Shown here one piece after another: positions 1 through 51,001 of a stretch of DNA of 51,001 nucleotides. The notes under the pieces are model-generated. The model saw nothing but the letters and a program-made list of their open reading frames with translations, ran no database searches and was not told where the DNA came from. The number at the start of each line of letters is the position of its first letter. Within the stretch, counting starts at the first letter, position 1. Both the position numbers and the translations under genes were made by a program. The stretch comes from a virus (Duplodnaviria; Caudoviricetes): IMG/VR virus record IMGVR_UViG_3300020045_001742, positions 1 through 51,001 of that record; one strand, written 5' to 3'.

Positions 1-4
1 GTTG

Positions 5-37
5 GCCCGTCATGATTCGCTCTGACGGGCTTTTTTT
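5..37 (+). terminator. Rho-independent terminator after tail tube gene (copy 1)
   Basis: gcccgtca...tgacgggc stem followed by T7. Confidence 0.8.
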
Positions 38-71
38 CGTATAATTGAAACAAATACACATAAGGAAAACC

Positions 72-527
72 ATGCACCCAGAAACAATTATTATCGGCCA
101 GTCTGAATATACGGCCATGAAGATGAATGCGTTTGACGCTAACAAGATTCTGTTGCGTTTGAACAAGGTTATTTTGCCTGTCATTGGTGGACTCACCAAG
201 GGCAAAGGCTCCGTCAATCTGTTGGATGCTGATTTGAGTGAGGTGACTAATATCCTTGCTGAAAATCTCACCGAGGAAGTAATGGACTCAATTGTTTTCC
301 CTATGTTTGCAAATTCGCGGGTTTACTTTGTTGAAAAGAAGATTTTCATTAAAGACGCGATGGGCGTAAACCAAGCGTTTACCGCTGATAACCTGTTTGA
401 CTTTTATGAATTAATCTGGGAGGTTCTTAAACTGAACTTTGCTGTTTTTTTCAAAAAAGCGGCGGGGAACTTTGGGAGCCTAACCGCCGGGGCTCAAACT
501 CAAGTGGCGAAGCCCCCGGCAAATTAA
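72..527 (+). CDS. Tail assembly chaperone (lambda gpG-like position)
   Basis: Between tube and TMP genes; ATG at 72 preceded by AAGGA; slippery T TTT TTC near 3' end. Confidence 0.85.
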   Translation: MHPETIIIGQSEYTAMKMNAFDANKILLRLNKVILPVIGGLTKGKGSVNLLDADLSEVTNILAENLTEEVMDSIVFPMFANSRVYFVEKKIFIKDAMGVNQAFTADNLFDFYELIWEVLKLNFAVFFKKAAGNFGSLTAGAQTQVAKPPAN

Positions 528-697
528 GAGCTGATCTAGAGTCTGAACTTTGGATATGGCGTCCTATATTGGCAAAGAAAACCACTATCACAGAGGTGAA
601 AAGTGGTTTTTGTAGTGTTGAAGACTTAATGAAGTTGAATGCTTTAATGGATATGCAAGATGCATATCAAGATCAGGCGATGAATAAGAAAGATTGA
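452..697 (+). CDS. -1 frameshift extension of tail assembly chaperone (gpGT-like)
   Basis: -1 frame open from slippery site (446-452) to TGA 695-697, reading ...GKLRADLESELWIWRPILAKK...; conserved in copy 2. Confidence 0.75.
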   Translation, partial: QKSGGELWEPNRRGSNSSGEAPGKLRADLESELWIWRPILAKKTTITEVKSGFCSVEDLMKLNALMDMQDAYQDQAMNKKD

Positions 698-701
698 ATA
701 T

Positions 702-2198
702 ATGGCAACGGTGCGTGAATTAGTGACAAAAATTTCCTTCGGTCTTGACCAAGGGAGTCTTAACCGTGCCGAAAGTTCAATAAGTAAATTGTCAGGCATG
801 CTGTCAGGCATCGCCGCTTTTGCGTCTTTGCGTGCATTGGCTGGAGTTGCTGATTCAATGCAGTCGCTTGAAGCTCGTATCGGGATGTTGCCTCAGACCG
901 TTGGATCAGTAGGTGATGCTTTTAACGAAGTGTCAAAACATGCGAGTGATAACCGCCAGTCTCTTGATGCTTACGGTACGCTTTATAACCGCATCGGCAA
1001 TGCAGCCAAGGACTATGTAAAAACTCAGGGTGATTTATTAAAAGTGACTGACACAATCAGTCAGGCTCTTGTCGTTGGTGGTGCTACGGCTCAAGAGGCA
1101 TCGTCTGTAATGACTCAGTTTAGTCAGGCATTGGGTGCTGGTACATTGCAGGGTGAAGAGTTCAGGGCTATGGCAGAGGCAGCGCCGCAGTACATGGATG
1201 AATTGGCTATCGCGCTCGGTGTTCCTCGCAGTGAAATGAAAAAGCTGGCAAGCGAAGGAAAGATAACATCAAAACAGGTTATTGAAGCAACAATGAAAAT
1301 GTCAAGCATTTTTGAGGATAAATTCCGCAAAATGCCAATGACTATTGGTGCTGCAACTTCAATCATTGGCAACAAGTTTAAAACGATGGTTCAGAATCTG
1401 AACCGTGAATCTCAGGTCGTCACCAATGTGGCAAACTTCTTTTTGAATGTTTTTGATCGCATTGAATCTGGTTTTAAATCGTTTGTTGAATTTGTAGGTG
1501 GTGGGACTAACGCATTGAAAGTCTTTGGCATTGCACTCGCTGCAATCCTAGGCCCTATCGCGCTTGGTGGCCTGCTAAGCGTGCTTGGTGCCATCCTGTC
1601 ACCCGCCGGGCTATTGGTGGCTTCGCTTGTCTTGCTTGGCTTGGCTATTGACGATATTTACACGTACATGGAAGGCGGTCAGTCGCTGTTTGGTGACTTC
1701 TTGAAAGATTTGAAAAATGGCGATACCATCACGCTTGCATTGACTGCTGGACTTGTGGCCGCTACGGCGCAGTTTGGATATGTCGCCATTGCTTACGCTG
1801 CTATGTGGGCCAAAATGCGTATTACGGCACTCCTAGAGGGTGCTCGCGTTGCTGGTGCTTGGCTTATGGCGATGGGGCCGGTGGGATGGGGTATTGCTGC
1901 TGGCGCTGGTATTGTGCTTGGTATTGGTGCGCTAATGAACCATGTAAACAGCACTATTGCCGCAGAAGGTGGATCACCGAGAATTGGGCCTGGTAGCGTA
2001 AACCCTCAAACCCTGTTACCCGCCAGAAACCTAGCTCCTGCTGCCAATGTGACAAAAACAGTCAACCAGACCAACAATTTCACATTGCCACCGGGTACGC
2101 CACAATCACACGCCGATATGCTTGGTGGTCAGGTTGTAAATATCTTCGGTCCAGCAAATGAAAAGCTGGCGCGTGACATTAATGCTCAGGGTAATTAA
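702..2198 (+). CDS. Tape measure protein, allele A
   Basis: Ala/Gly-rich helical protein with QFSQALGAGTLQGEEF tape-measure-type motif and hydrophobic C-terminal half; synteny. Confidence 0.92.
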   Translation: MATVRELVTKISFGLDQGSLNRAESSISKLSGMLSGIAAFASLRALAGVADSMQSLEARIGMLPQTVGSVGDAFNEVSKHASDNRQSLDAYGTLYNRIGNAAKDYVKTQGDLLKVTDTISQALVVGGATAQEASSVMTQFSQALGAGTLQGEEFRAMAEAAPQYMDELAIALGVPRSEMKKLASEGKITSKQVIEATMKMSSIFEDKFRKMPMTIGAATSIIGNKFKTMVQNLNRESQVVTNVANFFLNVFDRIESGFKSFVEFVGGGTNALKVFGIALAAILGPIALGGLLSVLGAILSPAGLLVASLVLLGLAIDDIYTYMEGGQSLFGDFLKDLKNGDTITLALTAGLVAATAQFGYVAIAYAAMWAKMRITALLEGARVAGAWLMAMGPVGWGIAAGAGIVLGIGALMNHVNSTIAAEGGSPRIGPGSVNPQTLLPARNLAPAANVTKTVNQTNNFTLPPGTPQSHADMLGGQVVNIFGPANEKLARDINAQGN

Positions 2199-2822
2199 AT
2201 GATCGGCTTTTACTACTCAGGTCAAAATGCTGGAACAAAGGTTTTTGGCGGCATCGCGTCAATCGACTTTGATGCAACGTTAGACGAACTACACGACTGG
2301 CGCAATGAGGTAACTCAAAACCCTGTTGAAACTGGTTCTCCAGTCACTGACCATGTGATCGAACGATCGGACAAACTGAAGTTGACAGGAACCATTACAA
2401 ACAGCCCTTTACGCGGCGAGTTTGCTGGTCAATACTTTGGTGGCGACAATGAATCTCCACGCATTCAGACGGCTTTTGATGCCATTAGATCGCTGTTTAA
2501 GTCGCGTGATGTGGTAGTAGTTTATACAAAGCACGCAATCTATACCGATATGGTTATTGAATCAGTTTCTATACCACGTAACGCTCAGATTGGTGAAGAG
2601 GTGCAGTTTACGATGGAGCTGGTTAATATCCGCTTTGTTGACACTCAGTTGGTAAAGTTGCCACCGGGTATTAGTGCAAAGAAGGATAAAAAGGCAGGTG
2701 GTTCTGGTGGCGCTACTGCTAAGAAAGCAGAATCACAAAAGACGGCTGGAAATAAAGCTTTGGATGAAAACTATAAAACTCGCGCTCAAGCGTCTAGCAT
2801 TCTGAAAAAGGTGTTTCAATGA
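2199..2822 (+). CDS. Baseplate/tail tube initiator (Dit-like) protein
   Basis: VTQNPVETGSPVTDH motif typical of post-TMP proteins in this myovirus layout. Confidence 0.75.
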   Translation: MIGFYYSGQNAGTKVFGGIASIDFDATLDELHDWRNEVTQNPVETGSPVTDHVIERSDKLKLTGTITNSPLRGEFAGQYFGGDNESPRIQTAFDAIRSLFKSRDVVVVYTKHAIYTDMVIESVSIPRNAQIGEEVQFTMELVNIRFVDTQLVKLPPGISAKKDKKAGGSGGATAKKAESQKTAGNKALDENYKTRAQASSILKKVFQ

Positions 2823-3256
2823 TTCTCGCTGAAATTCCACTGTTATCAGATACGACTGACCAACTGGTTGACGTTGTTTTAAGTGATAACCCATACACTT
2901 TGCGCATTCTTTGGAATGAGCGGTATGGTTATTTTTCACTGTCAATTTACGCCCGCGATGGTGCTGTAATTCTTGAGAATATCAAGATGGTGAAAAACTA
3001 TCCGCTAATTGGACGGTTTAAAAATACACTGTTACCAATTGGTGATTTGTATTTCATTGATAACAAAAACAAGAATTCACGCGCACTTTACGAATCAATA
3101 GGAACTGGTGATTATTCATTGGTGTATTACGTGCCGGATGATGTTGTCACCATTGAATCCGTGGTGATTACACCTGTAGAAGCTGTTAGTGGCAGCATAT
3201 GGGACTCAGGCTTGACGGTATTCGATGGCGGATCATCGGTTTGGGATGGTGCCTAA
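2819..3256 (+). CDS. Baseplate plug-like protein
   Basis: YTLRILWNER motif; lies between Dit-like and hub genes; Trp-Asp-rich C-terminal tail. Confidence 0.6.
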   Translation: MILAEIPLLSDTTDQLVDVVLSDNPYTLRILWNERYGYFSLSIYARDGAVILENIKMVKNYPLIGRFKNTLLPIGDLYFIDNKNKNSRALYESIGTGDYSLVYYVPDDVVTIESVVITPVEAVSGSIWDSGLTVFDGGSSVWDGA

Positions 3257-4179
3257 TGGCTTTATTTGACCGTGTAGCCTCGTTAACTGTTGGTAAGCCA
3301 GACGGTAAAGCCGTTGAGATTCGTGATCTACGGTTTTCATTTGCCATTGAAAAGGGTTCGATTGACACGCCAAATACGTGCAATTGCAGAATCTACAACT
3401 TGAATAAAGACTCACGGGCTTTAGTTGAGACTGTCAACAATATTCTGATATTGAAGGCTGGTTATAAGCGTGATGTGGGTGAAATTACTATTTTCACCGG
3501 TACGGTTACGCGGGCTTTGACTCGCATTGAAGGTGCTGATTCTGTCACTGAACTTGAAATGTCGGACGGTGGTGCTGAATACAAAGATACAAAAACAGCA
3601 TTCAGCTTCGCGCCGGGTGTATCGGCACAGCAAGTTTTAAGCAACATCGCTGCAACTTTTAACCTGCCCATCCGGCCATTGCCAAGTGACATAGCAACCA
3701 AAACATATCCAGACGGCTTCGCCTTCATTGGCCGGTCACGCGAAGCCATGAAAAAGGCTTGTGACTTTCTGGGTCTTGAGTGGTCAATCCAGAATAGAGA
3801 GTTACAGATACTTAAACAAGGTAAAGCTGTTGATATGCAAGCCTTTGTTTTGTCACCTGATACCGGCTTGATTGAGTCGCCGGAATCAGAGCATAAAATT
3901 CTATCTGAAAAAGCAGCCGCTAAAAAAGGCTTCACCGAAAAGCAAAAAGGCGTTCGCGTTACTTATGGCGAGACTGAATCTGGTAAAAATGAAAAGCGCT
4001 TAGAAGTCCAAGGCTATCGCGTTAAAAGCCTTTTGCAGCCAGCATTGCAACCGGGTGGATATGTTCGCTTGGATACTCGAGGGATTGATAAGGAATACTT
4101 TAAAGTCGAAACTGTAACCCATTCTGGCGATACTCACGGCGCTGACTGGTTTTCGCAGTTGGTTTTGCGGTACGTGTAA
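3256..4179 (+). CDS. Baseplate hub protein
   Basis: IYNLN, LKAGY, WSIQN, SPDTGLIESP and HSGDTHG motifs; ATG overlaps upstream TAA. Confidence 0.8.
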   Translation: MALFDRVASLTVGKPDGKAVEIRDLRFSFAIEKGSIDTPNTCNCRIYNLNKDSRALVETVNNILILKAGYKRDVGEITIFTGTVTRALTRIEGADSVTELEMSDGGAEYKDTKTAFSFAPGVSAQQVLSNIAATFNLPIRPLPSDIATKTYPDGFAFIGRSREAMKKACDFLGLEWSIQNRELQILKQGKAVDMQAFVLSPDTGLIESPESEHKILSEKAAAKKGFTEKQKGVRVTYGETESGKNEKRLEVQGYRVKSLLQPALQPGGYVRLDTRGIDKEYFKVETVTHSGDTHGADWFSQLVLRYV

Positions 4180-4252
4180 TGGCTCAGGCTTTCCACCTGA
4201 TTGTCGCGCTAACTCCGCGATAGTAGCTTGTCTAGAACAAGCCAGTTAGGGT

Positions 4253-4420
4253 GGGGTGGCCGGTAGTGAATTTCCGGCTTGGTGTCCTTACGTTTGCAGA
4301 GAGAGCCTATTGCATGCATGGCTGCACTTACCCGCTATTTCTCACACCTTGAGTCATATCCTGTCGAGCCGGGTGGGGATTTCCGGTACTCGTAGCGCAT
4401 CACAACTGCGCATTCACCCC
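4253..4420 (-). ncRNA. Putative structured tRNA-shaped ncRNA (family unassigned)
   Basis: Closing stem GGGGUG/CACCCC, flanking arms GCGCA/UGCGC and GCCGG/CCGGC with complementary loops GUGA/UCAC, plus internal stems. Confidence 0.6.
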
Positions 4421-4580
4421 GTAAATATTGATGGTGCAAGTGAGCTTTATACACTTGACGCTTTTATTTAGTTCACCATCAATCATGAACCCTGACTTTA
4501 CCCATACCCGTTAAAACATGGCAAGGCTCATGATTGATAGTCCACGTCTTTCCGTGGTGTCATTTAACTTTGGTTAACAG

Positions 4581-4596
4581 TTACATGATAATCTCC
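4581..4596 (-). promoter_or_regulatory. Start-stop minigene (GGAG-6 nt-AUG UAA)
   Basis: Minus strand reads ggagattatcATGTAA. Confidence 0.45.
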
Positions 4597-4646
4597 AGTC
4601 CACTGATTAAGATTTGCTAGTTCAAGACTGAATCTTAACGCCATTT

Positions 4647-4691
4647 CACTCAAAAATTCAATTTTGTCAAAATAAATTTATGGGCTAAAAT
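4647..4691. promoter_or_regulatory. Overlapping divergent sigma70-like promoters
   Basis: + strand TTGTCA(4664)-16-TAAAAT(4686); - strand TTGACA at 4670-4665 with a weak TGAAAT -10. Confidence 0.45.
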
Positions 4692-4698
4692 GTGTTAT

Positions 4699-5385
4699 AT
4701 GGCAGAAAACAACGACTTTATCAGCGCGCTAAAAAGCATGGTTGACGGTCGCCTGCATGAAATCAATACAAGCCTTCCCGGTGTGATTGTTAGTTACGCC
4801 AATGGCCGCGCTAGTGTGCAGCCTACGCCTAAACGCCGATTTGCTGACGGGGATGTGTTGACGTTTCCAATCCTGCAAAACGTCCGGGTGTGTTGGCCTA
4901 GCTTTAGTGGCGGGTCAGCGGGTGTTAAGGGGCCGATTAAGTCCGGTGATAAGTGTCTTTTGGTGTTCGCACAGCAAGCGGTTGACGGAACTGATGATGC
5001 TCGCCGGTTTGATATTTCAGACTCGTATTGCATCCCGTGTGACCTCGGTAGTGCTGGCGCTGGCGATAGTGGCAACAATGCCGATTTAACGGTGTTTTAC
5101 GGGGCTGCGTCAATGCGCCTTACCGCTGGTGGTGCCTTGCTGATTACAGCGCCTGGAGGTGTCACTATTGAGGCCCCTAGCACCACCAACACCGGGACAC
5201 TGACGATTGAAGGATTACTATCTTACATGGCTGGAATGGCTGGCGTTGGCGGCGGTGCTGGGTCTACTATTATTGGCGAACTCACTCAGGCGGGTGGCGC
5301 ATTGTCTAGCAACGGAATCACGCTTTCTACTCACGTTCACAGTGGCGTTCAGTCTGGGCCATCAAATACAGGGGCACCGGTTTGA
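4699..5385 (+). CDS. Baseplate central spike (Gp138/gpV-like)
   Basis: HEINTSLPGVIVSY and GDKCLLVF N-terminal motifs; C-terminal THVHSGV HxH metal-binding tip. Confidence 0.9.
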   Translation: MAENNDFISALKSMVDGRLHEINTSLPGVIVSYANGRASVQPTPKRRFADGDVLTFPILQNVRVCWPSFSGGSAGVKGPIKSGDKCLLVFAQQAVDGTDDARRFDISDSYCIPCDLGSAGAGDSGNNADLTVFYGAASMRLTAGGALLITAPGGVTIEAPSTTNTGTLTIEGLLSYMAGMAGVGGGAGSTIIGELTQAGGALSSNGITLSTHVHSGVQSGPSNTGAPV

Positions 5386-5849
5386 TTGATATTGCATTAG
5401 ACAAAATAACCCATGATCTAGTATTGGTTGACAATGATCTGGTGATGCTAGATGGCGCTGAGCGTGTTCGTCAGAACTTGGCTATCAAGCTAAAATTGTG
5501 GTCTGGAGAGTGGTTTCTTGATACTGAATTTGGTACGCCATACTTAACAGAAATACTTGGTAAGCAGATAAGCCTAGCTGGCGCTGTTGCAGCTTTGAAA
5601 AAGTCAATTTCAGATGTTGACGGAGTGCAGTCAATCACGCGCTTTGAGTTTGATTTTAACCGTTCGTCTAGAAATTTAGATGTGAACTTTGATGTTCAAA
5701 CTCCATACGGAAATTTGAATATTATTAAAGTTCAGCCAAAATATACATCAATGGAATTAATTGCAATTTCTCAGTCTGAAAACTTTTTACTGAATGAAGA
5801 TTACTTCAACACATTGATTAATACAACAATACCATCACACGGATATTAA
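5382..5849 (+). CDS. Baseplate wedge / sheath initiator (gp25-like) with C-terminal extension
   Basis: GEWFLDTEFGTPY and VQTPYG motifs. Confidence 0.8.
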   Translation: MIDIALDKITHDLVLVDNDLVMLDGAERVRQNLAIKLKLWSGEWFLDTEFGTPYLTEILGKQISLAGAVAALKKSISDVDGVQSITRFEFDFNRSSRNLDVNFDVQTPYGNLNIIKVQPKYTSMELIAISQSENFLLNEDYFNTLINTTIPSHGY

Positions 5850-5850
5850 A

Positions 5851-7782
5851 ATGGCACAATTACCTTTAGACAAAGCAATTAAACGACTTCAAACTAATGA
5901 CGAACGGCTTGAAAAGTTTGCCAATGGTGGAGTTGGTGAAAATTACACGTCATCCTCTGGCGCCATTGTTCCGTCTATTCAAAAGTTTTTAGCCACCAAG
6001 AATACAGAGATTAATGTAGGTGCTGAAAGTGCTTTAGCAGGTGCTGTGGCTGCAAAGGATGCCGCTGAATTAAGTGCCACTGAAGCGGCTGATTCAGCGG
6101 CGTCTTTGATTGGATCAGGTACTGCTGCATTGGTTGGCACAGTTCCTGCCGGTAATTTGACGGCTGTTAATGTTCAGGGCGCGTTGGACGAACTGGATTA
6201 TGAGAAGGTTGCTGTTAATCAATTGGCTTCGTCGGATGGCTCATCGCTGGTGGGGTATATGCCTGCTGGGGTTGGGGCTGTTGCTACTACTGTACAGAAG
6301 AAGCTACGGGAGAGCGTGAGTGTGAGTGTGTTGGATTTTGGGGCGGTGGGGGATGGGGTTGCGAATGATACGTCGGCTATTCAGGCGGCGATTGAAAGCA
6401 TTAAAGCAATCGGGGGCTCTGTATTTTTTCCGCCCGGAAGTTATAACATTAGCTCGCCAATAGTGCTTTGGTCTAACATAATGATGTTTAGCGATTTTGG
6501 TGCAGCAACCATTATCAAGACTTCCGCAACCACCTACACGGGGTCAAGTGGAGTCGCAAAGAACGCTGTCATATATTTGGATGCGCCATCCGGGTTTACT
6601 TCTCGATCCAAAATCGAGGGGCTAACCATTATCGGAGATCGCACTACTGTCACCGGAATATTCCTAGGAAACTCCAACAAGATAACTGTAGATAGTGTAA
6701 CTATTGACGGGGTTTTGACGGGTGTTCGTGGCGAATCAAATTTTCTAATCACTATGTCGCAAGTGCGCGTAAATTCGTCTGCATTTGCTTTTGACTTTAG
6801 TGGTACATCCGATAAAACATCATTGAATTTTCAAAGTTGTTACGCGGAGGCATGCGGTGGAGGCTGGGCTTTTTCGGCAACAAAGTACACCACCCTAAAT
6901 GGCTGCGCTGCGGACTATATCAACACAGGTGGCAAGCCTGGCAACCCTTACGGCGCGGCGGCTGGAGGTAACTACCTTGCCGAGGGGTATGTTTATCTTT
7001 TTTCTGCATCCGATGTTGTACTAAATGGCTGTGGATGTGAAAGCTCTACTGCATCATATATTTATGCGGAATCTTCTAACGTCACATTAAATTCTTGTAA
7101 CGGGTACTTGATAGAAAATTACTTTGGAGCAACGTCTTACATTACAGCATTTATTCAATTACGGGGCATTACACCATCGACTGTAATTTTGAACGCTTGT
7201 GCATTCAGCGGTATTGCAAATCAATCTGGCGTTACCACGCAATATGTAAAAGGAGTTTATTGCGAGACACCTTTATTACAAAAATTTGTTGCCACTTCAT
7301 GGCCTGTTGTCACTGGTTATGGAGCTGGATACGATTACCAGAATCTAGGACATACGGTCCCGAATCTACTTTCTACTAATGCTCAAGAAAATAATATTGA
7401 CACTACCGGAACATGGATTCCAACGTTTTCAGCGTCAGTAGGTACTTTTGGCTCAATCAGTTACTCTGTTCAATCAGGTCGTTACTCTAGAATTGGCGAC
7501 ATGGTTATTGCTAATTTTACTATAGTAGTTTCTGCTGTAACTATTGGTACTGCTGGTGGAGCTTTGCAAATTGGAGGACTTCCTTTTACAGTTTCAGGAG
7601 CAGAAGGTCAGGCTAACTATCGAGATGTGTTCGCATCACAGGGTCCTGATTTTATTCAGTACAGCGGTGTTGGGACAAATATGCTTCTTCGATACAAAAC
7701 AGCCACAAGTTACGCAAATGTTCCGCCTACGGCTATACAGACGAACTCAATGCTTCAAGGTACCATAACCTATTATCTATGA
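5851..7782 (+). CDS. Tailspike-like protein with pectate-lyase-superfamily beta-helix (putative depolymerase)
   Basis: VSVLDFGAVGDGVANDTSAIQAAI and VFFPPGSY motifs, beta-helix-like repeats, C-terminal GTWIPT..GRYSRIGDMV domain. Confidence 0.8.
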   Translation: MAQLPLDKAIKRLQTNDERLEKFANGGVGENYTSSSGAIVPSIQKFLATKNTEINVGAESALAGAVAAKDAAELSATEAADSAASLIGSGTAALVGTVPAGNLTAVNVQGALDELDYEKVAVNQLASSDGSSLVGYMPAGVGAVATTVQKKLRESVSVSVLDFGAVGDGVANDTSAIQAAIESIKAIGGSVFFPPGSYNISSPIVLWSNIMMFSDFGAATIIKTSATTYTGSSGVAKNAVIYLDAPSGFTSRSKIEGLTIIGDRTTVTGIFLGNSNKITVDSVTIDGVLTGVRGESNFLITMSQVRVNSSAFAFDFSGTSDKTSLNFQSCYAEACGGGWAFSATKYTTLNGCAADYINTGGKPGNPYGAAAGGNYLAEGYVYLFSASDVVLNGCGCESSTASYIYAESSNVTLNSCNGYLIENYFGATSYITAFIQLRGITPSTVILNACAFSGIANQSGVTTQYVKGVYCETPLLQKFVATSWPVVTGYGAGYDYQNLGHTVPNLLSTNAQENNIDTTGTWIPTFSASVGTFGSISYSVQSGRYSRIGDMVIANFTIVVSAVTIGTAGGALQIGGLPFTVSGAEGQANYRDVFASQGPDFIQYSGVGTNMLLRYKTATSYANVPPTAIQTNSMLQGTITYYL

Positions 7783-7947
7783 CTATTGACAACTATAATC
7801 TATACTGATGGTTGTATTTAATGTTGAGTTTGAACAGATAATAGGTGTGCCGATCCAACTAGCCTTTTAGCCAGTGTAAAAATTAATTTTAAAAGTAATA
7901 TATGAGCAATGCTAAAAACCAAATTGTATAATAATTGAGATTATTAA

Positions 7948-9369
7948 ATGACACTTAATACAACCGGGTTTGAGCGCCCACGACTGACAGATATTAAATC
8001 TGATTATGACCAACGGTTTACCGATGCTTTAGGTCCTATTAATACATCACCTGATGCAGTTATTGGTCAGATCATTGGAATCTTTTCTTCGGCGCTTGAT
8101 GATGCTTATGAAACATTGCAGGACAATTATGATTCAATGTATCCGCGAAGCGCTGAAGGAACTAGCCTAGATGGTGCTGTTTCGTTTGTTGGCTTGGAGC
8201 GCCTAGGCTCTACGTCAACCACGGTAACGGCTTGCGTTTATGGTACTGAGTCAACCCTATTGCCAACGGGTGTAATGACTCGCGCCGGATCAGTGCAATA
8301 TGCCACGACTGCTGATACTATTATCAGTCGAGCTAATGCACTTGATGTTGAAATTGAAGTCGGCACAGTCGTTAACTCTATGGCTTACCAGATCATCGCC
8401 GGTGGCGTTTTGGCTCAATATATTAGCGACGCCAGCGCCACAGCTGAAGAGATTCTTAACGGCCTTGCAGCGGCGTTTAATCCACTTAATTTCACCGCTA
8501 CAGTTACCGGGTCAACTTTGCGGCTGCATAGCTTTGACAATGTTTCTGATTTCCCGTTGACGCTTGACGCAAACCTGACCATCACAAAACTTGGTTCACC
8601 GGCTGTTTTTACGGCTATCGAACTTGGTGCAAGTGTCTTGCCAGTGGGTGCATTGGTGACGATTGACAGCCCTATTCTTGGATGGGACTCTGTATCTAAT
8701 CTGGTAGCTGGCACGACTGGACGCGATGTTGAGTCTGATGCTGATTTGCGCACTCGCCATTCCACAAGCATTCGTGCTACAGGTAGCGCCACGGTTAAAG
8801 CCATCATAGCGCGGTTGTTGTCTGATGTGCCTGAAATTACAGCCGTGCAAGTTTACGAAAATCGAACGTCAAACGTAGTTGATTCTATGCCTTCTCATAG
8901 TTTCGAGGCTGTCGTTAGTGGCGGCGCTACGCAGGACATTATTGATAAGATTTTTGAATTAAAACCGGCTGGTATTGAAACTTACGGCACTACGTCAGGC
9001 CAAGCGATTGACGACAATGGCGATGCTCAAACAATTAAGTTTTCACGCCCTGTTACTCAGCATGCGTGGATTCGTGTTTCAGTTGACGCACTGTATTCAG
9101 AAGAGGTTTTATCAGCCACGACAAGCTCAGCCATAGAAGACGCTGTATTGGCTTATGGCGCAACTCTTGGGGTTGGTACTGATATTCTTCCTCAGCGCTT
9201 CTATGGGCCTGTTTATAGCTCTACAACCGGCTTAGGCCAGATCACAGTAGAGGCCGCAATCACGTCGCTACCGGGTGATACTCCTGTTTATTCAACCAAC
9301 AATATTTCAATTGGTAGAGCTGTAATTTCTGAATTCAGCTTAGACCGCATCTCGGTGGTTGGTGTATGA
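7948..9369 (+). CDS. Baseplate J/gp47-like wedge protein
   Basis: SAEGTSLD, GRDVESDADLRTR, HSFEAVVSGG and KPAGIETYG motifs. Confidence 0.9.
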   Translation: MTLNTTGFERPRLTDIKSDYDQRFTDALGPINTSPDAVIGQIIGIFSSALDDAYETLQDNYDSMYPRSAEGTSLDGAVSFVGLERLGSTSTTVTACVYGTESTLLPTGVMTRAGSVQYATTADTIISRANALDVEIEVGTVVNSMAYQIIAGGVLAQYISDASATAEEILNGLAAAFNPLNFTATVTGSTLRLHSFDNVSDFPLTLDANLTITKLGSPAVFTAIELGASVLPVGALVTIDSPILGWDSVSNLVAGTTGRDVESDADLRTRHSTSIRATGSATVKAIIARLLSDVPEITAVQVYENRTSNVVDSMPSHSFEAVVSGGATQDIIDKIFELKPAGIETYGTTSGQAIDDNGDAQTIKFSRPVTQHAWIRVSVDALYSEEVLSATTSSAIEDAVLAYGATLGVGTDILPQRFYGPVYSSTTGLGQITVEAAITSLPGDTPVYSTNNISIGRAVISEFSLDRISVVGV

Positions 9370-10091
9370 GTTATGTAAGCGATGCTATATCGCGTATCAC
9401 TAGCCAGTTTGAACAGTCGCCAAAGGTATTGGCGTTGCTTGCGGCCATTGTTGGGCCACTGGATTCTTTGCAAGCAACGTCTTACAGTGTTAAAACTGAG
9501 CGATGGATTGATACAGCCATTGGCAAGCAATTGGACGGGTGCGGGTATATAGTTGGTGAGACACGTCAAGGACGTGATGACGATTCATACCGAGCTGCTA
9601 TTAAATTCAGGGTGTTTGTAAACGTCTCAGAAGGTACGCCTGGCGCACTGATTAAGGGTCTTAAATACCTTGTTTCGTCTGATGAATATCAGTACATTGA
9701 GGCTTACCCTGCAACTGCAATTCTTTTTGCCAACGGACCGGTGGTTGCAACTGGAATTCAAGCGCAAATTCAAGACTTGGCACCGGCTGCAATATCTGAC
9801 GTGCCAGTTATGGTTAGCTACACTGAAAAACCATTTAGGTTTAGTAAGTCTTTAAATTTACCAACTTTCAAAACTGCAACTGGTAATTTTTTAAAGCTTA
9901 ACGGTAAAAAATTCAGGGTTAATTCATCATCTGTTTCTAGTTACGGACCAACACTTTCAGGAATTGCGCATGGCGTATTTGCAGCTAACGGTTTACGGTT
10001 TAAAATCAATGGTAAGCGCATCAGAATCCACTCAAGAAATAACGATGTAATTCTGGATTCTGGATACCATTTAACAGGTGTTTTTCAATGA
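9366..10091 (+). CDS. Baseplate wedge protein (DUF2612-like)
   Basis: IDTAIGKQLDGCGYIVG and DDSYRAAIK motifs; follows baseplate J. Confidence 0.75.
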   Translation: MSYVSDAISRITSQFEQSPKVLALLAAIVGPLDSLQATSYSVKTERWIDTAIGKQLDGCGYIVGETRQGRDDDSYRAAIKFRVFVNVSEGTPGALIKGLKYLVSSDEYQYIEAYPATAILFANGPVVATGIQAQIQDLAPAAISDVPVMVSYTEKPFRFSKSLNLPTFKTATGNFLKLNGKKFRVNSSSVSSYGPTLSGIAHGVFAANGLRFKINGKRIRIHSRNNDVILDSGYHLTGVFQ

Positions 10092-10528
10092 CAAGTTTCT
10101 CAGATACTTATCTGTCTTATTCAGATGGACAGCAAAACAGCAATCAGCCACCAGATTCCATCATGGCTACTGGGTTCATTCCTGCTACGTCTGGCAACCG
10201 TGGTCAGCCATTGCCTGCGTCGTGGCTTAATTGGCTTTTTAACCGCGTGTTTAAGCATATTAATCGTGATGTAGTAACAGATGCTTTGGGTGTTGGCTTA
10301 TTCAAAACTGAAAATGCAATGATTCGCTTGGAAGCTTTTGATTTGTCAGACTCAAATAAATACTTGGTTGCAATTGGTTATAAGACTGCAGGTGTTGCAC
10401 CACAATTGAAGGTTGTTTCAAGTGCGACATTAACACTCGGAACTGGTACAATTGACGGAAATCAGCCTATCTCAGGTGGTACTAATGTGAAAATAGTCGG
10501 GTATTCCCGGCAAGTTGGAGAGTTATAA
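10088..10528 (+). CDS. Tail fibre proximal/attachment protein
   Basis: GFIP..GQPLPASWLNWLFN motif typical of fibre N-termini. Confidence 0.6.
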   Translation: MTSFSDTYLSYSDGQQNSNQPPDSIMATGFIPATSGNRGQPLPASWLNWLFNRVFKHINRDVVTDALGVGLFKTENAMIRLEAFDLSDSNKYLVAIGYKTAGVAPQLKVVSSATLTLGTGTIDGNQPISGGTNVKIVGYSRQVGEL

Positions 10529-11197
10529 ATGGCTTTGACCACGACTGAAGAAGCGCAATTACGCGCTTTACTTGTAAAACAAACTGAACTGCTTTCACTG
10601 GCTGCTAGTGAACCTTCGATTATTAGCGAGCTTGGTGCTGGTGATACTACTTTCCCGGAGTTGATGGCAGCCACAGTTATAAATGATGCTGACTTGCTTT
10701 TGATTCGTCAAGGGACTGAAGAGAAGAGCGCTACAGGTGCAGTTCTTAAAACTACTTTAGGCGGATTGTTTGCAGCCAAAGGTGCGAACACAGATATCAC
10801 TAGCCTTGCATCCCCCGCCATTGGATCGGCCACAGCGACTACTCAAGCAACAAATGACAGCACTACGAAAGTGGCTACGACTGCATTTGTAAACCCTGGT
10901 TCATCGTTGGCCTCAAGTGGTTGGCAAAAACTTCCAAGTGGCTTGATTATTCAGTGGGTAACCGGGTCTATCGCAACAGCAGGGGATCAAGACCAAACTA
11001 TTACGTTCCCAATTGCATTCCCAAATGAATGCATTCATCTTTGCGTATCTACAAAATCTGGATCTAGCATTGAGTCTGATGCGTGGTTTCAAGAAAAATC
11101 ATCAAACAACTCTAGTTGTGTCGTTGTTTCACAGTGGACTGGCGCAGGAAATGTAGCTGGTGGAGTAACTCCTCGTATTTTTGCAATAGGTAAATAA
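10529..11197 (+). CDS. Tail fibre protein with gp53-like C-terminal domain
   Basis: GANTDITSL, TKVATTAFV, SGWQKLPSGLIIQW and FPIAFPN motifs. Confidence 0.8.
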   Translation: MALTTTEEAQLRALLVKQTELLSLAASEPSIISELGAGDTTFPELMAATVINDADLLLIRQGTEEKSATGAVLKTTLGGLFAAKGANTDITSLASPAIGSATATTQATNDSTTKVATTAFVNPGSSLASSGWQKLPSGLIIQWVTGSIATAGDQDQTITFPIAFPNECIHLCVSTKSGSSIESDAWFQEKSSNNSSCVVVSQWTGAGNVAGGVTPRIFAIGK

Positions 11198-11206
11198 AGG
11201 CTAAAA

Positions 11207-11623
11207 ATGTTTTACTCACAATCAACTGGTGGTTTTTACATCACCGAAATCCACGGAAAAAATATCCCTTCTGATTCCGTTGAAATAACATTAGAACATC
11301 ATGAAATTCTCATGTCAGGTCAATCTAATGGTTTTCAAATTGTTTCTGATGAATCAGGATTCCCTGATCTTGGACCAAAACCAGAATACGATGCTTTTAT
11401 TTTACCAATCACCCCTCGCCAAATTCGCCAAGCCTTAACAGCCGCTGGACTGCGTGAATCTGTTGAATCTGGCGTAGCAGCTGGATCGCAGGACTTGAAG
11501 GATTGGTGGGAATTCTCTGACTCATTTGAGCGTATGCATCCTGAAGTTATTGCCTTCGGAATTGCGCTTAAAAAGTCAGATAAAGAACTTGATGCACTTT
11601 GGGCTCTTGGCGCTTCGTTGTGA
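11207..11623 (+). CDS. Tail fibre assembly chaperone
   Basis: MFYSQSTGGFY..IHG..IPSDSVEIT N-terminus; ITPRQIRQAL motif. Confidence 0.75.
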   Translation: MFYSQSTGGFYITEIHGKNIPSDSVEITLEHHEILMSGQSNGFQIVSDESGFPDLGPKPEYDAFILPITPRQIRQALTAAGLRESVESGVAAGSQDLKDWWEFSDSFERMHPEVIAFGIALKKSDKELDALWALGASL

Positions 11624-11901
11624 TTATTGTTTTATTCTTGCTTTACCCACTCGCCATACAATATGAGCGCGGTGGGTTGTGGCGCTTGCTTTTGCCAATT
11701 ACTTTAATCACTGCAATTATTGATGTGTACGTAAATTACACTGAGTTGGCGTTGATTACATGGGACTGGCCTAAAGCTGGAGAATACACTGTAAGCGACA
11801 AGCTAGAGCGCATTAAAAACCTTGAAGACTGGCGCGGTAAAACTACTCGCTTTTTTGAACCATATCTGGATTATTGTGATCCAGATGGAAACCATATTTA
11901 A
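11620..11901 (+). CDS. Hypothetical membrane protein
   Basis: GTG overlaps upstream stop; two hydrophobic segments; ends DPDGNHI. Confidence 0.6.
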   Translation: MIIVLFLLYPLAIQYERGGLWRLLLPITLITAIIDVYVNYTELALITWDWPKAGEYTVSDKLERIKNLEDWRGKTTRFFEPYLDYCDPDGNHI

Positions 11902-11902
11902 A

Positions 11903-12298
11903 ATGAGTGAAGCACTAGACAGGCGCATACAGACTAATTCAGATCGTCGTGCAATACCTCCAGATGTTGACAGGCGTAAAGATGACAAATCATTGCTTGT
12001 ACTGGTGCAGCTTGTACATGACGAGGTTAAAGGACTTCAAAAAAAGGTTGGTGAAATTCGTGATGATGAATCTTTGGCGCTTGCAGAAGCTGTTAATAAA
12101 TTGATGATCGCATCATTCCCAGGGGGTGATCCAATTGGCCATAAAGCAATACATGAGGCTGACATTCAAGCAGCTAAAGATAAAGCTGAGTTTTGGCACA
12201 AAATGCGTTTTGAGTTATCACGCGCCGGTTTACTTGGGTTTTTAGCTTGGGCTGGAGTGCAGCTCTGGCACGGCGCATTAGCAGGGCCATCAAAATGA
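11903..12298 (+). CDS. Hypothetical lysis-module protein with C-terminal TM helix (holin/antiholin candidate)
   Basis: FPGGDPIGH motif and C-terminal hydrophobic helix; upstream of endolysin. Confidence 0.5.
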   Translation: MSEALDRRIQTNSDRRAIPPDVDRRKDDKSLLVLVQLVHDEVKGLQKKVGEIRDDESLALAEAVNKLMIASFPGGDPIGHKAIHEADIQAAKDKAEFWHKMRFELSRAGLLGFLAWAGVQLWHGALAGPSK

Positions 12299-12372
12299 TG
12301 TGTTGGATTGTAATGTTGCACTGGATGCAAAACGAGTGGGAAAATATCTATGATAAACAGTCGAAACCTTGA
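12295..12372 (+). CDS. 25-aa small ORF in lysis cassette
   Basis: ATGA overlap with upstream stop; MMCWIVMLHWMQNEWENIYDKQSKP. Confidence 0.35.
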   Translation: MMCWIVMLHWMQNEWENIYDKQSKP

Positions 12373-12757
12373 CGATCTAACGCCAGATACCAAAGATAAG
12401 GCAAAGGCGTTAATCGCTGGATGCTTGCTTGAGGGTATCGACTTGATTATGACAAGCACTTATCGGGACTATGCGTCTCAGGGTGCTTTGTACGATCAAG
12501 GGCGTAAAACCATTGGTAAGATTGTTACAAATGCAAAGCCTGGTTATAGCTTTCATAACCACCGAGTTGCATTTGATGTTGTTCCAGTGGTAGCTGGTAA
12601 GGCTATATGGGATGACGCTCGCTTGTGGTCACGCATTGGCGCTGTAGGCGCTTTGGCTGGCCTTGAATGGGGCGGTTTGTGGAAGTTCAAAGATAAACCA
12701 CATTTTCAAAATACATGCGGTCATTCTATTGATGACTTTTTACGGGAACATGCGTAA
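12350..12757 (+). CDS. Endolysin, M15 family L-Ala-D-Glu peptidase type
   Basis: STYRDYASQ..LY.QGR, SFHNHRVAFD and WGG.W...DKPHFQ motifs. Confidence 0.9.
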   Translation: MINSRNLDDLTPDTKDKAKALIAGCLLEGIDLIMTSTYRDYASQGALYDQGRKTIGKIVTNAKPGYSFHNHRVAFDVVPVVAGKAIWDDARLWSRIGAVGALAGLEWGGLWKFKDKPHFQNTCGHSIDDFLREHA

Positions 12758-13263
12758 TGGATTGGCTTAAATCACTAGCCCCAACGGTTGCAACGGCTTT
12801 GCTAGGCCCTTTGGGTGGCGTGGCTGTATCTGCGTTGGGCGGGTTGCTTGGAGTATCTGAAGCCACTCAGGACAAGATTACAAGCGCCATTAAAGACGGT
12901 AACTTGACGCCAGATCAGATTACAAAGCTTAAAGAGCTTGAACTTGAGTATCGGAATAATGAAAAAGAACGCGGGTTTAAATATTCAGAACTTGCATTCA
13001 AAGATCGTGATTCTGCCCGCACGGCCAACGTGTCAGGCGGAACTCAAAAGATGCTTTTTTGGCTGTCGCTTGTTTTGCTTATATGCACTTTAGGAACTGA
13101 GATTTCAGTCCTATTTTTTGGCTATCCAACACAGATACCTGAAATTGTAGTAGGTCGAGTGCTTGGATTAATGGATGCCGTGGCTATGATGGTTATGTCA
13201 TATTGGTACGGCACAACTTCAGGCAGTGCAGATAAAAATAAGATGCTTTTAGAAGCCAAATAA
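12757..13263 (+). CDS. Holin-like membrane protein
   Basis: LAPTVATALLGPLGG, DRDSAR and SYWYGTTSGS motifs; TM segments; follows endolysin. Confidence 0.7.
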   Translation: MDWLKSLAPTVATALLGPLGGVAVSALGGLLGVSEATQDKITSAIKDGNLTPDQITKLKELELEYRNNEKERGFKYSELAFKDRDSARTANVSGGTQKMLFWLSLVLLICTLGTEISVLFFGYPTQIPEIVVGRVLGLMDAVAMMVMSYWYGTTSGSADKNKMLLEAK

Positions 13264-13265
13264 AC

Positions 13266-13289
13266 AAACCCGCGTAATGCGGGTTTTTT
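13266..13289. terminator. Terminator between convergent arms
   Basis: aaacccgc-gtaat-gcgggtttttt. Confidence 0.85.
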
Positions 13290-13295
13290 GTTATT

Positions 13296-13445
13296 TCAAA
13301 AAGCTAGTCTATCTGTCATTATTCGATCATAAAGAACCATAGCTCTTGTTTTTGAATAAATATCACCTGTTTTTCTGTATCTACTATGCCAAATTTCACT
13401 TACGTACAAAGCTGCAAATAACTTTTCAAAGTAAGTCATCATCAT
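13296..13445 (-). CDS. Small hypothetical protein (49 aa)
   Basis: ATGA overlap with MazG-like stop; open to TGA. Confidence 0.45.
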   Translation of the reverse strand: MMMTYFEKLFAALYVSEIWHSRYRKTGDIYSKTRAMVLYDRIMTDRLAF

Positions 13446-13744
13446 TCCTTCACAAAACAACCATTAGGCATCAAAGTACCTTTTCGGTCTTTGATTTCTT
13501 GGTAAGCTGAATTCAAGCAAGAAACCAAGTCTAACTTTTCCTTTTCAGCAACGATAATCAGCGTCACCAATACGTCACCAAGGCCATCAATCACGCCTAC
13601 TCTGTCGCCTTTGATTAGTGCGTCTGCCAGTTCACCAAGCTCTGAAACTGTCTTCAAAAGCTGGGTTTGGCTTGTTGCATTTGGGATAATCTTACGAGCT
13701 TTAGCCCAGTCGATTACTTTGGCTTCTAGTGTTTCAAATTGCAT
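13442..13744 (-). CDS. MazG-like nucleotide pyrophosphohydrolase
   Basis: Q..K..SELGELA..IDGLGDVLVTLI..AYQEIKDRKG motif. Confidence 0.88.
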   Translation of the reverse strand: MQFETLEAKVIDWAKARKIIPNATSQTQLLKTVSELGELADALIKGDRVGVIDGLGDVLVTLIIVAEKEKLDLVSCLNSAYQEIKDRKGTLMPNGCFVKE

Positions 13745-13917
13745 TTTGTTTCCTTAAATAAGTCTGGTTGATCGTTTATAACTGCTTGCGAGTTATGAGG
13801 CTTGTAAGCCTTGTTTTTCAGTTCATCATAGCAAGTTGGACCAATGGCCTTGCCGTCTAAATAAAAGTGCTTGCCGCCTGATTTAAGAGGCTTTCCACAC
13901 TTAAAGCATCTAAGCAT
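13726..13917 (-). CDS. Small Zn-finger-like hypothetical protein
   Basis: CFKCGKPL...GPTC; ends QPDLF. Confidence 0.55.
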   Translation of the reverse strand: MLRCFKCGKPLKSGGKHFYLDGKAIGPTCYDELKNKAYKPHNSQAVINDQPDLFKETKCNLKH

Positions 13918-14383
13918 TCATCAGTCCAAATTCTGAACGCTTGTTTTTCTGCTTCGCCATCGCAAGCTTCAAATACTTGTCATAGTCGCTGCGAGGGATA
14001 CTTTTACGCTGTGCATCATGCCAGTCCCACAGCTCACGCAAAATGGTAATCTCGCTTTCGCGTGCATCAAACTTACCCCACTTTTCAAACCGTTTAATAA
14101 GGTTTGCAATGGCTGTTCGCGCTTGATCGCAAACTGGCATCACTTCAAACTTACCTACTCCATTTTCAGCCATTACAACAGACATAGAATACAGAGCCAA
14201 AACATCGTAAAGGTCTTGTTCGGTACCGGCGTGATCTTGCATTGACTGAATTGCCGACAACTCACGAATGCGAATGTCTTGTAACACTTCATCATTAATT
14301 GCGCACGCTCCAATAATCGCATGGGCTACTGCGCTAAATCCTGGCGATGTATTCCAGTGTTTTCGTTTGCATGACTTTCTCAT
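13910..14383 (-). CDS. Hypothetical phage protein
   Basis: ORF in tightly coupled operon; MRKSCKRK N-terminus. Confidence 0.65.
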   Translation of the reverse strand: MRKSCKRKHWNTSPGFSAVAHAIIGACAINDEVLQDIRIRELSAIQSMQDHAGTEQDLYDVLALYSMSVVMAENGVGKFEVMPVCDQARTAIANLIKRFEKWGKFDARESEITILRELWDWHDAQRKSIPRSDYDKYLKLAMAKQKNKRSEFGLMNA

Positions 14384-14688
14384 AGCTTGGCTTTCTGAGA
14401 TTCGTAAAGTGCATTTAATGCGTCGGCCATCATCTGTCCAACTTCGTCCTGCAACTCAGCGGAATTCGGCATGTAGCCAATCCGGCCCCAGCCTCTTACT
14501 TGTGCTGCCACGGCACACTCGACTGTGTTAGGCCCGGTAAAGCCGCCTTGATCAGCTACCATGTTTTTCTTTGAATCGTAGATGTATCCGTGCAAATATT
14601 TGAACGGCGGCGTGTAGATCGCCATAGCCGCTGCTCGTTTGCTTCCGAATGGTGGCAATTTTTCAGTTGCTTCACTAATGGTTTTCAT
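14380..14688 (-). CDS. Hypothetical protein
   Basis: YTPPF..GYIYD..MVAD..VRGWGRIGY; ATGA coupling. Confidence 0.65.
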   Translation of the reverse strand: MKTISEATEKLPPFGSKRAAAMAIYTPPFKYLHGYIYDSKKNMVADQGGFTGPNTVECAVAAQVRGWGRIGYMPNSAELQDEVGQMMADALNALYESQKAKL

Positions 14689-14689
14689 A

Positions 14690-14899
14690 TCAAGCCTTGA
14701 AATAATCGTAAGGAGTCCGAGCGCTGCTTGTCATTCCGATCATTGGCCGGTGAGCAATTAAAACACCACTTACCATGCTTGGCTTATCATAAGCATCCAT
14801 AGAGCCAGGACGGCCATCCCATCGCTTTAATTCTGCACCGTCATAAATTCCTGAGAATTTATTTAACATTTGCGGTGGTGTTTTCTTTTTGGTTGCCAT
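14690..14899 (-). CDS. Hypothetical protein
   Basis: YDGAEL..RPGSMDA..PS motif; SD aagga before ATG 14899. Confidence 0.6.
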   Translation of the reverse strand: MATKKKTPPQMLNKFSGIYDGAELKRWDGRPGSMDAYDKPSMVSGVLIAHRPMIGMTSSARTPYDYFKA

Positions 14900-15032
14900 T
14901 TTTAGATTCCTTTGTGTTGTTGATAAAGTCTTTTGCAATCGATGGCCAGCCCAAACGGTATGCCTTGTCGTATTGCTCTTGAGTCACCCGAACGCGAAGT
15001 GTTGGATATTTTTGTGTAGCGCCCTTACTCAC
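14859..15032 (-). CDS. Small ribbon-helix-helix-like DNA-binding protein
   Basis: GTG overlapping upstream stop; PTLRVRVTQEQYDKAYRLG pattern. Confidence 0.45.
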   Translation of the reverse strand: MSKGATQKYPTLRVRVTQEQYDKAYRLGWPSIAKDFINNTKESKNGNQKENTTANVK

Positions 15033-15205
15033 AGAAAGTACTCCATAGCTGCATAAGCCAAACCGATACCGATTGAAACTGACAGCATTACGTCTGCCAG
15101 TTTCTCGTATTGAAGGCGCTTATACGATGTGATTGACGATGCGTAGTTCACAGTTTTAGGAAATGCTTCGTCAATAGTGCGTGAGAATTTACGGGTTGTT
15201 TCCAT
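15029..15205 (-). CDS. Small hypothetical membrane protein
   Basis: TTRKFSRTIDEAF N-terminus, C-terminal TM; own promoter motif at 15236. Confidence 0.65.
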   Translation of the reverse strand: METTRKFSRTIDEAFPKTVNYASSITSYKRLQYEKLADVMLSVSIGIGLAYAAMEYFL

Positions 15206-15323
15206 TTTTAGACCTTGGATAATTGTTGATAATTCATTGTAGCACATCAAATGCGCTACGTTATTTTTATTTTTGTGCTGGTGCATGTCCATCATTCATT
15301 CCAGCCTCGTAAGCTTCACGCAT

Positions 15324-15596
15324 TCACTGCTTGACTCCAATAGAGTGCGCTACGTCAGAATACCATCTTTCAAATTTCGAGTCGCCAACACGCTTGCGCT
15401 CAAACTTTGTCCTGAACTTAACTCCTTGCGCTTCGCAAACATCTTTTACAGATGGCTGCTTTGCAACATGCACAATGCTCTGCGATTCTTCGCGCTTTCG
15501 TTCTTCCCACGTACGTAATAAATCCAATGGCTCAAGGCCGTCTACTTTTGTAGCATTTTGCGAGAGCCACTGATTCATCGCTTCAATAGTTTTCAT
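15324..15596 (-). CDS. Hypothetical protein
   Basis: SD aagga then ATG 15596. Confidence 0.5.
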   Translation of the reverse strand: MKTIEAMNQWLSQNATKVDGLEPLDLLRTWEERKREESQSIVHVAKQPSVKDVCEAQGVKFRTKFERKRVGDSKFERWYSDVAHSIGVKQ

Positions 15597-15609
15597 TTCG
15601 TTTTCCTTT

Positions 15610-15795
15610 TTAAGCAGTCTTACGCGCCTTATAAGACTCAATTTTATTAACAGCGCGATAAACAGTTGTGTAACCTACGCCTAAAGCATCGGCTATGGCG
15701 TGGTAGGTTCGTCCTTGCTCACGTAGTTTAATCAGCGTAGGCATAATACTTTGGTCGAAAATCCTACGGGCATCTGAATCGTTTCGCTTTGCCAT
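15610..15795 (-). CDS. Small helix-turn-helix protein
   Basis: LREQGRTYHAIADALGVGYTTVYRAV. Confidence 0.8.
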   Translation of the reverse strand: MAKRNDSDARRIFDQSIMPTLIKLREQGRTYHAIADALGVGYTTVYRAVNKIESYKARKTA

Positions 15796-15797
15796 GA

Positions 15798-15998
15798 TTA
15801 AAACGGAACCAAGTAATGAAACTGCTCACACTCATTAGGTGAATGCAGATAATCATCAGGAACTGAACCATTGAAAACGCAGACGTTGCCGTTTATCTTG
15901 TCTAGGTTATCGCAGTCAAAACAGCGATTAAGATTTAAGAAAACTTCAGCTTCAAGTCGAACGCGCAAAGCTTTCTCGTATTGTTCTTTGTCTGTCAT
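15798..15998 (-). CDS. Cys-rich hypothetical protein
   Basis: CFDCD..C..C, ends VPF. Confidence 0.6.
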   Translation of the reverse strand: MTDKEQYEKALRVRLEAEVFLNLNRCFDCDNLDKINGNVCVFNGSVPDDYLHSPNECEQFHYLVPF

Positions 15999-16229
15999 TT
16001 AAAAATCCTCGGTTTTGATCAATGCTTTGGTTTCAATCAATCCAATAATTCCAACTGATAGCAATTCTGCAATGTCGATACCGTTCAGCTTTGCAGTCTC
16101 AAGAATGCAGTACCCTGGATTATCTGGCTCCATTTGCACGCCATTCTCACGACTTCCTATCTCTGGTGGCTCATATCCAAACTCACACTCAAGTTCGCCA
16201 CCGTCGAAAATGTAAGTATATGTAATCAC
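15999..16229 (-). CDS. Hypothetical protein
   Basis: LECEFGYEPPEIGSRE..QMEPD motif. Confidence 0.65.
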   Translation of the reverse strand: MITYTYIFDGGELECEFGYEPPEIGSRENGVQMEPDNPGYCILETAKLNGIDIAELLSVGIIGLIETKALIKTEDF

Positions 16230-16711
16230 AATACCATCTCCAATTGGTTAGCCGCGTTATTCAATGCGGTAGCCATGTCACGGGCCTGTTGTGGTGTCAT
16301 TGAGTGCAAAAAATGCATTGAACCTAAATTCTGATGCACCTGAACCAATTTTCCTATGGTGGGCTCACTGTGAATTGCAGTCATGACAGTTACAAAATCC
16401 ATATTTGTAAAGTTTGGTATTAGGACGTTTTCCATTTTGTCTTTCGTGTTGTTGATTGATTTACCGATTTCAGCGGCTGCGCGGACGATTGCGCGTCGCA
16501 TGGAGGAATATTTGCATTTGCCTGCATGGTTTCTCAAATTTGCATTCATCAAATTTAGCTTAATCATAAGGCGGAAAGCATCACCATCTTTTGTTAGCGG
16601 ATTCCATCCAATAGGATATTTACACTCCCATCCAGAAAAGTTACCTTCGTTATTTTCAATTAGATCAGCAGCCTTTGCAGCCAACTCAAGTAATTCACGA
16701 TCAGTCATCAT
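16226..16711 (-). CDS. Hypothetical protein, apparent in-frame fusion of two small genes (second start 16435)
   Basis: TDRELLELAAKAA..WNPL..DGDAFRL..RRAIVRAAAEIGK module, then a leader-like repeat and MENVL. Confidence 0.6.
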   Translation of the reverse strand: MMTDRELLELAAKAADLIENNEGNFSGWECKYPIGWNPLTKDGDAFRLMIKLNLMNANLRNHAGKCKYSSMRRAIVRAAAEIGKSINNTKDKMENVLIPNFTNMDFVTVMTAIHSEPTIGKLVQVHQNLGSMHFLHSMTPQQARDMATALNNAANQLEMVL

Positions 16712-16728
16712 AATTACTTTCATGTTGA

Positions 16729-16935
16729 TTAAATTGTGACGTATTCTGCAACTTTACCGGCAAAGTTCTTTTGCAGTGTTGCTTGCTCTGAGTAGCGCGT
16801 AAACAATGTACGAATGTCGAAGCCAGCTTTTTGAAACGCGCTTTGTGCATTTGCCAAGCAAGTCTTATCGTTCGTTCCTGCCAGTGCGTACATTTTTGAT
16901 TTGATCTTTTGGCAAATGATAAATTGGTCAGTCAT
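16729..16935 (-). CDS. Hypothetical protein
   Basis: Promoter/leader motif and SD aagga before ATG 16935. Confidence 0.6.
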   Translation of the reverse strand: MTDQFIICQKIKSKMYALAGTNDKTCLANAQSAFQKAGFDIRTLFTRYSEQATLQKNFAGKVAEYVTI

Positions 16936-17012
16936 TTTGTTTTCCTTCGTGTTGTTGATGCTGTTAGTGTAGCACATCAAATTCAGTTACTCGAATAATT
17001 CGATGAACTGGT

Positions 17013-17480
17013 TTAATTATTTTCATGTCGCAACCAGTCAGCCATAAGCAAAGCCTCGGCCCGTCCGTGATGTTTAACCAGCTTTAACGGGGCTGTAGGC
17101 CACTTGGAGCGGGCTAGTTCTAGGCTTGCTTTCTTGTCTGTTCCGATTAGCCCGTGGTGCTTTTTCCACTTTTGAGGTGTAACCCACTCATACGGGTAAA
17201 GTAACAAATCAATCACGGCTTCAATGCATCCTGTCGCACGCATGAACTTTCCAGTGCTTGAAATTCCCTGTCCTGGCCTTACAAAAACGCTTTCTATGGC
17301 AAATTCTGCATCGTTTCCGTGGTTTCGGATTATTTCTTGCAGGGCTATTTTTAGCTTCCTTGGCCATATACGTTCACTGTAGCTCTCAATGTCAAAACAG
17401 TGGATGTATTCGCCATTGTGGTCAATCGCGCCGATAGCGCCGGTATTGAGGCCGGGGTCTGCGCCAATGTAAATGGTCAT
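17013..17480 (-). CDS. RuvC-like Holliday junction resolvase
   Basis: IYIGADPG, FAIESV, VTPQKWKK and GRAEALLMA motifs. Confidence 0.85.
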   Translation of the reverse strand: MTIYIGADPGLNTGAIGAIDHNGEYIHCFDIESYSERIWPRKLKIALQEIIRNHGNDAEFAIESVFVRPGQGISSTGKFMRATGCIEAVIDLLLYPYEWVTPQKWKKHHGLIGTDKKASLELARSKWPTAPLKLVKHHGRAEALLMADWLRHENN

Positions 17481-17647
17481 TCTTCACCTCGCATAACAGC
17501 TTCAATGCGTGAGAGCTTTACCTTTAGATCAACCATCTCATAAAGCATAGCTCTGTAGGCGTCAATTGCTTTTTCTGATTTTTCTTTTTCAGCTTCTAAC
17601 TGCGCTTTTAGCGTGTCAAATTGCAGCTTTTCTTTTTTTGTCATCAT
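17477..17647 (-). CDS. Small coiled-coil hypothetical protein (56 aa)
   Basis: ATGA overlaps at both ends. Confidence 0.6.
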   Translation of the reverse strand: MMTKKEKLQFDTLKAQLEAEKEKSEKAIDAYRAMLYEMVDLKVKLSRIEAVMRGEE

Positions 17648-19302
17648 TCTGTTTTACTCCAAACTCTATCAATAACATTGAAAAATTTACCGTTTTTCTT
17701 GTGGCTTATCATGCTTGGTGGTTTCCCGTTTGTCAGGTCAAAGGCGCATTGATCTAGGTCTTCGCTGACCGTTACACCTGCCCGTTTAGCCATGTCTGCA
17801 ACCGTCTGCCTTGCTTTTATCCCGGCGTAGTTGGTATGGTTAACCGCGTGATATTCCACAATTGCCGGGTTTGACAGTCCACCATAATAACGGACTTGGA
17901 GCATATCTAGGCCACTGGTTCGGCTTGTGTGCTTTTTCCATGCCCAGCTAGTTACTTGCATTTCTGTTGGTTCAATGCCTAGAATATCATCGTTTCTGAG
18001 ATATACGGACTTCTCTTTTACTTCAGGCGGTGGAAATTCATGTCCGCAAGATTCGCAGGTTCGAGACTGTACGGCGCATATTTCCTCGCAGTGCGGGCAT
18101 ACCTTGGTTGGTGCAGTGCCTTCGCCTTTGCGTGCTTTTGTAGGTGGCACGATGGCTGTAACAGGGCCGTGCTTCGCCACATTTCCAGCGAAGTCTAATA
18201 CCTTACAGCCATTGGGTTTAGCGCCGTTTTCCATAGCTAAAAAACGATCTTCCAAAACATCAAGGTCATATCCTTTGGCGTAGACTGGTCGCATACCCCT
18301 AACCGCGCATTGCAAGAATTTACCGGGTGATTCCGTTGGATTTAGAAACACAATCAAGTCAATCAATGGGTTATCGTAACCAGTGGTTAACTTTCCAACT
18401 GACACAATGCAAGTTAACTCGCCACGTTTGTGTGCTTCTATTCGCTTATCACATTCACTGTCAAGAATTCGCCCGTGAACTGAAGCCGCTTTTATTCCAC
18501 GCTCAACCAACAATTCAGTGATATGGTCACAATGGCTGATACCGGTACAAAACACCATCCAACTTTTACAATCTTCAGCGCGTTGGATTGTTTCGTTGAC
18601 GGCTCTCACATTGTTGTCGTGTGTGTCTATTGCACGCTCAAGCGCCCCAGCTACAAACTCATTTCCACGGTGTGCAACGCCTTCTGTGCTTAATGTTAGT
18701 GAGGTGTGTTTGCTTCTTAATGGTGCAAGGTAAGCATCATTTAACAAGTCTTCAATGTTGACTGGTTCGATTATGTCTTTAAATATCGCTTTTTCACCAT
18801 CGGTTATAAGCCCTTGTCCAAGTCGATATGGGGATGCTGACAATCCAACAAATCGAACTGAAGGATTTATTTCCATTAGTTCGGCCATGAATTGCCGGTA
18901 CTGGCCCTCCTCTTCGTTGGATATGGCGTGAGCTTCGTCAATTAGGCATATGTCAATATGCCCTAACTGTTGCGCACGTTTTGCAACTGAACCAATACCG
19001 GCATACGTTATGGGCTCGGTCAGGCACCGTCTATTCAACCCAGCCGAATAAATGCCCATTGGTGCATTAGGCCAAATTACACGTAGTTTTTCAGCATTCT
19101 GAGCTATCAGAGTCTTGCTATGGACAAGCATCAAAACACGCGTACCCGGCCAATTTTGCAAAGCATCTTTGACAATGGCCGCGATAATCACACTCTTACC
19201 ACTGCCACCTGGTAAGCATAAACAAGGGTTTCCGGTTTCGTTGTTTTCAAACCATTCATAAAGTGCTGTTACGCTGTTTGTTTGATAATCACGCAGCTTC
19301 AC
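17644..19302 (-). CDS. SF2 DExH helicase, RadD/YejH-like, with Zn finger
   Basis: LRDYQ, PGGSGKS, DEAH, GLSASPYR, VRGMR, VLDFAGN, CPHC..CESC. Confidence 0.92.
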   Translation of the reverse strand: MKLRDYQTNSVTALYEWFENNETGNPCLCLPGGSGKSVIIAAIVKDALQNWPGTRVLMLVHSKTLIAQNAEKLRVIWPNAPMGIYSAGLNRRCLTEPITYAGIGSVAKRAQQLGHIDICLIDEAHAISNEEEGQYRQFMAELMEINPSVRFVGLSASPYRLGQGLITDGEKAIFKDIIEPVNIEDLLNDAYLAPLRSKHTSLTLSTEGVAHRGNEFVAGALERAIDTHDNNVRAVNETIQRAEDCKSWMVFCTGISHCDHITELLVERGIKAASVHGRILDSECDKRIEAHKRGELTCIVSVGKLTTGYDNPLIDLIVFLNPTESPGKFLQCAVRGMRPVYAKGYDLDVLEDRFLAMENGAKPNGCKVLDFAGNVAKHGPVTAIVPPTKARKGEGTAPTKVCPHCEEICAVQSRTCESCGHEFPPPEVKEKSVYLRNDDILGIEPTEMQVTSWAWKKHTSRTSGLDMLQVRYYGGLSNPAIVEYHAVNHTNYAGIKARQTVADMAKRAGVTVSEDLDQCAFDLTNGKPPSMISHKKNGKFFNVIDRVWSKTE

Positions 19303-20291
19303 CCCACAACCCTCGCATCAAACTCACTAAACTTCTCACGCACGCCAGACGCGCACGCCTTCCAATTAGCCACAATCTCGCGGCTTAGATAGCCTTCGGG
19401 TGCATTGTGTATCGGGCCTTCTTTGGTTAGCCATATCACGCCAGTGTCAGCCACTTCCATCTCCCAGTTCGGCGTCATGTCTGGGTGCAAAACGTGGTTA
19501 TCACAGCCTGCAAGCTGTGCATTAAGGTTGGGGATTGTCATGTCCCAATGTTGGCAGTGCCATGTTCCATCGTCCACGGCGGTGCTATTTGCACACGTTC
19601 TACAGTTCACCTCTTTGGTGAGTTTCTCACCAAAACAGAGATCCCGCGCCGCGCAAAACTTGCATTCGAACCATGACGAATCCGTGCTAATTCCAGCCGG
19701 TGCATGATCAGCTTTAACGATACGATGACCGCGTTTAATGGCCTTTTCAGCCACGTCAGCGTTAAATGGCACCTGCTCTATGTACAGTTCGTCGTTGTCC
19801 TTACATACCATGACAAACAGCGCATGGTTGATCTGTTTTCCACTCATATAAAGGTGGCATTGCACAAAATAGGTAGGATTAGCTTTCTGCAAACCGTCTT
19901 TTTGCATGGCCTTGAACTTCTTTAAGCTGGCCGTCTTAATCTCTAGGATATGTTTTTCTTTTGAGTTACCCGGCACTCCACTTTCAATGATTCCATCAAT
20001 CGACCCTGATACATGGCATCCAAAGTCAACACGGCTTTGATTCGTGCCAGTGCTTACGATCTTCATGCCGATGTTTTGAAGGTCAGATACGACTGTGCGC
20101 TCCTCCAGCTGGCCACGGCGAAACAAGCGCAGGATTCGACCGGGGAACTTTTCAATAACGGCAAAGCGAAACGAATACCAAAGGTAACGATCACACGCAT
20201 GGCCTAGTTGTGAGCATCCCATATGGCCGCGTGGGCCTTCTTGGTTTGCTTCGTGTTGCGCGTCGATTAGCTCTTGAATGTCTTGTGACAT
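19299..20291 (-). CDS. PD-(D/E)xK Cas4-like exonuclease
   Basis: GCSQLGH.C.R, GSIDG, LEIKT, Q..LYM, CKFC..RDLC; SD aagga before ATG 20291. Confidence 0.85.
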   Translation of the reverse strand: MSQDIQELIDAQHEANQEGPRGHMGCSQLGHACDRYLWYSFRFAVIEKFPGRILRLFRRGQLEERTVVSDLQNIGMKIVSTGTNQSRVDFGCHVSGSIDGIIESGVPGNSKEKHILEIKTASLKKFKAMQKDGLQKANPTYFVQCHLYMSGKQINHALFVMVCKDNDELYIEQVPFNADVAEKAIKRGHRIVKADHAPAGISTDSSWFECKFCAARDLCFGEKLTKEVNCRTCANSTAVDDGTWHCQHWDMTIPNLNAQLAGCDNHVLHPDMTPNWEMEVADTGVIWLTKEGPIHNAPEGYLSREIVANWKACASGVREKFSEFDARVVG

Positions 20292-20343
20292 TGTTTGTCC
20301 TTTTTGTTGATAGAAAACCCGCTGATTAGGCGGGCCATTCATC

Positions 20344-21390
20344 TTAATCCATTAAGTCAGGTTCTGACGCAAACATGGCTTCTTGCTTGAAATTGTTTTC
20401 GCCTTCAAACCGCTTTGAGGCCAGTGATAGATTGATCTTCGCCTGTTTGAAGTAGCTGTCTTTTAGCTCAATTCCAATGGCTTTGCGGCCCATTGAAACT
20501 GGGCTGTAAACCTCAGAGCCTACGCCCATAAACGGGGTAAGAACGACTTCACCAGCGTTGCTATACAAGTCAACCAAGCGGTCAATCACGTCTAATTGGA
20601 GGGCGTGAACGTGTTTCTCGTCATCCTCTTCGCGTGCGTCACGAAACGGCAAAACATTGTCGATGCGAATGTCATCCCATACGCTTGATGCATAACGTTG
20701 CCAAATGTAGTGTGACAGTTTGTTGCTCTTCGGGTCTTTGTGATCGTGGAATGTATTGTTCAAATACTCCCACAACTCTTCTTCGTTAAACTTTGATTCG
20801 TTGGCATTGTTGAATGCACGCAAAATGTTAGGCAGGATGGGAGTCTCGCCAGCATACCGTTTTAAACCGCTTGGATGCGTCACTGGCACGGCGTTGTCGC
20901 CTTTCTTGGTGAATACCAATACATAGTCAGGCATTGCCGTAAAGCACTGTGTAGAGTCTTCTACAATCAGTTTATGCATTAGACTTTTAACCATTGTCCG
21001 CATACGCACTTTGAGTGGCTCTTTCCAGATAGTGATGCGGTTGCGGTATTGGAAACCATATTTTTCATGGAGTCGAATGATCTCGTGCGGGAAGTCCCAA
21101 AGGCGGCATGAGTTGTCGAAAACGTCAGTACAGTGGACGGCGTTTACTCGTCCCGGCTTTGTCACTCGCGCCATTTCAGCGATAAGGAATTCATAACTTT
21201 GGAGAAATTGTTCGCGCGTTTCGCAGTTCGACATATCGCGCGGGTCGCTGGAATATTGGTACAGCCCGCAAAAAGGGGGAGAATAAATTGACAAATCAAC
21301 TGAATTGTCAGGTATCGATGGCATAACCTCCATGTTGTCAGAGTTGTAAATAGCGTACTCTGGCGTGATGATCTGGTCTTTTGTTTTCAT
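20344..21390 (-). CDS. DNA amino-methyltransferase (beta class, N4-C or N6-A)
   Basis: Catalytic SPPF motif precedes SAM-binding VLTPFMGVGS; IGIELKDSY. Confidence 0.9.
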   Translation of the reverse strand: MKTKDQIITPEYAIYNSDNMEVMPSIPDNSVDLSIYSPPFCGLYQYSSDPRDMSNCETREQFLQSYEFLIAEMARVTKPGRVNAVHCTDVFDNSCRLWDFPHEIIRLHEKYGFQYRNRITIWKEPLKVRMRTMVKSLMHKLIVEDSTQCFTAMPDYVLVFTKKGDNAVPVTHPSGLKRYAGETPILPNILRAFNNANESKFNEEELWEYLNNTFHDHKDPKSNKLSHYIWQRYASSVWDDIRIDNVLPFRDAREEDDEKHVHALQLDVIDRLVDLYSNAGEVVLTPFMGVGSEVYSPVSMGRKAIGIELKDSYFKQAKINLSLASKRFEGENNFKQEAMFASEPDLMD

Positions 21391-22757
21391 GATAAAAATC
21401 CCGGTAGTTGAATTGATTGATTGAACTCTTTTTTAGTGAAACTGAAATCGCGGTTTGCAGCTTCGACAAGGTTGGAATAAAGCTCAATGGCCTTTTGTGT
21501 CTTTTGCTCCAAAGCCTCTAAAACACGCTCTTGGCCTTCGCTTATTACCATGTCGCAAATAACCTCTGACTTTTGACCGAAACGCCAAAATCTACGTATT
21601 GCTTGGTAATATTGCTCATAACTCCATGTTGGAAAAAAAACTGTATGGTTACAGTGTTGCCAATTGAGGCCCATAGATGTCATTTTTGCCTTGGTTATAA
21701 GGCGCTTAATGTCACCTTTGGCAAACGAGACTAATATGTCCTCTTTTTTATCGATTGACATACCGCCGATAATCTCTACCGCATCACGGTCAAGCTCTGA
21801 CAGTAGCGCGCTTTCATCGTTCAGGTTGCACCAATATACTGACGTTTTACCGTCTGCAAGTTGCACGGCTTTCTCACATCGTTCTTTTACCGTGAGTTTC
21901 TGCTCCTCGCGCACCTCTGTCATGGATTTTGCAGGCATGGCAAACAATGAAGCCTGATCATCTATGCACCATGTGTTTTTGTTATGCACCATGTGTTTTT
22001 TCAGGTGCAATGCTGGCAATTCATAATTTGAGTCGTCAAACCCTAAGTCTGATGGCTTCTTTACCATGATTGACCATTGGTTTACCCATGCGAAAAAGTC
22101 ACGTTCAGCGTGAGGTTTAAGGTAAAACTTCTCTCCAATATTGCGATTATTACTGTCTGCGCTGTTCTGGTTTGACTTAAAGAACTTTGTCAGCATATCC
22201 ATGTAACCCATGTATCCCAACGCCTCAGAGCTATTGCCAAGCTCAATAAAGTCATTCGGGCTGGGTGTGGCTGTGCTCAAAAATCGATATGGTACGCGCT
22301 TGATAAACGCCACGATAGCGTCACGGGTTTTACCGGCGAAGTTCTTCAAAATTCCTGATTCGTCAAGAATGACGCAAACGAAATCGTCAGGATTAAGCAA
22401 GTGCAGCCGCTCATAATTGCATACGACAATGTTTTTTGTGAACTTTCCGTCTTTGCTATGTTCAATGTCGTCAACTCCAATGCGTTCAGCTTCTTTGATA
22501 AACTGAAAAGCCACGGCCAAAGGCGTGAGAATCAAAACGCGCTTATTAGTCTTGCGGATGATGTTTTCAGCAATGGTAATGCTAATTAATGTCTTACCCA
22601 ATCCAGTGTCAGCAAACACCCCGATACGGCCTTTTCTGAGTGCCTTCGTGACAATGTGTTGCTGAAAATCAAACGCTGATTCAGGCATCCAAATAGGCTC
22701 AAATCCGAAGTTGCCCGTAGTGTGTGTTTTGTTTTTTATGAAGTCGGCATAACTCAT
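21387..22757 (-). CDS. SNF2-like helicase/ATPase
   Basis: DTGLGKT, LDESG, STATPSPND, GLNWQ and QAIRRFWRFGQ motifs. Confidence 0.88.
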   Translation of the reverse strand: MSYADFIKNKTHTTGNFGFEPIWMPESAFDFQQHIVTKALRKGRIGVFADTGLGKTLISITIAENIIRKTNKRVLILTPLAVAFQFIKEAERIGVDDIEHSKDGKFTKNIVVCNYERLHLLNPDDFVCVILDESGILKNFAGKTRDAIVAFIKRVPYRFLSTATPSPNDFIELGNSSEALGYMGYMDMLTKFFKSNQNSADSNNRNIGEKFYLKPHAERDFFAWVNQWSIMVKKPSDLGFDDSNYELPALHLKKHMVHNKNTWCIDDQASLFAMPAKSMTEVREEQKLTVKERCEKAVQLADGKTSVYWCNLNDESALLSELDRDAVEIIGGMSIDKKEDILVSFAKGDIKRLITKAKMTSMGLNWQHCNHTVFFPTWSYEQYYQAIRRFWRFGQKSEVICDMVISEGQERVLEALEQKTQKAIELYSNLVEAANRDFSFTKKEFNQSIQLPGFLS

Positions 22758-22819
22758 AACAATCCTTTTTGTTGTTGAAAAAACCCACCTAAGCGGGTTT
22801 CTTATTGTAGCTCAAAAAC

Positions 22820-23338
22820 TTACTTTTTAGCCCAAGGCGGTGATTTACTTGCAGGTGCTGGAGTTACCTGCCGTTGTGGTGCTGGCGCTGCTTGACGTGG
22901 TGCAGGGGCTTGCGCTGGTGCTCCGCCTGTCAGTGGCTTGTAAGCCTGAACGTTGTTTCCCGCCTTGTAGTCTCCTTGTGCTTCTTTGATCGCCAGCTTG
23001 ACAATCATTTGGCCTGACAAAAGCTGGTCGGTATCTTCAAAGGTTGCAGCTTGGATTCCAAGGATTCGCAGAATGTCACCCAACTGGCCACGGCCAATAG
23101 CCTCCGCCTTTTGGCTTGGGTTTTGAATGTTGAGCATTGAAAACACAACGCGCCCCATGTGAGTTGGTCCGTCAACAATCATTTTTAGATTGATGTAGGT
23201 TCCGTCACCAGCCTTGGTTTGCTTCAGGTCAGCGCCGTCGATTGTGACGCTATATTCCCCGGCTGGAAGTGGTGAAAAGTCGCCGTCACCAGTAGATGCC
23301 AAGTCTTCGTCCGTGAAACTCATTCCGATATGTGCCAT
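22820..23338 (-). CDS. DUF669-like ssDNA-binding protein
   Basis: FSPLPAGEYSVTI motif; Pro/Ala linker ending PPWAKK. Confidence 0.8.
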   Translation of the reverse strand: MAHIGMSFTDEDLASTGDGDFSPLPAGEYSVTIDGADLKQTKAGDGTYINLKMIVDGPTHMGRVVFSMLNIQNPSQKAEAIGRGQLGDILRILGIQAATFEDTDQLLSGQMIVKLAIKEAQGDYKAGNNVQAYKPLTGGAPAQAPAPRQAAPAPQRQVTPAPASKSPPWAKK

Positions 23339-23343
23339 GTTGT

Positions 23344-23733
23344 TTATTCCTTGTTAACAGTAGTGATTGAAAATGATGGCCGTGAAGCCGTTGTGGTGAT
23401 AGCTTTTGATAGCTGTTGCGTTACTTCTTTTGGCGCATTTTTCCATGCAGTCAGATTGATGTCAGGTTTCCAGCGAAACAACTGAGTAAGGTATGCGCCC
23501 ATGTAGTTTTCGCTTGCGATTTCCTGAACAAGATCAGCGTCAACCTTGCGGTTTAACCTGGTTGTCACCTTGACCGTGAAGTCATCTAGTTTAGTCGTTT
23601 GCACAGCATCTAAGCGATCGTCAACCTTCAGTGCTTCACTCAATTGGTCTTCGATTGATCTGCGGCGCTCTTGCGCTTCGTGTTCGTCAGACTTGGCTTT
23701 GAGCCATTGTTTTGAGAGTTCTGAGGTGTTCAT
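23344..23733 (-). CDS. Conserved hypothetical protein of the Sak4/SSB recombination module
   Basis: WLKAK..E..RR.IEDQL, LFRWKP and RPSFSI motifs. Confidence 0.65.
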   Translation of the reverse strand: MNTSELSKQWLKAKSDEHEAQERRRSIEDQLSEALKVDDRLDAVQTTKLDDFTVKVTTRLNRKVDADLVQEIASENYMGAYLTQLFRWKPDINLTAWKNAPKEVTQQLSKAITTTASRPSFSITTVNKE

Positions 23734-23990
23734 TCTTTTGCATCTTCGCTAAGTGAGTTTGCCCATTCAATGGCTTCTTTTTTACTTTTTAGCTTAATCC
23801 ATTCTGATTTTTTCGACTTTGCAGAAATACTAATCAAAAATAGACCGCATGTAAAAAACGTCCACCATCCTCCGCCTTGGTTGTTGCTAAACCAAATGCA
23901 CAGAATCAAGAATCCAAAAGTAACAATATCTGACAATATGCTTGCCAATGCTGTTTCATTGGTGCAAAAAATTAAAATTTCTTTTTTCAT
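23730..23990 (-). CDS. Hypothetical membrane protein
   Basis: Two hydrophobic segments; ATGA coupling. Confidence 0.6.
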   Translation of the reverse strand: MKKEILIFCTNETALASILSDIVTFGFLILCIWFSNNQGGGWWTFFTCGLFLISISAKSKKSEWIKLKSKKEAIEWANSLSEDAKE

Positions 23991-24166
23991 TTCAAGCCTT
24001 TCAATAGTTCATTTGCTTTTTCAATGCACTCATTACAAATGTTTTTTTCATCTTTTCCAGTCTGATTATTTGAAACAAGCCGATCAACTTGGTGTTCAGT
24101 CTTTCCGCAAAATGAGCATTTACGCTGCACTTTAGGTGGCTCTGTGAAGTTGATGATGTTTGTCAT
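23987..24166 (-). CDS. ClpX C4-type zinc-finger protein
   Basis: CSFCGK...ICNECI. Confidence 0.8.
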   Translation of the reverse strand: MTNIINFTEPPKVQRKCSFCGKTEHQVDRLVSNNQTGKDEKNICNECIEKANELLKGLK

Positions 24167-24372
24167 TTGCGAGCCTCTAGCATGGCATCGGCCATCTGAT
24201 AAGCATTCTTTGCACACGATTTAAAATCGTCATAACGGATCACCTCTTCGCACATTGATTGCATCGCCTTCGCTGCAAAGTAGTCGCGTAGGGTCATGCC
24301 TGGCCAACCGCTATTGCACCCGTGTTGCTCAGTCGCTGGAAACGCTAGCCCACCTGTTTCAATCTTACTCAC
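24163..24372 (-). CDS. Conserved phage hypothetical protein
   Basis: GGLAFP..GMTLRDYFAAKAMQ..AYQMADAML motif. Confidence 0.75.
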   Translation of the reverse strand: MSKIETGGLAFPATEQHGCNSGWPGMTLRDYFAAKAMQSMCEEVIRYDDFKSCAKNAYQMADAMLEARK

Positions 24373-25109
24373 AATACAGCTTTCACCATTGCATCATTAA
24401 ACGAATTCCAATTAAGCGAAAAGCTATCAGGCAAGCTGTAGCGATTCTTCGCCAAGTAAGCGGGCTTCTCTTGCGTGAAGATCATGCGTTCGCCGTTGCT
24501 GATAGCCCGTCCGCGCTCTTTATTGAAGCCTAAGTCTTCTTTCTTAACCACTGTTTTATAGTTGGCAAAGAAAACGCAGTCTGCCCACTCCTGAATAATT
24601 GCACTTGATCGTGTTTGCAGCTTTGGTTGATAACGGTCGTAGCTGTCTACCTCGGGGCTGTCGAATCGCTTAATCTCACTGTGACCAATGAGAATTACGT
24701 TCATGCCTTTGTCATTTCGCAAGGCGTTAAACCCGTCGAGAATGTCTCGCCACTTGTTGGCCAAGTACATTGCAGCCCGGCCATAAGCAAGCTCTTTGGC
24801 GTCGTGTTCAGCTTCAATCTCGCTGTTAAGCAAGTTCTCTAGCCAATCTACGGTATCGAGTGCCACGGTCTGGTATTCGTGTTCTTCGGTGTAAAGCGTC
24901 TGGATCATTTCCATCACGTCAGCGCTACTTGTGGCGATTGGAAAATGTGCCACGTCTAAGGCATCTAAGCCGTCTTCAGCGCAGATAAAGATCGGGTTTG
25001 GTGCTTGGCTTGCAAATGTACTTTTACCAATGCCGTGCGTTGAGTACAAGAAAATGCGAGGAGGGCGAAGGTTTTTACCCTTCTTGATAGAGCTAAGATC
25101 GATTGCCAT
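24369..25109 (-). CDS. AAA_24 / Sak4-like ATPase (ssDNA annealing)
   Basis: HGIGKSTFA Walker A, LDTVDWLE, EWADCVFF, AKNRY. Confidence 0.88.
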   Translation of the reverse strand: MAIDLSSIKKGKNLRPPRIFLYSTHGIGKSTFASQAPNPIFICAEDGLDALDVAHFPIATSSADVMEMIQTLYTEEHEYQTVALDTVDWLENLLNSEIEAEHDAKELAYGRAAMYLANKWRDILDGFNALRNDKGMNVILIGHSEIKRFDSPEVDSYDRYQPKLQTRSSAIIQEWADCVFFANYKTVVKKEDLGFNKERGRAISNGERMIFTQEKPAYLAKNRYSLPDSFSLNWNSFNDAMVKAVL

Positions 25110-25182
25110 TTTGATTCCCATCAGTTGAATTAGCCACCGTCTGACGATCAGTTCGTGGCATGGTCTAAGTGTAGCGCAATTA

Positions 25183-25443
25183 CTAGGTGTTTTTCCAGAC
25201 GCTTGCAATATTTTTTGAAGAATGTGAAATTTTCATTGATTCTTCTTTTCTTGCTTCTCGCTGAACTCTTTCTGCTGCGTAGTCTCGTTTTCGCTTACTC
25301 TTTGGCATTGCACCGTCAAAAATCGTCTCAATTGTGACGTACTTTTGAAAGCAACAATTGCACAGTCTAAGCCTGTAGACCTCTGTTGTGCTTTCGCGCC
25401 TGGTTTCTAAAACGCAGGATTGGGCGTTGTGTTGGCAGGTCAT
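25183..25443 (-). CDS. NrdR-like Zn-ribbon protein
   Basis: C..VLETR..RLRLCNCCFQKYVTIE. Confidence 0.65.
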   Translation of the reverse strand: MTCQHNAQSCVLETRRESTTEVYRLRLCNCCFQKYVTIETIFDGAMPKSKRKRDYAAERVQREARKEESMKISHSSKNIASVWKNT

Positions 25444-26087
25444 TGCATCACCGGAAAGAATGCGTTAATCGTCACTGGCGCAGCAACACGCAATTGCTCT
25501 AAAACCTGTTGTGCAATGGCGCGGTGTTCCTTTTGGGTTGACGGATCAAGTCGTGACTGGAGGTAGTGAATCCAACTGCGAAGCGTGCCACTCATATACA
25601 TGCGACTGGTCGTAAGTCCTTCAGGCAGTAAGGCGCGGGCCTGTTCTTTTGCTACGCCATTTTTAATCGCCCAGTCATAGGCGTCTTGCGCCTCTAGCAT
25701 GATTTTATTTTGCAAGTGCGCCCATGAATTTGACAGCCATTTCTCATCGTCTCCAGCCTCGATTGAGTTCTGACGATTAACCGTGTCTTGCAAGCGACAT
25801 TCACGCAATGGCGCATCTGGAAGGTCGTTTGTGTTGGCGTATCGCTGGCTAAACTCTTGAAAAGAAAAGCTACGATGGCGCAAAATCTGGCGGCCAATGT
25901 CTCGCGTCGTTGTGATCTCAATACATGCGCTCGCCATTTCAAACGGGCTTACATGATTGTGTTGCATCATGTATTTAAGCAAGCCAGTGATTGATTCGTT
26001 GTCTTGATTAGCAGGATTTGACACCCGCGCAATGTAGGCAATAAGTTTGTCAGCTTCTGGCGTTGCCCAGATTAATTTTGTGTTCAT
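25440..26087 (-). CDS. thyX: FAD-dependent thymidylate synthase
   Basis: RHRSFSFQEFSQRY ThyX signature; ARVSNP; KEQARALLP. Confidence 0.96.
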   Translation of the reverse strand: MNTKLIWATPEADKLIAYIARVSNPANQDNESITGLLKYMMQHNHVSPFEMASACIEITTTRDIGRQILRHRSFSFQEFSQRYANTNDLPDAPLRECRLQDTVNRQNSIEAGDDEKWLSNSWAHLQNKIMLEAQDAYDWAIKNGVAKEQARALLPEGLTTSRMYMSGTLRSWIHYLQSRLDPSTQKEHRAIAQQVLEQLRVAAPVTINAFFPVMQ

Positions 26088-26099
26088 TTGATTAAATCC

Positions 26100-26372
26100 T
26101 TATTTCTTCATGATGCTAAATTTCAATGTTGTTAGGTCGTAGCCACGCGCTTCTAACTCTTCAATCATGCTGGGATTCATGACGCTAAATAGCGGTTTGG
26201 CAAACGGGTCTGGATTCTTGGAGCACAGGAAGCTATGAAGCATGTTCGTGTCACGCTTCATAAGCGGGTTTCCTTGCCATGCAAGAACGATGTCGGGATT
26301 TTCGTGAGGAACCTTACCCCAGTACACACGCAGTTCCCCATCCTTTAGTTTTGGCTTACGAAAGCGTTTCAT
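26100..26372 (-). CDS. Hypothetical protein
   Basis: SM.EELEARGYDLTTLKFSI C-terminal motif. Confidence 0.65.
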   Translation of the reverse strand: MKRFRKPKLKDGELRVYWGKVPHENPDIVLAWQGNPLMKRDTNMLHSFLCSKNPDPFAKPLFSVMNPSMIEELEARGYDLTTLKFSIMKK

Positions 26373-26382
26373 AATTCTACCT

Positions 26383-26808
26383 TTAACTAATAATCTCAAA
26401 TTCAATCCCGCATTCATCAAACAGGCGCTTTGTTCTAACTGTGCTTTCTAGCCACCTAGCTGTAAATTCAGCTTCAGCATTAGCTGCTATAACATGCACA
26501 ATCCCAGCCTGAACGATAGCCCTGGCACAGTCAATGCACGGCGGGTGAGTTACTACTAAAGTCGTGCCGTTGGTTGAAAATCCAGCCTTTGCCGCTGCGT
26601 AAATTGCGTTTCGTTCTGCGTGTTCAAACCAAAAATACTTCTCTGGCCGTTCTTTGCGCTCGTCTTCGTCAGCGTTGCACTTTCGTGGTGCGCCGTTATA
26701 TCCCCACGGTCCACCGCTTCCGTCTTTGCCAATAATAACGGCACCAACTTTTGTTGTGTCTTTGCTTAGTTGAGCGATGGCTTTTGCTATTTGTAGGTAT
26801 TTGCTCAT
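26383..26808 (-). CDS. dCMP deaminase family protein
   Basis: KVGAVI, GYNG, HAERNAI and PCIDC motifs. Confidence 0.9.
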   Translation of the reverse strand: MSKYLQIAKAIAQLSKDTTKVGAVIIGKDGSGGPWGYNGAPRKCNADEDERKERPEKYFWFEHAERNAIYAAAKAGFSTNGTTLVVTHPPCIDCARAIVQAGIVHVIAANAEAEFTARWLESTVRTKRLFDECGIEFEIIS

Positions 26809-26978
26809 GGTTTTTTATTGTTATGTTTTATTACAGCATTTCTGCTATGACTTAAACAAAATGTTGAAAATAAATATCCAAGCGAAATAACCCTAACCAA
26901 TCCATCTAATATGCTACAAAGTCCAAATGTAAAGCAATATAGCTGTCCTAATTTGTGTTTGTTTTTATGTATATTCAT
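26805..26978 (-). CDS. Small hypothetical protein (57 aa)
   Basis: TAATG and ATGA overlaps with neighbours. Confidence 0.5.
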   Translation of the reverse strand: MNIHKNKHKLGQLYCFTFGLCSILDGLVRVISLGYLFSTFCLSHSRNAVIKHNNKKP

Positions 26979-27355
26979 TACTTTGCTTTCTGATCCGCAA
27001 GAAACTTAACCAGTTCCGCATAAGATTGTCTCTTTGCATCAGTGGATGCCACACTTTTCCAGTTCCAGTTCTCATACTCCATTTGAAATACAGCTTTTTC
27101 TACTGCACCAAAATCAGCGAGTTGTTGTGGTTTTGCGTAAAGCTTGATATGGGAAAATTTAAACTTACTATCGTGTGCCTGTTTCCATTCAAAATTATCA
27201 GGCCCAACATAATCTTTGTAAAAGTAGCCTACTGGCTCCACGATGTGCGATTCTTCGCGCTTGATTGCAGTTAGTAACGCACCCCGTTCATCCGTCAACA
27301 CCCGCAACTTATCGCGCAAATCTTTGAATGCTTCGTCTGTTGTCATCGTTTTCAT
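26978..27355 (-). CDS. Hypothetical protein
   Basis: EPVGY...KLYAKPQ motif. Confidence 0.6.
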   Translation of the reverse strand: MKTMTTDEAFKDLRDKLRVLTDERGALLTAIKREESHIVEPVGYFYKDYVGPDNFEWKQAHDSKFKFSHIKLYAKPQQLADFGAVEKAVFQMEYENWNWKSVASTDAKRQSYAELVKFLADQKAK

Positions 27356-27528
27356 TAAATAACTCCCATAAAGTAAGCAATTGAAGTCGTGATAATTGCA
27401 GCTCCAGCAACAGCCATCACAAGATCAATCAAGATTCCAGCGATTAAGCTAGTCTCTTTTTTACACTTTGCACGCGCAGGACAATCACGTCCTTGTGTGC
27501 ATTTTCCGTAGTCGTCACAGCAGTTCAT
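27355..27528 (-). CDS. Small Cys-rich membrane protein
   Basis: MNCCDDYGKCTQGRDCPAR plus TM helix; own promoter motif at 27561. Confidence 0.65.
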   Translation of the reverse strand: MNCCDDYGKCTQGRDCPARAKCKKETSLIAGILIDLVMAVAGAAIITTSIAYFMGVI

Positions 27529-27598
27529 TTGATTCCTTAGTTGTTGATTGTTGAGTCTTTATTGTAGCGCAGGTTTAGGTGTGCTATTTTTTCGTAAT

Positions 27599-27715
27599 TC
27601 ATGACATTGATTCAAGGATTGACATAAGGTGGTCAATTACAGATTGAACGTCAACTCCTGAATCTCGCAATACGATCAATGCTTTAATTGATTCTGAAAT
27701 TTGATTGTTTGTCAT
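27599..27715 (-). CDS. 38-aa protein, first gene of the leftward arm
   Basis: Promoter/leader motif 27713-27758 with SD agga. Confidence 0.5.
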   Translation of the reverse strand: MTNNQISESIKALIVLRDSGVDVQSVIDHLMSILESMS

Positions 27716-27848
27716 TTCGTTCGTCCTATTGGTTGTTGATGTGATCTATTGTGCCACACAATAACGCCAAAAAGAAACAATTTTAAATTTATTTTCACCC
27801 TGTTTTCACGCCTAAAATTAGCGTTTTTCAACCACTTACAAGGCAACC

Positions 27849-28148
27849 ATGTCACACCACGAAACAAGCAAAGCACTCGCCATCACTATCGGCTGGTCCC
27901 CGTTCCACATTCATGACTACATTGACAAGTCAGGTGAGCACAATATCAACTGTCTGGTAGAAGGCGAGTGGAGGCCATTTGACTACCGTGACAAAGCCGT
28001 GATCTGGCCCATTGCAAAGCGTTTTAACTGCTTCCCTTGGCGTGATTCTATGGGCTATTGGTGGGCAAGCATTGAAGGCAATGAAGAGGTTAATTCTCAT
28101 TCGGCTGAGTTGGCGGTAGCGCTGGCGGTGACTGGGGGCGTGAAATGA
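27849..28148 (+). CDS. Hypothetical protein (NinX/DUF2591-like)
   Basis: ALAITIGW, FDYRD..VIWPI, AVALAV. Confidence 0.55.
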   Translation: MSHHETSKALAITIGWSPFHIHDYIDKSGEHNINCLVEGEWRPFDYRDKAVIWPIAKRFNCFPWRDSMGYWWASIEGNEEVNSHSAELAVALAVTGGVK

Positions 28149-28291
28149 ATAAGCCACTTATTTTGCCAACTGGCGCAGGTGGTTGGATGGTGTGGCTTCA
28201 AAAAGACAAAGTGCAACATGGAATAGTAGCATTTGGATCAACATGGCGCGAAGCTTGGGCTAATTGGTGTGCTAAAGGATATAACAAATGA
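28145..28291 (+). CDS. Small hypothetical protein (48 aa)
   Basis: ATGA overlaps at both ends. Confidence 0.5.
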   Translation: MNKPLILPTGAGGWMVWLQKDKVQHGIVAFGSTWREAWANWCAKGYNK

Positions 28292-30312
28292 GCAGTCTAA
28301 AAAGCATCTTTCCCAATGGATTCCCCGTCCAAATTGATACGCCAGTCTTACCGCCTGAGCATCAGCTTCGCGTCCACATGTCAGAAAACTGCATCCAAGC
28401 ACCTGACGACATTGTTTGTGATGGCAAGCTACACCGATTCTCAACTGGGTCTAAGAAGGGTGATCTAAGCGGCTGGTATGTCTTGCATGATGGTAAGGTT
28501 CCGGCGGGTGTTTATGGCGACTGGAAGACTGGGGAGGAGTACCAATTCCGGGCCAATATCGGGCGTGAGTTGACGTTTCAGGAAAATATCGCTCACGTAA
28601 AAAATATTAATGAACTCAAGGCCAAGAGGGAAAAAGAACTGTCAGACTCGCGGGAATATGCGGCTTACACGGCTACAAAGATATGGGACGCAGCTCAGTT
28701 AGCCAGCGACGATCACCCATACATTAAGAGAAAGGGAATTAATAACCCAGGTTGGCGCATTGCACCTGACGGGCGTTTGATCGCACCAATGATCATAAGC
28801 AATGAGATAAGCGGATTGCAGTACATCAGCGATGACGGTACAAAAATGTTTATGAAGGGCTCAAAGACGGGCGGTGCTTATTGGTCAATCGGTCCTGTCA
28901 TTGATTCAACCGGCGATGGACGTATCTATATATGTGAGGGTATCGCCACCGGGGCGTCGATCTTTGAGGCTAAAGGTAATAGCGTTGTCATCAGTTTTTC
29001 AGCGGGAAACATGGCTGCGACAGCTCAGGCTTTGCGTAATGGTGTTGGGCCGTTGCGTGAGATTGTGATCGTAGCGGATAACGATGATACGGGGGTTGGG
29101 CTTAAAGAGGCAACCAAGGCGGCTAACTTAATAGCGGCCATGGTTTGTATGCCGCCAATGCCAGGTGATGCCAACGACTATGCGCAGGCTGGGCATGATC
29201 TTGGTGAGTTGTTGGAGCCTTGCAATGCTGAAGTTGAAGATAATTATTTGGTTCACGCTGACGAATTCAGCGCACAGCCTGCACCGATTAAATGGCTGAT
29301 TAAAGGCTGGTTACAGGACTTAGGCTTATCAATGGTTCACGGGCCATCAGGCGGTGGAAAGACGTTTGTAGTGCTGGATTGGTGCCTTCACATCGCCAGT
29401 GACAAACAACTATGGGCAGGGCTCAAGGTTAAAAACGGTGATGTAGTTTATCTAGCGGGAGAAGGTCACCACGGTTTAAAAGGTAGGGTTGCAGCTTGGA
29501 AGCACTCGCATGGAGTCAATAAACTCAATATGTGGCTGTCCAAGGCTGGAGTTGATCTGAACACATCAGTAGGGTATTTGCGCGTTAAGAAGGCCATTGA
29601 TGCGTTGCCAGGTAAGCCAAAACTTATCGTCGTTGACACTTTGCACAGATTTTTGAGTGGTGACGAAAACAGTTCAGAGGACGCAAAAACCATGCTTGAC
29701 GCTTGCGCAGGTCTTATGCGTGAGTACGAATGTTCTGTTTTGTTGGTCCACCACACAGGAGTTTCAGAGGAAACGCAGCACAGGGCGCGTGGGTCTAGTG
29801 CGTGGAAAGGTGCTCTAGAGAATGAAATTAGCATCGTTCCAGCTAAAGAAAAGAAGCCATTAGAGATAGCCGCACGAAAAACAAAGGACGCTGAAATGCC
29901 AAAAAGCATCTTTGCGCAGCTTTCAAGCGTGGCTATACCTGGTTGGATTGATGAAGATGGCGAGCAGGTTACAAGTGCCATCGTGTCTATTTGTGACGCG
30001 CCAATGGTTGAGGATGAATATTTAAAGGAAAAAGCATCGTTAACCAGTGCTAGAAAATACTTTGAAGCGGCTGTTATGTCGGTCGGTCGGCCTGAGAATG
30101 GACTGCCATTTATATCGGCTGACGCATGGAATGGGTACAGCGCATCGCGTGAGCACGCTACAGATGGGGCGCGTCGAACAGCTTTATCTAGTGCCAAAAA
30201 GGAGCTATTGGCAGCCATGTACATCATGGAAAAGGATGGCGGTTACAGCCCTACACCTGAGTCTATGAGTGGTGTGTTTGCTGGTGCTTTCATTGGGTTG
30301 AGGCCTTACTAA
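28288..30312 (+). CDS. Primase-helicase: TOPRIM primase fused to RepA/AAA_25-type helicase
   Basis: DGKLHRF..GWY, HPYIKRKGI, LQYI, CEGIATG, ADND, GDAND; GPSGGGKT, IVVDTL, GDEN, LVHHTG, RGSSAW. Confidence 0.92.
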   Translation: MSSLKSIFPNGFPVQIDTPVLPPEHQLRVHMSENCIQAPDDIVCDGKLHRFSTGSKKGDLSGWYVLHDGKVPAGVYGDWKTGEEYQFRANIGRELTFQENIAHVKNINELKAKREKELSDSREYAAYTATKIWDAAQLASDDHPYIKRKGINNPGWRIAPDGRLIAPMIISNEISGLQYISDDGTKMFMKGSKTGGAYWSIGPVIDSTGDGRIYICEGIATGASIFEAKGNSVVISFSAGNMAATAQALRNGVGPLREIVIVADNDDTGVGLKEATKAANLIAAMVCMPPMPGDANDYAQAGHDLGELLEPCNAEVEDNYLVHADEFSAQPAPIKWLIKGWLQDLGLSMVHGPSGGGKTFVVLDWCLHIASDKQLWAGLKVKNGDVVYLAGEGHHGLKGRVAAWKHSHGVNKLNMWLSKAGVDLNTSVGYLRVKKAIDALPGKPKLIVVDTLHRFLSGDENSSEDAKTMLDACAGLMREYECSVLLVHHTGVSEETQHRARGSSAWKGALENEISIVPAKEKKPLEIAARKTKDAEMPKSIFAQLSSVAIPGWIDEDGEQVTSAIVSICDAPMVEDEYLKEKASLTSARKYFEAAVMSVGRPENGLPFISADAWNGYSASREHATDGARRTALSSAKKELLAAMYIMEKDGGYSPTPESMSGVFAGAFIGLRPY

Positions 30313-30440
30313 TAGGTGTTAGTTGGTGTTAGCTAACTGTTAGTAACCAACTAACTAACAAGGGTATTAATAGGTTAGATTTGTTAGGTGTGTTACTATG
30401 GCGTGGCACACGCCAGATAACTAACTAACAAGCTAACAAA
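30313..30440. repeat. Iteron-like TGTTAG/CTAACA cluster, candidate replication origin
   Basis: 7 exact hexamers in both orientations; AACTAACTAACAAG twice; directly after primase-helicase. Confidence 0.6.
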
Positions 30441-30500
30441 AGATTTTTCTACTGACTTTGTTTTATAAATTGAGCTACAATAGAAGCTCACTAACAAAGG

Positions 30501-30785
30501 ATGGATATGAAAGTAAAAGAAGCGATGTTGTGCTGGAATGCTGGCGGCGAAGTCAAGATGGTTAAGTGCCCTGATTCAACCAGATCAGCCAAGCATTTAA
30601 AAAACTCAGTAGGCGCATGTTTTTTTGAATTCGACAAATTAAGTGAAAATGAAAAGATCACAAACTTACTAATTCACGGATTGACGATTGTTAACAACGG
30701 AGTGAAGATTGAAGACATTTTGAATGAGTTAAATAAAGTTGAAGAAATCAATGCTGAGATTGAATTCCACTCAAGACTAGGTTAA
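30501..30785 (+). CDS. Hypothetical protein
   Basis: TGAGCTACAAT promoter motif (30471) and SD aagga. Confidence 0.6.
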   Translation: MDMKVKEAMLCWNAGGEVKMVKCPDSTRSAKHLKNSVGACFFEFDKLSENEKITNLLIHGLTIVNNGVKIEDILNELNKVEEINAEIEFHSRLG

Positions 30786-30877
30786 AATAACATCAACCGT
30801 TGAAGCGGTTATCCTACCGCGTTGAGGGCCAGCGCCGGGCCTGGCCTATATCAGCGGACGCCCGGCAAACTTTTTTA
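30760..30877 (+). promoter_or_regulatory. Promoter plus structured leader ahead of packaging genes
   Basis: TTGAAT-17-TAAAAT; stems aaccg/cggtt and gccgggc/gcccggc followed by a T-run. Confidence 0.45.
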
Positions 30878-30899
30878 TCAACACATTAAAGGTCAAGAC

Positions 30900-31385
30900 A
30901 TGAAGATTACGGCACAACAATTGCTTAACAAAGCACAGACTCATATGCAAGCCCGTGCAGCGACTTACGACAAGCCCGAGGGGGAGCGCAGCATGGCAGC
31001 TACTGTGACGGCTTATAACGCCATTACAGGGCATTCACTGACCGAGGCTAATGGATGGCTGTTGATGGCTGTATTGAAGATGGTTCGTGATAACCAGCGC
31101 AAAGAACCACATCCCGACTCGGTGGAAGACTTTGTTGCCTATTCTTCTCTTTATGGTGAGGCTCGGTTGGGTGAGGTTGCAAAGCCTTTGGTGGATGGTG
31201 GGGCGGTGAAGACGGATGACTGTTGGATTACTTGGGGTGGTGGTGAGTGTCCTGTTGAAGGTAGCATTATTATTTATGCAAAATTCAGAGATGGTGATAT
31301 TTCTGAATCAACCCGAGCATATGGATTTGATTGGACACACACCGCAAGCGAAGCTGACATCATAGCCTACCGCGTAGTAAAATAA
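30900..31385 (+). CDS. DUF6378-like protein with C-terminal WxGGECPV...DIIAYR domain
   Basis: RAATYD..GERSM, GWLLMAVLKMVR, DSVEDFVAY. Confidence 0.7.
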   Translation: MKITAQQLLNKAQTHMQARAATYDKPEGERSMAATVTAYNAITGHSLTEANGWLLMAVLKMVRDNQRKEPHPDSVEDFVAYSSLYGEARLGEVAKPLVDGGAVKTDDCWITWGGGECPVEGSIIIYAKFRDGDISESTRAYGFDWTHTASEADIIAYRVVK

Positions 31386-31389
31386 ACCT

Positions 31390-31887
31390 ATGGCAACATC
31401 AAAAAAAACTCAGTCAGTAGGTCGCCCAACTCTTTACAAAAAAGAGTATGTCGAGCTTGGTTATAAATTCTGCCTTTTAGGTGCGGATGATAATCGACTG
31501 GCTGAAATGCTTGAAGTTGATGTTGCCACAATCAACCGCTGGAAAATAGCACATCCTGAATTTTGCGAGTCCCTAAAGGCTGGCAAGGATGTTGCTGACT
31601 CAAAGGTAGCACAAGCGCTATATAACCGCGCTTTAGGCTACAGCCATCCTGATTCCGATGTGAAGGTAATAGACGGCCAAATTGTCATTACAGAGCTTGT
31701 AAAGCATTACCCGCCTGATACTGGCGCTGCTATGGCATGGCTTAAGAATCGACAGCCCAAGACGTGGCGTGACAAGCAAGACATTGACCACACATCAAGC
31801 GACAATTCAATGAGTCCGAAGCCTGCTATTGAACTGGATGCAAAAATGGTTAAAAGCATCCTAGAGAAAATAAGTGCTGACATCTGA
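31390..31887 (+). CDS. terS: Terminase small subunit
   Basis: GRPTLY, HTH, HYPPDTGAAMAWLKNRQP..WRDK; precedes TerL. Confidence 0.88.
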   Translation: MATSKKTQSVGRPTLYKKEYVELGYKFCLLGADDNRLAEMLEVDVATINRWKIAHPEFCESLKAGKDVADSKVAQALYNRALGYSHPDSDVKVIDGQIVITELVKHYPPDTGAAMAWLKNRQPKTWRDKQDIDHTSSDNSMSPKPAIELDAKMVKSILEKISADI

Positions 31888-33310
31888 GGAAAAGATGGCC
31901 GTTAAAGCGGCCATGCAGGTTGACCACTTATTCTTTGCTCGGTACTTCTTTAGAATCCGCGAAGGTGTCAAATTTAGAATAAATTGGCACCACAAGGCTA
32001 TTGCAGACGCTTTGCAGTTGGTCATGGATGGCAAGACTAAGCGCCTGATTATCAACGTTCCACCGGGTAGCTCTAAAACTGAATTAGCCGTTATCAACTT
32101 TATGGCGCGTGGCTTGGCATTTAATCCTAGGGCGCGTTTCTTGCATCTAAGCTACAGCTCTGAACTTGCTGAGTTGAATTCTGCTAAGGCCAAAGAATTA
32201 ATCACGTCGGCTGAGTTTCAAGAGCTTTTTCCATTACCGATTAAGTCGGACTCTAATGCTCGTGGGCGATGGAATGTTGTCGATAGTGACGGAATATCAA
32301 TTGGAGGTTGTTATGCCACGTCAACTCTAGGTCAGGTCACTGGATTTCGTGCTGGCCACATGGCTAAAGGGTTTCAGGGGGCTATCATCATCGATGACCC
32401 TTTGAAGCCCGCTGACAGCCTTTCTAAGACCAAGCGCGACGCGGTTAACAATGCCTACATTAACACGGTGCAAAGCCGTAAGGCGTCACCTGACACGCCA
32501 GTGATCGTTATCATGCAGCGCTTGGCTGACGAAGACTTGACGGGGTTTTTGCTTAATGGCGGGGATGGTTATGAGTGGACGCACGTAAAAATCCCTGCTA
32601 TTGCAGAAAATGAAAGCTACTGGCCTGAAAAAGAGCCATTAGAAAGCCTTTTACAGCTTAAAGAAAAAGGCAACTTCACATTTGAAGGTCAGTATCAGCA
32701 AGAGCCGTATATCCTTGGTGGTGAGCTAATCAAGGGCGAATGGTTCAAACGGTACACCGAGTTACCGGGTTTGCGTGAATTCAGTCGCCGGGCGGTGTTC
32801 GCTGACACGGCCATGAAGACCGGCGAGAATAACGATTACACGGTGTTTATTGATGCAGTGTTGCTTCGCACTGGTCAGGTGTACATTTTGAACCTATGGC
32901 GTAAGAAGGTTGACGCCGTTGGGCTGTTGATTATGGCCAAAGACATTTGGGCCAGCGTATCAGTTAACAACGGGCGCGAAGCCTTGCCACCTGCCAGTGG
33001 GTTCTATATCGAGGATAAGGCCTCTGGAACTGGCCTAATTCAGCAATTAAAGCATGAGCAAGGCTTTATCCCTGTCATGCCGGTACAGCGCACTAAAGAC
33101 AAGCTAACCCGCGTTATGGAGGTGCAGCCACGTATTGAGTCAGGAGGTGTCTATATTCCTGAGTCAGCGCCGTGGGTTGTTGACTTTTTGAGCGAGTGTG
33201 AGGCTTTTACAGCCACAGATACTCACAAAAATGATGATCAAATTGATCCATTGGTGGATGCAATAAACACATTTATGAGCAACCAGTTTGATTTATCGGC
33301 GTTGCTTTAA
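31874..33310 (+). CDS. terL: Terminase large subunit
   Basis: NWHH, INVPPGSSKT, IIIDDPLK, IMQRL, QYQQEP, FADTA, IEDKASGTGLIQ, DDQIDP. Confidence 0.95.
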   Translation: MLTSEEKMAVKAAMQVDHLFFARYFFRIREGVKFRINWHHKAIADALQLVMDGKTKRLIINVPPGSSKTELAVINFMARGLAFNPRARFLHLSYSSELAELNSAKAKELITSAEFQELFPLPIKSDSNARGRWNVVDSDGISIGGCYATSTLGQVTGFRAGHMAKGFQGAIIIDDPLKPADSLSKTKRDAVNNAYINTVQSRKASPDTPVIVIMQRLADEDLTGFLLNGGDGYEWTHVKIPAIAENESYWPEKEPLESLLQLKEKGNFTFEGQYQQEPYILGGELIKGEWFKRYTELPGLREFSRRAVFADTAMKTGENNDYTVFIDAVLLRTGQVYILNLWRKKVDAVGLLIMAKDIWASVSVNNGREALPPASGFYIEDKASGTGLIQQLKHEQGFIPVMPVQRTKDKLTRVMEVQPRIESGGVYIPESAPWVVDFLSECEAFTATDTHKNDDQIDPLVDAINTFMSNQFDLSALL

Positions 33311-33564
33311 GCCAAAACGTAAGCGTGATTTGCAAGCATCTCTTTTTTGCTTGCAATAAAGCTGCAAAACTGCTCGGATGTAACATCATCCCATGTTTGA
33401 GTTGAGCCAGTAACGGTAAAAGTGCGGAACTCTTGGCTATTTTTTCCGAAACTTGGAGCCATACGATCAATGTTGATCATGGCGTTAACCATTTGTTTTG
33501 CAGTCAGGTTTTGAGCTGATTCGCACTGTGCCAAAACTGTTGCGAGTTGTGTGAAGTTTGTCAT
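33307..33564 (-). CDS. Moron-like hypothetical protein antisense between terL and portal
   Basis: Own promoter/leader motif at 33562-33610. Confidence 0.65.
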   Translation of the reverse strand: MTNFTQLATVLAQCESAQNLTAKQMVNAMINIDRMAPSFGKNSQEFRTFTVTGSTQTWDDVTSEQFCSFIASKKEMLANHAYVLA

Positions 33565-33676
33565 TTCGTTTTCCTTTGGGTTTCTGTGTTGATGTGTCTA
33601 TTGTAGCGCAAAACAAGCCATGCAACCATTTATTTGCATTTAATCCTATAATTCGCACAATTAATAAGGTTTATTC

Positions 33677-35011
33677 ATGGAAAATCAAAAAAGAGGCCGG
33701 GGCCGACCACGCAAAGACAGCGTAATCCGTAGTGACGGACCGTATCTCAATGTTTTTGCCTCGGTCGGCAATAGCAAAGATCGCAGCTCATACACCACAG
33801 CGGGAGTACCTCGCATCCTAGGATTACAGGAGCTTGAAAGCCTGTACCAAGGTAACGGCTTCGCCCGTCGAATCATCGACCTTCCAGCGTCTGATATGGT
33901 GCGAGCGTCTTTTGAAATTGAAGGCGTCGAGGATTGCGAACCTATCCTGGCCGAGCTAGAAGGCGTTAATATGATGCCTAAGCTGTGCGACGCCATCAAG
34001 TGGTCAAGTCTGTATGGCGGGGCGCTTGTCGTCATGCTGGTAAACGATGGCGGAATGATGGAAGATGCGCTAGTCCCTGAGCGTGCTAAGTCGCTGGAGC
34101 AGTTGCGCGTCTATGACCGACATCAAGTGACCCGTTACAAAAAGTACACCGACCCAAGTGATATGCGCTTTGGCGGAACTGAGCTTTACATGATATCGCC
34201 TATAGAAGGGTCGCCATACGTCGTGCATGAGTCGCGCTGCTTGGTATTTGATGGCGTCTCAGTGCCTGACCGTACTCGCGCTATCAATGACGGCTGGGGG
34301 GCTAGCGTGCTGCAACAATGCGCCGATCAGCTTACCCGCTTTGGTATGTCTCACATTTGGGCTAATTCGTTGGTAGAGCGGGCGCAACAGGCTGTTCATG
34401 GCATCCCTGAGCTAACCAATGTCCTGCGATCTCCCGGTGGTGAGGCTTTGATTCGCCAGCGCCTTGATCTGGTTGACATGGCCCGTTCGATTAACAACAC
34501 GGTGGCCATTGATGCGGCTGAGACTTACGAACTCAAGTCAACGTCACTCAGTGGCGTGCCTGACCTTATTGACCGTTTCGCACTGGCTTTGTCGGCTGTT
34601 ACTGGCATCCCTGAGTCTTTGCTATTTGGCAAAGCTACAGGCGGGTTAACGGCATCTGGTGGTAATGACTTGGAGAACTGGTATTCAAAGGTAAGCCAAC
34701 TGCAAGAAACAATCCTGTTACCGGCTGTGGATAAGCTGTGCGCTATTCAAATGCACATAATGGGACGGTATGTTGAGAATTACAAAATTGAGTTTGAATC
34801 CCTGTTTATGCCTTCTGAAAAGGAAGAAGCTGAAATTGAAAAGCTAGAGGCCGAAGCCAAAAAGATTAAAGCCGACACCCATAATATTTATGTGACTGCT
34901 GGTGCGCTTGACCCTTCAGAACTTCGCAAAATGCTGGCAGAAGATGAAGACTATATGATTGACAATGTTGATCTAATGCCTGAAGTGATTGACGTGCCCA
35001 TGGGTGAGTAA
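33677..35011 (+). CDS. Portal protein (DUF1073-like)
   Basis: LY..NGFARRIIDLPA.DM, LYGGA, VHESR, WG.SVL, TGIPESLLFG, DLENWY; follows terL. Confidence 0.9.
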   Translation: MENQKRGRGRPRKDSVIRSDGPYLNVFASVGNSKDRSSYTTAGVPRILGLQELESLYQGNGFARRIIDLPASDMVRASFEIEGVEDCEPILAELEGVNMMPKLCDAIKWSSLYGGALVVMLVNDGGMMEDALVPERAKSLEQLRVYDRHQVTRYKKYTDPSDMRFGGTELYMISPIEGSPYVVHESRCLVFDGVSVPDRTRAINDGWGASVLQQCADQLTRFGMSHIWANSLVERAQQAVHGIPELTNVLRSPGGEALIRQRLDLVDMARSINNTVAIDAAETYELKSTSLSGVPDLIDRFALALSAVTGIPESLLFGKATGGLTASGGNDLENWYSKVSQLQETILLPAVDKLCAIQMHIMGRYVENYKIEFESLFMPSEKEEAEIEKLEAEAKKIKADTHNIYVTAGALDPSELRKMLAEDEDYMIDNVDLMPEVIDVPMGE

Positions 35012-35823
35012 TGGCAAAGAAAACCACATTCAACAACCCTGATGCTGTAGAGCGTGAATATACGCGGGAGCTAGTCAGGTATTCAAAGAAGCTGCAAAGC
35101 GATATAAACGCCATTGTATTGCCTGCAATTGGCAGTATTAAACGCCAGTTGGATAATGAGCTAAAGACTGACGGATGGCTTGACGAGTTAGCGGCTTTGA
35201 TGCTTGAATTGGCTTACCTTGCCACTGGCCATGGCTCTATCGTGGTGCGTAAGCTACCAGGCTATTTTGAGGCCGTGAGCAAGTTTAACGAAGGCCAGTT
35301 TAAGATGGTAGTCAAGGCCAATACCGGCCTAGACTTGCCACCTGTAATGCAAGGTGCGCCATCGTCGTCGATTCTTGGTGTAAACGTGTTCCGTAGTGAG
35401 CCATATTTAAAGCCATTAGCTGAAGCGTGGGTGAGCGAAAACACCGCGCTGATTAAGTCACTGCCCACAAAATTACACCCTGAGATTGAGGGAATTATAC
35501 GGCGTGGCGTGATGGCCGGTACTTCGGTGCGTGACTTGCAAAACCAGATTAAAGAGCGTTACGGCGTTACTGATTACCGGGCGAGGTTGATAGCGCAGGA
35601 TCAGTCCTTAAAACTTAACGCTGACTTGACGCGGTATAGGCTCCAATCGGTGGGAATTCGCGAATATCTTTGGAAGACAGTTCAGGACAGCCGCGTACGT
35701 CCTGACCATGTTGAGCGTAACGGCAAGCTGTTTACATGGGATAATCCGCCGCCTGATGGGCATCCCGGACAGCCTGTGCGGTGTCGCTGTAGGGCTGAGG
35801 CGGTTTGGGATGAAGAGTTATAA
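35011..35823 (+). CDS. Head morphogenesis protein (SPP1 gp7/MuF-like)
   Basis: RARLIAQDQ, YLW..VQDSRVRPDH, HPGQPVRCRC. Confidence 0.92.
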   Translation: MAKKTTFNNPDAVEREYTRELVRYSKKLQSDINAIVLPAIGSIKRQLDNELKTDGWLDELAALMLELAYLATGHGSIVVRKLPGYFEAVSKFNEGQFKMVVKANTGLDLPPVMQGAPSSSILGVNVFRSEPYLKPLAEAWVSENTALIKSLPTKLHPEIEGIIRRGVMAGTSVRDLQNQIKERYGVTDYRARLIAQDQSLKLNADLTRYRLQSVGIREYLWKTVQDSRVRPDHVERNGKLFTWDNPPPDGHPGQPVRCRCRAEAVWDEEL

Positions 35824-35866
35824 ATATAAATAATCACATGGCATATTTCACTCTGTTTTTGTGTTA

Positions 35867-35895
35867 TTGCAATGCAATTTTTTTATAGTTATAAT
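35867..35895 (+). promoter_or_regulatory. Sigma70-like promoter for capsid genes
   Basis: TTGCAA-17-TATAAT. Confidence 0.7.
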
Positions 35896-35903
35896 CCACT
35901 TAC

Positions 35904-36983
35904 ATGGAAACAACACGCTACGACTTTACGCCTATCAAGGCAGAGCTGACCAAAGATGGCTATCTACTCGATAGTCCTATCGTGGCGCGTGTTGGCATCC
36001 AGACTTATATGAATGCCGATGGATCTGTACGTAAAGAACTGCGCTTACCTGAGGATGTGTTTGATGCTGAGTCGCTTTCCTCATTTGCTGGAAAGCCGTT
36101 GACCGATGACCATCCTAGCGAAGCTGTTAGTTCTAAGAACTTCAAAAAGTATGCCATTGGGGTGATGACTGGCCCCGCCTACCAAGACGCTGACAATGTG
36201 CGTGTGCCTTTGATCTTGCATGACGCTGAAGCGGTTGATAAGGCCATTAAAGGCGGTAAGCGTGAGCTATCCGTGGGCTATTCTGTCGTGCTGGATGAAA
36301 CACCTGGCGTATATCAAGGCGAGGCTTATTCGGCCCGTCAAACCAAGATTCGGGTAAATCACTTGTCTCTCGTGAAACGGGGACGCGCTGGTAATGCCCG
36401 TTTAACCCTTGACGGGGCATCCTGTCAAGTTTCTGAAACCCCTGAAAAGGAAGCAACTATGAGCGAATTAAGCTCGGTAAAACTTGACTCGGGCTTGTCG
36501 TATCAAGCTGCACCCGAAGTCATCGTGGCATTGGAAACAATGCGCGGTGATAAGGCCCTACAACAAACCAAACTTGACGAGCTGCAAAAACAACTCGATA
36601 CAGTCGCCGCTGAACGTGATGCTCTCAAGCATGACGCCGCAAATCTGGCCACTGTCAAAGCTGACGCGCTGGAATCCGCTCGCAAAGAAGTTAAAGCCCG
36701 CGCTGAACTTGAAGTCCAAGCCGCTAGCTTTAAAGTCGATTGCAAAGACAAGACTGACCGCGAAGTTAAAGAGGCCGTGATTAAGTCTGTGCGTGCTGAC
36801 GCCGATCTGACAGGCAAGTCTGAAGACTACGTGGCCGCATCGTTCGACTTCGCAGTGGCTCAAAAGGCTGATAATGCGATGGCTGCACAGCGTGTTGCTG
36901 GCGTCAAACTAGATTCTACCGATAAAAAGGTAGAGTCTAAAACTTACAAAGGCTTCATGGCCGCTTTGGGTAATAAGGAGTAA
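35904..36983 (+). CDS. Prohead protease/scaffold (DUF2213-like)
   Basis: ARVGIQTY, PLTDDHP, RELSVGY, NHLSLVKRGRAG; coiled-coil C-terminus. Confidence 0.88.
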   Translation: METTRYDFTPIKAELTKDGYLLDSPIVARVGIQTYMNADGSVRKELRLPEDVFDAESLSSFAGKPLTDDHPSEAVSSKNFKKYAIGVMTGPAYQDADNVRVPLILHDAEAVDKAIKGGKRELSVGYSVVLDETPGVYQGEAYSARQTKIRVNHLSLVKRGRAGNARLTLDGASCQVSETPEKEATMSELSSVKLDSGLSYQAAPEVIVALETMRGDKALQQTKLDELQKQLDTVAAERDALKHDAANLATVKADALESARKEVKARAELEVQAASFKVDCKDKTDREVKEAVIKSVRADADLTGKSEDYVAASFDFAVAQKADNAMAAQRVAGVKLDSTDKKVESKTYKGFMAALGNKE

Positions 36984-36985
36984 AT

Positions 36986-37438
36986 ATGCAAACTACAGTT
37001 TCTCAATATGGTGCAGCCGCTTTTGCCGGTATGCTTGACGGCATTGGTTCTCACCAAGTGCGTAGCTATGCGGCTGAAGAGATTATTCCAATCGCTTACC
37101 CAGTTAAGCTTGGCACCAACAAAGAAAAGCAAGTGCTTAAAACCACTTCTGGCGCTCTTTCTGTTGGCTTTGCTTTGCACGACCACGCTCGTGAGCAAAA
37201 TGGCGGCGGTACTGTGCAATACGCTGCAAAAGAAACCGTGTCCGTGATGACTCAAGGTCGCTTTTGGGTTATGACTACCGACGCTGTTGTCGCTGGCGCT
37301 GTTGCCAACTTGACCGTTGCCACTGGTGCATTGACCGATGAAGCTGTCGCCGCTGGTATCGAAGCGTTTACCCAGTTTAGCGCACGTTTTGTAACTGCTA
37401 CGACCGCTGCTGGACTCGCAGTAGTTGAAATCAAATAA
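36986..37438 (+). CDS. Capsid decoration/cement protein
   Basis: VSVMTQGRFWV motif; lies between protease and capsid genes. Confidence 0.75.
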   Translation: MQTTVSQYGAAAFAGMLDGIGSHQVRSYAAEEIIPIAYPVKLGTNKEKQVLKTTSGALSVGFALHDHAREQNGGGTVQYAAKETVSVMTQGRFWVMTTDAVVAGAVANLTVATGALTDEAVAAGIEAFTQFSARFVTATTAAGLAVVEIK

Positions 37439-37450
37439 AGGTAATTTATC

Positions 37451-38413
37451 ATGACTGAAAAACTGAATTACGACGCACAAGACCTGCGCGCAATTGAAAA
37501 TTCTGGCCGTTTGGATGCAAACGAATCCGTATTTTTCGCTCGCCAACTCGAATTTTTGAAGTCTAAAACATACGACATCAAACGAGCAAAGCTTTCTGCA
37601 TTGGAGCTGTTCCCGGTTTCCACCGAAGTGAGCGAGGGTGCAACAACTCACTCATACACTAGCTATGACGGCGTTGGTTCTGCGAAAATCATTGCCAATT
37701 ATTCTACGGACTTTCCGCGTGCGGAGGTCACTGGCAAGCAATTCACATTCCCCATCCGCTCTATCGGATCGAGCTATGGCTATAACATTCAAGAAATTCG
37801 CTCTGCGCAATTCGCTGGTGTTAGCCTGAACTCTAAAAAAGCAACCATGGCCGCTCGCGCCCATGACGAGCTGATTAACAAGTTGGCATTCGCTGGCGAT
37901 GTTGAAAGCGGTTTGCCTGGTTTGATTACAAACACCAATGTCCCTGAAGTCACTTTGCTGGCTGACGGTACGGGCTCTAGCAAGACGTTTGCAACCAAGA
38001 GCGCAGATAAGCTGGTGCGTGATATCAACACGCTCATTAACAAGGTTATTACCCAATCCAAGGGTATTCACCGTGTTAACCAAGTTTGGATGCCAGTAGA
38101 GCAATATGCCCTGATTGCCACAACCCAAAACAGCGTTGCCAGCGACACCACTGTTCTTTCATTCCTGAAAGAAGTTAATCCAGGCGTTGAATTCAAGTCG
38201 GTTATTGAGTTGGATGGCGCTGGCGCAGCCGGTGCTGACCGCATGTATGCAATGGAAAACTCGCGTGATAACTGGCAGCTTGAATTGCCAATGATGACAA
38301 AAACCTATAGCCCTCAGCAGAGCGGTTTGGAATTTGTTGTGCCAATGGAATCAAAATTTGCCGGTGTGGTAATTGAATACCCATTAAGCATGGCATTTGC
38401 AGACGGAATCTGA
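37451..38413 (+). CDS. Major capsid protein (DUF2184-like)
   Basis: FFARQLE, YGYNIQEI, LAFAGD..GL.GL, GVVIEYP..DGI. Confidence 0.92.
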   Translation: MTEKLNYDAQDLRAIENSGRLDANESVFFARQLEFLKSKTYDIKRAKLSALELFPVSTEVSEGATTHSYTSYDGVGSAKIIANYSTDFPRAEVTGKQFTFPIRSIGSSYGYNIQEIRSAQFAGVSLNSKKATMAARAHDELINKLAFAGDVESGLPGLITNTNVPEVTLLADGTGSSKTFATKSADKLVRDINTLINKVITQSKGIHRVNQVWMPVEQYALIATTQNSVASDTTVLSFLKEVNPGVEFKSVIELDGAGAAGADRMYAMENSRDNWQLELPMMTKTYSPQQSGLEFVVPMESKFAGVVIEYPLSMAFADGI

Positions 38414-38428
38414 TTTTTATCAGACAAA

Positions 38429-38457
38429 TAAAAAGGGGCTTAACGGCCCCTTTTTTT
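38429..38457. terminator. Bidirectional terminator
   Basis: aaaaaggggc-ttaacg-gccccttttttt. Confidence 0.85.
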
Positions 38458-39373
38458 ATGCATACTTCCAAGTAAATCCGTATGCTGTTTTTCTTTTTCC
38501 ATGAATAACATTGCTGATTCTTGTTGATGTAGATTTTTCATTTACATTTTTCTTCAGCCAATCAACGGCACGGGCTTGATTACTAAATATCAATCCATTC
38601 TCTACACAAATAACTTTCTTGCCGCTATCTTCATAAAACTTTTTACGACTCGAAAGAATTTTTTCTTTTATTGCTTTATCAGAACTAATTCTCAACATAT
38701 TAGCCCTTGCTTTTTCTAATCTATCTGGATTTGAATAAGATTTTTTAGATGCAATCGAAAGTCTTTCTCTGAGACCTTGATCTGAAAATGCTAATTTGCA
38801 AGAAATTGACATTTTATTTTTGTAAGATTCTGACTTAACAATCTCTAAGAATTTGGCTTTTACTTCTGGTTTGTGCATGGAATTATTATCTCCACACATG
38901 GATGGTCGTGGCTTTCTCATTTTGGACCTAACATCTTCGCGCCTTGCTGGATTCTTATCACCGCTTACATCCGGCCTATTTATAGATGATTTTTGAGCGT
39001 TAGACATCCTTTTGCGTGATTCTTCACTTCTTTTTTTACCGGTGTGGAATGCAACTGTTTTTGCAATAGTTTCAACTGATCGTATTGATCCGCTGCAACC
39101 ATCGCCGCCATCAGTACAGTTTGCTAAGTTATCACGACCATACGAAGCTATCAACTCGATTTCAAGCTCAAACGCCCACCATTCAAGCATATTGTTTTGC
39201 ACAATCTCAATTGTGTATCTATGCTTTGCAACTATGTTTTTCCAGTGCTGGTTACGCTGGGTAGATTTTGATCTTGAACCAGACCCCTTCCCAACATAAA
39301 ACACCCGCCCATCACTAGCCCTACGATGCACGTAAACATAGAAACTTTTTGATGTAGAATCGACCTTAGCCAT
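38456..39373 (-). CDS. Free-standing GIY-YIG homing endonuclease with NUMOD-type repeats
   Basis: FYVYVH..VFYVGKG..R, AFELE..LI, LANCTDGGDG, GKKRSEESRKRMS, KKVICVENG..KTAYGFTWKY. Confidence 0.88.
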   Translation of the reverse strand: MAKVDSTSKSFYVYVHRRASDGRVFYVGKGSGSRSKSTQRNQHWKNIVAKHRYTIEIVQNNMLEWWAFELEIELIASYGRDNLANCTDGGDGCSGSIRSVETIAKTVAFHTGKKRSEESRKRMSNAQKSSINRPDVSGDKNPARREDVRSKMRKPRPSMCGDNNSMHKPEVKAKFLEIVKSESYKNKMSISCKLAFSDQGLRERLSIASKKSYSNPDRLEKARANMLRISSDKAIKEKILSSRKKFYEDSGKKVICVENGLIFSNQARAVDWLKKNVNEKSTSTRISNVIHGKRKTAYGFTWKYA

Positions 39374-39496
39374 TGTGTATTCCTGTCTTATACCTTGGTT
39401 AGAAGCCCCGAAGTACTTGTAATACTGTCGGGGTTTTCGCTATTATACATTACTGAGTTTCGGTGTTAAAATCCAAAAAACCAAATTAGGAAACAC

Positions 39497-39691
39497 ATGA
39501 AACTCAAAAACAATTCAGCACGCGGTCACTGGCTTGGCTCGGTGCTTATCGCCCCTCTTGAAACTAAGACCGTAGGCGATGAATGGCGCGACGCTTACAA
39601 CCGCGAAGACCTTGAAGAAGTCGTGGACAAACCCACAGTCTCTGAGCCCGTTAAGCGTGGTCGCCCCGCTAAAGTGGCTGACGCTGAATAA
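39497..39691 (+). CDS. Small head-associated hypothetical protein
   Basis: SD agga; C-terminal KRGRPAK. Confidence 0.65.
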   Translation: MKLKNNSARGHWLGSVLIAPLETKTVGDEWRDAYNREDLEEVVDKPTVSEPVKRGRPAKVADAE

Positions 39692-39709
39692 TTAACCAAA
39701 GGTTTAAAA

Positions 39710-41173
39710 ATGGTAACTCGTGATGTATTTCAGTTGGAGCTTGAGAAGCGTAGTGTCGTGCAGTCTGCGGTTAATCCCGTCACCGGGGGGATTGAATTAA
39801 CGGCTGGTGGTGAGGTGATTGAAGTTGGTGGGGGTGGTGCGGTGGATGCAACGTACTTAACTGCGCTGGACCTAACGACCGCGCGGGTTGCTGGACTACT
39901 CGTTGCTGGCACGACTTACGAGCTATCTACAGGCCACCGGTATTTGGCAAGTGCAGTCAACCACCTTTACCCAGTAAATGGCTCACCAATTTTGACAAGA
40001 AGCACCCTTACAGGACTTGGCGATTCACTTATGTATTACCAGTGGTCAAATGGTCAAGTTTGCTCACTATCATTTGTCCAATGGGCTAGTTCACAGCTAA
40101 ATCAACAATTTGACTTCATTGCAAATCGAGGTGTAGGTGGCGCAAGCATTCAAGACCTTATTAACACACAGTTGACGCCGACAATTTCAGATTCAAGCGA
40201 TGCTGTATGGGTACATGTTGGGGCAAATCAAATATCTCCAACATCGCCTACCGCAGCAAGTATCGAATCTTCTGCCGTGTATTTGCGTACGGTGCTAAAT
40301 GCATTGTCTTCAGTAAAAGCTTTAATTATTGTTGACTCTTTTCAGCCATTTCTTTTTAGTGCGAATGATAGAACGCTTGAAATACCAAAATTCAATAATG
40401 CCTTTGCCTCTGTCTGCGCAGAATTCCCAAATGTCATTTTTAATGACATATACAAGTCGATACTAGACGCTTCGTCACTGCTTGGTGATGCGGACACATC
40501 AAACCTATGGGATTCCATTCATCAGAACTCTAAAGGCGCTCAGCTAATGGGCATTGCCAGCGCGAAAAATCTTGCGGGAAAGATCAATATACTTCCGTCT
40601 TATGGAGTTGTTCTTAATGGTGTTTTGCCAAACTTATCTGGAACATCTGGGACGAAAACAATAGGTTCCGGGTCGATTACCGGTAATTCGCCAACAGGTG
40701 TTGATGTAAAGGTGCAGTCGGGTTCGGCAAGCGTAGCGCTGACAAACAAAACATCCGTGTTTGGGTTTAATCGCATCAGCGTTGATGCAGTGAATGTCGG
40801 AGGTGTTGTTAGCGAGGTGCAAGTTCATCTGATGGATATTGCAATAAATAACGCAAATTTTTCAAGTGGCGCACTTGTACAAGCAACTTTCTATTTTCGC
40901 ATCAAGTCGCAAACAAATATAACTGCTGTTGCAGCATATATGCTGCGCAATGGTGGGTCTTACACTTTGGCAATGGGGAGTAGCGCAAGCGAGGCCCCAA
41001 ATATCCAATTCACCCCAGGCCCGATGGTTTGCACGGTTAAAACAGCCCCCGTCATATTTAGCGGTGCAACTACATCTTTGGATGTGTCATTGAGCCTGAA
41101 GCTAGGAGCAATTACTGGAGCCGCCAATTTTGATTTGCTTGGATGGAAGCTTGAGAAGGTAGCCCCTCTGTAA
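39710..41173 (+). CDS. SGNH/GDSL hydrolase-domain virion protein
   Basis: GLGDSL, NRGVGG, GANQ and DSIHQN (DxxH) blocks; beta-rich C-terminal domain. Confidence 0.75.
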   Translation: MVTRDVFQLELEKRSVVQSAVNPVTGGIELTAGGEVIEVGGGGAVDATYLTALDLTTARVAGLLVAGTTYELSTGHRYLASAVNHLYPVNGSPILTRSTLTGLGDSLMYYQWSNGQVCSLSFVQWASSQLNQQFDFIANRGVGGASIQDLINTQLTPTISDSSDAVWVHVGANQISPTSPTAASIESSAVYLRTVLNALSSVKALIIVDSFQPFLFSANDRTLEIPKFNNAFASVCAEFPNVIFNDIYKSILDASSLLGDADTSNLWDSIHQNSKGAQLMGIASAKNLAGKINILPSYGVVLNGVLPNLSGTSGTKTIGSGSITGNSPTGVDVKVQSGSASVALTNKTSVFGFNRISVDAVNVGGVVSEVQVHLMDIAINNANFSSGALVQATFYFRIKSQTNITAVAAYMLRNGGSYTLAMGSSASEAPNIQFTPGPMVCTVKTAPVIFSGATTSLDVSLSLKLGAITGAANFDLLGWKLEKVAPL

Positions 41174-41202
41174 ATCTAATCCCCTCATCACAAAGCCAAT
41201 AA

Positions 41203-41559
41203 ATGACAGCACTAGAATACTTTCGACTAGTAGCCCCTGAGTTTGCCAGCGTAAGCGACGCAACGGTAGGCCAGTGGCTTACTATTGCCGCCCGCTTGGC
41301 TGACGTGTCGCGCTTGGATGCTGAGCTTGGAAACATGGCTCTGGCCTTGTATGCTGCGCATACACTCAAGCTTTCTACCACGTCATCAAGTGGCGCTAGT
41401 GGCTCAGTCAAGATGGAAAAAGAAGGCGACTTACAGCGCAGTTATGGTTTCGTTAAAGGCTCTGATACCTTGCTTGGGTCTACCTCATACGGCTTGCAAT
41501 ACTTGGACGTTACACGGGCTGCTTATGGCCTTGGAATCATGACGCGGGTTGCAATCTAA
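41203..41559 (+). CDS. Head-tail adaptor (DUF4054-like)
   Basis: FRLVAPEF, LYAAH, EKEGDLQRSY, TSYGLQY. Confidence 0.85.
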   Translation: MTALEYFRLVAPEFASVSDATVGQWLTIAARLADVSRLDAELGNMALALYAAHTLKLSTTSSSGASGSVKMEKEGDLQRSYGFVKGSDTLLGSTSYGLQYLDVTRAAYGLGIMTRVAI

Positions 41560-42017
41560 TGGCGCGAGTTATCGACCGTGATCTGGGGTGGAAAGCTATT
41601 AAGCGTGAAATGCTTAAGGCCAAAACGCTTGAGGTTGCGGTTGGTATCTTGGAAGGCTCAAAGAATGGCGAAGGCTTGTCAATTGCAGAATATGCGGCTG
41701 CTAACGAATTCGGCACGGACAAAATACCTGATCGGCCATTCATGCGCACTGCATTCGACGAATCAAAGGCCAAGATTAGCCAAGACATGAACCGCGAAGG
41801 TAAGCGAATGGCTATGGGTCAATCCACGGCTCAAAAGGCTTTGACAATCATTGGTCAGCGTCATGCTTCGCGGATTCAAAACGTCATTACAGGCCGGGAC
41901 TTTTTGCCTAAGTTGTCGCAACAAACTATTGATGCCAAGAGCGGAAGTTCAAAAACTTTGGTGGACACTTCCGCTATGGTTAACGCAGTTCAAATTTCAG
42001 TAAGGGCTAGAACGTGA
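41559..42017 (+). CDS. Neck/tail completion protein
   Basis: ANEFGT..IPDRPFMR, KTLVDTSAM. Confidence 0.8.
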   Translation: MARVIDRDLGWKAIKREMLKAKTLEVAVGILEGSKNGEGLSIAEYAAANEFGTDKIPDRPFMRTAFDESKAKISQDMNREGKRMAMGQSTAQKALTIIGQRHASRIQNVITGRDFLPKLSQQTIDAKSGSSKTLVDTSAMVNAVQISVRART

Positions 42018-42400
42018 GCTTTAGACAACCATTTGACGTATTGCATGAGGCTGCTGGCTCGTATGTGTCTGGCGTTTTTGTGCCGGGTGTTAAGTCATCC
42101 ACGGCCATTCAAGCCAGCGTACAGCCAGTGACTGAGCAGGACTTAATCACAGCGCCAGAAGGCAGGCGCATCAGTGATATGGTGAAGATTTACACTGACA
42201 CTGATCTACAGGTTGGCAATGATGGCACTGGCCTACAGCCTGACTTGGTGGTATGGCGTGGATATGCTTACGAGATTAGCTCGGTGTCAGTCCGTCAAAT
42301 GGGCGTTATCAGCCATTACAAGATTTTTGCAATTCGACGCATGGCAGCGCCAGCGGGTTACGCGGCTGCATGGGTCGCCGGTACACTTACACGAGGTTAA
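42014..42400 (+). CDS. Head closure protein
   Basis: GSYVSGVFV, IQASVQP, PEGRR, PDLVVWRG..YEI. Confidence 0.75.
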   Translation: MSFRQPFDVLHEAAGSYVSGVFVPGVKSSTAIQASVQPVTEQDLITAPEGRRISDMVKIYTDTDLQVGNDGTGLQPDLVVWRGYAYEISSVSVRQMGVISHYKIFAIRRMAAPAGYAAAWVAGTLTRG

Positions 42401-42403
42401 TAA

Positions 42404-43027
42404 ATGGCATCTAATATCAATGTATCTATCCCACCATTGGGCAATCCTACAACTTCAGGCGTGCGCGGAAACTTTTCTGCGGCAAAAATGGAGATTGAGG
42501 AATTGCAAGCGGCTCACGTCTTGCGATTGGCCTACCGTAACGAGACTGTAGAGGGTTTTCAGCAGTGCGTTACCTCTGATACCCCTCAGGTTGTAACGTT
42601 CAATACAGAGGTGTTTAATCACCCATCTGGCGCGTTTACGTGGGACTCGGTTAATAGTGAACTTGTTATTATCGACCCAGGTTGGTACATGTGGCATATG
42701 GATTTGCATGTTACTCGCAAGGTGGCAACGTCTAACGTGAACTGGTCAATTTGGAGCCAAGTAAAAGAGCCTACTGATTCTGTTTTTGCAAACTATATCG
42801 GGTCAGGTCGTAGCCAAACGTTGACTGCCGAGGCGACAAACAATAAACACTTCTTTAGCTTTGGTTTTAACGTGCATACGCCAGTTGCAAATACGCGCAT
42901 TCGGTTTATGCAAGCTACGGATAACGCATCTAAGCAGGTTGGAATTATTAGCTACCCAGCGACAGGAATTTATCCTTCTATGGCGGGTGTTCAGCTTAAC
43001 ATTCATAAGATTGCAATCGAAGAATGA
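42404..43027 (+). CDS. Accessory neck/collar protein with C1q/TNF-like beta-sandwich
   Basis: N-terminal TTSGVRGNFSAAK..I..LQ anchor; VTFNT..F..VIIDPGWY pattern. Confidence 0.5.
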   Translation: MASNINVSIPPLGNPTTSGVRGNFSAAKMEIEELQAAHVLRLAYRNETVEGFQQCVTSDTPQVVTFNTEVFNHPSGAFTWDSVNSELVIIDPGWYMWHMDLHVTRKVATSNVNWSIWSQVKEPTDSVFANYIGSGRSQTLTAEATNNKHFFSFGFNVHTPVANTRIRFMQATDNASKQVGIISYPATGIYPSMAGVQLNIHKIAIEE

Positions 43028-43560
43028 ACGTACAAACGCTTAAAACACGGCTTTACGCGCTGTTACAGCCAATAATAGGCGGTACTGTCATTTGGGCAGA
43101 TCAGAGCGTTACGCGCCCTGCATTGCCTTTTAGCACGCTGCGACTAGGGGTTATCAATCCAATCGGTGATCCTCACTACAGCGACGTAGACGTTAATGGT
43201 ATTCAAACCGTCCTAGCTGTGCGCGAATCCATCCTGACTGTGCAGCGTTTTGGCGTTGACTCGGTGGCTAGTCTTGAAAACGCTTCGGACTCACTTTCCA
43301 AGAATTCAAACCTTGATAAGTTCAGCGTTCAAAGCATTTCAGCTTTTGACGTGTCCAGCGTTACCGACATTGCCGCTTTGCTCAATGGTATTTCAATCGA
43401 GCCACGCGCCATGTTTGAACTGTCTTTGCGTTGGATGGCAGACTTGACAGATAACGTTGGAGTCATAGAGAGTGTGATTAGTAACGGTGAGATTGGGCCT
43501 GATTTAACGGCCATTCAAGAGGTTTACACAATCAATTCAACTGTAGATACTACGCCATAA
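43024..43560 (+). CDS. Tail terminator protein
   Basis: VIWADQ..RPALPF, EPRAMFEL; last neck gene. Confidence 0.75.
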   Translation: MNVQTLKTRLYALLQPIIGGTVIWADQSVTRPALPFSTLRLGVINPIGDPHYSDVDVNGIQTVLAVRESILTVQRFGVDSVASLENASDSLSKNSNLDKFSVQSISAFDVSSVTDIAALLNGISIEPRAMFELSLRWMADLTDNVGVIESVISNGEIGPDLTAIQEVYTINSTVDTTP

Positions 43561-43561
43561 G

Positions 43562-43587
43562 AAAAGCCCCTTTTTAAGGGGCTTTGT
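43562..43587. terminator. Bidirectional terminator
   Basis: aaagcccc...ggggcttt between convergent genes. Confidence 0.8.
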
Positions 43588-43857
43588 TTATTGGCCTGTT
43601 GCTTTTGCTATTGCACATTGTGCTCGACTCTGTGCCCATGCTTTGAATTCAGAAGGATCATCCCAAGTGCTAGGCATTGCACTTGCGATGTTAATTAGTT
43701 CTTGAAGCAATTCAGGCGCTGCGGCGATTAGGCGGGCGTTGGCTTCGCTTGGGTTTTCGTTGAATTCAACAATAAACCCCGTCTTTGCCCAGATCATCCC
43801 TGAGTTTTCATCGTCAGAAGGTTCATAAGTCCAAGGCCCCGGTGTATGCGCGCTCAT
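43588..43857 (-). CDS. Conserved phage hypothetical protein
   Basis: HTPGPW..EANARLIAAAPELL motif. Confidence 0.8.
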   Translation of the reverse strand: MSAHTPGPWTYEPSDDENSGMIWAKTGFIVEFNENPSEANARLIAAAPELLQELINIASAMPSTWDDPSEFKAWAQSRAQCAIAKATGQ

Positions 43858-44099
43858 TGGTTCACCCACTCAATAGAATCAGTAGTAACCCAGCCTTGTT
43901 CGACTAGATCACAGGCTAGCATCTTGTTTGCCTTAAACATAAAATACATCGCGGCAAAATTCCAAGTGAAAAAGCAAATAGCTGCCGGGCCGTATTGCTT
44001 GCGAACAAGCAAAGCAATCCATCCAAAGAAAAACACAGTCCAGCTAAAGCCGTTTTTGACTTCTTTTTTCAGACCGTTTTTTGTGAATGTTGTGTGCAT
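43854..44099 (-). CDS. DUF2628-like membrane protein
   Basis: VKNGFSWTVFFFGWIALL..NK..L..QGW. Confidence 0.6.
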   Translation of the reverse strand: MHTTFTKNGLKKEVKNGFSWTVFFFGWIALLVRKQYGPAAICFFTWNFAAMYFMFKANKMLACDLVEQGWVTTDSIEWVNQ

Positions 44100-44101
44100 T
44101 A

Positions 44102-44236
44102 TTAACCCAATATTGCAAAATAAATTACATATAGCCAAGAAAAAACAGCGTGGAAAATTGCCCACAATATGCTTTTATTTGTTGTGTAGCTTATTACAGT
44201 AGCAAGTACGCTACCAAACCCAATTCCTTCTTTCAT
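44102..44236 (-). CDS. 44-aa membrane protein
   Basis: GIGFGSVLATVISY..NKSILWAIFH..FSWLYVIY; SD aagga. Confidence 0.7.
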   Translation of the reverse strand: MKEGIGFGSVLATVISYTTNKSILWAIFHAVFSWLYVIYFAILG

Positions 44237-44259
44237 GATTTTTCCTTTTGGTTGATTGG

Positions 44260-44442
44260 TTAAGTTGTTTTGTGCATTGTTTCAAGTGCGTCCTGAATTA
44301 CGCTTGACAGTTCAGGCCATGATTCGTGGTTGACGATATTTTTAATTTCGATTTGTGAACCTCCTTCGTCAAACATATCAATCACGGCCAGTAGCTCTGT
44401 GCCTTCGTAAATCTCGTATTTAACTGGGGTTGCGGTGATCAT
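44260..44442 (-). CDS. Hypothetical protein
   Basis: SD aagga; acidic 60 aa. Confidence 0.6.
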   Translation of the reverse strand: MITATPVKYEIYEGTELLAVIDMFDEGGSQIEIKNIVNHESWPELSSVIQDALETMHKTT

Positions 44443-44475
44443 GATTTCCTTTTTAAAGCCCCGTAGGGCGGTTGA

Positions 44476-44646
44476 TTAAGCGTTGAATTTTGCGTCCACA
44501 ATTGCCCAGCATTTTGCTCCGCAAGACGCTGTAACTGAAACCATGCTTTTTGCTTTTTGGTAAGTGTCACCAAAACTATTCATCCTGTAAGCGATTTGCT
44601 CAGCAAGTTTATTTGCATAGGCTTCAGTCATTTGTGCTTGTGTCAT
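44476..44646 (-). CDS. Small hypothetical protein (56 aa)
   Basis: Promoter motif at 44677 and SD aagga. Confidence 0.6.
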   Translation of the reverse strand: MTQAQMTEAYANKLAEQIAYRMNSFGDTYQKAKSMVSVTASCGAKCWAIVDAKFNA

Positions 44647-44724
44647 TTAGTTTTCCTTAGTTCGTTTGATGGCTCAAGTGTAGCACAGAATTACAAGGTT
44701 ACGGAATTGTTTTACCTGTTTGTT

Positions 44725-44991
44725 TCACTTTGCAATTTTTATAAATAGAGGTATGGCGTTACGAAGTTTCATAAACTCTTCTGCATTGCTTGCGTACCAG
44801 TGGCCATCACGTTCTGATTGGTACAAACATGCCGCAGGATCATCTTTATGAGATTCTCCGGTATTCATTGATTCAGCCCGTGCTTCGCTGGCGCATTCTT
44901 GGCCGTATTCAATCATTTGTTGCTTACTCCAGTGGCCTATGATTTCGCCATATTGGTGCCATGTTTTTATCGGGTATGGAAGTGTTGCCAT
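44725..44991 (-). CDS. Hypothetical protein
   Basis: ORF coupled to the upstream small gene. Confidence 0.55.
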   Translation of the reverse strand: MATLPYPIKTWHQYGEIIGHWSKQQMIEYGQECASEARAESMNTGESHKDDPAACLYQSERDGHWYASNAEEFMKLRNAIPLFIKIAK

Positions 44992-44993
44992 GA

Positions 44994-45134
44994 TCAAAGA
45001 ACCTTTGAAGATACGATTTCAACATCAAAGTATGCTTCTTGAATGTCTGCAATGGCCGATTGCAAGTCGCACGCAACAACTTCAATAAATTTCAAACCGT
45101 TTTTTGCTGCGATGCTGATTTCGTAAGTTTTCAT
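44994..45134 (-). CDS. Small hypothetical protein (46 aa)
   Basis: Promoter/leader motif 45132-45171. Confidence 0.6.
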   Translation of the reverse strand: MKTYEISIAAKNGLKFIEVVACDLQSAIADIQEAYFDVEIVSSKVL

Positions 45135-45215
45135 TTCGTTTCCTATTTGTTGATGTGTCTATTGTAGCACAGCAAAACCAACAACTCACAATCTTTCTTC
45201 AATTATTTTCACATT

Positions 45216-45244
45216 TTGACATTGCATACACCGGGCTTTATAAT
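45216..45244 (+). promoter_or_regulatory. Perfect consensus sigma70 promoter for sheath/tube genes
   Basis: TTGACA-17-TATAAT. Confidence 0.85.
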
Positions 45245-45297
45245 CCGTCAAGCCATTTGGCTACTTTTTGCAAAGAGTTTTTTATAAAGGAGCCTTC

Positions 45298-46629
45298 ATG
45301 GCGACACTTTCAGATATTGTTAACGTGAGCATTTCGCTCAATACAACCGGCGTAGAGCGAGCCGATTTCGGGACACAAATTATTGTCGGTCCGACTATGG
45401 CATTCGCAGCCCGCGTGCAGTCTTACACGCGCTATGACGATGCCGTGGCGGCTGGCCTGCCTACACCTATGCTGCTCGCAGTACAGGCTTCATTTAGCCA
45501 AACGCCTCACCCGCGTCAGGTCAAAGTTGGTCGCCGTAAGGTGGACACGGCTATCGTCAATATTGTGGCTAAAAACTTGACGGTTTACACCATCACGGTC
45601 GCCGGTACTTCGCCTGAGGTTTACACGTTTACTAGCGATGCAAGTGCAACCGCTGCCGAAATCGCTACCGGCTTGGCTTTGGCTATCACTGGCGATACAA
45701 ACGAAACCTTGACCGCTACTGTGGTTGGTGATACCGTATCTTTGTCTTGGATTAGTCAATCGAACCTGCAAGGCGTTACGCTGGGCTCTAACTTGTCTTG
45801 GGGTGCATTCACTACCGTCGATAGCGTGGCCTTGGACATGGCTGCTATCGTGCTTGAGGACAATGCATGGTATGGCTTGATTTCGTCTGACCGTACAAAG
45901 CAAGTACAGCTTGATTTTGCTGCGTGGACTGAGACGCAGGAAAAGCTGTTTGGCATGGCAAGCGATGAAGCTGCAATTCTGACCGCTGGAGTGGCCACTG
46001 ACGTGATTAGCGTGCTGAAGGATACACGCTATTACCGCACCTACGCTGCCTATAGTGCCAATGCTGCTACGCAGTACCCGGATGCTGCTTGGATGTCTGC
46101 GGTGTTCCCATTGCAACCCGGTTCTGAGACTTGGGCATTGAAGAAACTCGGTGGCGTTACGCCTGACAAGTTGCCAGCGACTGACAGAAACACTATTCTC
46201 GGTAAGGGCGGAAACACGTTTGAATACTATCAAACCCAGATCGCGCTTACCAACCCCGGAAAAGTGGCGGCAGGTGAGTGGATTGACGTTATTCGTGGCC
46301 GCGACTGGTTGAAGGATTTGATTCAGACCAACATGGTCATGATGATGATTAACCGCGCTAAGGTGCCTTACACAGATGCTGGTATTCAACTTTGCGTTAC
46401 CAATCTGCGTAAGTCTTTGCAGCAAGGCGTGAGCGTTGGTTATATCGCACCGGATGAAATTGATGCTGACGGCAATACCGTGCCAGGCTTTGTTATAACT
46501 GCGCCATTGTCGTCAAGCATTGACCCACTGGTTAAGGCTTCCCGCGTGCTGACATTGGACTTCTCGGCCCGGTTGGCTGGGGCAATTCATGTGGTGCAAA
46601 TTAACGGTGCCGTCGGGTACGAAATCTAA
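45298..46629 (+). CDS. Tail sheath protein (DUF3383-like)
   Basis: IVNVSI, FSQTPHP, WYGL, PGSETWALK, GEWIDVIRGRDW, KVPYTDAG, GAIH. Confidence 0.92.
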   Translation: MATLSDIVNVSISLNTTGVERADFGTQIIVGPTMAFAARVQSYTRYDDAVAAGLPTPMLLAVQASFSQTPHPRQVKVGRRKVDTAIVNIVAKNLTVYTITVAGTSPEVYTFTSDASATAAEIATGLALAITGDTNETLTATVVGDTVSLSWISQSNLQGVTLGSNLSWGAFTTVDSVALDMAAIVLEDNAWYGLISSDRTKQVQLDFAAWTETQEKLFGMASDEAAILTAGVATDVISVLKDTRYYRTYAAYSANAATQYPDAAWMSAVFPLQPGSETWALKKLGGVTPDKLPATDRNTILGKGGNTFEYYQTQIALTNPGKVAAGEWIDVIRGRDWLKDLIQTNMVMMMINRAKVPYTDAGIQLCVTNLRKSLQQGVSVGYIAPDEIDADGNTVPGFVITAPLSSSIDPLVKASRVLTLDFSARLAGAIHVVQINGAVGYEI

Positions 46630-46639
46630 GGAATAAAAA

Positions 46640-47068
46640 ATGGCTACAACTTACGACCCAACTAAACTCACCGTGATTGTCGGTGGCGTTATCGTCTCAG
46701 GCTTTATTGATGGCGACTTTATTACCGCAAAGCGCGATGAAGATTTGTACATGAAGCGCGTCGGCGCTGATGGCCATGTCGCCCGCGCTCGCAATGGCAA
46801 TAAGTCAGGCTCTATCGAGATCAAGCTGCTCCAAAGCTCGCCAGCGGTTAACGAACTGTCTGCACTGGTGGCTTTGGATAATTTCCTGTTTGATGGTGAT
46901 ATCTTGATTCCGATTCAGATCGTGTCGCCGGGCGATGGCGCTGAATTGGTGGTTTCCACTCAGTCGTGGCTCAAGTCTGCACCTGAAATCGTCTTCGGCA
47001 AAGAAGTCGGCGAACGATCATTTATCTTTGATTGTGCTGACTTGAAACTGTCGCTGTCAGGCACCTAA
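46640..47068 (+). CDS. Tail tube protein (DUF3277-like)
   Basis: TYDP, VGADG, LLQSSPAVN motifs. Confidence 0.88.
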   Translation: MATTYDPTKLTVIVGGVIVSGFIDGDFITAKRDEDLYMKRVGADGHVARARNGNKSGSIEIKLLQSSPAVNELSALVALDNFLFDGDILIPIQIVSPGDGAELVVSTQSWLKSAPEIVFGKEVGERSFIFDCADLKLSLSGT

Positions 47069-47086
47069 TCTCTGGGGTGTGCGTTG

Positions 47087-47119
47087 GCCCGTCATGATTC
47101 GCTCTGACGGGCTTTTTTT
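47087..47119 (+). terminator. Rho-independent terminator after tail tube gene (copy 2)
   Basis: gcccgtca/tgacgggc stem plus T7. Confidence 0.8.
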
Positions 47120-47153
47120 CGTATAATTGAAACAAATACACATAAGGAAAACC

Positions 47154-47612
47154 ATGCACCCAGAAACAATTATTATCGGCCAGTCTGAATATACGGCCAT
47201 GAAGATGAATGCGTTTGACGCTAACAAGATTCTGTTGCGTTTGAACAAGGTTATTTTGCCTGTCATTGGTGGACTCACCAAGGGCAAAGGCTCCGTCAAT
47301 CTGTTGGATGCTGATTTGAGTGAGGTAACTAATATCCTAGCTGAAAATCTCACCGAAGAGGTTATGGATTCGATTGTGTTCCCGATGTTTGCAAACTCGC
47401 GGGTTTACTTTATTGAAAAGAAGATTTTCATTAAAGATGCAATGGGTGTAAACCAAGCGTTTACCGCTGATAACCTGTTTGACTTTTATGAGCTAATCTG
47501 GGAGGTTCTTAAATTGAACTTTGCAGTTTTTTTCAAAAAAGCGGCGGGGAACTTTGGGAGCCTAACCGCCGGGGCTCAAACTCAAGTGTCGAAAAGTCTC
47601 CCGGTAAATTAA
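47154..47612 (+). CDS. Tail assembly chaperone, allele B (-1 frame extension to 47800)
   Basis: Near-identical to 72..527; same slippery site. Confidence 0.85.
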   Translation: MHPETIIIGQSEYTAMKMNAFDANKILLRLNKVILPVIGGLTKGKGSVNLLDADLSEVTNILAENLTEEVMDSIVFPMFANSRVYFIEKKIFIKDAMGVNQAFTADNLFDFYELIWEVLKLNFAVFFKKAAGNFGSLTAGAQTQVSKSLPVN

Positions 47613-47786
47613 GAGCTGATCTAGAGTCTGAACTTTGGATATGGCGTCCTATATTGGCAAAGAAAACCACTATCACCGAGGTGAAAAACGGTACTTGCAG
47701 CGTTGAAGACTTGATGAAGTTGAATGCTTTAATGGATATGCAAGATGCCTATCAAGATCAGGCGATGAATAAGAAAGATTTAATAT

Positions 47787-49268
47787 ATGGCAGTTGTTAG
47801 AGAGTTGATTACCCGTTTGGGCTTTGGCGTAGATCAGGCAAGCCTGAACCGTGCCGAAGGCTCTATTAACAAGCTGTCAGGTATGCTTTCAGGCATTGCT
47901 GCATTCGCTTCTTTGCGTGCTTTGGCTGGTGTGGCTGATTCGATGCAGTCTCTAGAGGCTCGCATTGGGATGCTGCCGCAGACTATTGGAAATGTAGGTG
48001 TTGCGTTTGACACAATTGCAGGTCGTGCATCAAATGCCAAGCAATCAATCGATGCGTATGGCGCATTTTATGTAAAGGCTGGTAACGCCACTCAGGACTT
48101 TATTAAGACTCAGGAAGAGCTTTTAAACATCGTTGACGGGGCTGCATTTGGATTGGCCGCTAGTGGCGCTGGAGCTGTAGAGCAATCACAAGCATTTTTC
48201 CAACTTGGCCAAGCCATCGGCTCTCCGATTGTCCAAATGGAAGAGATGAATACGCTGATTGACGTAGCTCCCGATCTGTTGCGAGAGCTTGGTAAGCAAA
48301 TTCCTGGCGCTGAAGGAAACTTGAAAAAGTTTATTGGCACGGGTAAAGTTACCGGGAAAATGTTAGCTGAAGGATTGACTAAAGCGGCTGTCATTTTTGA
48401 AGACAAAATGCGCAAAATGCCAATGACAATTGGAGTTGCTACGGTATTAATTACCAACGACTTTAAAAAGATGGTGGCGCGTCTTAATCGTGAGTCTGGT
48501 GTTATTACTGGCATTGCTGAATTCATGGCAAGTGGATTTAAGAAGATTGAAGCCAAGTTCAATGCTTTTATTTCATTCGTCGGTGGTGGAACTAACGCGC
48601 TAAAGGTGTTAGGCATTGCCTTGGCTGCGTTGCTTGGACCTATCGCGCTTGGTGGATTGCTTAGTGTGCTTGGTGCTATCTTGTCACCGGCTGGATTGTT
48701 GGTGGCTTCGCTTGTCTTGCTTGGCCTAGCCATTGATGATATTTACACTTACATGGAAGGTGGGCAGTCTCTGTTTGGTGACTTCCTAAGTAGCCTTAAA
48801 AAAGGTGACTTGCTAACTGTTGGACTCACTACCGCATTGGTAGGGTTAACGGCTCAATTTGGTTATGTTGCCATTGCTTATGCAGCAATGTGGGTAAAAA
48901 TGAGGGCTGTTGCCATGATTGAAGGGGCGAAAATTCTAGCCATTCAATTAGCGGCAATGGGGCCTACTGGTTGGGCTATTGCGGCTGGTGTTGGCCTTAC
49001 TTTGGGTGCTGGTTACTTGCTAAGTAAAGCCAATGAAGGTAGCTTGACACCTAAAACTGGCGCTGGTGGAATTGACCCCAAGACATTGCTACGGCCTAAC
49101 CTAGCGCCAGCGTCGCCCACTGCGCCAGCTTTTCACCAAACTAACAATTTCACAATGCCGCCCGGTACTCCTCAAGAGCATATCAACCTGCTTGAAAAAG
49201 GTGCGGTTAATATACTTGGCAGAGAGACTGAGAAAATGGCGCGTGACATGAATGCACAAGGTAATTAA
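47787..49268 (+). CDS. Tape measure protein, allele B
   Basis: Collinear with 702..2198, with alternating conserved and divergent blocks. Confidence 0.92.
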   Translation: MAVVRELITRLGFGVDQASLNRAEGSINKLSGMLSGIAAFASLRALAGVADSMQSLEARIGMLPQTIGNVGVAFDTIAGRASNAKQSIDAYGAFYVKAGNATQDFIKTQEELLNIVDGAAFGLAASGAGAVEQSQAFFQLGQAIGSPIVQMEEMNTLIDVAPDLLRELGKQIPGAEGNLKKFIGTGKVTGKMLAEGLTKAAVIFEDKMRKMPMTIGVATVLITNDFKKMVARLNRESGVITGIAEFMASGFKKIEAKFNAFISFVGGGTNALKVLGIALAALLGPIALGGLLSVLGAILSPAGLLVASLVLLGLAIDDIYTYMEGGQSLFGDFLSSLKKGDLLTVGLTTALVGLTAQFGYVAIAYAAMWVKMRAVAMIEGAKILAIQLAAMGPTGWAIAAGVGLTLGAGYLLSKANEGSLTPKTGAGGIDPKTLLRPNLAPASPTAPAFHQTNNFTMPPGTPQEHINLLEKGAVNILGRETEKMARDMNAQGN

Positions 49269-49901
49269 ATGATAGGTTTTTACTACGGCGGCCCAACTTC
49301 CAGTACAAAAGTGTTTGGTGGAATCGCTTCGATTGACTTTGATGCGACACTTGACGAATTGCACGACTGGCGAAATGAAGTTACACAAAATCCTGTTGAA
49401 TCTGGTTCTCCAGTAACTGACCATGTGATTGAACGGTCTGATCGATTGAAGCTTACAGGAACGATCACAAACAGCCCATTGCGCGGCGAGTTTGCAGGGC
49501 AATACTTTGGTGGCGATAATGAATCGCCTCGCATTCAGACGGCATTTGATGCCATTCGTGAGTTGTTTAAATCGCGTGATGTCGTCGTGGTTTATACCAA
49601 GCACGCCATTTATACCGACATGGTGATCGAATCCGTTTCAATCCCTCGTAATGCTCAGATTGGTGAAGAGGTTCAGTTCACGATGGAACTGGTTAACGTC
49701 CGTTTTGTTGATACTCAATTGGTTAAGTTGCCACCGGGTATCAGTGCAAAGAAGGATAAGAAGGCTGGTAACCTAGGTAAGAAAGCCGAGCCACAAAAAA
49801 CAGCGGGTCAGAAAATGTTAGATGAAAATTACAAGACTCGCGCACAGTCTTCTGGAGTTGCTAAAACAATTTCAGAAAACATTCTCAAGGCTTTCAAATG
49901 A
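49269..49901 (+). CDS. Dit-like baseplate protein, allele B
   Basis: Homologous to 2199..2822. Confidence 0.78.
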   Translation: MIGFYYGGPTSSTKVFGGIASIDFDATLDELHDWRNEVTQNPVESGSPVTDHVIERSDRLKLTGTITNSPLRGEFAGQYFGGDNESPRIQTAFDAIRELFKSRDVVVVYTKHAIYTDMVIESVSIPRNAQIGEEVQFTMELVNVRFVDTQLVKLPPGISAKKDKKAGNLGKKAEPQKTAGQKMLDENYKTRAQSSGVAKTISENILKAFK

Positions 49902-50332
49902 TTCTCGCTGAAATCCCACTGTTAGCAGATACGACTGACCAACTGGTTGACGTTGTTTTAAGTGATAACCCATACACTTTACGTATTCTTTGGAATGAAA
50001 AGTACGGTTATTTTTCACTGTCAATTTACGCTCGGGATGGTGCTGTCATTCTTGAGAATATCAAGATGGTGAAAAACTACCCGCTAATTGGCCGGTTTAA
50101 AAATACGCTGTTGCCAATTGGTGATTTGTATTTTATCGACAATAAAAACAAGCATTCACGCGCACTTTACGAATCAGTTGGAACTGGTGATTATTCGCTT
50201 GTTTATTACGTTCCTGATGTTGTTGTATCTGACGTTGTAGTTATCACGCCAGTAGCAGCCGTTAGCGGGTCTATCTGGGACAGTGGCCTGTCGGTATGGG
50301 ATAGCGGCTCGTCTGCGTGGGATGGTGCTTAA
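49898..50332 (+). CDS. Baseplate plug-like protein, allele B
   Basis: Homologous to 2819..3256. Confidence 0.65.
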   Translation: MILAEIPLLADTTDQLVDVVLSDNPYTLRILWNEKYGYFSLSIYARDGAVILENIKMVKNYPLIGRFKNTLLPIGDLYFIDNKNKHSRALYESVGTGDYSLVYYVPDVVVSDVVVITPVAAVSGSIWDSGLSVWDSGSSAWDGA

Positions 50333-51001
50333 ATGGCTTTATTTGACCGTATAGCATCGCTAACTGTCGGCAAGCCTGATGGTAAAGCCGTCGAGATTCG
50401 TGATCTACGGTTTTCATTCGCCATTGAAAAGGGCTCGATTGATACACCCAATTCGTGTACCTGCCGCATCTACAATTTAAACAAAGACTCACGCGCCTTA
50501 GTTGAGACTGTCAACAACATTCTGATTCTGAAGGCTGGTTACAAGCGCGACGTGGGCGAGATTACCATTTTCACCGGTACGGTTACGCGGGCTTTAACTC
50601 GCATTGAAGGCGCTGATTCTGTCACCGAGTTGGAAATGTCAGACGGCGGTGCGGAATACAAAGACACAAAGACTTCTTTTAGCTTCGCGCCGGGTGTGTC
50701 TGCGCAACAAGTTTTAAGCAACATCGCTGCAACTTTTAATCTACCTATCCGGCCACTGCCAAAAGAGATAGCGACAAAGACTTACCCAGACGGGTTCGCC
50801 TTCATTGGCCGGTCACGCGAAGCCATGAAAAAGGCTTGTGATTTTCTTGGCCTTGAATGGTCAATCCAGAATCGTGAGTTGCAGATCCTGAAACAAGGTA
50901 AAGCTGTTGATATGCAAGCCTTTGTTTTGTCACCTGACACCGGGTTGATTGAGTCACCTGAATCAGAGCATAAAATTTACTCTGAAAAGACAGCCGCTAA
51001 A
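50333..51001 (+). CDS. Baseplate hub, allele B (truncated by window end)
   Basis: Homologous to 3256..3924; no stop before the end. Confidence 0.85.
   Translation, partial: MALFDRIASLTVGKPDGKAVEIRDLRFSFAIEKGSIDTPNSCTCRIYNLNKDSRALVETVNNILILKAGYKRDVGEITIFTGTVTRALTRIEGADSVTELEMSDGGAEYKDTKTSFSFAPGVSAQQVLSNIAATFNLPIRPLPKEIATKTYPDGFAFIGRSREAMKKACDFLGLEWSIQNRELQILKQGKAVDMQAFVLSPDTGLIESPESEHKIYSEKTAAK

What the first reader, a model, noticed from the sequence alone, without database searches (positions are those of the whole stretch)
4180..4680. Antisense structured-RNA cassette inserted in the baseplate operon
Seen: ~510 bp between hub and spike genes, where neighbours usually abut, with no convincing ORF. 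It is almost entirely tiled by stems: tcagg/cctga, tcgcg/cgcga, gcttgt/acaagc, the 4253-4420 element, attgatggtg(4427)/caccatcaat(4474), atcaatcatga(4478)/tcatgattgat(4528), ccacg/cgtgg and ttaagatt/aatcttaa. Stems extend with G-U pairs on the minus strand, and a minus-strand TTGACA lies at 4670-4665. Inference: a leftward polycistronic ncRNA transcript processed into several small RNAs, possibly decoys or anti-defence RNAs. This is my best candidate for an undescribed system.
Basis: partly seen in the sequence, partly recalled or inferred. Interest (0 to 1): 0.8.

Follow-up and report, generated by a model that had tools for sequence, protein, structure and literature searches.

The report
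Phage tRNA-shaped RNA clamp with swappable core
The gap between two baseplate genes encodes, on the opposite strand, a string of folded small RNAs, the main one built like the top half of a tRNA around a conserved 117-base insert, and the same frame recurs in many phages with dozens of different inserts, which suggests an unrecorded way for phages to make and vary small RNAs.

Summary
Window 4180-4689 is a 510-bp non-coding gap, and the named stems and the minus-strand TTGACA are all present.

The 4253-4420 element is a real structured RNA on the minus strand. It has 14 distinct homologues in viral contigs. On these, 95.1% of pair cells are paired, against 32-44% in slid controls, and 29 of 43 pairs show compensatory changes.

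Its frame resembles the top half of a tRNA:
- a 6-7-bp closing stem stacked on a 5-bp arm;
- two flanking hairpins whose loops pair with each other, with covariation.

A 117-nt centre with invariant loops sits inside this frame.

Twelve close relatives (hub protein 90-95% identical) keep the frame at the same site. Together with the window they carry 10 different centres among 13 phages. Six of the twelve also carry a true minus-strand tRNA-Met.

The frame's 20-base motif occurs in at least 120 viral contigs. The 64 distinct RNAs recovered from them hold about 50 centre types. One lies between Q and holin in Cronobacter phage ENT47670.

A syntenic phage (L061) has a minus-strand promoter-like site and an intrinsic-terminator-like site around the RNA.

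No Rfam family matches, including tRNA, tmRNA and C4. Transcription, processing and function are untested, and no RNA-seq evidence was available. The anti-defence idea remains speculation.

The parts
4643..4670 (-). Candidate promoter of the leftward unit: -35 TTGACA (4670-4665), 16-nt spacer, -10-like TGAAAT (4648-4643)
   Evidence: Read. The block CCATTTCAC...TTTTGTCAA is near-invariant in all 12 relatives, while the rest of the gap is mosaic. The scan tool did not call it because there is no A at position 2 of the -10. It called a plus-strand TTGTCA-16-TAAAAT at 4664-4691 instead.
4607..4638 (-). 5'-proximal hairpin UUAAGAUU/AAUCUUAA
   Evidence: Inverted repeat I3; part of the minus-strand MFE fold.
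4542..4563 (-). Small hairpin CCACG-GAAAGA-CGUGG preceded (RNA sense) by AUGACA
   Evidence: The same AUGACA + 5-bp stem + GAAAGA loop, with different stem sequences, was seen by eye in L061 (GCUCG/CGAGC) and L053 (CCCCG/CGGGG). Read on the plus strand it was scored as a weak terminator.
4475..4541 (-). Long, nearly perfect hairpin (about 20 bp plus an inner CCAU/AUGG stem); possible RNase III site (inferred)
   Evidence: I1. Found by the search pattern in 10 of 12 relatives, in 6 sequence variants counting the window's; L031 and L032 end inside this unit. Stem changes give G-C or G-U on the minus strand only. An analogous hairpin lies in Curvibacter phage P26059A (by eye).
4427..4483 (-). Stem-closed unit AUUGAUGGUG...CACCAUCAAU with an inner hairpin
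   Evidence: I2 and I16. The same unit occurs in L041. Other relatives carry different units closed by UUGAUGG.../...CCAUCAA at this place.
4249..4422 (-). Main RNA of about 172 nt, a tRNA-top-half-like frame plus a conserved centre. P1 = 4420-4415 with 4258-4253. AAU = 4414-4412. P2 hairpin = 4411-4395. Centre = 4394-4279. P5 hairpin = 4278-4259. 3' tail ACCC = 4252-4249.
   Evidence: Covariance model R1 scores 178.8 bits. There are 14 family members. Covariation is shown, and L2-L5 loop-loop pairing.
4180..4248 (-). Terminal three-hairpin unit ending in GCCA, directly against the hub stop codon
   Evidence: Stems read. Also present in L034 and L041, with compensatory changes (TCGCG/CGCGA to TCTCG/CGAGA; GCTTGT/ACAAGC to GCTTAT/ATAAGC) and a minus-strand G-U (by eye).
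3199..4179 (+). Flanking baseplate hub gene (326 aa)
   Evidence: phrog_196, E = 2.2e-71.
4690..5385 (+).
   Evidence: The same gene order (hub, RNA on minus, phrog_20516 ORF, phrog_120 wedge) is found in L061.

Best explanation
The gap is a leftward, minus-strand non-coding RNA gene array, descended from or built like a phage tRNA cluster.

Its main product is a ~172-nt RNA (4421-4250). The ends of this RNA form a 6-7-bp stem stacked on a 5-bp arm, giving a 12-bp 'minihelix' like the acceptor and T arms of a tRNA. A second hairpin next to the 5' strand pairs loop-to-loop with that arm, standing in for the tRNA elbow.

In place of the anticodon half sits a 117-nt two-armed centre with invariant single-stranded loops.

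Inferred, not shown:
- The array is transcribed by host RNA polymerase from the promoter beside the spike gene's start.
- It is cut into units by host tRNA-maturation enzymes (RNase P at the 5' side of the closing stem, plus 3' trimming), and possibly by RNase III at the long hairpin.
- The tRNA-like frame serves as a processing and stability handle that displays the centre. The centre is the working part and binds a still unknown host or phage partner.

The frame is a widespread phage platform in which the centre is exchanged freely.
For: Structure of the main RNA:
- There are 14 distinct members, and 95.1% of 588 pair cells are paired, against a shuffled mean of 78.7% (0 of 500 shuffles reach it).
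- 29 of 43 pairs have compensatory changes; slid controls give 32-44% paired and at most 11 such pairs.
- The loop-loop pairing has 87.7% of cells paired, against 21-44% when slid. Pair types swap (GC 7 / CG 5 / GU 1; UA 8 / CG 5). ENT47670 shows a further type, GUCGA/UCGAC (by eye).

Strand:
- The consensus fold is -29.8 kcal/mol on this strand and -22.2 on the other, on the same alignment.
- There are 37 G-U against 13 A-C cells.
- Whole-array z is -3.57 against -1.29 for the plus strand.
- Variants of the long hairpin fit the minus strand only.
- A minus-strand tRNA-Met is present in 6 of 12 relatives.
- All 14 tRNA genes found near frame-bearing loci are co-oriented with the RNA sense.
- The nearest PHROG-supported or annotated gene is on the RNA's strand in 6 of the other 13 family loci, and in 2 more by eye from start sites and tRNA genes.

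Transcription unit: L061 has a promoter-like and a terminator-like site on the RNA strand. Terminator-like hairpins with T runs follow many frame RNAs (by eye).

tRNA likeness:
- The frame has a 7+5-bp stack with no nucleotides between the arm and the closing stem.
- NCCA is encoded at the 3' end in 9 of 13 phages of this group.
- A neighbouring module in L034 and L038 passes the Rfam tRNA threshold (32.5 bits against 29) with 42 nt in place of the 17-nt anticodon arm.

Platform:
- There are 10 centre types among 13 near-identical phages.
- The frame motif is found in at least 120 viral contigs. 69 of the 80 fetched have a closing stem, against 1-5 of 80 for shifted controls.
- 55 of 59 have complementary variable triplets, against a shuffled mean of 24.7.
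- There are about 50 centre types among 64 distinct RNAs.
Against: - No transcript, processed end or bound partner has been observed. The one run found held contigs of relatives only.
- The main RNA alone folds no better than shuffles.
- It is not a canonical tRNA. ARAGORN finds none in the window, and the Rfam tRNA and tmRNA models do not match the window or the relatives' frame units at E up to 1. The arm loop is 8-10 nt and lacks the T-loop consensus.
- The 3' CCA is not conserved across the 14 members; the window has ACCC.
- tRNA genes lie within 400 nt in only 8 of 60 frame loci. None lie within 1.5 kb in the 9 later-found members of the centre family.
- The window's minus-strand -10 lacks the key A, and a plus-strand promoter-like site overlaps it.
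- One helix of the centre is ambiguous: CGAG/YUCG from RNAalifold, or GAGU/ACUC with by-eye covariation.
- The alignments used for pair counts were fitted to the model, which favours it.
Confidence: 0.6

Rival explanations
1. Decaying tRNA gene cluster. The units are pseudo-tRNAs and recombination debris with no function of their own.
For: - Relatives carry a true tRNA-Met at the same site.
- The modules are mosaic between close relatives.
- Some centres contain tRNA-like pieces, such as a T-arm-like hairpin in L037 and an anticodon-arm-like hairpin in L030 (by eye).
- ARAGORN calls nothing in the window.
Against: - The main RNA keeps 12-13-nt invariant loops and 29 of 43 covarying pairs across 14 phages whose flanks share no protein.
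- The frame is conserved in at least 120 contigs, with covarying closing stems.
- The gap is retained (508-1075 bp) in all 8 relatives whose locus reaches the next gene; the other 4 loci end inside the gap.
Confidence: 0.08
2. An immunity or regulatory antisense RNA of the P1 C4 / P4 CI kind. An RNase P-processed frame would display variable loops that base-pair with a target mRNA, and the variable centre would set specificity between related phages.
For: - The frame starts GGUG and ends CACC, as P1 C4 does.
- The C4 precursor is an RNase P substrate (title of Hartmann et al. 1995, seen in the reference list of PMC4919922).
- The centre is hypervariable among near-identical phages.
- In many loci a gene starts right after the RNA on the same strand (by eye).
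Against: - The Rfam C4 model hits P1 (68.8 bits) but 0 of 4 records that carry frame RNAs.
- There is no complementarity above chance between the window's gap and the rest of the genome; the longest match is 12 nt, E about 1.2.
- The longest complementary run between centres and their own 250-nt flanks averages 6.7-6.8 nt, against 6.7 nt with other loci's flanks. That test would miss two 8-9-nt sites or targets in the host.
- The window's own centre is conserved across unrelated phages, unlike a specificity determinant.
Confidence: 0.12
3. A tRNA-mimic decoy or sponge for host factors that act on tRNAs. Candidates are anticodon nucleases and other tRNA-cleaving defences, or tRNA-modifying and maturation enzymes.
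For: - The frame is tRNA-like, and NCCA is encoded in 9 of 13 phages.
- It sits in tRNA arrays in part of the loci.
- Its content turns over fast, as in accessory hot spots.
- Phage tRNAs are reported to counter a retron defence (abstract of 10.1101/2023.03.15.532788, seen in the listing).
Against: - The centres do not resemble anticodon arms and range from 30 to 161 nt.
- No defence or counter-defence gene is consistently nearby; flanks share no protein.
- Nothing was tested.
Confidence: 0.12
4. A cis-acting punctuation element of the plus-strand late operon (terminator plus restart promoter), or a DNA-level site such as an origin or a recombination hot spot. On this view the RNA-like folds are incidental.
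For: - There is a plus-strand terminator-like hairpin at 4542-4557 and a promoter-like TTGTCA-16-TAAAAT at 4664-4691, 10 of 12 matches.
- Shared stem sequences (TTGATGG / CCATCAA) at unit borders could guide recombination.
Against: - The plus strand folds no better than shuffles.
- The family occurs in quite different contexts: between DNA polymerase and SSB, upstream of terS, and between Q and holin. There it is mostly in sense orientation.
- The asymmetry between G-U and A-C, and the compensatory changes, point to a single-stranded molecule of the minus strand.
Confidence: 0.06

Closest known systems
T4 RNAC and RNAD (small stable RNAs of the T4 tRNA gene region)
   Same: Both are small non-coding RNAs made from a phage tRNA gene region, with unknown roles. 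[quoted passage not shown] PMC9697503 classes them as late RNAs of unknown function (passage).
   Different: A blastn search of the gap against 50,697 phage records hit only Curvibacter phage P26059A, so no similarity to any other phage record there was seen; whether T4 is among the records was not checked. No swappable centre is reported for RNAC or RNAD in what I read. The array here is antisense inside a baseplate operon.
P1/P7 C4 antisense RNA (Rfam RF01695) and P4 CI RNA
   Same: Both are phage small RNAs closed by a GGUG...CACC stem (P1 sequence). The C4 precursor is an RNase P substrate (title in a reference list). That the loops set immunity specificity is recalled, not read here.
   Different: The C4 model does not match frame RNAs, 0 of 4 records, and did not match the window. 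C4 is 87 model positions with no large centre. No target complementarity was found here.
GOLLD and ROOL RNAs
   Same: [quoted passage not shown]
   Different: They average about 580 nt or more and have their own Rfam families, which do not match here. They have no tRNA-like frame and no exchangeable centre.
Engineered 'tRNA scaffold' RNAs (PMC3753655: title and start of abstract seen in the listing; design details recalled)
   Same: The working analogy is the same: a tRNA body is used as a handle so that the cell processes and stabilises an RNA inserted in place of the anticodon region.
   Different: That scaffold is man-made and uses a canonical tRNA. Here the frame is natural and non-canonical: Watson-Crick loop-loop pairing replaces the D-loop/T-loop elbow, and the arm loop is 8-10 nt.
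tmRNA
   Same: Both have a tRNA-like top half with a large insert in place of the anticodon arm.
   Different: ARAGORN finds no tmRNA and there is no Rfam tmRNA match in the window. Positions 3:70 are G-C, not G-U. There is no conserved tag reading frame; candidate frames differ between members (by eye).

Membership tests
Canonical tRNA (Rfam RF00005 / ARAGORN) | Score above the family threshold, or a tRNA call by ARAGORN | tested here: not met
   No tRNA in the window by ARAGORN. No RF00005 match at E up to 10 in 3800-5100, nor at gathering score in the whole window.
Canonical tRNA (Rfam RF00005 / ARAGORN) | 7-bp acceptor stem stacked on a 5-bp T stem with no nucleotide between them | tested here: met
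   P1 is 6 bp in the window and 7 bp in most members. P5 is 5 bp and abuts the 3' strand of P1.
Canonical tRNA (Rfam RF00005 / ARAGORN) | 5-bp anticodon stem with a 7-nt loop, and a T loop with the UUCRANY consensus | tested here: not met
   The centre is 117 nt in the window. The arm loop is AAAUUCACUA in the window and AGAUCAGUA in relatives.
tmRNA | Detection by ARAGORN or Rfam; G3:U70; tag reading frame | tested here: not met
   Positions 3:70 are G-C. No conserved frame was seen (by eye).
C4 antisense RNA (RF01695) | Match to the family model | tested here: not met
   The model hits P1 at 68.8 bits as a control, and 0 of 4 records with frame RNAs. There is no hit in the window.
C4 antisense RNA (RF01695) | Loops complementary to a target in the same operon | tested here: inconclusive
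   No excess complementarity was found, but the test cannot see two short sites or distant targets.
Stable RNAs of phage tRNA clusters (T4 RNAC/RNAD kind) | Encoded within, and co-oriented with, a phage tRNA gene cluster | tested here: met
   A minus-strand tRNA-Met abuts the frame unit in 6 of 12 relatives. Co-oriented tRNAs lie near the RNA in Curvibacter phage, L005 and L008. All 14 tRNA genes near frame loci are co-oriented. However, only 8 of 60 frame loci have a tRNA within 400 nt, and the window itself has none.
Stable RNAs of phage tRNA clusters (T4 RNAC/RNAD kind) | Accumulates as a discrete stable RNA in infected cells | not testable with these tools
   No usable RNA run was found.
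GOLLD / ROOL | Match to the Rfam models; size of about 580 nt or more | tested here: not met
   No match. The RNA is about 172 nt.

The most novel reading that the evidence does not exclude
Phages across many lineages share a natural 'RNA display cassette'. It is a compact mimic of the tRNA top half, whose elbow is made by Watson-Crick loop-loop pairing. The host's own tRNA-maturation enzymes cut it out and stabilise it.

Phages swap dozens of unrelated RNA payloads into this frame: 10 types among 13 near-identical phages, and about 50 types among 64 RNAs.

The payloads would be an RNA-level accessory arsenal, made of aptamers, decoys or guides against host defences or rival phages. They would evolve by cassette exchange, much as protein anti-defence genes do in hot spots. 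The window's 117-nt payload, conserved in 14 phages, would be one widely successful member.
Probability: 0.25. Interest if true: 0.9.

Novelty: new variant of a known kind. Interest (0 to 1): 0.72.

Why it matters
Small RNAs made from phage tRNA regions have been known since T4, and their roles remain unexplained (PMC3014915, PMC9697503).

This locus adds three things:
- a defined frame with strong comparative support;
- many natural variants of that frame;
- two cultured carriers, Curvibacter phage P26059A and Cronobacter phage ENT47670, which make the question testable at the bench.

If the frame is a processing and stability handle, it would explain how phages express many different small RNAs without dedicated promoters or terminators. 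It would also mark a large pool of unannotated phage RNAs whose payloads may act on host defences or on translation. It could further serve as a natural scaffold for expressing RNAs in bacteria.

For annotation, intergenic 'gaps' like this one in structural operons should not be read as empty.

Tried and rejected
- **Protein-coding reading.** The 71-aa ORF 4256-4471(+) has no PHROG hit. Its only similarity is to an ORF laid over the same RNA in L005. Members differ in length by amounts that are not multiples of three. Rejected.
- **Plus-strand RNA.** I first favoured this because of one conserved G-T in a stem, seen by eye. I rejected it.
- **Known RNA families.** No Rfam match was found in the window, in the relatives apart from tRNAs, in the 9 further members plus L006, or in 20 frame loci. 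In the last set only tRNAs matched, plus a sub-threshold isrJ match that covers the downstream terminator, not the frame.
- **Group I intron, retron or DGR.** There is no Rfam match, and no reverse transcriptase family among the 28 further window ORFs scanned against PHROGs.
- **Wasted scans.** Pattern scans of metagenome contigs and genome contigs with a gapped pattern gave 10 and 7 loci. All 17 are chance matches in coding sequence, so both scans were wasted.
- **RNA-seq.** No RNA holder was listed. One run labelled metagenomic RNA-Seq held a small share (0.05). Its 5 contigs come from relatives and cover 4108-4239, 4273-4313 and 4629-5156. This says nothing on expression.
- **BLAST of the main RNA.** There was no match in E. 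coli genomes or plasmids. Two GC-rich members had no match in phage records.
- **Model R1 on frame-only units.** R1 finds such units in close relatives only weakly (25-39 bits). It missed the ENT47670 unit, so its blank on P1 is uninformative.
- **T5 record AY587007.** It annotates no small RNAs in its tRNA region. The phrase 'tRNA-like stable RNAs' was found in no paper.
- **Shared neighbour protein.** None was found among the first five loci.
- **Pseudoknot in the centre.** A pseudoknot between the arm-2 loop and GGAU was considered by eye and dropped, because L005, L006 and the Curvibacter phage lack it.
Full report
**1. The observation**

The window is a whole 51,001-bp viral record. Its ends, 1-3900 and 47083-51001, are 74-97% identical. 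This looks like a wrap-around through two strains of a genome of about 47.1 kb.

Genes around the finding are a myovirus tail module: tape measure, hub (3199-4179, phrog_196), a 231-aa ORF (4690-5385) and a wedge gene (5382-5849, phrog_120). Between hub and the next gene lie 510 bp without a credible ORF.

The minus strand of 4180-4640 folds far better than shuffles (z = -3.57; 0 of 100). The plus strand does not (z = -1.29; 11 of 100). The 4240-4430 element taken alone is not more stable than shuffles on either strand.

**2. The 4253-4420 element is a conserved RNA**

A blastn search of the gap against 50,697 phage records hit one place. It is an unannotated stretch of about 1 kb in Curvibacter phage P26059A that also holds minus-strand tRNA genes.

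Pattern scans of viral contigs found more members. A covariance model (R1) confirmed them, giving 14 distinct members at 80-179 bits. L047, L048 and L060 from the loose pattern scan, and L004 from the first scan, were chance matches and were dropped.

On the 14-member alignment:
- 95.1% of 588 pair cells are standard pairs, against a shuffled mean of 78.7% (0 of 500 shuffles reach it).
- 29 of 43 pairs show changes on both sides, against a shuffled mean of 14.1.
- Sliding the partners by 1-3 columns gives 32-44% paired and at most 11 such pairs.

The alignment was fitted to the model, which favours it. The first, model-free MAFFT/RNAalifold run on five sequences already gave 16 of 37 pairs with compensatory changes.

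**3. Strand**

- On one and the same alignment the consensus fold is -29.8 kcal/mol on the window's minus strand and -22.2 on the plus strand, with 19 against 8 G-U cells.
- On the 14-member set there are 37 G-U and 13 A-C cells.

Independent of folding:
- Six of 12 close relatives carry a tRNA-Met on the minus strand next to the unit.
- tRNA genes beside other members are on the RNA's strand.
- All 14 tRNA genes found within 400 nt of frame-bearing loci are co-oriented with the frame (8 of 60 loci have any).
- The nearest annotated or PHROG-supported gene lies on the RNA's strand in L001, L057, L058, L052, L049, L053 and L062, and by eye in L005 and L008.
- Only the window and L061 are antisense to their neighbours.

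**4. Anatomy, in RNA sense from 4421 down to 4250**

- P1 is GGGGUG/CACCCC (7 bp in most members).
- It is followed by AAU and then hairpin P2 (5 bp, 7-nt loop).
- The centre follows.
- Hairpin P5 (5 bp, 8-10-nt loop) comes next and abuts the 3' strand of P1.

P1 plus P5 give a 12-bp stack, as the acceptor and T arms do in tRNA.

The loops of P2 and P5 are complementary over 4-5 nt, and the pairing covaries:
- GUGA/UCAC in the window, L005 and L031;
- GCUGA/UCAGC in L008, L051, L057, L058 and L061, and CUGA/UCAG in most close relatives;
- GCGA/UCGC in L052, L053 and L062;
- UUGC/GCAA in L049 and L056;
- GUCGA/UCGAC in ENT47670.

In this helix 87.7% of cells are paired, against 21-44% when slid. 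The Curvibacter phage lacks P5, and its P2 loop is unrelated.

The centre has two parts:
- A short arm. It closes either as CGAG/YUCG (RNAalifold) or as GAGU/ACUC. The second option covaries by eye: GGGU/ACCC in L057 and UAGC/GCUA in L052, L053 and L062.
- A long arm (GGUGU/ACACC, GAGA/UCUC, AGC/GCU, and a variable tip) with near-invariant loops GAAAUAGCGGGU, GCAAUAGGCU and UGCAAACGUAAGG.

Together this is a five-way junction with the outline of a long-variable-arm tRNA cloverleaf. It is not a tRNA by any detector.

**5. The rest of the gap**

In RNA sense the order is as follows:
- the candidate promoter (TTGACA, 16 nt, TGAAAT);
- a 5' hairpin (4638-4607);
- AUGACA plus a GAAAGA-loop hairpin (4563-4542); the same motif with other stem sequences is in L061 and L053, by eye;
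- a hairpin of about 20 bp (4541-4475);
- a stem-closed unit (4483-4427);
- the main RNA;
- a three-hairpin unit ending in GCCA against the hub stop codon (4248-4180).

The long hairpin matches the search pattern in 10 of 12 relatives; L031 and L032 end inside it. Its variants give G-C or G-U on the minus strand only. The terminal unit shows compensatory changes in L034 and L041 (by eye).

**6. Relatives and synteny**

Twelve viral contigs encode a hub protein 90-95% identical to the window's. All twelve have an array downstream of the hub gene. The gap measures 508-1075 bp in the 8 whose locus reaches the next gene, and its composition is mosaic.

All keep the frame (P1, AAU, P2, P5), with compensatory changes (GCGCA/UGCGC to GCGAA/UUCGC; GCCGG/CCGGC to GCCUG/CAGGC). 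NCCA is encoded at the 3' end in 9 of 13.

The centre differs: there are 10 types among the 13 phages, 30-117 nt long.

A module in L034 and L038 passes the Rfam tRNA threshold, with 42 nt in place of the anticodon arm.

A more distant phage, L061, has the same gene order (hub, RNA on minus, phrog_20516 ORF, wedge). There the RNA is bracketed by a minus-strand TTGACA-17-CATTAT promoter-like site and a 9-bp, T7 intrinsic-terminator-like site. This is the best indirect support for a leftward transcription unit.

In the window the tool calls only a plus-strand promoter-like site (4664-4691) that overlaps the minus-strand -35, and a weak plus-strand terminator. Both strands may therefore carry signals here.

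**7. The frame is widespread**

The motif GGTGAATGCGCAGNNNGATGCGC occurs in at least 120 viral contigs.

- In 69 of the 80 a complementary closing strand follows a P5-like hairpin. Shifted control 7-mers do so in 1-5 of 80.
- The three variable bases before GGUG pair with the three after CACC in 55 of 59, against a shuffled mean of 24.7 and a maximum of 33. At least 11 complementary triplet pairs occur.
- The 64 distinct RNAs are 84-214 nt long and hold about 50 centre types at 80% identity or more.
- 52 of 62 have the complement of the P2 loop in the P5 region.

Many are followed by a terminator-like hairpin with a T run, or directly by a gene on the same strand (by eye).

In Cronobacter phage ENT47670 the RNA lies between the Q-like antiterminator gene and holin, after a terminator-like hairpin. 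That is the late-operon leader.

L052 carries two frame RNAs in tandem, one with the window's centre type and one with another.

**8. What it is not**

- It matches no Rfam family.
- The C4 model finds P1 C4 but none of four records that carry frame RNAs.
- There is no tmRNA.
- There is no reverse transcriptase family among the 28 further window ORFs scanned against PHROGs.
- It is not coding.
- The two frame strings occur in no paper of the searched library. That library lacks most subscription journals.

**9. How it most likely works**

Shown:
- a conserved minus-strand RNA fold with a frame like the tRNA top half;
- membership of a large family with exchangeable centres;
- co-orientation with tRNA genes;
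- promoter-like and terminator-like sites around it in a syntenic phage.

Inferred:
- leftward transcription from beside the spike start;
- excision by RNase P at the closing stem, with 3' trimming, and possibly RNase III at the long hairpin;
- the frame acting as a processing and stability handle, and the centre as the active part.

Unknown: the partner and the biological role.

I found no target complementarity in the genome (longest match 12 nt) or in the flanks. The antisense position also means that any plus-strand read-through would pair with these RNAs. I could not test that.

**10. Comparison and novelty**

The nearest described things are:
- T4 RNAC and RNAD, of unknown role;
- the RNase P-processed C4 RNA;
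- GOLLD and ROOL, for their phage and tRNA context;
- engineered tRNA scaffolds, as a working analogy.

Earlier notes of this scan describe other tRNA-framed RNAs in phage tRNA arrays. They share no sequence with this one, and I did not check them.

I rate this a new variant of a known kind. The kind, small stable RNAs of phage tRNA regions, is old. The frame, its loop-loop elbow, the cassette-like exchange of centres and the conserved 117-nt centre are not in Rfam or in the papers I could search.

Noticed in passing
window 1-3900 and 47083-51001: The two ends of the record are 74-97% identical direct repeats (spacing about 47,080 bp). The contig seems to wrap round a circular or permuted genome of about 47.1 kb through two related strains. 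The second copy stops at the equivalent of about 3924, just short of the gap.
   Followed up: partly
window 4664-4699: The plus-strand promoter-like site TTGTCA-16-TAAAAT ends at 4691. A start about 7 nt downstream would fall at the ATG at 4699, which suggests a leaderless mRNA for the gene after the gap. No Shine-Dalgarno motif is evident before either ATG.
   Followed up: no
window 5851-7782: A 643-aa ORF with tail-spike and pectate-lyase-like PHROG matches sits between the wedge gene and the baseplate J-like gene. This is an unusual place for a spike or depolymerase gene.
   Followed up: no
window 38456-39373 (-): A homing-endonuclease-like ORF (phrog_314) lies on the opposite strand just after the major head protein gene.
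   Followed up: no
L001 4498-4596 (-) and L008 3883-3955 (+): ARAGORN calls a 99-nt 'tRNA-Pyl' with anticodon CUA in Curvibacter phage P26059A, and a tRNA with anticodon UUA ('Stop') in L008. These are possible suppressor tRNAs, or further tRNA-like RNAs with inserts, in the same arrays.
   Followed up: no
window 4542-4563; L061 about 1735-1760; L053 upstream of the RNA: A recurring small module was seen by eye in three lineages: AUGACA followed by a 5-bp stem with an invariant GAAAGA loop. The stem sequences differ (CCACG, GCUCG, CCCCG).
   Followed up: partly
L052 1041-1201 and 1387-1563 (+): Two frame RNAs lie in tandem in one phage, with a canonical-looking T arm (GGGGUUCGAAUCCCC) between them that neither ARAGORN nor Rfam calls a tRNA.
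   Followed up: partly
L095 465-518 (+): There is a sub-threshold match (30.3 bits against 37) to the Salmonella prophage sRNA family isrJ. It covers the spacer and terminator just downstream of a frame RNA, so isrJ might be the 3' end of a related transcript.
   Followed up: no
window 16226-16723 (-) and L052 1645-1953 (+): The same family of unknown function (phrog_5086) occurs in the window and directly downstream of the RNA in L052. This is probably coincidence.
   Followed up: no
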